IMG/VR virus record: IMGVR_UViG_3300010361_000764
Span: 1-42,865 of that record
Reading direction: 5' to 3' (one strand)
DNA length: 42,865 bases
DNA from: a virus
Taxonomy: Duplodnaviria; Caudoviricetes
Positions 1 through 42,865 of this stretch are shown here, piece by piece (within the stretch, counting starts at the first letter, position 1; each line of letters begins with the position of its first letter). A program made the translations under genes and the position numbers. The notes beneath the pieces were generated by a model. The model worked only from the letters and a program-made list of their open reading frames with translations. It was not told where the DNA came from and did not search any database.

Positions 1-17
1 GGGAACGGGGGGAAGCG

Positions 18-398
18 GTGACAGCCGCAGCTTGGTACACGAATTACATTGGCGAGCCGGCGGTGTTCGCCGCCGCGATCGTCTTCATCATTGCCTACTC
101 CTGCCTGGCGCCGTGGTGGAAGCAGGCGATTGGCGTCACCCTCGTAGCGATGGACGCCGTGCTCGCGGGAGTTATCCTGCCGCACATGCTGCAGTTGGCG
201 TTCGGCATCAACCCCCTATCGGCGTTCTTCATCTGGTTCGTGGTCATCATGTTCTCCGGCGCCGTACCGGTGATCGGGTGGCGCACGTGGATTCTGGTTC
301 GCGTTCACCAGGGGCGGTTCCGCCTGCCGTGGCAGCATCACGTGCGGCCGGCGGAAGGCGCGGGGGTGCCGGTGGCAGAGGATGAGGTGGCATCGTGA
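18..398 (+). CDS. Membrane protein, putative holin-like lysis protein
   Basis: Three hydrophobic segments and an APWW motif; its stop overlaps the endolysin start (GTGA). Confidence 0.6.
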   Translation: MTAAAWYTNYIGEPAVFAAAIVFIIAYSCLAPWWKQAIGVTLVAMDAVLAGVILPHMLQLAFGINPLSAFFIWFVVIMFSGAVPVIGWRTWILVRVHQGRFRLPWQHHVRPAEGAGVPVAEDEVAS

Positions 399-1177
399 GC
401 ACCACCATGTACGATTCTATTTTCCCCGACAACCTCCCCCCGGGCGGCGCCTACCTCGGGTACGTCAACGGGAACTGGCCCACCTTCCCCATCCTCGTTA
501 AGCGGTTCCCCGGCGCGCACCTGCTCGACATGACGGTTTTCGCCGCCGGTGACGCCACGGGCTGTGACTGCGAGACAGGTGACCTCTCCCCCGCCCAGGT
601 CCCCGGGTGGGTGGCACGGCAACTCGCACGCGGCGTGCACCGCCCCGTGGTGTACGCCAGTGCGGGGGTGATGCCGGGGGTGATGGCCCTCCTCGAGGGC
701 GCGGGGATCACCCGGGAACAGGTCCGCCTGCTATCAGCGCACTACTCCGGGGAGCACATCTGCGGGCCGGCGACGTGCCGGGCCTCCGATGGGGCGGGGC
801 GGATCGTGCCGGCGTGTGACGGCACCCAGTGGAGTGATTCGGCACCCGGGGTGAACGGCACCACCGTTGACATCTCGGTTCTCGCCGACGGGTTCTTCGA
901 CACCCCCCCGCCGCCCCCCGCGCCCGCGCCGGAACCGGTACCAGTATCAAAGAAGGGAGCGCCTCCGATGATTCTCATCGAGGTTGCGCGTAACGAGGTC
1001 CCCGCCGGCACCACGTGGCCCGGGGTGTTCCTCCTCGCCTCCGACGGCACACTGCATCACGTCACCGCCACCGAGGGCGGCATCTCCAACGTAGCCGCCT
1101 ACCAGGCGGCGGGCATCCCCGGGCCGGTGACAATCTCCTGGGCCGAATACCAGGCGCGCATCGCCTCCCCGGCCTGA
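395..1177 (+). CDS. Putative endolysin (GH25/DUF1906-like glycoside hydrolase, Pro linker, C-terminal domain)
   Basis: Motifs YLGYVNG, CDCETGD, RPVVYAS, GTQW..VDISV and a PPPPPAPAPEP linker; flanked by holin-like genes. Confidence 0.65.
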   Translation: MSTTMYDSIFPDNLPPGGAYLGYVNGNWPTFPILVKRFPGAHLLDMTVFAAGDATGCDCETGDLSPAQVPGWVARQLARGVHRPVVYASAGVMPGVMALLEGAGITREQVRLLSAHYSGEHICGPATCRASDGAGRIVPACDGTQWSDSAPGVNGTTVDISVLADGFFDTPPPPPAPAPEPVPVSKKGAPPMILIEVARNEVPAGTTWPGVFLLASDGTLHHVTATEGGISNVAAYQAAGIPGPVTISWAEYQARIASPA

Positions 1178-1416
1178 TGGGCGCCGCCGGGGGGCCTGTG
1201 GAAACGAAAACGGCCGCAGGCGCGGCCGTGTCGGTGGTAACCGGCGTGATCACATGGGTGCTGGTGACATACGTGCCCGCGTTCGCCCACGGCCTGCCGC
1301 CGTCGTTGGCGGCGTTCCTCCCGTGGGTGGTCTCCGCACTGTTGGGGGCCGCGTCTTCGTGGGCTGCGCCGCACACCCCCCGCCCGGATGCGGCGGGGGG
1401 CGGGGCGGGCAAGTGA
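1177..1416 (+). CDS. Putative holin (2 TM)
   Basis: ATG overlaps the endolysin stop (TGATG); VETK...two TM helices...APHTPR pattern resembles actinophage holins. Confidence 0.6.
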   Translation: MGAAGGPVETKTAAGAAVSVVTGVITWVLVTYVPAFAHGLPPSLAAFLPWVVSALLGAASSWAAPHTPRPDAAGGGAGK

Positions 1417-1545
1417 TTCGCCACCGGATGTTTTGACGTGCTACCCGTTACACCACTGCGGCACGTTCAGCCGCAGGCGGGGAGTCGAACCCCGCTCCTC
1501 CTCATTTGCAGTGAGATAACCCGGCAAACTCCCGGCCCGCCCCGC
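1400..1545 (-). ncRNA. yrlA: Y RNA (YrlA-like) containing a circularly permuted tRNA-Cys-like domain
   Basis: Terminal helix GCGGGGCGGGC-C-GGG / CUU-GCCCGCCCCGC. Inside: UCUCA-CUGCAAA-UGAGG arm, T arm GCGGGG-UUCGACU-CCCCGC, loop-closed acceptor CUGCGGC-UGAACGU-GCCGCAG, then D arm UGGUGUAACGGGUAGCAC. Confidence 0.85.
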
Positions 1546-1569
1546 AACCCGGGTGCGTGATGACGTGCG

Positions 1570-1648
1570 GGGCAACGGGCAAATTTTAACCGGGGTACCG
1601 GGTTTCTTTTGCAAAGGAGGTAACCGGTACCCATCCGGCCCGCGCCGC
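1570..1648 (-). ncRNA. Short Y RNA-like gene (no T or D arms)
   Basis: Same scaffold: CGGGC-C-GG...GGGUACCGG-UUA-CCUCCUUUGCAAAAG-AAAC-CCGGUACCC...UUUGCCCG. A TAGAAT -10 lies just upstream. Ends approximate. Confidence 0.75.
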
Positions 1649-1659
1649 TCGTGACCCCT

Positions 1660-2394
1660 TTATTCTACCCGGCTTTCGCGGATATCTGCGAGTGACGCCG
1701 CTATCTCCCCTGCCGGGCCCCGCAACCGCTCCCACGCGCAAGGCACGTGACGGTACGGCCGTGAACGTGCCATGCCAACGTTCCCGCCGTACCGCTTTTT
1801 TAGCCGCGCATCCTGTTTCGCACGCTTCTTGTCGTGCCACTGGGGTGCGCACTTTTTCCTGTCGTTGCCGTATTTACGCCAGATGTTCCGCGCCATCGCC
1901 ACCGTAGCCTCCTCCATGGTGGCGCCGTGCGCGTCAATATCCGGGTTGTGGTAACGGTTCGGGCAGGTGTCACCGCCGCCGCCGGCGAGGTCATCGGGCC
2001 ACGCGAACTCCCCCGCCTCAAGCCACACCTCGGTTCGGGTGTTGAGGCCACTGTCGGCGCTGTGACGGCCGGTGGCGGGGTCAACGCGCATCACCCACGT
2101 GGTAACCCCATCCCACCCCCCGTCGTGGTTGAGGTTGCGTACGTCTACCGCCTGCTGGTTGGGCCACTTCTCCTCAAAGCGCCAGAACATGGGGTGGAGC
2201 TGGATGTAGCGCCATGCCGTGAAGTAGCACGGGTTCGCCTGGAACGCCCGGACCGCCTCGTCCCAGTCTTCGGTGACGTACCGCCAGATGTCACGGTAGA
2301 GGTGCTTCTTGCGTTTCACCGCCGCCGCGTCATCGGCTATGTCGGAGACATCCAGGCGGGGCATGGCGGGCAGTTGGTACACCTTGTGCTTCAC
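1660..2394 (-). CDS. Hypothetical protein
   Basis: Long, aromatic-rich ORF; likely GTG start overlapping the upstream stop at 2391-2394. Confidence 0.6.
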   Translation of the reverse strand: MKHKVYQLPAMPRLDVSDIADDAAAVKRKKHLYRDIWRYVTEDWDEAVRAFQANPCYFTAWRYIQLHPMFWRFEEKWPNQQAVDVRNLNHDGGWDGVTTWVMRVDPATGRHSADSGLNTRTEVWLEAGEFAWPDDLAGGGGDTCPNRYHNPDIDAHGATMEEATVAMARNIWRKYGNDRKKCAPQWHDKKRAKQDARLKKRYGGNVGMARSRPYRHVPCAWERLRGPAGEIAASLADIRESRVE

Positions 2395-2756
2395 GATTCC
2401 CTCCCACGGGGCGCCTTCCAGCAGCGGCGGCACCGCAACCCCTGGTAGCCGGCGCGGTTCCACGTGCCGGTGTAGGCGTGCCGCCGCAGGGGCACGCACA
2501 ACACGAGGCGCCCTATTTCGTCACGCCACCGGAACTGCCACCCGAACCGGAGGTGTGCCCGCCACCCCCCGTAGGAGACGTGGCATGCCCCGGCCTCGCA
2601 GCCGAGCATGCAGTGCCACACGGGGTGGTCAAGGAAATGCGCATCCGGGGAGATGTCAATGGTGATATCAGCCGGGTCGGCGGCGAGGAACGGGGGTGGC
2701 GGTTTCGCTGCGGCACGCGCCTCGAGGTCATCGAGGCGGCCCCACTTTTCTCTCAT
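2391..2756 (-). CDS. Hypothetical protein with Cys/His motifs
   Basis: ORF in operon order; HCxxxC..CH and CRRC motifs. Confidence 0.5.
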   Translation of the reverse strand: MREKWGRLDDLEARAAAKPPPPFLAADPADITIDISPDAHFLDHPVWHCMLGCEAGACHVSYGGWRAHLRFGWQFRWRDEIGRLVLCVPLRRHAYTGTWNRAGYQGLRCRRCWKAPRGRES

Positions 2757-2847
2757 GATGGTTCCCGTTGACGCACGGGCGGGCGTTCGGTTTGAACGTT
2801 AGACGGGGGCAGCCGGGGGGCCTGCTTAGCCCATTCCCGCCTGCCTG

Positions 2848-2920
2848 CACGCCCGGAGGGACTCGAACCCCCAACACTCTGCTCCGTAGGCAGATGCTCT
2901 ATCCGTTGAGCTACGGGCGC
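2848..2920 (-). tRNA. tRNA-Arg(ACG), no encoded CCA
   Basis: GCGCCCG-TAGCTCAACGGATAGAGC-A-TCTGC-CTACGGA-GCAGA-GTGTT-GGGGG-TTCGAGT-CCCTC-CGGGCGT-G forms a full cloverleaf. Confidence 0.95.
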
Positions 2921-2926
2921 TTGCAC

Positions 2927-3178
2927 CTAACCGAGACCCTGTACGTGCCGCCGTACCGCGTCACGCTGGTCGGGGCGCAGGGGGCGCCCAGCGCCCGCAG
3001 CGCCGTTCACCCCCCACGTGCACACGCACAAGCACCCCGGTTCGGGACACACCAACAGGCCCCCGTCTAGGGGGTCGTTACCCACGGCCACCAGCACGTG
3101 CGGGTCGAAGGGGTGCGGGCATGCACTGCACCGCTCGCCGTCACGATCCACTACCACGGTACCCACGCGCCCCCTCAT
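2927..3178 (-). CDS. Small putative Zn-binding protein
   Basis: CxxCxH...H...CxxxxCxC motif. Confidence 0.55.
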   Translation of the reverse strand: MRGRVGTVVVDRDGERCSACPHPFDPHVLVAVGNDPLDGGLLVCPEPGCLCVCTWGVNGAAGAGRPLRPDQRDAVRRHVQGLG

Positions 3179-3188
3179 TTACCGCCCC

Positions 3189-3725
3189 TTATGCCGCCTT
3201 CGCCGCTGCGTTCACGGCACGGATCATATCTGCGCCCATGCGCCGCAGCAACGCCGCCGGGATGTCCCACCCGAGGCCCGCAAGGCGCACGATGGCCTCG
3301 CGGGTAGCCCCCGATCCCTGGCCGCGTACCGCCGCCACGCGGATGATCTCGGTGATAGTACCGCCGAAGTCACGCGCCGATGCGGTGGTCATGTACGGCA
3401 ACAGGTTGTGGAGGATGATCGCGGCGGCCACGCCCGTGGCCTGCCACCGGTACGTCTGCGGCATGTTCATCTCCGAGACGTGCACGTGCACCTCGGGACA
3501 ATGCTCGCGGCACTGCTTCCGCTCGAACCGCAGCGGCACGCTCACATCCCGGGTACCGATACCCGTGCCGGTCATCGTAGCCATCCGATCGGCAACTGCC
3601 TTGTGGCGGGTGTCGATCAACAGCACCAGTTGGGGGGTCGCGCGGGTCTGGTTGTTCTTCCGGATGATGGTGCCCTTGAGGTCAATGACCCCGGCGAACC
3701 ACCCCAGGGTAGTCGCGTCCATCAC
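3189..3725 (-). CDS. LAGLIDADG-fold protein, possibly catalytically degenerate
   Basis: N-terminal LGWFAGVIDLKGTI helix and downstream YRW...LLPY pattern. Confidence 0.65.
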   Translation of the reverse strand: MMDATTLGWFAGVIDLKGTIIRKNNQTRATPQLVLLIDTRHKAVADRMATMTGTGIGTRDVSVPLRFERKQCREHCPEVHVHVSEMNMPQTYRWQATGVAAAIILHNLLPYMTTASARDFGGTITEIIRVAAVRGQGSGATREAIVRLAGLGWDIPAALLRRMGADMIRAVNAAAKAA

Positions 3726-4102
3726 CGCCCGTTCAACCCCCTATGACTCCGCTTGATCTCCTTCTTCTTGGCGTTCGCCGTGGCCGTGGCATTCGCAATG
3801 GCCTGGGCGTACCGCGCCTTGTCACCGACCGCCTTTTTCCGCGCCCTCACCGCCGCCGAGCGCTTCTTCGCGGTGACGCCCATGTCGTTGATAATGCGGT
3901 CGCACCGCTCGATTTCGCGGTCACACCCCGCCATCTCCTCGCGGTTCGTGGTCACCACCGCGTCGAGGGCCGCTTGTGCCGCTGCCATGCGTTCCGCGCG
4001 GAACGCAGCCAACTCCGCCTGGGTGGGCAGTTTGCCAATGAACTGGTATTGCCGCCGCCCCACCAGCGGGTCTGGCTCCTGCTCCTTGCGCTTCCATCCC
4101 AT
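3722..4102 (-). CDS. Hypothetical basic coiled-coil protein
   Basis: ATG at 4102 preceded by GAAGGGAAACGGGAA; the longer ORF extension overlaps the tRNA and is rejected. Confidence 0.6.
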   Translation of the reverse strand: MGWKRKEQEPDPLVGRRQYQFIGKLPTQAELAAFRAERMAAAQAALDAVVTTNREEMAGCDREIERCDRIINDMGVTAKKRSAAVRARKKAVGDKARYAQAIANATATANAKKKEIKRSHRGLNGR

Positions 4103-4143
4103 GGTTCCCGTTTCCCTTCGTTTCGGGTTCCGCACTTTATTAG

Positions 4144-4218
4144 TAGCGGGGGCCGGATTTGAACCGGCGTTATTCCGGGTTATGAGCCCGGTGCCATACC
4201 GAACTAGGCGACCCCGCG
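4144..4218 (-). tRNA. tRNA-Met(CAT), initiator (fMet) type
   Basis: Unpaired C1/T72, anticodon arm CCGGG-CTCATAA-CCCGG with three consecutive G-C pairs, T loop TTCAAAT; no CCA. Confidence 0.9.
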
Positions 4219-4241
4219 CCGCAACACCACTTCCTACTATA

Positions 4242-4291
4242 CCAAGCGGGTTGCCCGCCCCGTAACAGCAGGGGGCAGGCAACCCGCTTGG
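4242..4291 (-). terminator. Hairpin after the AAA+ gene, immediately upstream of the TATAGT -10 of the tRNA-fMet promoter
   Basis: Inverted repeat ccaagcgggttgcc...ggcaacccgcttgg. Confidence 0.55.
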
Positions 4292-4294
4292 GTC

Positions 4295-5785
4295 CTACCG
4301 GTGCGCCCCGTTCTTCGGGGCCGCAACCTCGAACCTGGAACGCGCAACACTCGTGCGCCCCAGGGCATCCTCGACGATGCCCGTGAACACCCTGCCCAGC
4401 GTCGGCTGGGAGTGCTCCCCCTCGGGGGCGGTGTTCATCAGGTTGAACTGGGGCCGCAGGTCATTCGCGGCGTTCACCAGGTCACCCGTAGAAATCGAGA
4501 TGACCTTCCCGTTGTTCCGCACCGCGCTATCACGCGCGGCCCGGGAAACGGCCTCCACCACGAACGAGGGGAAGTACCCCTCCATCGCCCCGGCCACCTG
4601 CGCCCAGTCGATGTTCGCGTCGAGGGCGCCGCCCGGGGCCACGCCCCGCACCAGCCGCTCGAACGCCTCGGCGTCGAGGGCGCCAATCTCGATGTAGGCG
4701 TCAATGCGGCCGGGCCGCAGCACGCCCCTATCGATCTTGTCGGGGAAGTTGGTCGTGAAAATCGAAAGGACCTCAAGACCCTTGGTGGAGACGCTATCCA
4801 TCTGGTCGAGGAGCGCCGCCACGGCCTTCCGATCCTGGCCCGCAGTCTCCAGGTCAAGGTCTTCGATGAACACCACCGCCGGCGCGTAAATCCGCGCCGT
4901 GTTCAACGCCTCCTTCGCGTTGTCCTTCCCCGAGCGCACCAGGATATACGTCCACCCCGCCGCTACCGCCTCGCGGGCCGTGAGCGCACCCGCCAGTGAC
5001 TTGCCAACCCCGTAGGGGCCGCCGAGGAGAACCGCCCGCTTGAGGCTAACCCCCTGCTCGCGGAGCTCCTCGTCGTACCGCAGCACGGCCCACACGTTCC
5101 GCTCCAGCGCGCCCATCACATCCTGGGTGTAGACCGCCGGGGGAAGGTGGTCGAGGTCGAGGAACGAGGGCCGGTGGTCATCGGCGTTGATGGCCTTGCC
5201 CCGGTAAATAGAACGCTCATCGAGCTCGTGGCGCACCAGGTCGAAGAACGCCTCGGCCTCGGCGCGGTACCGGCGCGGCGCGGTGACGTGAAGGTCGAAG
5301 ACTATGCCGTCTTCGGTACGGTCGGCTTCGAGGTCAAAGTAACCCCACCCGGGGATCTGGACGCGGCCCCACGGAACCTGCAGGGTTTCCCCGTGCGGGC
5401 CCACGGCCACCGAAACCAGTTCCGGGAGGTACTTCTGGCCGAACATCCCGTAGGTGACACGCCCCAGGCCGGCGGAGCCGAACATCAGGCGCACAGCCCT
5501 ATCGAACGCCGCCGCCCCGTCATACGGGCGGTAGGGGAACGTGCGGCTGAACTCGAATTCCTCGCCCTGCTGCTTCTCGTAATCCCGGAGGAAATCCTGG
5601 GCGCGGCCCAGGCCGCCCTCCCCGGCGAACTGGGCGGGGAGCACGAACCGTGTTCCCGCGCACGTCACCGAGTCATCGTTCATGGCGGAGCCCATCAGCG
5701 AGGCGAGGCCGGCGCGGAACCTATCCCGCGCCTCCTCCTCCGCAGACTTCACGGGCACCACATTCGCCGCATTCGCGTCAACCAT
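4295..5785 (-). CDS. AAA+ ATPase (classic AAA clade)
   Basis: Walker A GPYGVGKS, Walker B VVFIEDLD, sensor TTN, arginine finger RPGRID. Start 5785 follows GAAGGGAAGGGAAGG; alternative start 5833. Confidence 0.9.
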   Translation of the reverse strand: MVDANAANVVPVKSAEEEARDRFRAGLASLMGSAMNDDSVTCAGTRFVLPAQFAGEGGLGRAQDFLRDYEKQQGEEFEFSRTFPYRPYDGAAAFDRAVRLMFGSAGLGRVTYGMFGQKYLPELVSVAVGPHGETLQVPWGRVQIPGWGYFDLEADRTEDGIVFDLHVTAPRRYRAEAEAFFDLVRHELDERSIYRGKAINADDHRPSFLDLDHLPPAVYTQDVMGALERNVWAVLRYDEELREQGVSLKRAVLLGGPYGVGKSLAGALTAREAVAAGWTYILVRSGKDNAKEALNTARIYAPAVVFIEDLDLETAGQDRKAVAALLDQMDSVSTKGLEVLSIFTTNFPDKIDRGVLRPGRIDAYIEIGALDAEAFERLVRGVAPGGALDANIDWAQVAGAMEGYFPSFVVEAVSRAARDSAVRNNGKVISISTGDLVNAANDLRPQFNLMNTAPEGEHSQPTLGRVFTGIVEDALGRTSVARSRFEVAAPKNGAHR

Positions 5786-5829
5786 GCCTGCCTTCCCTTC
5801 CCTTCGTTTCCCTTTGCGTTTCTTTTTGG

Positions 5830-6057
5830 TCATGCGGTTCGCGGGGCCGGCATGCGCAGCGCCGCGCGCCGTGCGAGCCGTTCCGCGCGAGCAGCCATCC
5901 AGGGGGTCATCCCCCCGGCGCGGATGGTGGCGAGGTTACGGCGGGCCGCCTCTTCCTGGGTGCGGCGCCGTGCGTTCGCCCGTGCCCGTGAACGCTGCCA
6001 GCATGCCGTCATCCTTTCCTGGCGTTTCGGGTTGCCAGCAGCCTTCTTCCCAGCCAA
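5830..6057 (-). CDS. Small basic hypothetical protein
   Basis: Arg/Ala-rich ORF preceded by GGAGGGGAAA. Confidence 0.4.
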   Translation of the reverse strand: MAGKKAAGNPKRQERMTACWQRSRARANARRRTQEEAARRNLATIRAGGMTPWMAARAERLARRAALRMPAPRTA

Positions 6058-6085
6058 CGTTTCCCCTCCGTTCGCGTATTCCGTT

Positions 6086-6209
6086 GGCGGCGGCGGGCAA
6101 GTTTTCCGCTCGCCGGGTTTTGCTCGCCTTGAGCACCACCCCCCAAGGGGGGTGGTACAGGAATCGAACCTGTCAACGGTAACCGGCTTGCACCCGGCCC
6201 GCCGCCACC
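6086..6209 (-). ncRNA. yrlA: Y RNA (YrlA-like) with T, acceptor and D arms but no anticodon hairpin
   Basis: GGUGGCGGCGGGC-C-GGG / CUU-GCCCGCCGCCGCC helix; ACAGG-UUCGAUU-CCUGU; ACCACCCCCC-UU-GGGGGGUGGU; GCUC-AAGGC-GAGC; TATAGT -10 just upstream. Confidence 0.85.
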
Positions 6210-6222
6210 ATGAACTATACCG

Positions 6223-6438
6223 CTACTTTGCGGTGACCTTCCCGAAATTCTCGATGATCTGCACGATGGTCTGGCCGGCTGGATAGACCAGGTCATGCCA
6301 CCCGAAACGGAGCACGCCGATGATGAACCCGGCGCCCAGAAGCAGGAGGAGTTTGATGCCAATGCCGGCTGTGCCGATTTTCACGGCCTTGTCCATGATC
6401 GTGTCGATCATGTCGGTGATCTTGCTAAACGGGTTCAT
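6223..6438 (-). CDS. Small membrane protein
   Basis: One or two hydrophobic segments; preceded by GGGAAGGGAA. Confidence 0.6.
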   Translation of the reverse strand: MNPFSKITDMIDTIMDKAVKIGTAGIGIKLLLLLGAGFIIGVLRFGWHDLVYPAGQTIVQIIENFGKVTAK

Positions 6439-6477
6439 TCCAGGTGTTCCCTTCCCTTCCCGGTTCGCCCACGGCGC

Positions 6478-6822
6478 CTACTCGCCGGGGTTGACTTCCT
6501 TGCGGTGACGGCCTCGCGGGCGTTCCCACACCCGCGAGCCGGTCTTGATCACGCCACTTGCGTGACGCGGGGCCGCCGGCGGTTGCGCCGCCTGCTGCTT
6601 CTCGTCTTGCTGCTTGCGTTCCATTCGTGCCCCTTCCCATCGGGCCGCCATGCGGGCAACCATCTCGCAGACGCCCAGGCCGTACGCGATGGTCAACATT
6701 GAGAGGCCCGCGAGGATGCGTAGCAGCCACCATGCCACCGCGTACGGGAACACCACTATAGCGGCAACGCCGGCGAGGGGGCCGGGGAACGCCGCAATGG
6801 TCACGTGCACTCGCATGGTCAT
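6478..6822 (-). CDS. Small membrane protein
   Basis: Two TM segments then a charged tail; promoter-like motif about 10 nt upstream, possibly leaderless. Confidence 0.55.
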   Translation of the reverse strand: MTMRVHVTIAAFPGPLAGVAAIVVFPYAVAWWLLRILAGLSMLTIAYGLGVCEMVARMAARWEGARMERKQQDEKQQAAQPPAAPRHASGVIKTGSRVWERPRGRHRKEVNPGE

Positions 6823-6831
6823 ACCCTGGTT

Positions 6832-6859
6832 AACAACCAGGCACGCTGGGTTATTTCCC
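6832..6859 (-). promoter_or_regulatory. ECF sigma (SigR/SigH-like) promoter, variant -35
   Basis: GGGAAAT-N18-GTT. Confidence 0.45.
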
Positions 6860-6926
6860 CACGGGGGGTGATGTTCGCGGAGCTGTCCATGCCACGTGGT
6901 GACAGCCCCGCGAACACCGGCCTATC

Positions 6927-7079
6927 CTAATGCGTCTTGCCCCGGTAGTGACGCGGGATGCCACGGGGAGGGTTAACGTTCCCCTTCCCACGGCCCCCGT
7001 TACCGCCCGACTTGCCCTTCGTCTTCTTCGCCGAGCCCGGCCTGCGGTACTTTGCGCGAAGCGTGATCTCCAAGGCCAT
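6927..7079 (-). CDS. 50-aa Lys/Arg/Gly-rich peptide (not in the ORF track)
   Basis: MALEITLRAKYRRPGSAKKTKGKSGGNGGRGKGNVNPPRGIPRHYRGKTH*, starting 11 nt after the Ro60 stop. Confidence 0.45.
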   Translation of the reverse strand: MALEITLRAKYRRPGSAKKTKGKSGGNGGRGKGNVNPPRGIPRHYRGKTH

Positions 7080-7090
7080 CACGTGCCCCC

Positions 7091-8764
7091 CTACCGGATG
7101 AACCCCGCCACGAGGGCGGGGATAGTCGCGTCGAGGCCGGCGACGTTCAGCACGCCCTCGTCACGCGGGTCACCAATGCTGCGGCCGTTCGCGGTCATCG
7201 AGACCACTACCACCTTGCACGCGGGGTTAACCGCCCGGCGGTACGCCTCCAGCGCCTCCGAGGCGTGCCACCCACCGGCCCAGGTTTCGTTGTCGGTGAA
7301 GACAACGATCCCATCGGCGCAGACCTTCTCCCGGGTTGCCCACAGGAACGGCAACGCCATGTCGGTGCCCCCGCCGTGGGGGTTGCGGTGCGAGCCGATC
7401 TCGGCGATTGACGTGCGAGCGTTCACCAACGAGGGGTGCACGCTCGTGTCAACCTCGATGACGTGAACGTTCGGCTCGGCTCGTGCCAGCATCATCGCCA
7501 TGACGAGTGCCACCTGGTACACGTTGCCGATGGGCGCACCCGAGGCGAGGTGCATCGCCGAGCCCATGGAACCGGAACAGTCAACGGCTACCAGCAGCCG
7601 CTTCCCCGTGGGCGTCACCGAGCCGAACGCCGCCTCCCAAGCCCGGTCCAGGGCACCGAGAACGGTATTCACCGGCTGCCACGTCACCGGCGGCTTGCCC
7701 GGGTGGGGCTGTGACACGCCGGCGGCGTACGCCTGCTGTGCGAGCCACAAATCGGCGGGGTGGAGACGGGAACGCCGCACGGCCTCCCCATCGGAGAGCC
7801 GGTCAACAACCTTCGCCGTGGTGGGCGCCATGGGCGTGATCGCCCCGTTACGGGTCATCAGGGCGAGGTTACGCACCAGGGCGGTCATTCCGGTGGTACC
7901 TGCTAGTTCCCGCCACGCGGCGGCGTCACGCAACTCCGAGGGGATGAACTCCCACGGGGTACGCGGGTTCGCCGCGATGAACGCCACCGCCTCCTTTGAC
8001 GTGACCAGCCCCTGCGCTGCGGTGAACTGGCCGATCACCGGAATGACCTCGGCGGCGACCACATCGGGTACCTTCCCGCCGATCCACGCGAACAGGGTGT
8101 TACGGCGCGGGTCGGCGGTGAACGGGTGGAACTTGCGGAGAATGTCATGCGCTGACACGTCTTCGCCGGCGGAGGTCTTCCGCGAATTCCCCTTCGCGAT
8201 GCTGAACGCGAGGTCGTCAACATCCGGACGCAACAGCAGCGAGGAGAACAGGCGCCGCGCGGCGCGCCCCGAGGGCATCGTCGGCTCGTTGTCACCCGCA
8301 CGCGGCTTGCCCGCCACCTGGCGGTAGTACCCCCAGAACATGCTGCGGTGAAAACTGGTGCGGATAGCCTCCCAGGCGTGGTCTTCGATCCACAGCCGCG
8401 CCTCGTGACCGCCCTTCGCGTGGGCGTACGCGAGCACGTAGAGGCCGCCGTGGGGGCGGGGGGCGCGCTGCGGGAACCCCGTGAGGCACTCGTGGGCGAG
8501 TACGGCGGCGCCCAGCGGGTCGGCGGCAACGGCGTCGTTGACCCGCGCGAGGTTGCCGAGGGTGTGCTCGCGCTCGTTGACGTAGTACGTGCCGCCGGCG
8601 GTGCCGGTGATGATGAAATCGGCGAGGTTCTCCCGGTGGTTCTTGGAGAACACGTAACCCCCTGCGGGGTTCGCTACCATGTCTGCCGCGCGGCCCGGCA
8701 GGGGCCGTGTCTGGGGGGTGCCGCCGGTCACTGCGGCGGCGATGGGGTCACGGATGGGGGACAC
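7091..8764 (-). CDS. rsr: Ro60/Rsr orthologue (TROVE domain + vWA)
   Basis: MVANPAGGYVF and GTAGGTYY N-terminal motifs, HDILRKFHP, MTALVRNL, SRLHP, vWA MIDAS LLVAVDCSGSM, GGGTD, FTDNETW, VAGLD; GAGGAGG RBS. Confidence 0.95.
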   Translation of the reverse strand: MSPIRDPIAAAVTGGTPQTRPLPGRAADMVANPAGGYVFSKNHRENLADFIITGTAGGTYYVNEREHTLGNLARVNDAVAADPLGAAVLAHECLTGFPQRAPRPHGGLYVLAYAHAKGGHEARLWIEDHAWEAIRTSFHRSMFWGYYRQVAGKPRAGDNEPTMPSGRAARRLFSSLLLRPDVDDLAFSIAKGNSRKTSAGEDVSAHDILRKFHPFTADPRRNTLFAWIGGKVPDVVAAEVIPVIGQFTAAQGLVTSKEAVAFIAANPRTPWEFIPSELRDAAAWRELAGTTGMTALVRNLALMTRNGAITPMAPTTAKVVDRLSDGEAVRRSRLHPADLWLAQQAYAAGVSQPHPGKPPVTWQPVNTVLGALDRAWEAAFGSVTPTGKRLLVAVDCSGSMGSAMHLASGAPIGNVYQVALVMAMMLARAEPNVHVIEVDTSVHPSLVNARTSIAEIGSHRNPHGGGTDMALPFLWATREKVCADGIVVFTDNETWAGGWHASEALEAYRRAVNPACKVVVVSMTANGRSIGDPRDEGVLNVAGLDATIPALVAGFIR

Positions 8765-8811
8765 TATTTCCTCCTCGTGTATTCGGATTTCCCTTCACGT
8801 TCCCTGCTTAG

Positions 8812-8890
8812 GTGCACAGGCAAGTTTGATGGCAACCGGGTTTTATCCTAGTCCCAAACGAGGTAACCGGCTACCGCCCGGCCCGTGCAC
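8812..8890 (-). ncRNA. Short Y RNA directly upstream of rsr
   Basis: GUGCACGGGC-C-GGG / CUU-GCCUGUGCAC; GGUAGCCGG/CCGGUUGCC; internal hairpin CCUCG-UUUGGGA-CUAGG; TATAGT 5 nt upstream. Confidence 0.85.
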
Positions 8891-8913
8891 GCGAAACTAT
8901 ACCGTGAACGCGG

Positions 8914-9055
8914 CGGGGGCGGGCAAGTATTTCGGCTGCCGGGTTTTAAGCGCTCTGCCAAATTGAGCTACCTCCGCCTCGCGGCGGAGACCGGGACTTG
9001 AACCCGGAACCTCTCCATCTCAAGTGGTAACCGGCTGCCACCCGGCCCGCCCCCG
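8914..9055 (-). ncRNA. yrlA: Y RNA (YrlA-like) with a circularly permuted tRNA domain
   Basis: CGGGGGCGGGC-C-GGG / CUU-GCCCGCCCCCG; CCA-CUUGAGA-UGG; AGGUU; CCGGG-UUCAAGU-CCCGG; UCUCCGCC-GCGA-GGCGGAGG; UAGCUCAAUUUGGCAGAGC. Confidence 0.9.
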
Positions 9056-9059
9056 TGGT

Positions 9060-9869
9060 TCATGCTACGGGATGCCAGGTCATGTCCCGTACATCTAGTG
9101 GCGCCCAGGAACCCTTCATGCCGTCACACGCGAGGCCGGTGACCACGCACTGGCCGTAGGGCATGTCAACGAGGCGGGTGTAGGCGGTATGGAGGTGGCC
9201 GTGAACAAGGTAGGCGGGCTGTGCCCGGTTCACCACCCCCTGGAGGCGGTGGGCGTGCCGCGCAGCACGGTCTTTCTCCGCCGGGGGGAACCCGTACTCG
9301 GGGTAGGTGTGCACCACCGCCGAAGGGCAATCGTGGGTGACCATCACATCGGCGTGCTCCGCGCCGGGGGGGAGGGCGGCGCGGATATCATGCTCGCGTA
9401 TCTCCTCGGCGGGGAAGTAGTCAACACCCTCGGTGCGTACGTCACGGTCTAGCGAGGTTGCGCCGCCGAGGGCGAGCCACCGCCGGCCGTGCCACGCCCA
9501 CCGGTACCCCCGCTGGAGCCAGTAGATGTTGGGATGCCCTGGAACGGGCACCTTCGCGGGCACATCTGAGGCACCGAGATCACGCCGCAAGTCCGCTAGC
9601 TGGCCGAGGGTTTCGTGGTCTTCGTGGTTCCCGTCAAGGAACCAGAACTCCATGCCCTCGCGTGCGCAGATCGTTTGCACAATGCCGAGGAACTCGCGGC
9701 CGTACACCATGCGCGGCCAGAACCCGAAGTCCCCGAACTGGAGGACTATTTTGCGTTCCTCGCCGGCGAGTGCCGCCGCTGCGCGGGGCAGCATGTCATA
9801 GGCGTGCCATGGGTTGGCGTGCATGTCACCGGCGCCGACAATGAGCCTGGGCGTGACAACGTTATCCAC
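9060..9869 (-). CDS. Calcineurin-like metallophosphoesterase
   Basis: GDMH, GDFG, DGNHE, THD and HGHLH motifs. Confidence 0.9.
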   Translation of the reverse strand: MDNVVTPRLIVGAGDMHANPWHAYDMLPRAAAALAGEERKIVLQFGDFGFWPRMVYGREFLGIVQTICAREGMEFWFLDGNHEDHETLGQLADLRRDLGASDVPAKVPVPGHPNIYWLQRGYRWAWHGRRWLALGGATSLDRDVRTEGVDYFPAEEIREHDIRAALPPGAEHADVMVTHDCPSAVVHTYPEYGFPPAEKDRAARHAHRLQGVVNRAQPAYLVHGHLHTAYTRLVDMPYGQCVVTGLACDGMKGSWAPLDVRDMTWHPVA

Positions 9870-9940
9870 GTGCCCGCACCTCCCGTTTCACGCCGTTCAT
9901 GTTGGCGTCATCGAGGACCGTGGCGCGTACCGCCTCTTCG

Positions 9941-10516
9941 CTACGCACCGGGCACGCCACCCGTGGCGGGGTCGAAGTGGAGGCCGCCGCGCAGGGCGAA
10001 CAGGATGCGGGTTAGGGCCGTGGTGACCCGCCCGCCGCCCTCGGTTTCGTAACCGTCTCCTACGTGAACGACTTCGACGTTCCCGGTCACCCTGTCTTCT
10101 ATCACCGAGACCGTTCCCTCGGGGATGGCCGCGTTGATCACCCGCCCCTCCCGCCTGTCGGGGTGGAGGTGGAGTTGGCGTTCCTCGGCGGCTAGTTCGG
10201 TGATGAGGTCATAGGGGTCCTGGTGGACGCCCCACGCCTCGTACCGGAACGCCGCGCCAACGTACTCGAATTCCGCGCCGTCGATGGCGAGGGCCGGGAC
10301 GCCGTGCTCGAGGGCAACGGCGCCCATGCGGTGAAGAAGCTCGGTGGGTTCCATGATGCCCCACACCACATCGGGGAACGGGAGGCCCCGGGCGTGAACG
10401 TGATCGGCACGCCTGTCACGGACAATGTAATACAACTCGGGTGGCTCGTCCCATTCGGTGCGGGACGCTAGTACCTCGCGGAGCGCGGTTTCCACCATGC
10501 CCCTGATGTCGGTCAT
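9941..10516 (-). CDS. Hypothetical protein
   Basis: Clean ORF with RBS; contains LHLHPDRRE motif. Confidence 0.65.
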   Translation of the reverse strand: MTDIRGMVETALREVLASRTEWDEPPELYYIVRDRRADHVHARGLPFPDVVWGIMEPTELLHRMGAVALEHGVPALAIDGAEFEYVGAAFRYEAWGVHQDPYDLITELAAEERQLHLHPDRREGRVINAAIPEGTVSVIEDRVTGNVEVVHVGDGYETEGGGRVTTALTRILFALRGGLHFDPATGGVPGA

Positions 10517-10534
10517 TCCCTGTTCCCCTCTTGC

Positions 10535-10717
10535 TTATCCGTATTTTTTCCCGGCGCGCATTTTCGCCCTGCATTCCCCGCAGGTGACACGCCTGTTACC
10601 GCGTCCGTGCGCGTAGGTGGTGACGTGCACGCCGGCGACGTCAAGGCCGCAGGCGGTCTGTTGCGCCTGCGGAGCTGGACGCCAATGCCGCAACCCGTCT
10701 CCCGTTTTTGCCGTCAT
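10535..10717 (-). CDS. Small Zn-finger-like protein
   Basis: H...TACG...VTCGEC; RBS GAAGGGAAGCGGGA. Confidence 0.55.
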   Translation of the reverse strand: MTAKTGDGLRHWRPAPQAQQTACGLDVAGVHVTTYAHGRGNRRVTCGECRAKMRAGKKYG

Positions 10718-11048
10718 TCCCGCTTCCCTTCAGCACCCCGGAGAGGAGTGACTCCCAGTCACGCGGGTGCGCCGCCTCTGCCATGGCCTCCTCGGGGGTG
10801 CGCGGCACCAAGGGGACCGGGGTGTCACCCCGGAGGCCCAGGGCGTCCATCATTTCCGCCATCAGGTGCGCGTCACGGCGGTGGTTGCGGTGACGGCACG
10901 CCTCATCCCCCGGGCGGACACGGGAACAGCCGTGCCGGTTCGCCATGCGGCGGACCAGCACGGCTGCGTCACCGGCATCGGCCTCGGAGGTGGTGACATC
11001 ACCTCCGAGGCCGTCAATGTCGGCTACAACGGTGCCGCGTTCCGACAC
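10641..11048 (-). CDS. Hypothetical protein
   Basis: ORF in operon order; overlaps the next gene by 77 nt. Confidence 0.4.
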   Translation of the reverse strand: MSERGTVVADIDGLGGDVTTSEADAGDAAVLVRRMANRHGCSRVRPGDEACRHRNHRRDAHLMAEMMDALGLRGDTPVPLVPRTPEEAMAEAAHPRDWESLLSGVLKGSGNDGKNGRRVAALASSSAGATDRLRP

Positions 11049-11054
11049 AGCCGC

Positions 11055-12161
11055 CTATCCCTCCGCGACGTCTCCCCGGCGGGCGAGGCGCCGGCGCAAC
11101 ATCCGGTTTTCCGCCTGCAACCGCTCGATAACCACGTCGCTGTCAATGTCGGCGCGCTCGATTTCCGCGCGCACCTCCTGGGTGATGAGCGCCCGGAGGC
11201 CCTGCATGAACATCCCCGCCGCGTCGGAGAACCCCGCCTCGGCAGGGGGTTCCCCGCCGTCACGGAACACGGGCACCACGGGCTCGGCCACGGGTACCGC
11301 CGCCTGGAGGGGAACCCCGGGCTCAACGATAGCCTTTGCGGAACCCTCGGGCATCCCGGGCAGGCGGAACACGGGCGTCTCGGGTGACGTTGGGTACGCC
11401 ACGCTAAGGTCACCGGCCTCCACCATGTCGAACGCGGCACGGCGAAGGATTTCCACCGACCCGGTGAACCCGGCGGCGGCTGCGGCGTCGGAGATGTGAA
11501 TCATCCGCGCCGGCTCCCCGGACGTTTCCAGTGCCCACCGTATCCAGCCGGCGGCGGTGCGGTGCTCCTTCAGCCCGTGATGGGTGCGTTCCCGGGCGCT
11601 GCGGAACGCGGGGGCGTTACACCCGGGCCACGTGCAAGCGTAACTCACCTGGACGGGCGCGGGGGCGCGGTCAAGGCCCAGTTCCTCGCGGGTCACCTTC
11701 GTAGCTCCCGGCTTTCCCCGGGTGGTGCGGGCGTGGGGGAGCTCGCGGATGCCCTCGGCGAACGTCTCGCTCACCCACCACGTACTGGGACGGGTGTTAG
11801 TGCCGTGCTCGATGCACGCCATGTTCCCGCCGTCGCGGAGGTAACCCTGGATAGCGCGGCGCACCGCCTCCGCGTCATGCTCCTGCGCGCGGTAACGCGG
11901 CCACTGCTGTTCCGCGATGGCGGAGACGTTGACCTTCAACCGCAGGCCGGGCCGGTCACCGTGGGAGAGGTAGGTGGCGGGGGTGTCACCGGTCTGGCGT
12001 GTCATGTCAGCGTGGTGGCGCACCGCCTGCCACAACAGCCGCGCGTTCACCGCGAGGTTCCCGCCCGTGATATCGGGCAGGCCCCCCTCGGAGGCGGGGA
12101 TGTTCTCGCCCCTCATGGCCACGTGCGCCAGCCTGGCGAACGTGTTCCCGTTGTCTGGCAT
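11055..12161 (-). CDS. Hypothetical protein (C2H2-like finger, possible winged HTH, C-terminal coiled coil)
   Basis: CTWPGC...H...H motif; start after GGGAAGGGAAACG. Confidence 0.6.
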   Translation of the reverse strand: MPDNGNTFARLAHVAMRGENIPASEGGLPDITGGNLAVNARLLWQAVRHHADMTRQTGDTPATYLSHGDRPGLRLKVNVSAIAEQQWPRYRAQEHDAEAVRRAIQGYLRDGGNMACIEHGTNTRPSTWWVSETFAEGIRELPHARTTRGKPGATKVTREELGLDRAPAPVQVSYACTWPGCNAPAFRSARERTHHGLKEHRTAAGWIRWALETSGEPARMIHISDAAAAAGFTGSVEILRRAAFDMVEAGDLSVAYPTSPETPVFRLPGMPEGSAKAIVEPGVPLQAAVPVAEPVVPVFRDGGEPPAEAGFSDAAGMFMQGLRALITQEVRAEIERADIDSDVVIERLQAENRMLRRRLARRGDVAEG

Positions 12162-12208
12162 TTTCGTTTCCCTTCCCAATTGTTGCGCGGGGGACCGCGC
12201 CGGATCGC

Positions 12209-12784
12209 CTACAGCCTCACCGGCGTGGTTGCCGCCTCCCTGATTTCCGGGTCACGTGACGCAGCTACCTGCAACAGCCTCTGGGCGGGCCCGGATAGCC
12301 GCCCGGGGGCACGCCCGGGACCATCCCGAAGCGCCTCAATGACCTCGCCCGGCGTGATGCACCTATGCGCCGTGTGCCGGTTTGATTCCATGCGAATCAC
12401 GTCTTCGGGTCCCAGGCGCGAGAGGGGCGCGGGCCGGCAATCGCGGCACGGCTCGGCGTCCTCGGGCACCTCCTCGGCCCCGGCTGTCACGGGCACGCCC
12501 TTGGCGCGGCACGTGTTGGTATCAGCGCCACGGTGGTACACCAGGCTCACGCCCACGGAATGAACAATGTAAGCACCGGGGGTGCCATCATCGTCGACCT
12601 CGCGGTAGAGGTAGAGGTCGAGCCACCTGGGGCCGGTTGGCCTCTCGTTTGTCACCTCGGCTAGCAGGTACCCGTTGAAGGTGACCGGGGCAAGGCCGTC
12701 TTTCACGGCCGTAACCGGCCCGGCCTTCGGGGTTTCCTGCCGAATAGTCATATCGCTGCCCATCCTTTCCGTTCGCGTTCCCAT
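12209..12784 (-). CDS. Hypothetical protein
   Basis: Clean ORF with RWLDLYLY and H..C..CxxC motifs; start uncertain (possibly 12751). Confidence 0.6.
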   Translation of the reverse strand: MGTRTERMGSDMTIRQETPKAGPVTAVKDGLAPVTFNGYLLAEVTNERPTGPRWLDLYLYREVDDDGTPGAYIVHSVGVSLVYHRGADTNTCRAKGVPVTAGAEEVPEDAEPCRDCRPAPLSRLGPEDVIRMESNRHTAHRCITPGEVIEALRDGPGRAPGRLSGPAQRLLQVAASRDPEIREAATTPVRL

Positions 12785-12902
12785 GGGGCGTAACCCGTAA
12801 CCCGGGCACCCCGGGGCACACCACGAAGCCTACCATCTATCACGTAAGGGCACGTCAAGGGGCATGCGCACCGTGTCGCTCCCTGCGGTTAGGATCGCAG
12901 GC

Positions 12903-13406
12903 GTGAACGATAACGCAACCGGCGCCCCCGGAATTCCCGCTATCACCCGCTCCGATGTCGAGCGTGCCCTATGGTCCCTCACGGGGTGGGGCGGTGACCA
13001 GTCTGTCATTGACGGCCTCATGATCATAATTGACTCCTACGCCGTGCTCATGGGCGGGGAGTTCCGCGCCGCCGACCCGGTGGTACGCGAGAACTGGGCG
13101 CACCTCCTCGTGACCCTCGCCGCGCAGATCACCGATTCGGGTGCCCGGATGCACCTCGCCGTGCCCTCGCCAGCCGCTGATCTTGGCGTGGCACCGGAAC
13201 CCGCGTCACCCGTTGCTGTTCCCCCGCTCCCCGAACCGGAACCATTCGGCCCCGACCTTCCGTGCCGCGTCTGCGGGCTCGCCAAGCCCGCCGATGCGTT
13301 CTCCGTTGACCGGGCACGCCCCACGGGCCGCAAAAGCATCTGCAAGGACTGCCAGAAGAGCGCGCGGGCCAAGGCGTCCGGGCGAAGTGTCAGGGGCGCC
13401 GCCTAG
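12903..13406 (+). CDS. Hypothetical protein with C-terminal CxxC...CxxC finger
   Basis: CRVCGLAKPADAF...SICKDC resembles the N-terminal finger of the HNH protein at 39684-40208. Confidence 0.6.
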   Translation: MNDNATGAPGIPAITRSDVERALWSLTGWGGDQSVIDGLMIIIDSYAVLMGGEFRAADPVVRENWAHLLVTLAAQITDSGARMHLAVPSPAADLGVAPEPASPVAVPPLPEPEPFGPDLPCRVCGLAKPADAFSVDRARPTGRKSICKDCQKSARAKASGRSVRGAA

Positions 13407-13446
13407 CATCAGGGTGGCGTTAGGCACCGACACGAAGGGAAACGGG

Positions 13447-14376
13447 ATGATGCACGCCGTGGAACTCCTCCCCCCGGGCGCTGATCGTTATGACCGCGAG
13501 ACGTGGCTGGCGTTGCGCCGAACCGGGGTCACCGCCAGCGAGATAGCGGCGATCACGGGCTGCGCCCCCCTGGGGTGGGCGAGCGCGTTCTCGTTGTGGG
13601 CGGACAAAACAGGCATCCTTGAGCTCGCCGATGACCCGTCTCCGGCGATGCGCCTCGGCACGTACATGGAGCCGTTTGTCTTGGGGGAGTTCACCATGGC
13701 AACGGGTCACGAGGTCACCCGCGCCGGCCTTTGCGCCCACCCGGAGCGCCTCTGGCAGTTGGCTACCCCCGACGGCGTCACCGCCGGGGGGTGGCCCGTC
13801 GAAGCGAAAACCTCGGGGGGGTATGACGGGTGGGGCGAGGGCGGCTCGGGTGATGTTCCCCCGCATTACGCCGCGCAACTGCTCTGGCAGATGGATGTGC
13901 TGGGCGCAGATAGGGGCTTCGTTGCGTGCCTCTTCTTCCCCTCCCGCTCGGTGCGGGTGTATGAATTGACCTACGACGGCGCGGCGGCGGCGGCGTTGCG
14001 GGACGCCGCCGCCGCATTCCTCGAAGCGGTACGCACCGAGACCCCCCCGGATATTGACGGCACCATGGCCACGGCCCGCGCCCTGCGGGGCATGTACGCC
14101 GTTGACGCGGCCGACACGGCGGTGATTTCCCGCCGCCTCCTTCTTCGTTACGGCGCGGCGTTGCGCCGCCGCGCTGACGCGGAACGCGACACCCGCGAAC
14201 TTGAGAACCTGGTACGGGCGGCGATGGGGACGGCGCGCACGGGTTTTGATTCCAAAACGGGGAAACCCGTGGTGACACGCTCGGTGTATTACACGAAGGA
14301 GCACGTGCGGAAAGCTGCGGTCGTGGACCGCATTACCTACCGAAGGGAACGGGATGATGACAGCAACCGAGGTTAA
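13447..14376 (+). CDS. YqaJ/lambda-exonuclease family recombination nuclease
   Basis: WLALRRTGVTASEIAAI, GTYMEP, ATPDG, EAKT and HYAAQLLWQM motifs. Confidence 0.9.
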   Translation: MMHAVELLPPGADRYDRETWLALRRTGVTASEIAAITGCAPLGWASAFSLWADKTGILELADDPSPAMRLGTYMEPFVLGEFTMATGHEVTRAGLCAHPERLWQLATPDGVTAGGWPVEAKTSGGYDGWGEGGSGDVPPHYAAQLLWQMDVLGADRGFVACLFFPSRSVRVYELTYDGAAAAALRDAAAAFLEAVRTETPPDIDGTMATARALRGMYAVDAADTAVISRRLLLRYGAALRRRADAERDTRELENLVRAAMGTARTGFDSKTGKPVVTRSVYYTKEHVRKAAVVDRITYRRERDDDSNRG

Positions 14377-15247
14377 CGAGGAAACACGGCCCGGCACGGA
14401 GGTTGCGGTGACCGCGCCCCTTGGCCTTAGCCGGCGCCGCACCCTGACCGAGAAACTCCTTTACGCCCGGGAAATGGCCGCATCTGGCCTGTTGCCGAAG
14501 GCGTACCAGCGCCAGCCCTCCAACATCCTCTGGGCCCTCGAATACGCGGAAATGCTCGGCATTCCCGCGATGGCGGCTATCACCGGCATTCACGTCATTG
14601 ACGGGAAGCCCACTGCTTCCGCCGGCCTGATCTCCGGCCTGGTGCGCCGCGCTGGCCACAAACTCCGCCTCAAAGTCGCCCCGGACGGCCAATCGGCTAC
14701 GTGCATGATCATCCGGTCAGATGACCCGGAATGGGTGTTCGAGGTTACGTGGACGATGGCGATGGCCCGCGAGGCTGGCCTGGCGGGCAAGGAGAACTGG
14801 CGGAAGTACCCTACCGCCATGCTGAAGCACCGGGCGGTGACCGCGTGCGCGCGTGACGCTTGCGAGGAGGCGCTGTTCGGGTTGCATTACACCCCCGAGG
14901 AGCTGGGCGCCATCGTTGACGAGGACGGCGACCCCCTAGCCCCCGCCGGTGACGGGTACGGCGGCGAGGATGACACCCGGGGCGAGGACGAGGTGGCGGC
15001 ACCGGCCCAGTTGCGCGCCATCGGCACCCTCCTTGAGCAGATGGGCGTCACCGACCCCGAGGAGCAGCAGGGGGTCGTGAACCGCCTCGCGGGGATCGTG
15101 CACAACGCCCAACTCCCCAAGGTCGAGGCCACGCGGATCATGCGCTCCCTCGCGGCGTGCGGCCGTGACCCGGAACGCCTCGGCGCCCTGTTGAACGCGG
15201 CGCCCGCAGATGCGGAGGTGGTGATGGACACAGATGAGCCCGCCTAA
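14354..15247 (+). CDS. RecT/Bet-like single-strand annealing protein
   Basis: IHVIDGKP, AREAGL..KENWRKYPTAMLKHRA, LHYTPEEL; adjacent to the exonuclease. Confidence 0.8.
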   Translation: MMTATEVNEETRPGTEVAVTAPLGLSRRRTLTEKLLYAREMAASGLLPKAYQRQPSNILWALEYAEMLGIPAMAAITGIHVIDGKPTASAGLISGLVRRAGHKLRLKVAPDGQSATCMIIRSDDPEWVFEVTWTMAMAREAGLAGKENWRKYPTAMLKHRAVTACARDACEEALFGLHYTPEELGAIVDEDGDPLAPAGDGYGGEDDTRGEDEVAAPAQLRAIGTLLEQMGVTDPEEQQGVVNRLAGIVHNAQLPKVEATRIMRSLAACGRDPERLGALLNAAPADAEVVMDTDEPA

Positions 15248-15488
15248 CCTCTACGTTGTGCGCACCGGTCGGAACTACGCCGCTGACATGACCGCCGAGC
15301 TCGCCCGTGCCCGTGACCCGTCTGGGTGGATCAACGCGGTACGCGCCCAGGAGTTGATTGATGACCTGGAGGCCAATGACCCGGACCTGCTCAACGGGTG
15401 GATGCGAACCCTCGCCATCCCGGTGATCGCGAAGCTAATCGCCTCCGGCGAGGGGTTGCACGTCATCGAGGGTGACGCCCGGGCATGA
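15234..15488 (+). CDS. Hypothetical protein
   Basis: Overlaps both neighbours in operon fashion. Confidence 0.55.
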   Translation: MSPPNLYVVRTGRNYAADMTAELARARDPSGWINAVRAQELIDDLEANDPDLLNGWMRTLAIPVIAKLIASGEGLHVIEGDARA

Positions 15489-15835
15489 GTGGGTACGCGG
15501 CTGCCATGCCGGAACGTGAACTTTCGGAAAACGTTCGCGCCCTGGCAGCCGCGTACCGTATCCCCGCGTATCACACCTACCGGTCACGGAACTCCGCGCC
15601 GGGTTTCCCCGATTGGGTGTTCGCGGGAACCCGGGTGCTGTTCCGGGAACTCAAAACCGCGAAGGGCCGCCTCACCTCTCCGCAACGGGAGTGGGAGGCG
15701 GCCCTTCGCGGCGCTGGCGCCGATTACGGGGTGTGGCGGCCGGCGGATTGGCTTGACGGCACCATCACCGCCGAGTTGGCCGCTATCAGGCCTGTGCCGC
15801 GAGGAACCGGCCCGCCGTCTCGGCGGCCCCGGTGA
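15485..15835 (+). CDS. VRR-NUC domain nuclease (resolvase-like)
   Basis: PGFPD, FRELKTAKGRLTSPQREW and VWRP motifs. Confidence 0.85.
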   Translation: MSGYAAAMPERELSENVRALAAAYRIPAYHTYRSRNSAPGFPDWVFAGTRVLFRELKTAKGRLTSPQREWEAALRGAGADYGVWRPADWLDGTITAELAAIRPVPRGTGPPSRRPR

Positions 15836-16130
15836 ACTTCCCCTCGAACGCCTCGCCCCAGGAGGCACCCTCGGCTAGCCGGTCGAACGCCACCCGGCTG
15901 TCATCGGGGAGAGGCTCTGTGGTGGCGGCCACAACGGGCCACGCCTCGCACAGAACGGCCACCACGCCCTCGGCGGGCACGTACAACAGGTCGCCGCTGC
16001 TGATTTCGTCGCAGCACTGTGAGGCGTCGTAGGCGGTGCCGCTGTCGCTGTCGAAGGTGTGCACCTTCGCGCCCTCGAACGTGGTGGTACCGAACCCGAA
16101 GATCTCCTCGCAGGTCATCTCGTTTGTCAT
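15786..16130 (-). CDS. Hypothetical protein
   Basis: Acidic ORF with its own RBS and an upstream GGAAT-N18-GTT motif. Confidence 0.65.
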   Translation of the reverse strand: MTNEMTCEEIFGFGTTTFEGAKVHTFDSDSGTAYDASQCCDEISSGDLLYVPAEGVVAVLCEAWPVVAATTEPLPDDSRVAFDRLAEGASWGEAFEGKFTGAAETAGRFLAAQA

Positions 16131-16170
16131 CTCGCGTTTCCCTTCCCGTTCGTACCCGTACGCACTGGTG

Positions 16171-16196
16171 AACGTGCGCGGGGCGCGTGCTATTCC
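16171..16196 (-). promoter_or_regulatory. SigR/SigH-like promoter
   Basis: GGAAT-AGCACGCGCCCCGCGCAC(18)-GTT. Confidence 0.6.
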
Positions 16197-16342
16197 CCCG
16201 CCCCGCCACCCTTCTCCGGGGGAGAGGACTCGCGCTTGAATATCCCGGCGAAACTACACGCAATGACCGCCACGAGAATCATTGCGACGATCACGATGAC
16301 GAAAAGCTGGCCCTGGCTCAACTTCGATAGCAGGCTAATCAC
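16190..16342 (-). CDS. 50-aa single-TM protein (not in the ORF track)
   Basis: GTG start, MISLLSKLSQGQLFVIVIVAMILVAVIACSFAGIFKRESS..., preceded by GAAGGGAAAA. Confidence 0.55.
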   Translation of the reverse strand: MISLLSKLSQGQLFVIVIVAMILVAVIACSFAGIFKRESSPPEKGGGAGE

Positions 16343-16376
16343 GGGTATTTTCCCTTCGCGTTTCCGGGGTGTTATT

Positions 16377-16685
16377 TCACGAGCGTGCCCAGCGGCTTGA
16401 TAGCCCCACCCTCGCCTGCGTCACATCGGGCACGGCGGGCGCGGGGCGGCACCGCTGGCACCGCAGGATGCGCCCGGGGCGTTCGGGGTCGGGGAAGTGG
16501 GCATGCTGAGAGGCCCCCCGGTGCTTATGCCGCCAGCGGCGCCACTGGCGCGGTGTGACGTTCGCCCACGGTTCCTCCTCTGCCCACGCAGGGTCGTACC
16601 GCACTGCCCGTTCCGCCGAGAGCATGATCACAACCTCCAGGTCTTCTGCCAGTTCAGGCCATGCGGGCTTAGCACCCCACCGCAT
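16377..16685 (-). CDS. Hypothetical protein
   Basis: ORF with GGAGGGG RBS and an HxH...CxxC motif. Confidence 0.5.
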   Translation of the reverse strand: MRWGAKPAWPELAEDLEVVIMLSAERAVRYDPAWAEEEPWANVTPRQWRRWRHKHRGASQHAHFPDPERPGRILRCQRCRPAPAVPDVTQARVGLSSRWARS

Positions 16686-16962
16686 GATTTTCCCCTCCGG
16701 TTCCCGTCACACCTGCCCCAGGTTTCATTCTACCGCCGGCACTCATCGCCGGTGTACGGTGGCCGCTAGCGGGATGGTGCCCGCCCCCCGCCTGCTGTTG
16801 ACGCAGCAGGCGGGGGGCCAAAGGGCTTGCCGGGGGGGGGTGCGGCCGGCCGTTCGGCACATCCAGCCAACTCCTGGTTTTCCACGCCCGCGATCGGAGG
16901 CTGTGAGTGACCCCAACCGTCGCTACCCCGGCAATCCATAGCATAAACACAGGTGCCATCTG

Positions 16963-17961
16963 ATGGCGCGCACCGAAGCGCGCATCTTCACCTCGATCTG
17001 GGCCGACCCGGATTTCCGCGCCCTGCCCATGGGCGCCCAGCACCTCTACCTCTTCCTCGTCTCGCAGCCAGACCTCTCGCACTGCGGGGTGATCGCCCTG
17101 CGCCCGAAGCGGTGGGCCGCGATGACCGATGGCATGACCGTCGCCGCGCTGGAGAAGAACCTCGAAGCCCTCGAGGGGTGCATGCGCCCGTTCATCATCA
17201 CCGACGCGGCGAAGGGGGAGTTGCTGATCCGCTCGCTGGTGCGCCGTGACCGCATCCTCCGGAGCCCGAAGATGGCCAACCCCCTCGCCGCAGACCTCGC
17301 CGTCGTGGAGTCGGATCGGCTACGCAGCGTGATCTCTTCGGAGATCGAACGGGCCGTTGCAGACGATGACGTTCACCCTCTTTTGAAAGACTTCGCCGAG
17401 GGGTGGATCAAGCGGCTATCTTCGCAGGTGAATACCCTATGCCATACCGTACCCGATAGGGTACCGGATACCGTACCGGATACCCTTAGGGGCAGGGGGT
17501 CAGTTACTAACCCCAGCCTTTTGGTTAAAAGCAAGGCCACGCCTGTCACGAACGGTAGGCGTGACCAACCAGGCGAGCGCGAAGACGTTGACCGCCTCTG
17601 CGAGCACATGGCCGATAGCGTTGAGAACCAGACCGGCGTGCGCCCCCGCTACGGCGTCCAGTGGCGCCGCGCCGCGCGGCTGATGCTCGATGACGACAAG
17701 CGCACCGAGGCCCAGGTTCACGCGGCCATCGATTGGTGCGCCAGCGACGAGTTCTGGCGCCCCCACGTCCTCTCGCTGCCGAAGCTCCGAACGAAGTACG
17801 TTCAACTCCAGGCCGGCGCGAAAATGCGCCCGGGCCGGCGCCCCAGCACCACCGACCGGGCGGTGCAACAGCCCCTCGAAGATCTTCTCGGCACCTTCGA
17901 CGACAGCTCCCCCGGCGCCCGTGCTACGGTCGGCCTCAACGGGAACGGGAGGGGAATTTGA
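16963..17961 (+). CDS. Phage replication initiator protein
   Basis: IWADPDFRAL...LYLFL.SQPDLSHCG N-terminus; C-terminal DEFWRPHVLSLPKLRTKY; internal repeats; lies upstream of loader and helicase. Confidence 0.75.
   Translation: MARTEARIFTSIWADPDFRALPMGAQHLYLFLVSQPDLSHCGVIALRPKRWAAMTDGMTVAALEKNLEALEGCMRPFIITDAAKGELLIRSLVRRDRILRSPKMANPLAADLAVVESDRLRSVISSEIERAVADDDVHPLLKDFAEGWIKRLSSQVNTLCHTVPDRVPDTVPDTLRGRGSVTNPSLLVKSKATPVTNGRRDQPGEREDVDRLCEHMADSVENQTGVRPRYGVQWRRAARLMLDDDKRTEAQVHAAIDWCASDEFWRPHVLSLPKLRTKYVQLQAGAKMRPGRRPSTTDRAVQQPLEDLLGTFDDSSPGARATVGLNGNGRGI
17432..17486. repeat. 12-bp periodic repeats (candidate iterons/origin) inside the initiator gene
   Basis: ataccctatgcc ataccgtacccg atagggtaccgg ataccgtaccgg ataccct. 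Confidence 0.6.
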
Positions 17962-18353
17962 CCAAAGACGCGGTGTTGCTCATTTTGGCTCGGTGTGCCT
18001 CGTTTGACCAACGCACCATCGGCAAAGCCGATGTTGAGGCGTGGCATTTGGTGATTGGGTACATGACTCACGCCGAGGCGGAACGGGCTGTAGTCGAGCA
18101 TTATTCAGAGGAATCCCGCCGGATATGGCCGGCCGATATTGTGCGCCGCGTGGAAGAGCGCCGTAACCAGTGGTTCGCCGCTCACCCCGATTACGGCCCC
18201 GACCGCCCGGATGTGGTTCCGCCGTGGGCCACGCCGGAGGAGTGGCAGGCGATGTGGGATCGTGGCGAGGAGATGTGGCGCGCCGGGATGACCGCCAACC
18301 GCGAGCGGATCAGGGAGTCGATGCGCCGCGCCCTGGGGGGCACGGGTGCCTGA
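17958..18353 (+). CDS. Putative helicase loader
   Basis: TTG start overlaps the initiator stop; D.RT...VEAW...AVVEHY...I.PADI pattern; lies between initiator and helicase. Confidence 0.65.
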   Translation: MTKDAVLLILARCASFDQRTIGKADVEAWHLVIGYMTHAEAERAVVEHYSEESRRIWPADIVRRVEERRNQWFAAHPDYGPDRPDVVPPWATPEEWQAMWDRGEEMWRAGMTANRERIRESMRRALGGTGA

Positions 18354-19572
18354 CGTGTTCCGTGATGCGGGCAGCGAGGATGTGGTTCTCGGCTCGATGA
18401 TGCTGGACCCGGCGGCGATCACGGCGGTGGGGGAAATCCTCGAGCCGGATGATCTCTACTACTCGGGGCTCTACCTGCGGTTGATCATCCGGCATGCGGC
18501 GGGGGAGCCCACGGATGTCGCTGCGATGGCGGTGGTGGTGAACACCTCCTCGCCGCCGCTGGTGCCGGAGGTCACGCCACTGGACCTGGTCCGGATGATC
18601 GAGGCGGTGCCCACGGCCGTACAGGCGCCGTGGTTCGCCCGCCGGGTACGGGACGTGGCCTTGAGGCGCAGGGTGCACGAATTGGGCCGCAGCATGGCGT
18701 CCTGGGCCGCAGACGGCCAACACGAAACGGCGGGGGGGATCATCCTTGAGGCCGCGCGGCGCATCGAGGGCCTCGCGGCGGCGGTGGACCCCCCGGAGCG
18801 CTCCGTCACTGCCGAGGCGTTCCTCGAACTAGAGTTCGCACACGGTGCCCCCGTGATCCCCGGTGTCCTCCACGGCGGGGAGCGCGTCATCGTCGTAGCC
18901 CCCGAAGGCGCCGGGAAATCCACGTTGCTCCGCCAGGCGTGGATGGCGTGCGCCGCCGGCGTGCACCCGTTCGCGTGGCACGAGCGCATCCCACGGGTAC
19001 GCACCCTCTACGTAGACCTTGAGAACCCCGGGCCGCTGCTCCAAGCGCGGGTCCGCGCCCTCCTCCGCACCGCCGGCGGCGGGGTAGGTGACTACGCCCG
19101 CATCTGGAGCAAGCCGGGTGGAATTGACCTCCTTTCCCCCTCCGACGCCGCCGCCCTCGACGCCTTGATAGCGCACGCGAAACCCGCCCTGATCTGCGTC
19201 GGCCCCCTCTACAAGGCGATGCGTGATACCGGCGCACGCGCGGAAACCATTCACGCCGCGCACGCCGCGTACTGGGACCGGGTACGCGAACGCCACGGGT
19301 GCGCCCTGTGGATGGAGGCCCATGCCCCCCTCGCCACCGGCGGCCAATCACGCCTTCTTCGCCCCATGGGCTCCGGGGTGTGGTCACGGTGGCCCGAGTT
19401 CGGCATCGCCCTCCAGGTACCCAAACTCTCCGACGGCCTCCCCGCCGGCGCCCTCATCGTTGACCGTTTCCGTGGCGACCGCGATGACCGCCCCTGGCCA
19501 GCCCAACTGTTGCGTAACACCACGTCATGGCCCTGGAAGGCGGTGTATCACCCCAGGGTTCCCCGCCCCTAG
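18346..19572 (+). CDS. Replicative helicase (DnaB-like N-terminus + RecA-type ATPase)
   Basis: EDVVLGSMMLDP N-domain, Walker A APEGAGKS, YVDLEN. Confidence 0.8.
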   Translation: MPDVFRDAGSEDVVLGSMMLDPAAITAVGEILEPDDLYYSGLYLRLIIRHAAGEPTDVAAMAVVVNTSSPPLVPEVTPLDLVRMIEAVPTAVQAPWFARRVRDVALRRRVHELGRSMASWAADGQHETAGGIILEAARRIEGLAAAVDPPERSVTAEAFLELEFAHGAPVIPGVLHGGERVIVVAPEGAGKSTLLRQAWMACAAGVHPFAWHERIPRVRTLYVDLENPGPLLQARVRALLRTAGGGVGDYARIWSKPGGIDLLSPSDAAALDALIAHAKPALICVGPLYKAMRDTGARAETIHAAHAAYWDRVRERHGCALWMEAHAPLATGGQSRLLRPMGSGVWSRWPEFGIALQVPKLSDGLPAGALIVDRFRGDRDDRPWPAQLLRNTTSWPWKAVYHPRVPRP

Positions 19573-19645
19573 AATTGCTATTTGACACGGCCGGCGTATA
19601 GCATGCGCGGGTGCATGTCAGCAAACCGAAAACAGGGAAGGGAAC

Positions 19646-20533
19646 GTGATGACGGCACCAACGCAAACCCCCGCGTGGGAGACCGACCGCCGCGCCGAGT
19701 GGATGCCCGGCCCGGGCACGAACGTAGAGGGAACCGCCCTTTACCCCGGTTCCGACCCCCGCCTCGTCGGCTACGTTCGCGTCGGCGACCTCGTGGTGGA
19801 CCAGACGGTGCAGCGCGGCGTTCCCGCCGCGCGCATCGAGCGCCTGGCCAATAACTGGGACTGGGATCGCGCCGAGGTTCCCACGGTGCGGATGCGCCCG
19901 GACAACAGCCTCGTTGTTCTCGAAGGCCAGAACCGGGTGCTCGCCTTGCAGCACCGCGACCCCGACATCCGCATCTGGGTCATCGTCTCCGACGCCGTCG
20001 CCGAGGTCACCGGCGAGGCTGGCGTGGCCCTCGGCATCACCATCGGGCGCCGTAGCCATTCCTCGCTAGAGCGGTGGAACCTGCGGGTGCGGGGCGGCTC
20101 GGTGCGCGAGAACCTCGCCGAGAACGTGTTCACCGCCCTCGGCGTCCGCCTGGTTGGCGGGTACAAGTCCGCGAACACCATCGTGGCGATCTCCACGCTC
20201 GAGTCAATCATCGGCACGGGCACCCCGGAGGAGGGCGCGGACCTGCTCCGTGACGTTCTCTCGGTGCTGAAGGAGTCGTTCACCGACGAGGACGTGTACC
20301 GGTTCGACGCGCTGCTGATGCGCGCCCTCCGCGAGATCATCAAGCGGAACCCGGGCATCGTTGACTTCGCGCGCCTGAAGACCATCCTGCGGGGCAAGGA
20401 CGCCAACGGGTGGCTCCGGTTCGCCGACAGCGGCGTCTACCCCTCGCCGTCACGCAACGTCGCCGAGGCCGTCATGAACCACTACAACCGCGCTAAGAAG
20501 CAGAATCTCCTGGCGTGGGCACTGCAGCGGTAA
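19646..20533 (+). CDS. ParB-like N-terminal domain protein
   Basis: DLVVD..VQR and VVLEGQNRVLA (DGQHR-like) motifs. Confidence 0.65.
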   Translation: MMTAPTQTPAWETDRRAEWMPGPGTNVEGTALYPGSDPRLVGYVRVGDLVVDQTVQRGVPAARIERLANNWDWDRAEVPTVRMRPDNSLVVLEGQNRVLALQHRDPDIRIWVIVSDAVAEVTGEAGVALGITIGRRSHSSLERWNLRVRGGSVRENLAENVFTALGVRLVGGYKSANTIVAISTLESIIGTGTPEEGADLLRDVLSVLKESFTDEDVYRFDALLMRALREIIKRNPGIVDFARLKTILRGKDANGWLRFADSGVYPSPSRNVAEAVMNHYNRAKKQNLLAWALQR

Positions 20534-21069
20534 CCCCGGAGGGATGGGCGGCATCACGCCGCCCATCCCAGGCGCAGATAGAGCGGCGCCGCGACATGGT
20601 GGTCGACATGACCAACGCGGGGTACTTCACCGATCAAATCGCCTCCGCGCTGCGCGTGGCGAAGTCAACTATCAATAGTGACCGTAACGCCATGGCGGGG
20701 TTCATCCGGTTCAAGGCGGCGAGCCGCATGGCGCGGCTCGCCGACCCCGAGCCCCGGGATTGGATCAGCGAGCCGCCGCCGGTGGTTCGCCCCTACCATG
20801 ACACCATCCTCGGGCGGGCCACCGCTCTCTCCGAGGAATGGCGGGAAAGGAACATCCGCAACGAACTAGCCTACGCCTACACCGAGGCAGCCGGCGATGC
20901 GGAATGGGAGGCGCGGACGCGCCGCACCCTCGAGCATATCTCGCGGGTGACAGCCCAACTGCTCCGCATCCTCGACGACCCCGAGTACCGGCGCCAGGCG
21001 GCACGCGACCCCGCGTTCCGCGCTGACGTCGGGGGGCTTTTCGCCGGCGCAGGTAACCGCTCCGGCTAG
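20515..21069 (+). CDS. Helix-turn-helix protein
   Basis: RRDMVVDM..AG..TDQIASALRVAKSTINSD. Confidence 0.6.
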   Translation: MGTAAVTPEGWAASRRPSQAQIERRRDMVVDMTNAGYFTDQIASALRVAKSTINSDRNAMAGFIRFKAASRMARLADPEPRDWISEPPPVVRPYHDTILGRATALSEEWRERNIRNELAYAYTEAAGDAEWEARTRRTLEHISRVTAQLLRILDDPEYRRQAARDPAFRADVGGLFAGAGNRSG

Positions 21070-21183
21070 CCGGGGTAGGGTTAGGAACGCCCCCTGCGGT
21101 GCCCCCGGATGAAAAGAGGGGCCAAGCCAAAATCACCCGGGGCACCGCAGAGGCACCCGAAAACCAGTTTGAAAGGGGAACGG

Positions 21184-21468
21184 ATGGGAAACGGGACGCC
21201 GCATACCGAGAGCATCTGGCCATGCCTCTGTCACGACCACCACTACTTTCGCGTCACCCGGTTCGATGACAACACCGCCACCCTCTCCGTAGGCGGGGCC
21301 TACGGACGGCTGCCATGGCGCGCCCGGCTCGCCACTGCCCTGCGCATCCTCGCCGGCACCGACCACCACGCCTCCTACGTTGACCTGGTAGCCGACCCGG
21401 CTACGGCCCGTTCCGTGGCCGCCGCGCTGGTGGCTTTCGCAGATGAGGCAGAGGCGGCGGGAACGTGA
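21184..21468 (+). CDS. Hypothetical protein
   Basis: RBS AAGGGGAA; CxC..H motif; overlaps the next gene. Confidence 0.55.
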   Translation: MGNGTPHTESIWPCLCHDHHYFRVTRFDDNTATLSVGGAYGRLPWRARLATALRILAGTDHHASYVDLVADPATARSVAAALVAFADEAEAAGT

Positions 21469-21773
21469 CCGAAGGAGGCATCCCCGACTTTCCCCTTGCC
21501 GAGCTAACGGGCATCACCATCAACCCGAAATCACCTCTCGATAGGGTCTCCGATGCGATGACACAGGTTGCCGCAGATCACCCCGAGGCCCCCGAGAGCA
21601 TGCACGGCATCGTCATCCTCGGAGACGGAACGGGGCAGCACTCGGTATCGTTCATGAACTACGTCACCCGTGACGAGGCCCTCTCCGATGTCCTCGGGTT
21701 CGCCCGGCACGTGGGCGCACTGCTCGGCATCCGCATCGAATTCCGGCAAGGGGGAGACGAGGGGCGCAATTGA
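21465..21773 (+). CDS. Hypothetical protein
   Basis: 4-bp start/stop overlaps on both sides. Confidence 0.6.
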   Translation: MTEGGIPDFPLAELTGITINPKSPLDRVSDAMTQVAADHPEAPESMHGIVILGDGTGQHSVSFMNYVTRDEALSDVLGFARHVGALLGIRIEFRQGGDEGRN

Positions 21774-22147
21774 GTGATCTTTCCCCGCCGGTGCGCATGG
21801 CCGTGCATGAACGGGATAACAACCAGTGCCAGGCGTGCGGCACGCGGGTAGGGGTGTGGCATTCCATCCAGCACCGGAAGGCGCGCGGGGTAGGCGGGGG
21901 GAACAAGCTATCCAACCTGGTCTTGTTGTGCGGTTCCGCCACTTCTCCCGGGTGCCATAGATTGTGCGAGGATAGGTCACCGGAAATGCTGAGACGCGGG
22001 TTCTGGGTGCCCTCCTGGGCAGAACCGGCCACGGTTCCCCTGGAGGTTTTCGATGGAACCACGCGGGTTCTTGATGACGAGGGCGGATGGGAAACAATAG
22101 TTCTGCGGAAGGACTGGGATGATTACCACAAAACAACAGGCAGCTGA
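21770..22147 (+). CDS. HNH endonuclease
   Basis: RD..CQACG...QHRKARG.GG..LSNLVLLCGS...CH. Confidence 0.85.
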   Translation: MSDLSPPVRMAVHERDNNQCQACGTRVGVWHSIQHRKARGVGGGNKLSNLVLLCGSATSPGCHRLCEDRSPEMLRRGFWVPSWAEPATVPLEVFDGTTRVLDDEGGWETIVLRKDWDDYHKTTGS

Positions 22148-22427
22148 TGCGGTTACCGCAACCCTCGGGGAACGCGGGTGGTGTCAGGGAGTGACGCTAG
22201 ACACCGCAGGCCGCGTCTGCCTCGACGGCGCGTTCCTTTTCACGGGCCTCGCCTGCACCTACGCCGGCCGTGCCCTGAAAAACGCCATCATCTGCGACAT
22301 CGCCGAGAACTACCCGGCCCGGGGGCCGCTGATATGGACGTTCAACGATGACCCGGCTACCACCTACGAGGATGTCATCCTCGTAGTCAAGCGCGCCGGC
22401 GCATCCGAGGATTCCCCGGGCGAATGA
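22119..22427 (+). CDS. Conserved phage hypothetical protein (DUF6197-like)
   Basis: RGWCQG, VCLDGA and FNDDP.TT.EDVI motifs. Confidence 0.6.
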   Translation: MITTKQQAADAVTATLGERGWCQGVTLDTAGRVCLDGAFLFTGLACTYAGRALKNAIICDIAENYPARGPLIWTFNDDPATTYEDVILVVKRAGASEDSPGE

Positions 22428-22461
22428 CCCGGGGTGCACAAAAAGGTAGGGAAAGGAACAG

Positions 22462-23367
22462 ATGTTCGGATTCAGCATTTTCCTGGCGCTCGTGGCCGTG
22501 GTCGCGGTCATCACCGCCTCGCTCACGAAGGGTGACACCAGGGCCGCCGCAGGTTTCGCCTCCGCCGTCGCGTTCGCCGTGGCCGTCATCGCGGTTCTCG
22601 TCGCCTCGTACTCCCCCGTTGACACCCAGAACATTGGGGTGATCATCTCCTTCGGCAGGCCCGACGGCGAGGTCACCAACGGCATCCACTGGATAGAACC
22701 GTGGGCGGGGATGACGCAAATCGATGGTGCCATCCAGACCCAGACGTTCGAGGGGCCCGGCTGCGTCAACGTGCGCATCGGGCAGCAACAGCAGGCGTGC
22801 GCTGATGTGATTCTCCGGTGGCGCATCCGTCCGCCGGCCGCCGATGCGCTGTACCGGAACTATCACGGCGGCCCGTCGGTGATCGATGACATCTCCGGCT
22901 CCTTGGTTCACCCGGTGTTCGTCAACGCCCTCAACGCCAACCTCGACACCTATGACCCGGTTGCGGCGACCACCGCCACCCCGGGTAGTGCCGCCAACCC
23001 CCACCTTGCCGACATAGCGAGGGCGGTCGCCGCGCAGATGCGCGGGGACCTACGCGGCCAGATCACCGTCCTATCTGTGACGATCCCGCGCCTCGTCTAC
23101 CCCCAATCGGTGCAGGATCGGATCAACCAGGAGAACCAGCAGGCGGCCCAGACCGTCATTGCGCAGGAGGCGGTGCGCACGGCCCAGGCCCAGGCCCAGG
23201 CCAACGCCGCCCTCTCTCAATCGGTGGCAAAGTCCCCGCTGGTCCTTGTCGCGGAGTGCATGAACGTGATCGAGGCGCTCCAGAAGTCCGGCCAGAGCAT
23301 CCCGGTGGGGTTCTCGTGCTGGCCCGGCGCTAACAGCGGCGTCAACATCCTCGCCAACGGCGGCTAG
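22462..23367 (+). CDS. SPFH/band-7 membrane protein
   Basis: Two TM segments, GVIISFGRP..NGIHWIEPW, and an AQAQAQAN coiled coil. Confidence 0.85.
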   Translation: MFGFSIFLALVAVVAVITASLTKGDTRAAAGFASAVAFAVAVIAVLVASYSPVDTQNIGVIISFGRPDGEVTNGIHWIEPWAGMTQIDGAIQTQTFEGPGCVNVRIGQQQQACADVILRWRIRPPAADALYRNYHGGPSVIDDISGSLVHPVFVNALNANLDTYDPVAATTATPGSAANPHLADIARAVAAQMRGDLRGQITVLSVTIPRLVYPQSVQDRINQENQQAAQTVIAQEAVRTAQAQAQANAALSQSVAKSPLVLVAECMNVIEALQKSGQSIPVGFSCWPGANSGVNILANGG

Positions 23368-23375
23368 CCCAACAG

Positions 23376-23412
23376 CACCCCGGGGTGGTAACGAAAACGC
23401 CACCCGGGGTGC
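23376..23412 (+). terminator. Hairpin after the SPFH gene
   Basis: gcaccccggggtgg...ccacccggggtgc imperfect inverted repeat. Confidence 0.4.
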
Positions 23413-23532
23413 GCACAGCACCCGGTTAGTAGTAGCGTTCACCACTGATACGACCGGGACAGGAATGACCGAAGATGCGTCCCGGCCCCGCAGAGCCGGG
23501 GACTCCCCCCGATTAGGAGAGATCACCAAATC

Positions 23533-24366
23533 ATGCGACGTTTCGCCCTTGCCGTGTTCACCGCCGGCGTCCTCGCCGCCCTCGCCGTTCCCGCCACTGC
23601 GGGCGCTTCGACGGTCAGTAACCGTTTCTCCACCTCCCTCGGCGGCTATTCCGCCAGTTTCGGAACCGTGGCACTGAATAGTTCCCGCACCAACGTGACG
23701 CTGCCCAACCTCAGCAACGCCCCCTCCCCGATCCAGGCCGATAGCGTCGCCGCCGGCGCCGTTCTCCAAGCCGACCCCAACGGCACCAGCCTCACCCTGG
23801 GCGCGGGCTGGGTCTGGAATGACACGGCGCACCCCGGCGCGTGCGAGGGCCAGTGGACACTGGAGGAGGGCGCTAAGTTCGAGCCTTCCCAGACAGCCAT
23901 CCCCGCCCCGGACCTCAAGCCCATCCTCGACGGCGGCCAGCCTTTCTGCACGACCGGCGGCCCCGAGTACACCGAAGTGCACTGGTCAAGCTTCCTCCGC
24001 CAGTTCGCCGTGGTTTCCTCGCCTGTTGAGGCCGATGGGGTGACGGTGTACCGCCAGGACTTCGTTGTCAACCCCAGCTTCGATTTCCTCGACGCCGGCA
24101 TTGGCGTTGACACCTCCGGCGGCCTGGGCCACGCCGCCGCAACGCTGCCCAACGGAACAATGTTCGGGTTCACCCGTAACGGCCTCACCGAGGTTGCCGG
24201 CCAGAACATCTTCACCATCGGCGGCCGGCGCGTCACCCTCGACGCGTTCCCCAACATCGAGTTCATCGGCTCGACGCTGGGCGTGGGCACCCCGAGTGAC
24301 ACGATCACCCTGCAGCCCTCCGCGCTTCCCGCGCCGAGCTCCAACTTCACGGTGACCGTTCCGTAA
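23533..24366 (+). CDS. Secreted protein of unknown function
   Basis: Sec signal peptide (MRR-hydrophobic-AGA); AGGAGA RBS; beta-rich composition. Confidence 0.75.
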   Translation: MRRFALAVFTAGVLAALAVPATAGASTVSNRFSTSLGGYSASFGTVALNSSRTNVTLPNLSNAPSPIQADSVAAGAVLQADPNGTSLTLGAGWVWNDTAHPGACEGQWTLEEGAKFEPSQTAIPAPDLKPILDGGQPFCTTGGPEYTEVHWSSFLRQFAVVSSPVEADGVTVYRQDFVVNPSFDFLDAGIGVDTSGGLGHAAATLPNGTMFGFTRNGLTEVAGQNIFTIGGRRVTLDAFPNIEFIGSTLGVGTPSDTITLQPSALPAPSSNFTVTVP

Positions 24367-24463
24367 GGCCCGCGTAGTGCCCCCCTCCTAACCCCGTTCG
24401 GGAGACAAGGGGCGCCACGCACCGGCAGCACCCCGCGCCTATGGCCCCACCAAGTGGCGCGGG

Positions 24464-25189
24464 GTGTTGCCGTCCACGGGGGAACCCGGGTTAAAGTTGC
24501 CGGTAGTTTCACGGCGGCACGGGCGGGAAAACCACTGGGGGGTCACGGGCTTGGGTGGTTCTGCATACGAGAGGCTAGCCGGGGCCACAGCCGACCTCGC
24601 CATCCTCCTCGGCCGCCTCGAAGCGGTCATCGCGCACCGCGAGCAACGCGGCTACCGCGATGAGCACGTCACCGGGCGCGGCGGCACCCGCCCCCTCGCC
24701 GCGTGGAACACCGGCGCCGCCATGATCATCCTTGACGTGCACGCAGGCGCCCGGAAACTCGAAACGAACCTCCGCTATGAGATAGCGGGGGTTCACCGCG
24801 TTCGCGGCGGATCGGATGCGAACACCGGCGCGTGCCTTGACGCAATCCTCGGGTTGTGCGGCGGCGCTGATGACCACCTGGTGCGTGACGCCACCCGCCG
24901 CATCGAGCGGTGGTGCTGGCAAGCGCGCCTCGCCCTCGGGGAACGCGAGCCGTGGCTTCAACTCCCCCGCATGCCCGGGCAACAGCCGGCGCGGTGCCCG
25001 TGGTGCGCCCACCACACCCTCCGCCACAAACCCGTCACGGGGGTGGTGCGGTGCGTGAACCCGGAGTGCCGTGACGAGGCGGGCCGCCGCCCGTTCGGCC
25101 GCGTGCAGATAGGTACCTTCTCTGGCGAGCCGGGCCTGGTGTGGCAGGATGACTCCGCCGGCCTAGCCCTTCCGGGTAGCCGGCCGTGA
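24464..25189 (+). CDS. Hypothetical protein with C-terminal Zn ribbon (possible late regulator)
   Basis: CPWC...L...VRCVNPEC motif; start uncertain. Confidence 0.55.
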   Translation: MLPSTGEPGLKLPVVSRRHGRENHWGVTGLGGSAYERLAGATADLAILLGRLEAVIAHREQRGYRDEHVTGRGGTRPLAAWNTGAAMIILDVHAGARKLETNLRYEIAGVHRVRGGSDANTGACLDAILGLCGGADDHLVRDATRRIERWCWQARLALGEREPWLQLPRMPGQQPARCPWCAHHTLRHKPVTGVVRCVNPECRDEAGRRPFGRVQIGTFSGEPGLVWQDDSAGLALPGSRP

Positions 25190-25470
25190 CCCGCAAAGGG
25201 TGGTCATCGGCGGGGTTGCGCACCCTTGGTGATTCCCCGGATTTCTGGACCGCGTCGGAAGCGGCAGCCATCCTCGGGCCCCCGGAACTCACACCCGGCC
25301 AGGTCCGCCAGTTGATCCGCATAGCAGGCCTCGAACCGGCAGGGAAACGCCGGGTGACCACGTACGGCCGCGCGGGGCGCCACGCCCGCGTCTTCGCAGC
25401 CCGGGACTTGATACGCGCCTACGAGGCGGTGTGGGGCGTCCTGGGCGAGCACGGCGACATGCCCGCGTGA
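25186..25470 (+). CDS. Putative HTH DNA-binding protein
   Basis: WTASEAAAIL...QVRQLI...L.P.G...RVF pattern. Confidence 0.6.
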   Translation: MTRKGWSSAGLRTLGDSPDFWTASEAAAILGPPELTPGQVRQLIRIAGLEPAGKRRVTTYGRAGRHARVFAARDLIRAYEAVWGVLGEHGDMPA

Positions 25471-25471
25471 C

Positions 25472-25771
25472 CTACTTCTTGCCGCCCTCGTGGCGCCGCT
25501 TCTTCTCCGGGTTGATCCCACGGCCGCTGCTGCGCCGCCCCCCGCGCACCTGGTTGCGGTTGTCGCCCTGGCGCCGCCCGGGGCGCCGCGCCTCGTAGAT
25601 CGCATCGGCGCGTTCCACGTCCCTGGGGTTACATGTGTGCGGGAACTTCGGGTAAAACTCCTGCAAACAGTTCTCGCACGTTTCCTTGGGCAGTGCGCAA
25701 ACGTGCCCGTCGGTGGCGACGTACGCCTCTTTGCACGTGGGGCACGTGACAGCCCGCTTGTTACGCGCCAT
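25472..25771 (-). CDS. Small Zn-finger protein with basic tail
   Basis: Two CxxC...HxC units. Confidence 0.55.
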   Translation of the reverse strand: MARNKRAVTCPTCKEAYVATDGHVCALPKETCENCLQEFYPKFPHTCNPRDVERADAIYEARRPGRRQGDNRNQVRGGRRSSGRGINPEKKRRHEGGKK

Positions 25772-25940
25772 CACGCGGCCAGGGGGTTCCCCGGTTAACC
25801 CAGGCGTAACGCAAACTGGCCAGGACGCCGTTTTCGTAACGGATGCCCTTCGCGGTTCCCCGCGTCCACCGGTAACGCGCCACGAAATCACGGATCATGC
25901 CAATTCCCTTCTCTGCGAAACGCCTGCATCTTCAGCGCCG

Positions 25941-26013
25941 TGCGCCCGCCCGGAGTTGAACCGGGTCGCCTCCCCCTGCGGGGCACTCATCGTCTCCTCG
26001 AGCTCACGGGCGC
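25941..26013 (-). ncRNA. tRNA-like element with a collapsed anticodon arm (pseudo-tRNA or tRNA mimic)
   Basis: Acceptor GCGCCCG/CGGGCGC-A, T arm CCCGG-UUCAACU-CCGGG, D-like GCUC...GAGU; anticodon position is only CCCC-GCA-GGGG. Confidence 0.65.
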
Positions 26014-26115
26014 CAAGGGGGCGGCTCCGGCGGGGTGATCGGTTCCCGCCGGAGCCTGCACACTTTTTCCCGCATCAGGTATCACGGCCGTATGCTAGGG
26101 CAAGATGCCTGGTAT

Positions 26116-26140
26116 AACAATGGAACCGGGCTGTTATTCC
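26116..26140 (-). promoter_or_regulatory. SigR/SigH-like promoter upstream of the tRNA-like element
   Basis: GGAAT-N17-GTT. Confidence 0.5.
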
Positions 26141-26319
26141 CATGCGAACGGGGTACCGCCCTCGCCCCGACAGCGGGGCGGTACCCCGTTCACCCCGGCC
26201 CGCGCCCGGGCTGACACCGGGGCGCGCGGAACCCTACGCGCCCGCCGCCCGGGGGGCCGCCCCCGCGCCATGGGGGGCGGCCATGCCATCGCGCGCCCCC
26301 GCGCGGGGAATAACACCAA

Positions 26320-26793
26320 CTACCCTACGCTGCCCGCGCCGATGGCCGCGCGGTTCTTCGCCGACCACGCCTCAAGTTCGGCTAGCTGCGCGGCAAGCCA
26401 CGGTGACATCGGCACCGCCCGCTCATCGCGGGGCTCGTACTCCGGAACCCGTGGCGGCACCGTGGGCGCCGCGCCCTCATCCTCGCCGAGGTAACGCAGC
26501 CACTCCGAAGTCGCGTCACCCGTGTTGTCCTCCGCCGCCCACGCCGGCTGTGCCGGCGGGCGGCGCAGCGCCGTGGTGATCACCGGAATCTCGGTAGTAG
26601 CCGCATCGGCTACCCGCCGCGCCTCGGCGTGCACCGCCATCCGCGCCACGAACGCCGCAGCGGGCCGCGCGGCCCGCCTGCGTTCCCGGTACCACGAGGC
26701 CACGCACGCGGCGAACAGGAACGCCCCTGTGATGCCGCACGCAACCGCCAGTTCCGTGCCGTGCCCAACAATCCACGTCACTACGCCCTCCAT
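26320..26793 (-). CDS. Membrane-anchored hypothetical protein
   Basis: N-terminal TM segment followed by a basic stretch; GGAGGGAA RBS. Confidence 0.6.
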   Translation of the reverse strand: MEGVVTWIVGHGTELAVACGITGAFLFAACVASWYRERRRAARPAAAFVARMAVHAEARRVADAATTEIPVITTALRRPPAQPAWAAEDNTGDATSEWLRYLGEDEGAAPTVPPRVPEYEPRDERAVPMSPWLAAQLAELEAWSAKNRAAIGAGSVG

Positions 26794-26846
26794 GTTTTCC
26801 GTTCCCTCCCGGCTTTCCTTAACCCTGTTGCGGGGTCCCCGCCCCG

Positions 26847-27110
26847 CTAGTGCCCCCCCTTCCCGGGGACGCGCAGCGCGGCCGGCACCCGCAGGGGGAT
26901 GCGCCGAGTCGTTTTCGGCGTCACCCCATCCGGCATCACGTCAATCACCTCTTCACGGTACGCCCACGGGCGCGGCAACGGGCCACCCGCACTCAACATT
27001 GCATCAAGCTGGGCGTACGTCATAGCCGCTGCCAGCATGTCCCCGGCATCGGCGTCACGTCGCGCCGCCTCCAACAGGAACGTAGCCTGAGCCTCATCGG
27101 GCAAAACCAC
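26847..27110 (-). CDS. Hypothetical protein
   Basis: 3' part of ORF 26847..27554; GTG after GGAAAGGGAGG (alternative start 27191). Confidence 0.5.
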   Translation of the reverse strand: MVLPDEAQATFLLEAARRDADAGDMLAAAMTYAQLDAMLSAGGPLPRPWAYREEVIDVMPDGVTPKTTRRIPLRVPAALRVPGKGGH

Positions 27111-27433
27111 CCTTTTCGCCTCCCTTTCCGGTTCCCTTCGGGTAACCCACCCTACCCGTTCGCCTTGCGCCGTGGTGGCAGCCCGGGGCATATTGCTCGT
27201 TATAATGCCGCCAGTGGCAGACCCATGCCCTGCGGCACTGTAAACGTCCCGCAGCGTGCGGGCACCCCCGCCTGCCGGCGTGAACGGGCAGCGGGGGCAC
27301 CCCAAGGGCGCCGGCCCTGACCTCGCCGGGGCCCGCCTGCCGCAGCGCCTGGCCCATGCCCGGAAACGGACGGCAGCACAGCCGTGCACCCGGACAATGG
27401 GCGCACGGCCCGCACGAATGACACCAATCACCC

Positions 27434-28012
27434 ATGGCATCAAGCCGGCGCCTGGCGCTCTCCGCATCAGGCCTGTTCCTGCTAGCATCCGCCCTGTTCG
27501 CCTCGGCGACAGCGGCACCTGCCGCCATCGCGTCCCCGGCACGCGCAACGGCACCCATCCTCAACGAACTCGGCGCCGGGTACCGGGCCGGCGTGCCCCG
27601 TCACCCGGTAGCACCGCCTCCCGACACGCGCACCGCAACAGCGGCGGGCACCCTCGCCCACGCCCCACCCCCTCCCCCGCCGCCCGTGACGCCTGTCACC
27701 GACGGCGGAGGAGGATCACCTGCCGCCGGCGGGACGCCCCAGGCTATAGCCCTGGCCATCTTCGGCCAGGGCTACGGGTGCATCTCCAACATCATCACCC
27801 GCGAATCCGGGTGGAACGTTCACGCCGTCAACACCACCTCCGGGGCGTACGGCCTCGGCCAAGCGCTCCCCGGCTCGAAAATGGCGCCCTACGGCCCCGA
27901 TTGGCAGGATTCCGCGTTGACGCAACTCACCTGGCTACGCGCCTACGTCAACGGGAACTACGGGGGGGCGTGCCCGGCGTGGGCGTTCTGGCAGGCCCAC
28001 GGCTGGTACTAG
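27434..28012 (+). CDS. Secreted lytic transglycosylase (SLT/Rpf-like)
   Basis: Signal peptide, Pro linker, and RESGWN..A.N..SGAYGLGQA...WQ...Q..W...Y...YG..C.AW.FWQAHGWY. Confidence 0.85.
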   Translation: MASSRRLALSASGLFLLASALFASATAAPAAIASPARATAPILNELGAGYRAGVPRHPVAPPPDTRTATAAGTLAHAPPPPPPPVTPVTDGGGGSPAAGGTPQAIALAIFGQGYGCISNIITRESGWNVHAVNTTSGAYGLGQALPGSKMAPYGPDWQDSALTQLTWLRAYVNGNYGGACPAWAFWQAHGWY

Positions 28013-28063
28013 GCTAGACCCGGGGGCGGGCGGTGATAGGGGAGTGCCATCGCCCGCCCCCTA

Positions 28064-28492
28064 CTACGGTGCAGTGGCATCCTCGGGCCAGAGCATCCCG
28101 CAGGTCCCGCACGACGCCATCGTCACCGCGAACCCGGGCGGCATCGTCATAGACGCCCCGTCACACCGCAGCCGCATCGTCTTATCCCTGCCCGGCAACA
28201 CCAGGTTGACGCCACAGTTCGGGCATTCCTCCCACTCCGGGCGACCCATCTGCACGAAGAACACGTGCTCCTCGACCCGGCCCCCCGCCGCCTTGGCCCG
28301 CGCATCCCGCATCCACGCGGTGATCATGTTCCCCACGGCCATCCCCGCGCCCGACGCGGCCAGGGCAACACCGGGTACCAGCACCTTGTTCAAGATCATC
28401 ACCACCCCGGCTACGGCTATGCCCTGGCCGGCGGTGAACACCCACCCGTCACCCACCCGGGCAGCCCGCGCCGCGAATCTTTCCCGCCACAT
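28064..28492 (-). CDS. Hypothetical membrane protein with Zn ribbon
   Basis: Hydrophobic N-half; CPNCG...CGTCG. Confidence 0.5.
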   Translation of the reverse strand: MWRERFAARAARVGDGWVFTAGQGIAVAGVVMILNKVLVPGVALAASGAGMAVGNMITAWMRDARAKAAGGRVEEHVFFVQMGRPEWEECPNCGVNLVLPGRDKTMRLRCDGASMTMPPGFAVTMASCGTCGMLWPEDATAP

Positions 28493-28505
28493 GGGGGTGA
28501 TCCTA

Positions 28506-28784
28506 ATGCCCGTACTCCACGCCCTTGCCGCCTACTGGAATTACGTCGGCTCTAACGTAGCCGCCGTCCCCCCCTGTGCCCTCCTGGGGTTCATTGGCGG
28601 CTGGGCGCTCCGCGCCCCGATCACCCGTTTTTGGCACCGCCACTTCCCCCCGCACCCGGCGGTCACGGAGGCCCGTGACGCCGCCGTCGCCATGCACGCC
28701 ATCGTCGCAGACCTACACGAGCACGTCACCGGGGAACGGCACCCGCTATCCCCCGCGCAACCCGTCCCCCCACCCGGAGGTTAA
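28506..28784 (+). CDS. Small membrane protein
   Basis: One TM segment; stop overlaps the next start (TAATG). Confidence 0.5.
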   Translation: MPVLHALAAYWNYVGSNVAAVPPCALLGFIGGWALRAPITRFWHRHFPPHPAVTEARDAAVAMHAIVADLHEHVTGERHPLSPAQPVPPPGG

Positions 28785-29281
28785 TGGCACTCGCCAGGAC
28801 CTACACCGCCACCTCGGCACTCGTCACCCTAGCTAGCACATCTCAGACGCCGCTCTTCGCCGCTAAGTTCGCCGCCGCCACCGCCACCCTCAACGTTGAG
28901 GCGCTGCGTATCGGCATCTACTCCGGCGCTAGCGTGTCATATCCGTCAAACGGCACCGTGCAGTTCATTTTCGCGCGTACCACGGCGGCGTACGGCGCCG
29001 GGAACGCGATCACGCCCTCCCCGCATAACAACAACGATATCGCCGCCCAGTCGTCGTGGGCCGATAACTCTGTTGCCCTAACGGGCATCGGCACCCCCGG
29101 CGTCACCCTATGGTCGCAATCGCTGCCGTTCACCGCCGGCGCTAACTGGGCGGAATGGGTCACCCCCGGCGCCGAGTGGTTCTTCGGCGGTTCCACCACA
29201 ACGGGCCTCGCGATGTACGCGACGTGTTCATCCGCCGGTACCGCCACCCAGTTCCTTGTAGAAACGGTGTTCACCGAGTAA
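28784..29281 (+). CDS. Putative virion accessory protein
   Basis: Ala/Thr/Ser/Gly-rich, beta-like, no signal peptide. Confidence 0.6.
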   Translation: MALARTYTATSALVTLASTSQTPLFAAKFAAATATLNVEALRIGIYSGASVSYPSNGTVQFIFARTTAAYGAGNAITPSPHNNNDIAAQSSWADNSVALTGIGTPGVTLWSQSLPFTAGANWAEWVTPGAEWFFGGSTTTGLAMYATCSSAGTATQFLVETVFTE

Positions 29282-29381
29282 CACCCGCATGCCGCCGGGG
29301 GCGGGTTACGCTACCACGCCCGGACACCCGCCCCCGGTACCACATCGTTTTCCCCATAAGGGGGGGAGAAACGGATCGCCG

Positions 29382-29678
29382 GTGCCTATCTTCGGCGGCA
29401 TTACCTCATCAAACGTCACCACCCAAGCGCAATCACGCCTCATGAATTTGCGTACCGCCTTCGAGGCCGTAGAAGATTTCTACCAATGGCTTTCGGCGTA
29501 CGCCCCATCCGATTTGGTGGCCCTCGGGTTTTCCTCCGCCGACGCCCAGAACATTTTCAACGCCTTCGCCGACGCCCACGAGGAATACGTGTTGCGCACC
29601 GGAGGGGGCCTCGGCACCTACACCCTCCCGTTTAATTTCATGGCATCCCAGCGGGTCATCATCGGCCCACAATACTAA
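29382..29678 (+). CDS. Hypothetical protein
   Basis: GTG after GGAGAAA; helical. Confidence 0.55.
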   Translation: MPIFGGITSSNVTTQAQSRLMNLRTAFEAVEDFYQWLSAYAPSDLVALGFSSADAQNIFNAFADAHEEYVLRTGGGLGTYTLPFNFMASQRVIIGPQY

Positions 29679-29710
29679 AAACCATTCCGCGCGAGGAGGG
29701 GGGCTAGCCT

Positions 29711-30469
29711 GTGGCGCCGGTATTCGATGCCGTAGGACCCTCCTCCGCCGGGGCCGGGAACGCGGGCACAACCCCCCTCACGTGGACGCACGTGATGGGA
29801 TCGGCTGCCAACGGCCTCATCGTCGTCGACCTCGTGTTCGGATCTGACCTCGGCACAGACGCGGGGTACACCCTGGCGTGCACGTTCGCGGGAACATCGA
29901 TGACCGCCGGAACGAAGGTGCACACCAACAACAGCACCGGCGGGTTCATCCAAAGGTTTTACCTCGTGAATCCCGCCACCGGATCGGGTACCGTTTCGGC
30001 GTCGTTTTCCGGCACGGGCGGGAACCCGTCATCGTTTCTCGGCGGCAGTGTTTCCTACACCGGCGCTAACCAGATCACCCCCCTGGGATCTAGTTTCACC
30101 GCCGTCGGCAGTTCCGGCACCGCATCGGCCGCCGCAACCTCCAACACCAACGGCAACATCCTCCACGGCGGCGTGGGCAACGGATCACCCGTCACCTCTG
30201 CGACATCGCCGTCTACCAGCCGCTGGATCAAAAACCAGAACAACAACAGCGCCGCTGGTAACGGCGGGGCCGCAACATCCCCCGCCACCGGATCGTCGGT
30301 GACGATGGCGTGGACGGTTACTAGCGATTTCTGGGCTGTCATCATCAACGAGATCCTCGCCGTTCCCGCCGCCGGCGGCCCCGTGATAGCCCCCCCGCCG
30401 CCACTCAACCAGGCGTTCACCTCCTATGCCCGCGCCGGCCGGCGCGGCGCGCACGGCAGCTTCGCGTAA
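29711..30469 (+). CDS. Putative virion accessory/fibre protein
   Basis: Ser/Thr/Gly-rich beta-type sequence with a Pro/Arg C-terminal tail; GAGGAGG RBS. Confidence 0.65.
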   Translation: MAPVFDAVGPSSAGAGNAGTTPLTWTHVMGSAANGLIVVDLVFGSDLGTDAGYTLACTFAGTSMTAGTKVHTNNSTGGFIQRFYLVNPATGSGTVSASFSGTGGNPSSFLGGSVSYTGANQITPLGSSFTAVGSSGTASAAATSNTNGNILHGGVGNGSPVTSATSPSTSRWIKNQNNNSAAGNGGAATSPATGSSVTMAWTVTSDFWAVIINEILAVPAAGGPVIAPPPPLNQAFTSYARAGRRGAHGSFA

Positions 30470-30508
30470 ACCCCCCCGGAGGCCGGTGCGCACATGTAGG
30501 CGGGCACC

Positions 30509-32128
30509 GTGACCCAACTATCCGGGCCTATCGGTAACCGTGTCGCTAACACCAACATCGGCGCGGCACTCACAACCCCCCGGGTTCCGCCGTTCTCCGG
30601 CGAGGGTGTGCCGTTCCCGCCGTGGAAGGGCCCGTTCGCCGCCCGCCAGCCCCTGCCGCCACGCGGGCGGGTACACCGCCGCCCGGGCGTCTTCGCCGGG
30701 GTGGGCGCACCCCCTAAGGCCGCCGAGGGGCCGGTTGTCCCGGCGGCGCGCCCTCTTCCGCCCCGTGGCCGCGTCTACGGCAACCACGCCGGCACGTTCA
30801 ACGGCCAAGGACCGCAGCCCAGGGCACTCGCCGGCCCGGTTGTTCCCGCTGCGCGGCCCCTGCCGCCACGCGGGCGCACCTACCGCCGCACAGGTGCATT
30901 CTCCGGCGAGGGCCCGGCGCCGTTCCCGTTGCACGGCCCTGTGGCCGCGCGCCCGCCTCTTCCGCCGCGCGGCCACCTGGCGTACCACGGCGCAGGCGTG
31001 TTCGCGGGCGAGGGGCCGCCCCCTAAGGCTCTAACGGCCCCGGTAGCGGCGCGGCAGCCCCTTCCGCCGCGTGGCCGCGCCTACGGCGTGCGGGGAACGT
31101 TCGGCGGAACCGGCCCGGCGCCGTTCCCGTTGCATTCCCCGGTCACCATCCACCACCCGCTGCCGCCACGCGGGTACACGGCGGCATCCGGGCGGGGCGC
31201 ATTCTCCGGCGAGGGCGTTCCGCCGTTCCCGCTGCGCGCCCCCGTAGCGGCCCGGCAGCCCCTTCCGCCGCGCGGGCATACCGCCACTCGCGGCACGGGC
31301 ACGTTCGCGGGCCAGGGGCCGCCGGCACCCGAACTACGCGGCCCGGTCACGATCCGCCGCACCCTCCCGCCGCGCGGGCGCGCTACCGCCAGCATCGCCG
31401 CGCCGCCGGTGTTCATCCCCCCGACTGCCGGGCCGCCGCTCTACCCGTGGCACCGCCCGTTCGCGTCCCGCCCCCCCCTGCCGCCACGCGGCCATGTCAC
31501 TACCGGGGGCACGGGTACCCGCAACGGGGTTGGGCCGGCGCCGAAACCGCTTTCCGCGCCGGTAGCCTCCCGCCCCCCCCTGCCGCCACGCGGGCGCGCC
31601 GCGTCTACGCGGGGCACGTTCGGCGGGGTTGGCCCGGCCACGTACCCCCTGCACGCCCCCGTGCGGATCGTGCGGCCGTTGCCGCCACCCGGGCGCGTGT
31701 ACGGCATCGCCCGGGGCGGCACGTTCACCCCGCCGCCCGCACAGGTCACCCCGTCACGCACCCAGCCACCGCGTGCCCCTATCACCCGCACGGGGCGCCG
31801 GTACGCGAGTGCGACACGGCCTACGGGCACCGGGCCCGCGCCGCGCCCCGCTAACAGCCCCGTATCGGCGCGGATACCCCCGCACCGGGGCGGGTGGAAC
31901 ACGCGGCAGGCCTCACCTGTTCCCATCGGCCCCCCCGGCCCGCCGCTCATCACCCGCACCCGCCCGTGGCGTACCACAACCGCACCTGCGCCGGCACGCG
32001 GGACCGTCACCATCACCACGGCACACGCGGCGCCCGTCCCGTTCCGTAACACCCACTTCACCATCACCGCCGGCGGCACGGCGTGGCACGCGGGCCGCCC
32101 CCGCGCCGTCCCCGGGGAGGACGCATGA
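30509..32128 (+). CDS. Pro/Arg/Gly-rich tandem-repeat protein
   Basis: Ten LPPRG units plus one LPPPG unit at about 32-37 aa spacing; stop overlaps the next start (ATGA). Confidence 0.7.
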   Translation: MTQLSGPIGNRVANTNIGAALTTPRVPPFSGEGVPFPPWKGPFAARQPLPPRGRVHRRPGVFAGVGAPPKAAEGPVVPAARPLPPRGRVYGNHAGTFNGQGPQPRALAGPVVPAARPLPPRGRTYRRTGAFSGEGPAPFPLHGPVAARPPLPPRGHLAYHGAGVFAGEGPPPKALTAPVAARQPLPPRGRAYGVRGTFGGTGPAPFPLHSPVTIHHPLPPRGYTAASGRGAFSGEGVPPFPLRAPVAARQPLPPRGHTATRGTGTFAGQGPPAPELRGPVTIRRTLPPRGRATASIAAPPVFIPPTAGPPLYPWHRPFASRPPLPPRGHVTTGGTGTRNGVGPAPKPLSAPVASRPPLPPRGRAASTRGTFGGVGPATYPLHAPVRIVRPLPPPGRVYGIARGGTFTPPPAQVTPSRTQPPRAPITRTGRRYASATRPTGTGPAPRPANSPVSARIPPHRGGWNTRQASPVPIGPPGPPLITRTRPWRTTTAPAPARGTVTITTAHAAPVPFRNTHFTITAGGTAWHAGRPRAVPGEDA

Positions 32129-33468
32129 CCACGTGGCGGCTTTTCCCCGTCACCAACGGCCCGGCCTCTCCCACGGCGTTCGCCGGCGCGTACATGTCAG
32201 CGGTGGCGTGGACGGTCACCCAATCCGGCCTGTGGCTGAACGGCTACTTCTCCTGGACGCCCCCGGGGGGTGACACCGCCGCCCAGAAATGGGCTCTCTG
32301 GCAGATCACCTCAACCGATCACGGCGTCACCCAAATCCTGGTACCCGGATCGGTGGTCACCGGCACCACCCCCACCACGGGGCAATGGAATTTCACCGCC
32401 CTTCCCGCGCCCATCGGCCTATCGGAGGGCGTGGCGTACGTCGCCGCGAACGGATGGACGGCCGTCAACGGGTTCCCGTTGACGCAAAGCCAGTTCGGCG
32501 CAACCCAGCCGTTTAGCGGCGGCATCACCAACGGCCCCCTCTCCGCCTACTCCGATCAATCCGGGTCTTTCCCGATCCCCTCGTCGGCGTCATTCGCCCA
32601 GGGCCTGTTCTCCTCAACCCTCGGCGCCGATCCATCGGCCGCGATGCCCGCCACCGGGTTCAATTCCAGCAACTTCTGGGTAGACATCCAGGTCACCGAC
32701 CAGGCACCCCCGGGGGCGTCTTACCAGATATGGCCCTCACAGCCAGATCCGGTGGCGTGGGAATTCGACACGGGGAACAATTTCACCCTCGGAACCGAAT
32801 TCACCCTTTCCGGCCCGTGCGCCCTCAACCGGATATGGTTCTACTCCCCCCCGACGGTCACCCAACTGCCCACCGAATGCGGCATCTGGCATGTCACCGA
32901 CCAGTCTTTGATCACCGCCACCCACCAAACATCACCCGCGTGGCTCAACCTCGCCGGCGGTGCCGCATCGGCGGGTGACGGGTGGATTTACGCCACGTAC
33001 GCCGGGGTGACACTCACCGCAGGTGATTACAAAACATCGGTGTTCAACGGCGCAGCCACCCCCGCGATCTGGTCATCGGAAACCCACCCCTACTGGGAAT
33101 CCCCGGGCGTAGGCCAAAACGGGTTCACCAACGGCCAGGTCACCGTGCCGAGCAACGCCACCGCCACCGCGCCGGGCCAGAGTAGCTACCACCTCGGCAC
33201 CCCGTTCTCCTGGCCCGATACCCACGCACCGGGCATCGGCTCGGCGAACTACTGGGTTGATGTCACCGTCACCCCGCTAGCCGCCGCCACCGTAGCCCCG
33301 GCCCGCCCCGTCACCGGCGGGGCGGGCCGGTTCGCCCGCCGCCGGCGCGGCTGGAACACCCTCCCGCTATCCCCCGTGCCCGTTGCACCGCCACGCCCCC
33401 CGCAGACGGTGGAATTCATCCCCGGCGCCCCGCAAACCGCGTGGTCCATCGGCCGCCCCGTCCCCTAG
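32125..33468 (+). CDS. Protein with two DUF4082-like beta domains (possible receptor-binding/fibre protein)
   Basis: Duplicated domain ending in SNFWVDIQV and ANYWVDVTV; TLGTEFT...IWFY; GGAGG RBS. Confidence 0.7.
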   Translation: MTTWRLFPVTNGPASPTAFAGAYMSAVAWTVTQSGLWLNGYFSWTPPGGDTAAQKWALWQITSTDHGVTQILVPGSVVTGTTPTTGQWNFTALPAPIGLSEGVAYVAANGWTAVNGFPLTQSQFGATQPFSGGITNGPLSAYSDQSGSFPIPSSASFAQGLFSSTLGADPSAAMPATGFNSSNFWVDIQVTDQAPPGASYQIWPSQPDPVAWEFDTGNNFTLGTEFTLSGPCALNRIWFYSPPTVTQLPTECGIWHVTDQSLITATHQTSPAWLNLAGGAASAGDGWIYATYAGVTLTAGDYKTSVFNGAATPAIWSSETHPYWESPGVGQNGFTNGQVTVPSNATATAPGQSSYHLGTPFSWPDTHAPGIGSANYWVDVTVTPLAAATVAPARPVTGGAGRFARRRRGWNTLPLSPVPVAPPRPPQTVEFIPGAPQTAWSIGRPVP

Positions 33469-33481
33469 CTAGGAGGGCACC

Positions 33482-33805
33482 GTGCCCGCCGACGTCACCA
33501 TGTCCGCGCTCTCCACCCAATTCATCCAGGTGCCCGTCCAGGCCACCATCGGCGGCCTCCCCTACGACCCGTCATCCGATGCGGTGGCGATGGCATTCAT
33601 GACCGGCGGCCTGCGGCCGTCTACGGGCGATTGGCACGCCGGATCGTGGTCGGCTACCGCCCAGGGCATCCACCTAGCGCAATGCCTCGTCGGCCCGAAG
33701 AATGGCGGCACGGCCCTCGCGGCGGCTACCTACCAGGTGTGGCTGATGATCACCGATAGCCCCGAGGTTCCCGTCATCGCCGCCGGCTCGCTGCAGGTGT
33801 ATTAA
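33482..33805 (+). CDS. Small structural adaptor-like protein
   Basis: Beta pattern ending YQVWLMITDSPEVPV; last gene of the cassette. Confidence 0.6.
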   Translation: MPADVTMSALSTQFIQVPVQATIGGLPYDPSSDAVAMAFMTGGLRPSTGDWHAGSWSATAQGIHLAQCLVGPKNGGTALAAATYQVWLMITDSPEVPVIAAGSLQVY

Positions 33806-34404
33806 ACCTCGCGGTACCCCGTCACGGTGGCCGTGGTAACAAGCGCCCCCGGCACCAGGGCGCCGAGCGCCTTCGTGACGGCATGCGCCGCCTCGGCCTC
33901 CGTGGTGCCCGCCGCCACGCCCGTACCGGGGTACTGGCCGTAGGTCACGGTCACGGTGACCGTGACATGCTCCACGAGTTCGGGGACGCCCAGGCCGGCG
34001 GCTTCGAGGGCGGTGTTGCGCACCTCGCGTGACACAATCCCCGGCGCGGCACGCTCAATCACCAGGGCGCGGATAGCCGCCCGGTGCGCGCCGAGCGCCT
34101 CGGCGTGCGCCGTGACGGCGTCACCGCCCGCATCACCCCCCGGGGGGTCAAGGTGGGGCGGCAGGGTCACGGGCGGCTGGCCCTCGGTGGTGATCGCGTC
34201 ACGGCGCAGCGCGTCTACCCACGCGAGGCCCGCGTCGGCCATGAACGCAACGAACCCCGCCGTGCACATCGGGTCATCGCGGATGTCGTCACGGTAGGCG
34301 GCAAGGGCGTGGTCACGAAGGGTGGCCATGTCGGCGCGCAGCGCCTCGTGGGCGCTTCCCGCATCTGTCATGGCCACCAGGGTAAACGCCGGCCCCCCGG
34401 CCAT
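33802..34404 (-). CDS. Hypothetical protein, paralogue of 34446-35129
   Basis: Shared blocks L..D..TLRD.A...YR.D, C..GF..FM..AGL.W and VS.EVR..AL.AA....P...EHV.V. Confidence 0.65.
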   Translation of the reverse strand: MAGGPAFTLVAMTDAGSAHEALRADMATLRDHALAAYRDDIRDDPMCTAGFVAFMADAGLAWVDALRRDAITTEGQPPVTLPPHLDPPGGDAGGDAVTAHAEALGAHRAAIRALVIERAAPGIVSREVRNTALEAAGLGVPELVEHVTVTVTVTYGQYPGTGVAAGTTEAEAAHAVTKALGALVPGALVTTATVTGYREV

Positions 34405-34445
34405 GGAACACGCCGGGGGGCCGGTGGTGCAGACAGCAGCGGGGC

Positions 34446-35129
34446 CTACCTTACCCGCGCCTCGGTACGGACGTAAACGTCGTCGGGGTCGACGCTCGCG
34501 GGAACCCCGGCCCCTGCGAGGGCGTTGTCGATGGCCGTGACCAGCAGAGCCTTGACATCAGTGGCGCCGGGCACCCCCTCATCCCCCGCCTTGCGGTCAT
34601 AGGCTAGGGAGATGTCAACGCGCACGTGCTCGGTGGACACGGGTGCGCGCATGTTCGCCGCTGCGAGGGCCGCGTCGCGAACCTCGGCGGAAACATACTC
34701 GCCCGTTGCGTGCCGGATGACCGCGTTCCGCGCCTTCTCCCGCGCCGCATCCGCCGCCTCCGCGAGGGTGACGAGGTGCCGGCGCAGGGCGTCGGTGGTG
34801 AGGTCGGCGGGCGGCACGGGCAGCTCAACGCGCTGCGCGAGCTCCGGCTGGGCCTTCGGCACCGTGGAACGGTGCGCGCCGGCGCCCCGGTTCCAGTTAA
34901 GCCCCGCCTCGCTCATGAACGAGCCGAACCCGGATGAGCAGATGCGCCGCGCGTAGTCAGCGCGGTACACGTCAACCGCCGCGTCGCGGAGCGTGGTGAG
35001 ATCGCGGCGCAGCGCCGTGGTGATGTTCTCTGCTGCGGCAATGAGCTCCTTGCGGTCCATCGCCGCGTACCGGGCGACGGCGGCGAGGTGCGCATCCAGG
35101 CCCGGGGTGGCCTTGGTCTCGTCGGTCAT
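34446..35129 (-). CDS. Hypothetical protein, paralogue of 33802-34404
   Basis: ATG after GAAGGGAAA; same shared blocks. Confidence 0.7.
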   Translation of the reverse strand: MTDETKATPGLDAHLAAVARYAAMDRKELIAAAENITTALRRDLTTLRDAAVDVYRADYARRICSSGFGSFMSEAGLNWNRGAGAHRSTVPKAQPELAQRVELPVPPADLTTDALRRHLVTLAEAADAAREKARNAVIRHATGEYVSAEVRDAALAAANMRAPVSTEHVRVDISLAYDRKAGDEGVPGATDVKALLVTAIDNALAGAGVPASVDPDDVYVRTEARVR

Positions 35130-35207
35130 GTCATTTCCCTTCTCTAGCATGTACGGCCGTGCCAGCATCATGGGGTACGGCCGCCCGTTTTTCCCTTCCA
35201 TGCCGGT

Positions 35208-35257
35208 AAAACGAAACCCCCGGCGGGTTTCATTCCCCCGCCGGGGGTTTCGTTTTT
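35208..35257. terminator. Intrinsic terminator hairpin containing a GGAAT-N19-GTT motif
   Basis: aaaacgaaacccccggcggg...cccgccgggggtttcgtttt; on the minus strand GGAAT lies in the loop. Confidence 0.7.
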
Positions 35258-35391
35258 CAGTAGCTCCTGATCCAGTAGTTCTTGCCGCGTACGTGCACGT
35301 AACCGAACCACCGCCCGTCATGCGTCCAGCCCATTTCCACGGCGAACCGCACGTTAAACGGCTGCCGCCGGTCACGCCACGCGATTTTCAA
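35257..35391 (-). CDS. 44-aa aromatic peptide (not in the ORF track)
   Basis: TTG start overlapping the upstream stop: MKIAWRDRRQPFNVRFAVEMGWTHDGRWFGYVHVRGKNYWIRSY*. Confidence 0.45.
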   Translation of the reverse strand: MKIAWRDRRQPFNVRFAVEMGWTHDGRWFGYVHVRGKNYWIRSY

Positions 35392-35600
35392 CTAACGTTC
35401 ACCCACCGCATCGCCGTGGCCAGCAGGTGGTCATAGTCACCGCTAGTGGCCTCGGCGTAGAACTCCTCGGTGACGTCACCGTGCCCCGCGCCCCGCAGTG
35501 CCCGGGCAACGGCGCCCATCACCGCGAAGGCGTTCCCATCGGTGCCAACGAGCTTCACGTGCACCTCGGGGTACCGCACGGCGCCGGTGTTCTCGGCCAT
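35388..35600 (-). CDS. Conserved small phage protein
   Basis: VKLVGTDGNAFAVMG...ATSGDYDHLL motif, common in phage early regions. Confidence 0.75.
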   Translation of the reverse strand: MAENTGAVRYPEVHVKLVGTDGNAFAVMGAVARALRGAGHGDVTEEFYAEATSGDYDHLLATAMRWVNVS

Positions 35601-35643
35601 CTTTGGTCTCGCTTCCCTTCGTTTTCCCGTTGGTACCCGCTAC

Positions 35644-35682
35644 AACAACAAGCCCCCCGAGGGTATTCCCAGGGGGGGCTTG
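35644..35682 (-). promoter_or_regulatory. SigR/SigH-like promoter embedded in a terminator hairpin
   Basis: CAAGCCCCCCC-TGGGAATACCCTC-GGGGGGCTTG-TTGTT contains GGAAT-N18-GTT. Confidence 0.65.
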
Positions 35683-35693
35683 CGGCACGCGGG

Positions 35694-35948
35694 TTACGAA
35701 AGAACCCCCGCCTCCCTCAGGTAAGCCCGTGCCATCTCCAAATGACGCGGGGTCACCTCAACGTGCCGGCCACCCCCGTTGGTGCGGGGCTGCCACACAT
35801 CCTCGCCGTCGGCGCCCGGGGAGTACCCCACCCGTGACCCGTCGTTGAAGTACACGTACCCGAACGAATCCGGGCCCGTTGGAGTGCCGGAACGGTCATC
35901 CATGTCCTCGATCACCAGTTCGGTGACCGGTCGCCTGCCCTCAGCCAC
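35694..35948 (-). CDS. Hypothetical protein
   Basis: GTG after GGGAAGGGAAACGGGAAA. Confidence 0.6.
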   Translation of the reverse strand: MAEGRRPVTELVIEDMDDRSGTPTGPDSFGYVYFNDGSRVGYSPGADGEDVWQPRTNGGGRHVEVTPRHLEMARAYLREAGVLS

Positions 35949-36000
35949 TTTCCCGTTTCCCTTCCCTGTTTCGTTCTTTCCCGAACCCTGCACTGTGTGA

Positions 36001-36027
36001 AACACCCTACGGCGCCGGCGTCATTCC
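36001..36027 (-). promoter_or_regulatory. Promoter motif (GGAAT-N19-GTT with overlapping TAGGGT)
   Basis: GGAATGACGCCGGCGCCGTAGGGTGTT. Confidence 0.5.
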
Positions 36028-36136
36028 CTGCCAGCCGAACCGCCTCCACGCCGTGCGCCGTATCATCAGCGCCATCCACGCACGCCCGGTGACGAACGCC
36101 ACCGCGAGTGCAACACCAAGCGGCCACGTCACCATG

Positions 36137-36343
36137 TCAAATACCCTCGTCCTCGGGGTGGTTCCCGTCATCATCTACCCACCCGATGCCGGGCGCATAC
36201 CCGTATTGGCGGCCCGTGGCCGATGACTCGATGTAATCACCCTCCGCCCAACCGTCCCTGGCAGCTGCCTCTGCCTCGGAGCGGGTGCCGTAGAGGAACG
36301 GCGCATCCGCCATGTCATGCCACGCCGCCCACCGAGTTGTCAT
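36137..36343 (-). CDS. Small hypothetical protein
   Basis: GGAGGAGGAG RBS before GTG-ATG. Confidence 0.6.
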   Translation of the reverse strand: MTTRWAAWHDMADAPFLYGTRSEAEAAARDGWAEGDYIESSATGRQYGYAPGIGWVDDDGNHPEDEGI

Positions 36344-36360
36344 CACTCCTCCTCCCAGTG

Positions 36361-37104
36361 TCATTTCACTCCCTCCTTTAGCGAGGCGAGCCACGCGGCT
36401 GCCTCGGCTATGTTCCCATCGGTTAGCGCGGTGTACGGGTCAACACCTACCCCGTGCCACGGCTGGGTGATCTCCCCTGGCGTCACGTACTCCGCGAACG
36501 GCTCGTCGTCGATGACCACGAATGGCCGGCCGCATTCCGCCGCCCACGCTACTAGCGAATCAACCTTCATCGCGTTCACGTCCACGGGTGCCACCGGCAG
36601 TTCCGGGAGGCCATGCAACGGGGCTATACCCGTGTTCGCGTCACCGTTCCAGTACGTGAACCACATCAACTCGGCACCCGTATCCCCGGCCAACCTGAGG
36701 AGCTTCGCGCCGTTCGCGGGGTTCACCGTCACCCGGTAGTCCCCGGAGATGACGTTCCGCCGCACCCACCCACGGTGTGCCGCGCACCCACAGTAGGGGG
36801 GGTTGTGCCCCCGCCGCGCACGCCAGTTCAGCACGTCATCCACGTCAACCAAGATGACGGGCCGGGCAACCTTCGCCGCCTCGGCGTCCTGGCAGCCGGA
36901 ACACCACACCAACGGCTCCGCCATCCACTCGCGGGCTATCGCCCGCGTCTCGTGGGTGGCGTACCCGCCGTGGTCATCACACAACGTGACCCACTTGAGG
37001 TCACACGTATCGAATGAACCGTCACGGTTGTCGATCAACTGGATGACGGTGCCTGTCTGGCGGTTCCGTCGCTCCTCTGCAACGGCGTATCCCATCGTAC
37101 TCAC
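36361..37104 (-). CDS. HAD-family phosphatase (HAD_SAK-like, RNA-repair type) with an N-terminal Cys/His domain
   Basis: RPVILVDVDDVLN, LMWFTYW..DAN, GLPELPV, K, RPFVVIDDE motifs. Confidence 0.8.
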   Translation of the reverse strand: MSTMGYAVAEERRNRQTGTVIQLIDNRDGSFDTCDLKWVTLCDDHGGYATHETRAIAREWMAEPLVWCSGCQDAEAAKVARPVILVDVDDVLNWRARRGHNPPYCGCAAHRGWVRRNVISGDYRVTVNPANGAKLLRLAGDTGAELMWFTYWNGDANTGIAPLHGLPELPVAPVDVNAMKVDSLVAWAAECGRPFVVIDDEPFAEYVTPGEITQPWHGVGVDPYTALTDGNIAEAAAWLASLKEGVK

Positions 37105-37131
37105 GTCCTTTCGTTTCCCTACGAACGGTAA

Positions 37132-37172
37132 AACAACGAACCCCCCGCAGGTATTCCCTGCGGGGGGTTCGT
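37132..37172 (-). promoter_or_regulatory. SigR/SigH-like promoter embedded in a perfect 16-bp terminator hairpin
   Basis: ACGAACCCCCCGCAGG-GAATA-CCTGCGGGGGGTTCGT-TGTTTT contains GGAAT-N18-GTT. Confidence 0.7.
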
Positions 37173-37205
37173 ACCCTCATTGTCTAGCGGGTGACCCGCA
37201 CCCTA

Positions 37206-38285
37206 TCAGGCGATGACCAGGCGCCGCTCGAGCACCCGGTCAAGGGCATCAAGCGCCTTCTGGTCCTCTGCCGCCCGGGTACCGTCGATGAGGCCCTCGA
37301 AATGGCGTTCCATCCGGCCGCCATCCGCGCCGCGCACCGGCCGCTCCCACGTACGGTACGTGTTATCCAACTGCAGGATGCCGAACTTCGTTCCCGCCCA
37401 CGGCGCCACCTTCGAGTCCTTGAACCACAACCGCTCGAGTTCGTCACGCCGCGCCTCGCCGAGTGTCAGGCCGCGCTTCCCGCCCTTGGTGGTGACATCC
37501 TCGGGCAGGGGGTACATCTCGTCCATCCACGCCCGGAAATCGGCGTCGGTGACCTCGGTGCCCATCCACTCCTCGGCCATGACCTGGAAGTCGTCGGCTG
37601 CCTTGAGCATGAGGCCCAGCTCGAACCGCACCGCCTCCAAACGCGGCAACGAGTTACGGGTGTGCGGCACCTTTAGCCGTGTCACCGCCGATGACGCGGC
37701 CGTCGCGAGGGTGTTGTCACACACCACCGCGCCCATCCCGGTGAACCAGTTGCTCTGCATCGAACCGTCACACGATGTAGCGGCCGTCATATGCGGCTGG
37801 TAACCGAACCCCGCCACCTCGTACGTCGTCGGGAGCTTCACCTGCACCCACGCGACACCGCCGCGCCGCAGCAGACCCACCGATGACACGCCGATCTCCG
37901 TGTCACCCACCGTGCCACCAGCAGCGGCCCGCAGATCGGTGACCTGTTCGAGGGCACCTAGCGTCCACGCGGTGTAATCGTGGAACCGGTACCCCTCCTT
38001 AAACACGCCGAGGATGTCACCGTTCCGCCCGTTCACCATCGCCTTGCGGTGCGGGTCACGCCGCGTCACAGTCTCGCCGTCCTCGTTGACGTACGTCGTC
38101 TCGACGCTGCCCTCGCGGATCGGGATGGAAAGCACCCGCCGCACCTCACCAGCGGGAACCGGCCCCTCGAAGTGGGTGCCATCGGCCATGTACTCGCCAC
38201 TGTTCGCCCACCACGCCGGCCCGTTCTCGCCGGTGAACCCAACACGCACGTTCCCGCGCAGCCACTCCAACGTCTCCTTGCTCAT
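37206..38285 (-). CDS. DUF932 (phage/plasmid TIGR03299-like) protein
   Basis: ILGVFKEGY, GLLRRGGVAWVQ, TSCDGS, VVCDNTL and HTRN motifs. Confidence 0.85.
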   Translation of the reverse strand: MSKETLEWLRGNVRVGFTGENGPAWWANSGEYMADGTHFEGPVPAGEVRRVLSIPIREGSVETTYVNEDGETVTRRDPHRKAMVNGRNGDILGVFKEGYRFHDYTAWTLGALEQVTDLRAAAGGTVGDTEIGVSSVGLLRRGGVAWVQVKLPTTYEVAGFGYQPHMTAATSCDGSMQSNWFTGMGAVVCDNTLATAASSAVTRLKVPHTRNSLPRLEAVRFELGLMLKAADDFQVMAEEWMGTEVTDADFRAWMDEMYPLPEDVTTKGGKRGLTLGEARRDELERLWFKDSKVAPWAGTKFGILQLDNTYRTWERPVRGADGGRMERHFEGLIDGTRAAEDQKALDALDRVLERRLVIA

Positions 38286-38343
38286 TTCCCGTCTCCCTCG
38301 CGTTCCCTTCACCGCCACCAGTTCGCGGCGGCACGTACACGTA

Positions 38344-38369
38344 AACACCCTACCGCCCCCCCGCATTCC
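38344..38369 (-). promoter_or_regulatory. SigR/SigH-like promoter heading the leftward cluster
   Basis: GGAAT-GCGGGGGGGCGGTAGGGT(18)-GTT. Confidence 0.6.
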
Positions 38370-38538
38370 GAGCAGGGGAGAAAAACCCGGATGACCACGG
38401 CACACGCCTTCACCTACGAGGCCCCCAACGCCGGGGGTGGCACCCCCCACGTATCCTCGCCAACGCCGTGATCAACGTAGCAGACGAGACCCGCGAGACC
38501 CTCATCTCCCTCGGATGGCAACCCCCCAAGGAGGCCGC

Positions 38539-38880
38539 GTGACTACCCCCGGGTACGGCATCCCCCCCTACGAGCACAACCCCACCCAAGTCCGTTACAT
38601 CCGCCCGTGTGAACACCACACCTTCGTCTGCGCGAACTGTGGCCAACCCCCCGGCGAAGATGACAAGGCGCGCATCAAACGCGAAGCAGCGGAACGCGAA
38701 GAACAACAACAACTAGCCGCACGGAGGCGTGAACGCAACGCCCTAGCCCAGCAAGTCTCCGACCGCCGGTACCGCGAAACAATGGAAACGTGGTACCGAG
38801 ACGACGCCAAAAACATGCCCGGGTGGATGCCCGGCACCCAACGCCCAAAAACCGGGAAACGCCGAGGCCGGGGGAAATAA
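38539..38880 (+). CDS. Hypothetical protein
   Basis: AAGGAGG RBS before GTG; C.H...CANCG motif and coiled coil. Confidence 0.6.
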   Translation: MTTPGYGIPPYEHNPTQVRYIRPCEHHTFVCANCGQPPGEDDKARIKREAAEREEQQQLAARRRERNALAQQVSDRRYRETMETWYRDDAKNMPGWMPGTQRPKTGKRRGRGK

Positions 38881-38882
38881 CA

Positions 38883-39428
38883 ATGGCCGTTTACGCCGAC
38901 CCCGTAGCCGAACGCCTCAACACCACCCTCACCAAAGGCCTCGGCGCGTGGGTCGGCGAACAACGCGGCGCACACGGCGAATGGGCAAAAACCCTCGCCG
39001 ATAAAATAGACAAAGAAGTCCCCGGCGAGCGCCAAAACTTCCGCACCGGCGGATTCGCCCAACACGAAGCCTCGAAATACCACGCCCGCCAAGCATCAGC
39101 AGCGCTACGAGAAGGCCGCATCCACGACGCAGGCACCCACCTCGCCGCCGCCAAAGAAGCCGCAGCCAAATACACCGCATCCCTATCCGGCGCAGATAAA
39201 CGCGACCTCGGCAAAGACGCCAAACACCGCGAACACGCCCTCGAAGACGCCCTCGACACGTGGAACGCCAACCACACCAGGACACCAGACTTCCACCGCA
39301 CCGAAGAACTAGAACACGAAACCGCAGGTCACGCCCAAACCCCAGAAACCATCACCATCGAAACGCAACGCGCTGGGCAACGCGCCTACGAACACCGCCA
39401 CGACACCTCCATCGCACCGATGGCATAG
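38883..39428 (+). CDS. Hypothetical helical protein
   Basis: ATG 2 nt after the upstream stop. Confidence 0.6.
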   Translation: MAVYADPVAERLNTTLTKGLGAWVGEQRGAHGEWAKTLADKIDKEVPGERQNFRTGGFAQHEASKYHARQASAALREGRIHDAGTHLAAAKEAAAKYTASLSGADKRDLGKDAKHREHALEDALDTWNANHTRTPDFHRTEELEHETAGHAQTPETITIETQRAGQRAYEHRHDTSIAPMA

Positions 39429-39433
39429 GGGGA

Positions 39434-39691
39434 ATGCACGTGAAACTATGGGGCAACACCTACTGGCCCGCATGGCTCGCCCTGCTGCTAGTGACATTCC
39501 TCCCAGCCGAAATCTACGGCCTCGCCACAGGGGGGAAAAACACCCTCAGCGAATGGGTATGGCGCACCCTCAAGGTCACCGCCGATGAATCATTCTGGAA
39601 GTTCTCCGCCACCGATTACCTCGTGTTCGGTACGTGGATCGTGCTGGTGTCATGGTTGACCCTGCACTTCTTTCTCCACAAATTCACGTGA
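39434..39691 (+). CDS. Small 2-TM membrane protein
   Basis: W..WL...E..GL.....TLSEWVW...WLTLHF. Confidence 0.65.
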   Translation: MHVKLWGNTYWPAWLALLLVTFLPAEIYGLATGGKNTLSEWVWRTLKVTADESFWKFSATDYLVFGTWIVLVSWLTLHFFLHKFT

Positions 39692-40208
39692 CGTGAACCA
39701 GGCGGCACCGTTCCGTACGCCCCTTCGACGTGTTACACCGCGCACACAACGCCTGGAACCCGCCGGGGAACCCGTTAGCAATAAGCCACCGGTACATGTC
39801 GCCCGCCGAATTAGCCCCGATCTCCGCGCGATGCTCCAGACCGTTACCCGCTACGTGATCAATACCGATACGCTCGCCGCTACCACAACAGGCGCATGAC
39901 CACCCGTAGTGATCGAACACAGCCTTACGCACACGCCTATGCGTCTCGTGGGCGTATGCGCATAGCTCCGCCGCGCGCACCCGGTAGCACGCGGCGGCCT
40001 CCTCGGGGTGATCTAGCCGCCACTGCCGCGCGTAGTCACGCTTCCGCGCACGTTCCCGTTCCAGGTTGCCCTCGCGGTACAGGCGGCACGCCGCACGGTT
40101 ACACACCTTGCAACCCAACGTCAGGCCGTCTTTGCGTGCCCGGTTCACGTTGAACTCGGTGACATCCTTCCACGCGCCACACGAATTACACCGGCGTTGG
40201 CCGCTCAT
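39684..40208 (-). CDS. HNH endonuclease with N-terminal Zn finger
   Basis: CNSC...CKVC; CACCG...IDHV...LCARCNTSKG. Confidence 0.85.
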   Translation of the reverse strand: MSGQRRCNSCGAWKDVTEFNVNRARKDGLTLGCKVCNRAACRLYREGNLERERARKRDYARQWRLDHPEEAAACYRVRAAELCAYAHETHRRVRKAVFDHYGWSCACCGSGERIGIDHVAGNGLEHRAEIGANSAGDMYRWLIANGFPGGFQALCARCNTSKGRTERCRLVHVT

Positions 40209-40609
40209 CGTGCCCGCGTGTCACACCCTGCGCAATTTCGCTTAGCCATATGTTCCTCCAGGGCGGCCACCCGCATCGACGGGTACAACCGCGTCACCTC
40301 GTCGGTGAACCCCACACGGCGCTGGTTGCGGTCCTTGTGAATGAGGTGACCGCCTACGAACCATCCCCAGCGGCGCGTGTCGGCGAGGAACGCTACCCGA
40401 TCTGGGTCATCCCCTTGTGTTGTGTTGACCGCGTTCATCGGGGAGGTGGCTACGCACTGGGCATGCCCTTTCCCCCAGTCGTCCTTGCCACCGCCGAACC
40501 GTATGAGTTGGATGGGGTCACCCATTTCGTACCGTTCGTTGCATACCCAGCAGTAGTTGGGCTTTTCGGCTGCGCCGGGGGGGCCGATGACATCGAATCG
40601 TTTCGTCAT
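40205..40609 (-). CDS. Hypothetical Zn-binding protein
   Basis: CWVC...HAQC and C-terminal CAGC; stop overlaps the HNH start. Confidence 0.55.
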   Translation of the reverse strand: MTKRFDVIGPPGAAEKPNYCWVCNERYEMGDPIQLIRFGGGKDDWGKGHAQCVATSPMNAVNTTQGDDPDRVAFLADTRRWGWFVGGHLIHKDRNQRRVGFTDEVTRLYPSMRVAALEEHMAKRNCAGCDTRAR

Positions 40610-40685
40610 GCGGATCAGCCTAACCGGCGCCGCACCCACACGCCCGCCGCGCCGCAACCTAGGCGCGGCGCATGAACACCTAGGG

Positions 40686-41276
40686 ATGAACATGACCAGA
40701 CCATCCGACGCACGCATCCGAGACACCCTCGCCCTCGAAATGCGCAGAGACCACATCGGCTACCGAGAAATCGCCACATCAATGGGCTACGCAGGCCCAT
40801 CCGGCGCCTACGCAGCAGTACAACGCGCCCTCACCGATATCCAAGCCGAAGCCGGCAACGAAGTCAGAGCCGTAGAACTAGAACGCCTAGACCGCCTAGC
40901 ACAATGCGCACAAGCAATCCTCGATAGGGAACACTTCGCGTATTCCACCGGCAGCGGCAAAGTCATCACCGACCCCGAGACCGGCGAAAAATACATCGAC
41001 GAGGCACCCGCCCTCGCCGCGATGGACCGCCTCCTAAAAATCATGGACCGCCGCGCCAAATACCTCGGCCTAGATGCCCCTACACGCGCGAATGTTGAGG
41101 TTACCACCGTTGACTCCTTCGACGCCAAGCTCCGCCGCCTGGTTGACGAAATGGCGGAGCTGGACGAAGCCGCAACGGGAATGGCTCCTAGCGAAACTGG
41201 AACCGGCGGAACGCCTGGTGTTCATGGAGGCGATCAAAGCGGAAGCGGTAGCAACCCTGGGCCGCCCGTGGCATAA
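40686..41276 (+). CDS. terS: Terminase small subunit (HTH)
   Basis: ALEMR..GYREIA..MGY, ELERLDRL, RLLKIMDRRAKYLGLDAP; directly upstream of TerL. Confidence 0.8.
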   Translation: MNMTRPSDARIRDTLALEMRRDHIGYREIATSMGYAGPSGAYAAVQRALTDIQAEAGNEVRAVELERLDRLAQCAQAILDREHFAYSTGSGKVITDPETGEKYIDEAPALAAMDRLLKIMDRRAKYLGLDAPTRANVEVTTVDSFDAKLRRLVDEMAELDEAATGMAPSETGTGGTPGVHGGDQSGSGSNPGPPVA

Positions 41277-42603
41277 CACCGCCCGCACCAAGCAACTGCC
41301 CCCGGATCACCCCCGCCACCACGAACCAGACGGCAAGGGGTATAAATGCGGGTGTGACGCCCCCGATCATGAATGGTCGGTGTGGCTGTTGATGTCGGGG
41401 CGCGGATTCGGGAAAACCTGGATCGGCTCGAATTGGCTTGTTGAACAGGCCGTTAAATACCCCGGCACTGAATGGGCGGTGCTGGCACCAACGTTCCGTG
41501 ACGTACGCAAAACGTGCACCGAGGGGCCTACGGGTATTCTTCGCGCGTTCGGGCCCGGCGAGTTGGGTACATACAGGCGTAACGAAGCCCAGATCATCTT
41601 GGCTAACGGCTCCAAGATTTACGGGTTCAGTGCTGATGAGCCGGAACGGTTGCGGGGCGCGAACCTCAGTGGTGCTTGGGCCGATGAGCTGGGGTCTTGG
41701 CGGTATTCGGAGACGTGGACAGCGGGCCTTATGCCCGCCCTGCGCATCGGGACGCACCCCCGCATCGTGGTCACCACCACCCCCCGGCCCACCCCGTTGA
41801 TTCGTTCCCTCGTGAAACGCGAATCCGGGTCGGTGCATGTTACGCGGGGGTCTACGTGGGAAAACGCAGATAACCTCTCCGAGGTCGCGTTGGCTGAACT
41901 GGAATTCCAGTACTCCGGGTCACGCCTCGGCCGCCAGGAGCTAGAGGGCGAGCTCCTCGAAGACGTAGAGGGCGCTTTGTGGTCACGCGAGCAAATAGAC
42001 GCCCTCCGCATCAGGGCCGATGAGCTGCCAGAAGATTTGCATCGTGTCGTTGTCGGCTACGACCCGGCGGTGACCTCCGGCGAAGACAGTGACTGGACAG
42101 GCATCATTGTCATGGCCGAAGGACCCGGGATGAAGGGGTACGTGCTCGCCGATTACACGATGAAGGGCTCCCCGGAGGCGTGCATGCGCCGCGCGGTGAA
42201 CGCCTACCACGAATTCAAAGCAGATTGCATCGTCGCCGAGGTGAATAACGGCGGTGACTACATCCGCGCACAGTTGCGTGTCACCGACCCGTCTGTGCCG
42301 TTTAAAACGGTGCGGGCCACGCGGGGGAAACTATTGCGCGCCCAACCCCTGTCTGCTATTTACGAACAGGGGCGGGTTCATCACGCCGGCTCGTTCCCGA
42401 TGCTTGAGGACCAGATGGTGTCATGGGTGCCTGAATCAACGGAGTCACCGGACCGCCTTGACGCATTGGTGTGGGCATCAGCGGAATTGAAAGGCCTTTT
42501 CGAGGCGTCTTGGGCGGCTGCGTTCGGGTTGGAGCGGTGCCCGAAATGCGATAGGGTGACCCGGAATTCGCGGTGTGAATACTGCGGGTACGTCAACGCC
42601 TAG
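41143..42603 (+). CDS. terL: Terminase large subunit
   Basis: Walker A GRGFGKT, ERLRG, Walker B AWADE, TTTP, VGYDPA, EVNNGG, SPDRLDALVW; start uncertain (41074, 41143 or 41224). Confidence 0.95.
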   Translation: MTKWRSWTKPQREWLLAKLEPAERLVFMEAIKAEAVATLGRPWHNTARTKQLPPDHPRHHEPDGKGYKCGCDAPDHEWSVWLLMSGRGFGKTWIGSNWLVEQAVKYPGTEWAVLAPTFRDVRKTCTEGPTGILRAFGPGELGTYRRNEAQIILANGSKIYGFSADEPERLRGANLSGAWADELGSWRYSETWTAGLMPALRIGTHPRIVVTTTPRPTPLIRSLVKRESGSVHVTRGSTWENADNLSEVALAELEFQYSGSRLGRQELEGELLEDVEGALWSREQIDALRIRADELPEDLHRVVVGYDPAVTSGEDSDWTGIIVMAEGPGMKGYVLADYTMKGSPEACMRRAVNAYHEFKADCIVAEVNNGGDYIRAQLRVTDPSVPFKTVRATRGKLLRAQPLSAIYEQGRVHHAGSFPMLEDQMVSWVPESTESPDRLDALVWASAELKGLFEASWAAAFGLERCPKCDRVTRNSRCEYCGYVNA

Positions 42604-42791
42604 CCCACGGCAACAATGGGGTGGTCGTGACGGTGGTGCCAGTGACCGCAATCCGGGGGGCACAAACGCCGTGTCCACGGCAGGTCGTTCCGCGTGAAAT
42701 CCTCCCAGCAACACGTCCACGCATAATCAGGCGCGCCGGCCATTACCAACAGGCCGCCGGCTATGCGCGCAAGGGCGCTAGCGCGGTCCAT
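42600..42791 (-). CDS. Possible small Cys/His-rich protein
   Basis: 63-aa ORF convergent with terL. Confidence 0.3.
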   Translation of the reverse strand: MDRASALARIAGGLLVMAGAPDYAWTCCWEDFTRNDLPWTRRLCPPDCGHWHHRHDHPIVAVG

Positions 42792-42865
42792 GAACCGCTT
42801 TGATGTGCTGGTTTAGCGTAGCCGATGACGTGAACGTGCCCCCGTCATAAGCGCAGATGGGGCAC

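Follow-up and report, generated by a model that had tools for sequence, protein, structure and literature searches.

A phage Y RNA of the YrlA type carries a permuted tRNA domain with an anticodon arm: a feature of the wider family and a possible anticodon bait

The window, meaning the whole stretch of 42,865 nucleotides that was analysed, is an entire virus record (IMG/VR IMGVR_UViG_3300010361_000764) with an estimated completeness of 52%, in which holin, terminase, and recombination genes are present. A Ro60/Rsr gene was identified on its minus strand, and its product matched NF041674 at 2e-80, under the cut-off of that model. The nearest Ro60 proteins in genomes were those of Streptosporangiales, with 41–54% identity to the window protein; thus, the phage host is probably an actinomycete. 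Several Y RNAs were found on the same strand, and canonical tRNAs Arg(ACG) and Met(CAU) sit between them. The features are as follows.

1400..1545, minus strand: Y3, a YrlA-type Y RNA that contains an entire permuted tRNA domain (fold, ARAGORN, covariance model)
1560..1657, minus strand: Y5, a probable small hairpin-type Y RNA (15.8 bits, E 0.009, a weak match)
6086..6216, minus strand: Y2, a short Y RNA with a T arm, an acceptor hairpin, and a reduced D arm (42.5 bits)
7091..8764, minus strand: Ro60/Rsr gene, open frame of 557 aa (Pfam vWA_Ro60 1e-41, TROVE 2e-9)
8809..8900, minus strand: Y4, a small hairpin-type Y RNA (23.5 bits, E 9e-5)
8912..9064, minus strand: Y1, a long YrlA with the anticodon arm CU-UGA-GA (covariance model, 107 bits)

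Other genes of the window were also recorded. A metallophosphoesterase-like gene (9060-9869, minus strand; phrog_1649) lies directly upstream of Y1 and could encode an RNA end-healing enzyme. A 512-aa AAA ATPase gene (4295-5833, minus strand; phrog_10440) shares a minus-strand block with Ro60, the Y RNAs, and the two tRNAs. The same phage carries an SPFH/Band 7 gene (22462-23367, plus strand) and, behind lysis-like genes, a hydrophobic 79-aa ORF (1177-1416, plus strand) without Pfam matches. No sigma-70-type promoter was found within window positions 1200-1900.

Y3 lies on the same strand and record as Ro60, 5.5 kb downstream of the gene, while YrlA RNAs have been found mostly within 4 kb of it (PMC4201824). 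The preliminary description had placed here a Y RNA holding a near-complete permuted tRNA with an anticodon arm, and all its elements were found in place on the minus strand, including the 6-bp T arm, the 7-bp acceptor stem with a 7-nt loop starting with U, U8-G9, and the D arm. From 5' to 3', Y3 is divided as follows.

1517..1545, minus strand: 5' strand of the handle, an 11-bp stem predicted to bind Ro60
1500..1516, minus strand: anticodon arm, called the V stem-loop in print (ARAGORN and family comparison)
1477..1499, minus strand: variable region of 4 nt (1499-1496) and T arm of 6 bp (1495-1477)
1456..1476, minus strand: acceptor stem of 7 bp, closing a 7-nt loop with U first (U73 is 1469)
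1435..1455, minus strand: U8-G9, D arm (1453-1438, stem GUGU/GCAC), G26, and a second U27-C28
1400..1434, minus strand: A-rich linker followed by the handle's 3' strand, the final 17 nt overlapping the end of the convergent 79-aa ORF

The 5' strand of the handle has a bulged C at 1534, the motif GGGCCGG, and the YUAY family motif at its end. GGGCCGG is close to the 5' end and is a variant of the published Ro60-site motif (GNCGAAN0-1G / GGUCCGA-like; PMC4201824). The anticodon arm (1516-1500) has a stem of 5 bp, including one U-G, and the loop CU-GCA-AA at 1511-1505. The second U27-C28, located 3' of the D arm, can pair with positions 43 and 42. An RNase P site was predicted between 1463 and 1462 by analogy with the cleavage of the M. 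smegmatis YrlA.

To assign Y3 to a family, a covariance model was used that had been built from 43 Ro60-adjacent long relatives with the window sequences left out, and Y3 scored 71 bits (E 2.6e-17). A search with Rfam RF02553 gave no match for Y3 at the gathering threshold or up to E 5, and Y1 and Y2 scored 35.7 and 23.1 bits, both under the threshold of 69; the RF02553 model has no anticodon or V hairpin. When Y3 was compared with 50,697 phage records by blastn, only short chance matches were obtained and no close homologue of the exact RNA. The permuted order by which YrlA RNAs are recognised, with a T arm, a closed acceptor stem, and a D arm, is present in Y3. By anatomy, Y3 is a YrlA-type RNA, even though the Rfam model does not recognise it and its 15:48 pair departs from the standard one. 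Like published YrlAs, it has the permuted T, acceptor, and D order inside a terminal stem with YUAY (RF02553; PMC4201824; 10.1101/312249), a V stem-loop that precedes the T arm, a Ro60 gene on the same strand, and several Y RNAs at one locus (PMC4201824). It differs from them in its distance from Ro60, its 6-bp T stem, its GUGU/GCAC D stem, and its 15:48 pair.

The native fold of Y3 had a z-score of -3.68, and 0 of 200 shuffles were equally stable. Re-permutation in silico had been proposed as a check, and the product was called by ARAGORN as tRNA-Cys(GCA) with a score of 115.4 and a full cloverleaf. When the anticodon arm and variable region of the re-permuted sequence were shuffled, a tRNA was still called in 422 of 1000 cases, while none reached 115.3. 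Re-permutation at 26/27, 27/28, or 28/29 gave an identical product; because the UC dinucleotide is duplicated, the break cannot be placed from Y3 alone. In the computed ensemble, the pairs of the tRNA register in the hairpin had probabilities of only 0.17-0.19, and the minimum-energy fold placed the hairpin in a shifted register that was better by approximately 1 kcal/mol. Thus, the tRNA register of Y3 rests on family covariation. The term "high-fidelity" used for a decoy role in the preliminary description proved too strong. The 15:48 pair of Y3 is non-standard (A15 with A or G, the standard Levitt pair being absent), while 112 of 115 family members among the matches listed have G:C or A:U there, and an extra T-stem pair like that of Y3 was found in only 2 of these 115 listed members. 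Moreover, the body of Y3 is no closer to tRNA-Cys than to other tRNAs, with Cys ranking 13 of 21 tRNA families by mean alignment score, and positions 70-72 are GGC, while most canonical tRNA-Cys have GCC. The variable region of canonical tRNA-Cys is 4 nt in 22 of 25.

The sister RNAs of the window were analysed similarly. Y1 was called as tRNA-Ser(UGA), scoring 121.6 when re-permuted at 28/29 and 115.0 at 26/27. Y2 has no anticodon hairpin. Y4 has a handle and a possible stem that would enclose a UU-UGG-GA (Pro-like) loop, and its fold z-score was -3.54, yet the computed fold has pairs within the loop. Y5, directly upstream of Y3, has a handle and a UU-GCA-AA loop on a weak stem, and its z-score was only -0.86. 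From these sequences, Y4 and Y5 are probably Y RNAs that display only an anticodon-like hairpin. Two ARAGORN calls on the minus strand, tRNA-Cys at 6148-6224 and tRNA-Ser at 8983-9056, were rejected as tRNAs since the covariance model identified them as Y2 and Y1. Such miscalls of Y RNAs as tRNAs were seen at many other Ro60 loci.

Published accounts interpret the V stem-loop as a variable arm, and 10.1101/312249 describes YrlA as lacking an anticodon loop, in agreement with the preliminary description. Here, its position, its loop signature, and its covariation in two sets of relatives identify it as an anticodon arm. For the first set, the scan pattern fixed only the handle motif, the T loop, and the D arm, and 11 of 64 parts of the viral contigs and 3 of 64 parts of the genome contigs were covered. 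At least 262 matches were obtained, 50 were dropped as tandem tRNAs by their ARAGORN score, and Y1 of the window was added by hand; among the matches listed, the handle motif was present in 192 of 213, and 172 remained once redundancy was removed, of which 161 had a long V region and 11 were short YrlAs without the hairpin. Among the same listed matches, 98 of the 161 long relatives had a hairpin with three closing pairs, a loop of 7 nt, and a spacer of 5 nt, and when spacers of 4-6 were accepted, the hairpin was found in 115, against a shuffle mean of 32 and a maximum of 48. The set of 115 includes both window RNAs, Y1 and Y3. For the second set, 68 loci were chosen by Ro60 protein similarity with no RNA pattern, and 94 permuted RNAs were found across 53 of them, with the hairpin in 52 of 66 distinct long ones. 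Consequently, the hairpin is not peculiar to Y3, as had been supposed, and corresponds to the V stem-loop in print.

The loops obey tRNA rules. Among the matches listed, the 115 members have Y32 in 101, U33 in 104, R37 in 105, and A38 in 102, and the 52 hairpins of the second set have U33 in 52, Y32 in 52, R37 in 51, A38 in 48, and a Watson-Crick 28:42 pair in 50. In the members with the hairpin, the loop, for which a random size and sequence had been considered, has 7 nt and, in nearly all of them, U33. In the 115 members among the matches listed, the bases just 3' of the D stem form Watson-Crick pairs with 43 in 108 (78 in shuffles), the 28:42 pair is Watson-Crick in 110 (35 in shuffles) with four pair types, and the hairpin's own base at 28 pairs no better than chance (31). 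Since it is this post-D-arm strand that pairs with 43 and 42, most members are opened at 28/29, and both ends contribute to their anticodon stem. Of the 46 remaining long relatives among the matches listed, 39 have a post-D-arm strand that gives at least four of the five stem pairs, with the break near 31/32, so that the break point across the listed family ranges from 26/27 to 31/32. Examples opened near 31/32 include L048:2526, L054:2528, and L075:2524, among others, in which the anticodon stem comes entirely from the post-D-arm strand, with the loop bases attached to the handle.

Among the matches listed, 37 different triplets occur in the 115 members, and the second set has 24, GCA not among them. 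The triplet turns over faster than the body: it was shared by 4 of 21 nearest neighbours among the matches listed in the first set and by 4 of 17 pairs with a body identity of at least 90% in the second. G37 follows G36 in 22 of 27 members and other bases in 5 of 88 (115 members, among the matches listed), and 64 of these 115 listed loops are identical to a canonical tRNA loop, compared with 40 in column shuffles. On a tree, the direction of the 36/37 coupling was kept and significance was not reached (median p 0.06); the tree of the 115 listed bodies is poorly resolved, with 9 of 112 branches starred, and independent-pair tests were not significant. Triplets starting with A were found in 11 of 115 members among the matches listed, compared with 17 of 454 canonical tRNAs. 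Among the same matches, all 10 Ser-anticodon members have a short variable region and no long arm, while the region is long in 38 of 38 canonical tRNA-Ser, and Tyr members have short variable regions as well. The discriminator matched the anticodon in 33 of 92 listed members against 21 in shuffles, a statistic that ignores relatedness. Bacterial genome records hold 44 of the 115 listed members.

In the published YrlA alignment, read by eye, the V loops are 7-nt loops five bases 5' of the T stem, with the triplets UCU (M. smegmatis), CAU (Gordonia), UCU (Streptosporangium), GUU (Rhizobium), and UGA (phage ET08). Taken together, these sequence comparisons indicate that the V stem-loop of YrlA behaves as a true anticodon arm in relatives. 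No publication naming it as such was found in our search; an earlier mention in key reviews is possible. Y3 is one example of a widespread and apparently unrecognised anticodon arm of the YrlA family, and also of a small Cys subclass.

Several observations were made in addition during these scans. A second handle type (GGUG..AGG..GGUUACUUC) bearing the same permuted tRNA domain occurs at L008, L015, L024, L128, and many other loci, often without a nearby Ro60 match to the query used. Among AUG-triplet (His-like) Y RNAs, 3 of 4 (L011, L040, L068) keep C73 paired, forming an eighth acceptor pair as in tRNA-His.

Bare anticodon hairpins were also found. A list of 87 candidate small Y RNAs close to Ro60 genes, which is noisy and includes false positives, contained 21 that had a hairpin with the anticodon-loop signature and no T arm, whereas the shuffle expectation was 4.8 with a maximum of 13. 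Streptomyces phage Yaboi, for example, has the loop CU-GCA-AA, and CU-GUC-AC was seen in a phage record of the cluster C type. Because these hairpins exceed the shuffles, the anticodon loop appears to be kept without an elbow or an acceptor. In cluster C mycobacteriophages, the triplets UGC, UGA, and UGU, which differ at position 36, occur in otherwise near-identical YrlAs. The UGC form was matched at 99% identity or more by 185 of 209 matching phage records, and thus no rapid diversification is seen in this stretch; the UGA form was equalled by 6 records and the UGU form by 2, and a scan of viral contigs for cluster C variants gave 1 locus. The cluster C YrlAs at L291 and L429-L431 have flanking small Y RNAs whose loops carry GAU and GUC, and a predicted hypothetical ORF often overlies these YrlAs.

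The GCA anticodon and U73 are major determinants of tRNA-Cys according to PMC9976931, consistent with the preliminary description of Y3. From 38 matches in 180 loci, 19 non-redundant GCA-loop Y RNAs were collected after one doubtful match was dropped. A 4-nt variable region was found in 12 of these 19 and in 15 of 114 others. U73 was present in 9 of the 12 GCA-loop members with a 4-nt variable region and in 0 of the 7 whose region has 5 nt; among other Y RNAs, it occurred in 22 of 91. Its co-occurrence with GCA is thus probably not due to chance. When metagenomes were scanned for GCA together with a GUGU D stem, 118 loci were obtained, and the scanner resolved 23 matches from them; among 10 non-redundant, non-tandem members, the variable region was 4 nt in 10 and U73 was present in 7. 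When one probable tandem tRNA was excluded, position 28 came from the 5' strand itself in 8 of 9 members of this GCA/GUGU subclass. Therefore, the break at about 26/27 proposed for Y3, which Y3 itself does not fix, is a fair description of the subclass. In 4 of the 9 U73 cases, this U is the first base of a UNCG-type loop, and the GCA, 4-nt, U73 subclass may be a single clade. On its sequence, Y3 fits this small Cys subclass with GCA, a 4-nt variable region, and mostly U73. In two jumbo phages (L259 in G001 and L270 in G002), the GCA Y RNA lies within the tRNA array and is separated from Ro60 by more than 150 kb. No vWA_Ro60 match was obtained in three of the records that contain a GCA-loop Y RNA.

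Permuted architectures of other kinds were compared with Y3. Two-piece tmRNA has a permuted gene, its acceptor end is made by RNase P and CCA addition, and its pieces are paired without ligation. Y3 is similarly permuted, its pieces would be paired, and its acceptor end would come from RNase P and CCA addition; unlike tmRNA, it carries a Ro60 handle and a complete anticodon arm but no coding region or SmpB role. The permuted tRNA genes of algae and archaea (10.1101/312249) likewise begin with the 3' part of the tRNA, and their acceptor starts as a closed loop, but their precursors are excised, ligated, and opened into decoding tRNAs, whereas the ends of Y3 run into a Ro60-type handle and the break is unfixed across the family. 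Among Y RNAs, the YrlA of S. Typhimurium, whose structure is solved, is a short form without the hairpin. The M. smegmatis YrlA resembles Y3 in its 7-bp acceptor stem, its anticodon-form V loop, and its actinobacterial setting, and it has been recovered as the full-length RNA and as two halves produced by RNase P cleavage, the 5' half with CCA; its triplet (UCU) and that of cluster C phage ET08 (UGA) differ from the GCA of Y3. Thermus phage phiLo also combines Ro60 with more than one Y-like RNA (Yrl1 and Yrl2), and the main text of PMC12135203 proposes PNPase capture as the function and mentions neither an anticodon nor a tRNA domain.

The anatomy of Y3, the anticodon arm across the family, and the Ro60 gene in the same record are read directly from sequence and comparison. 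The reading preferred here, at a probability of roughly 0.4, is that Y3 may serve as a Ro60-tethered mimic of a whole tRNA, a bait that would occupy host proteins that read or cut anticodon loops, most plausibly nucleases. Y3 and Y5 would be transcribed from the minus strand, Ro60 would bind the bulged terminal stem of Y3 and stabilise the RNA, and the tip would adopt an L-shaped tRNA fold from which the handle departs between 26 and 29. Host RNase P would probably open the loop of the 7-bp acceptor, CCA would be added after U73, and the opened Y3 would be a two-piece RNA joined by the handle without ligation. Its GCA loop could compete with host tRNA-Cys for an anticodon nuclease or a similar reader, and the sister Y RNAs would cover other anticodons. 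Presentation of the loop to an anticodon reader is suggested because the loops follow tRNA rules, the triplets change fast, panels of triplets occur per locus, and hairpin-only forms exist. Moreover, S. Typhimurium YrlA may competitively inhibit an anticodon nuclease (PMC7790460), mycobacterial hosts encode anticodon nucleases (PMC10264068), and an actinobacterial anticodon nuclease aimed at tRNA-Cys(GCA) has been described (PMC13273310). Against the bait stand the probability of approximately 0.19 for the tRNA register of Y3, the non-significant 36/37 coupling, and the lack of diversification in cluster C. The Y RNAs are also not a phage-specific counter-defence since the same ones are found in bacterial genome records, and some triplets match no common host tRNA because, among the matches listed, 11 of 115 start with A. 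The only phage Ro60-like counter-defence found, that of Bas63 (10.1101/2024.10.10.617714), blocks Ppl, which is a DNA exonuclease (PMC12904381), and this result was therefore rejected as support for a tRNA role. Finally, the coupling of U73 and the 4-nt region to GCA, with the weak discriminator match, would point to recognition by a synthetase, which a nuclease bait does not need.

These last features fit a chargeable two-piece tRNA mimic, in which RNase P and the CCA enzyme would open the acceptor, CysRS would recognise U73 and GCA as major Cys determinants (PMC9976931), and the Ro60 particle would sequester the synthetase or go to stalled ribosomes. The U73 counts (9 of 12, 0 of 7, and 22 of 91; 7 of 10 in the metagenomes) and a 7-bp acceptor like that of the processed M. 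smegmatis YrlA agree with it, but 4 of the 9 U73 cases start UNCG-type loops, the subclass may be one clade, and only 33 of 92 discriminators among the matches listed correspond. Ser and Tyr members have short variable regions, Y3 itself deviates by its extra T-stem pair and by its non-standard 15:48 pair, and charging is a doubtful explanation; decoding across the family is unlikely because all 10 listed Ser-anticodon members are without the long arm needed for serine identity. Placed ahead of charging, although still unlikely, is a structural role in which Ro60 and a Y RNA recruit PNPase or another elbow-binding effector, the arm being retained as a modifiable anticodon arm whose triplet is irrelevant. 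RYPER-like complexes of Ro60, Y RNA, and PNPase are established for D. radiodurans and a Thermus phage, hairpin-less short YrlAs exist (11 of 172 among the matches listed, Y2, and S. Typhimurium), and the triplets switch freely, including to A34 forms. Such recruitment leaves unexplained the hairpin-only Y RNAs with tRNA-like loops, the 36/37 coupling, the several triplets arrayed at one locus, and the GCA, 4-nt, U73 subclass.

Improbable in comparison is a damage sensor, in which a cut in the displayed loop would ungate Ro60 or an RNA repair step and report attack on that kind of tRNA. The sequence evidence for it is the same as for the bait, Ro60 and Y RNAs occur in operons induced by anticodon-cleaved tRNA (PMC7790460), and the metallophosphoesterase-like gene lies directly upstream of Y1; however, a candidate effector gene is lacking in this analysis, and RtcB, the only ligase searched for, was found neither in the 52%-complete window record nor in any of five related records. 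The absence of RtcB from these six records also bears on the poorly supported proposal that the RNA is a precursor which, once cut out of the handle, joined across the break, and opened in the acceptor loop, would yield a working tRNA-Cys like the permuted tRNA genes of algae and archaea. The in-silico product does score as tRNA-Cys, the tRNA is nearly continuous in the GCA/GUGU subclass because the 5' strand supplies position 28, and 10.1101/312249 raises processing like that of permuted tRNAs as a possibility. Against it, the break point varies from 26/27 to 31/32 among the matches listed, no bulge-helix-bulge is seen by eye at the Y3 junction, and, according to 10.1101/312249, a splicing endonuclease for that motif is unreported in bacteria. 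Ser-type products would lack the long arm, and the M. smegmatis YrlA, whose V loop has the anticodon form, was recovered at full length and as two halves. A normal tRNA-Cys is also encoded by three jumbo phages that carry a GCA Y RNA, by which a stand-in role for a missing tRNA-Cys was rejected. Religation is the weakest reading and a very improbable one. More broadly, bacterial and phage Ro60 particles might be anticodon-display devices with panels of Y RNAs per locus, either entire tRNA mimics or isolated anticodon hairpins with selected identities. The Cys subclass with Y3, maturing through RNase P and CCA to a chargeable two-piece tRNA-Cys attached to a Ro60 handle, would then shield or sense the tRNA pool when anticodon nucleases attack it; this reading is rather unlikely as a whole.

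The function of the tRNA-like domain in bacterial and phage Y RNAs has been a question since 2014. If the anticodon arm works in most long YrlAs, the family imitates entire tRNAs, each with a defined identity; such mimicry also explains why tRNAs are miscalled beside Ro60 genes, as in 2 of 4 ARAGORN calls in the window. The function of YrlA would then become testable by simple anticodon swaps, and phage Ro60 genes would be linked to the conflict over tRNA cleavage.
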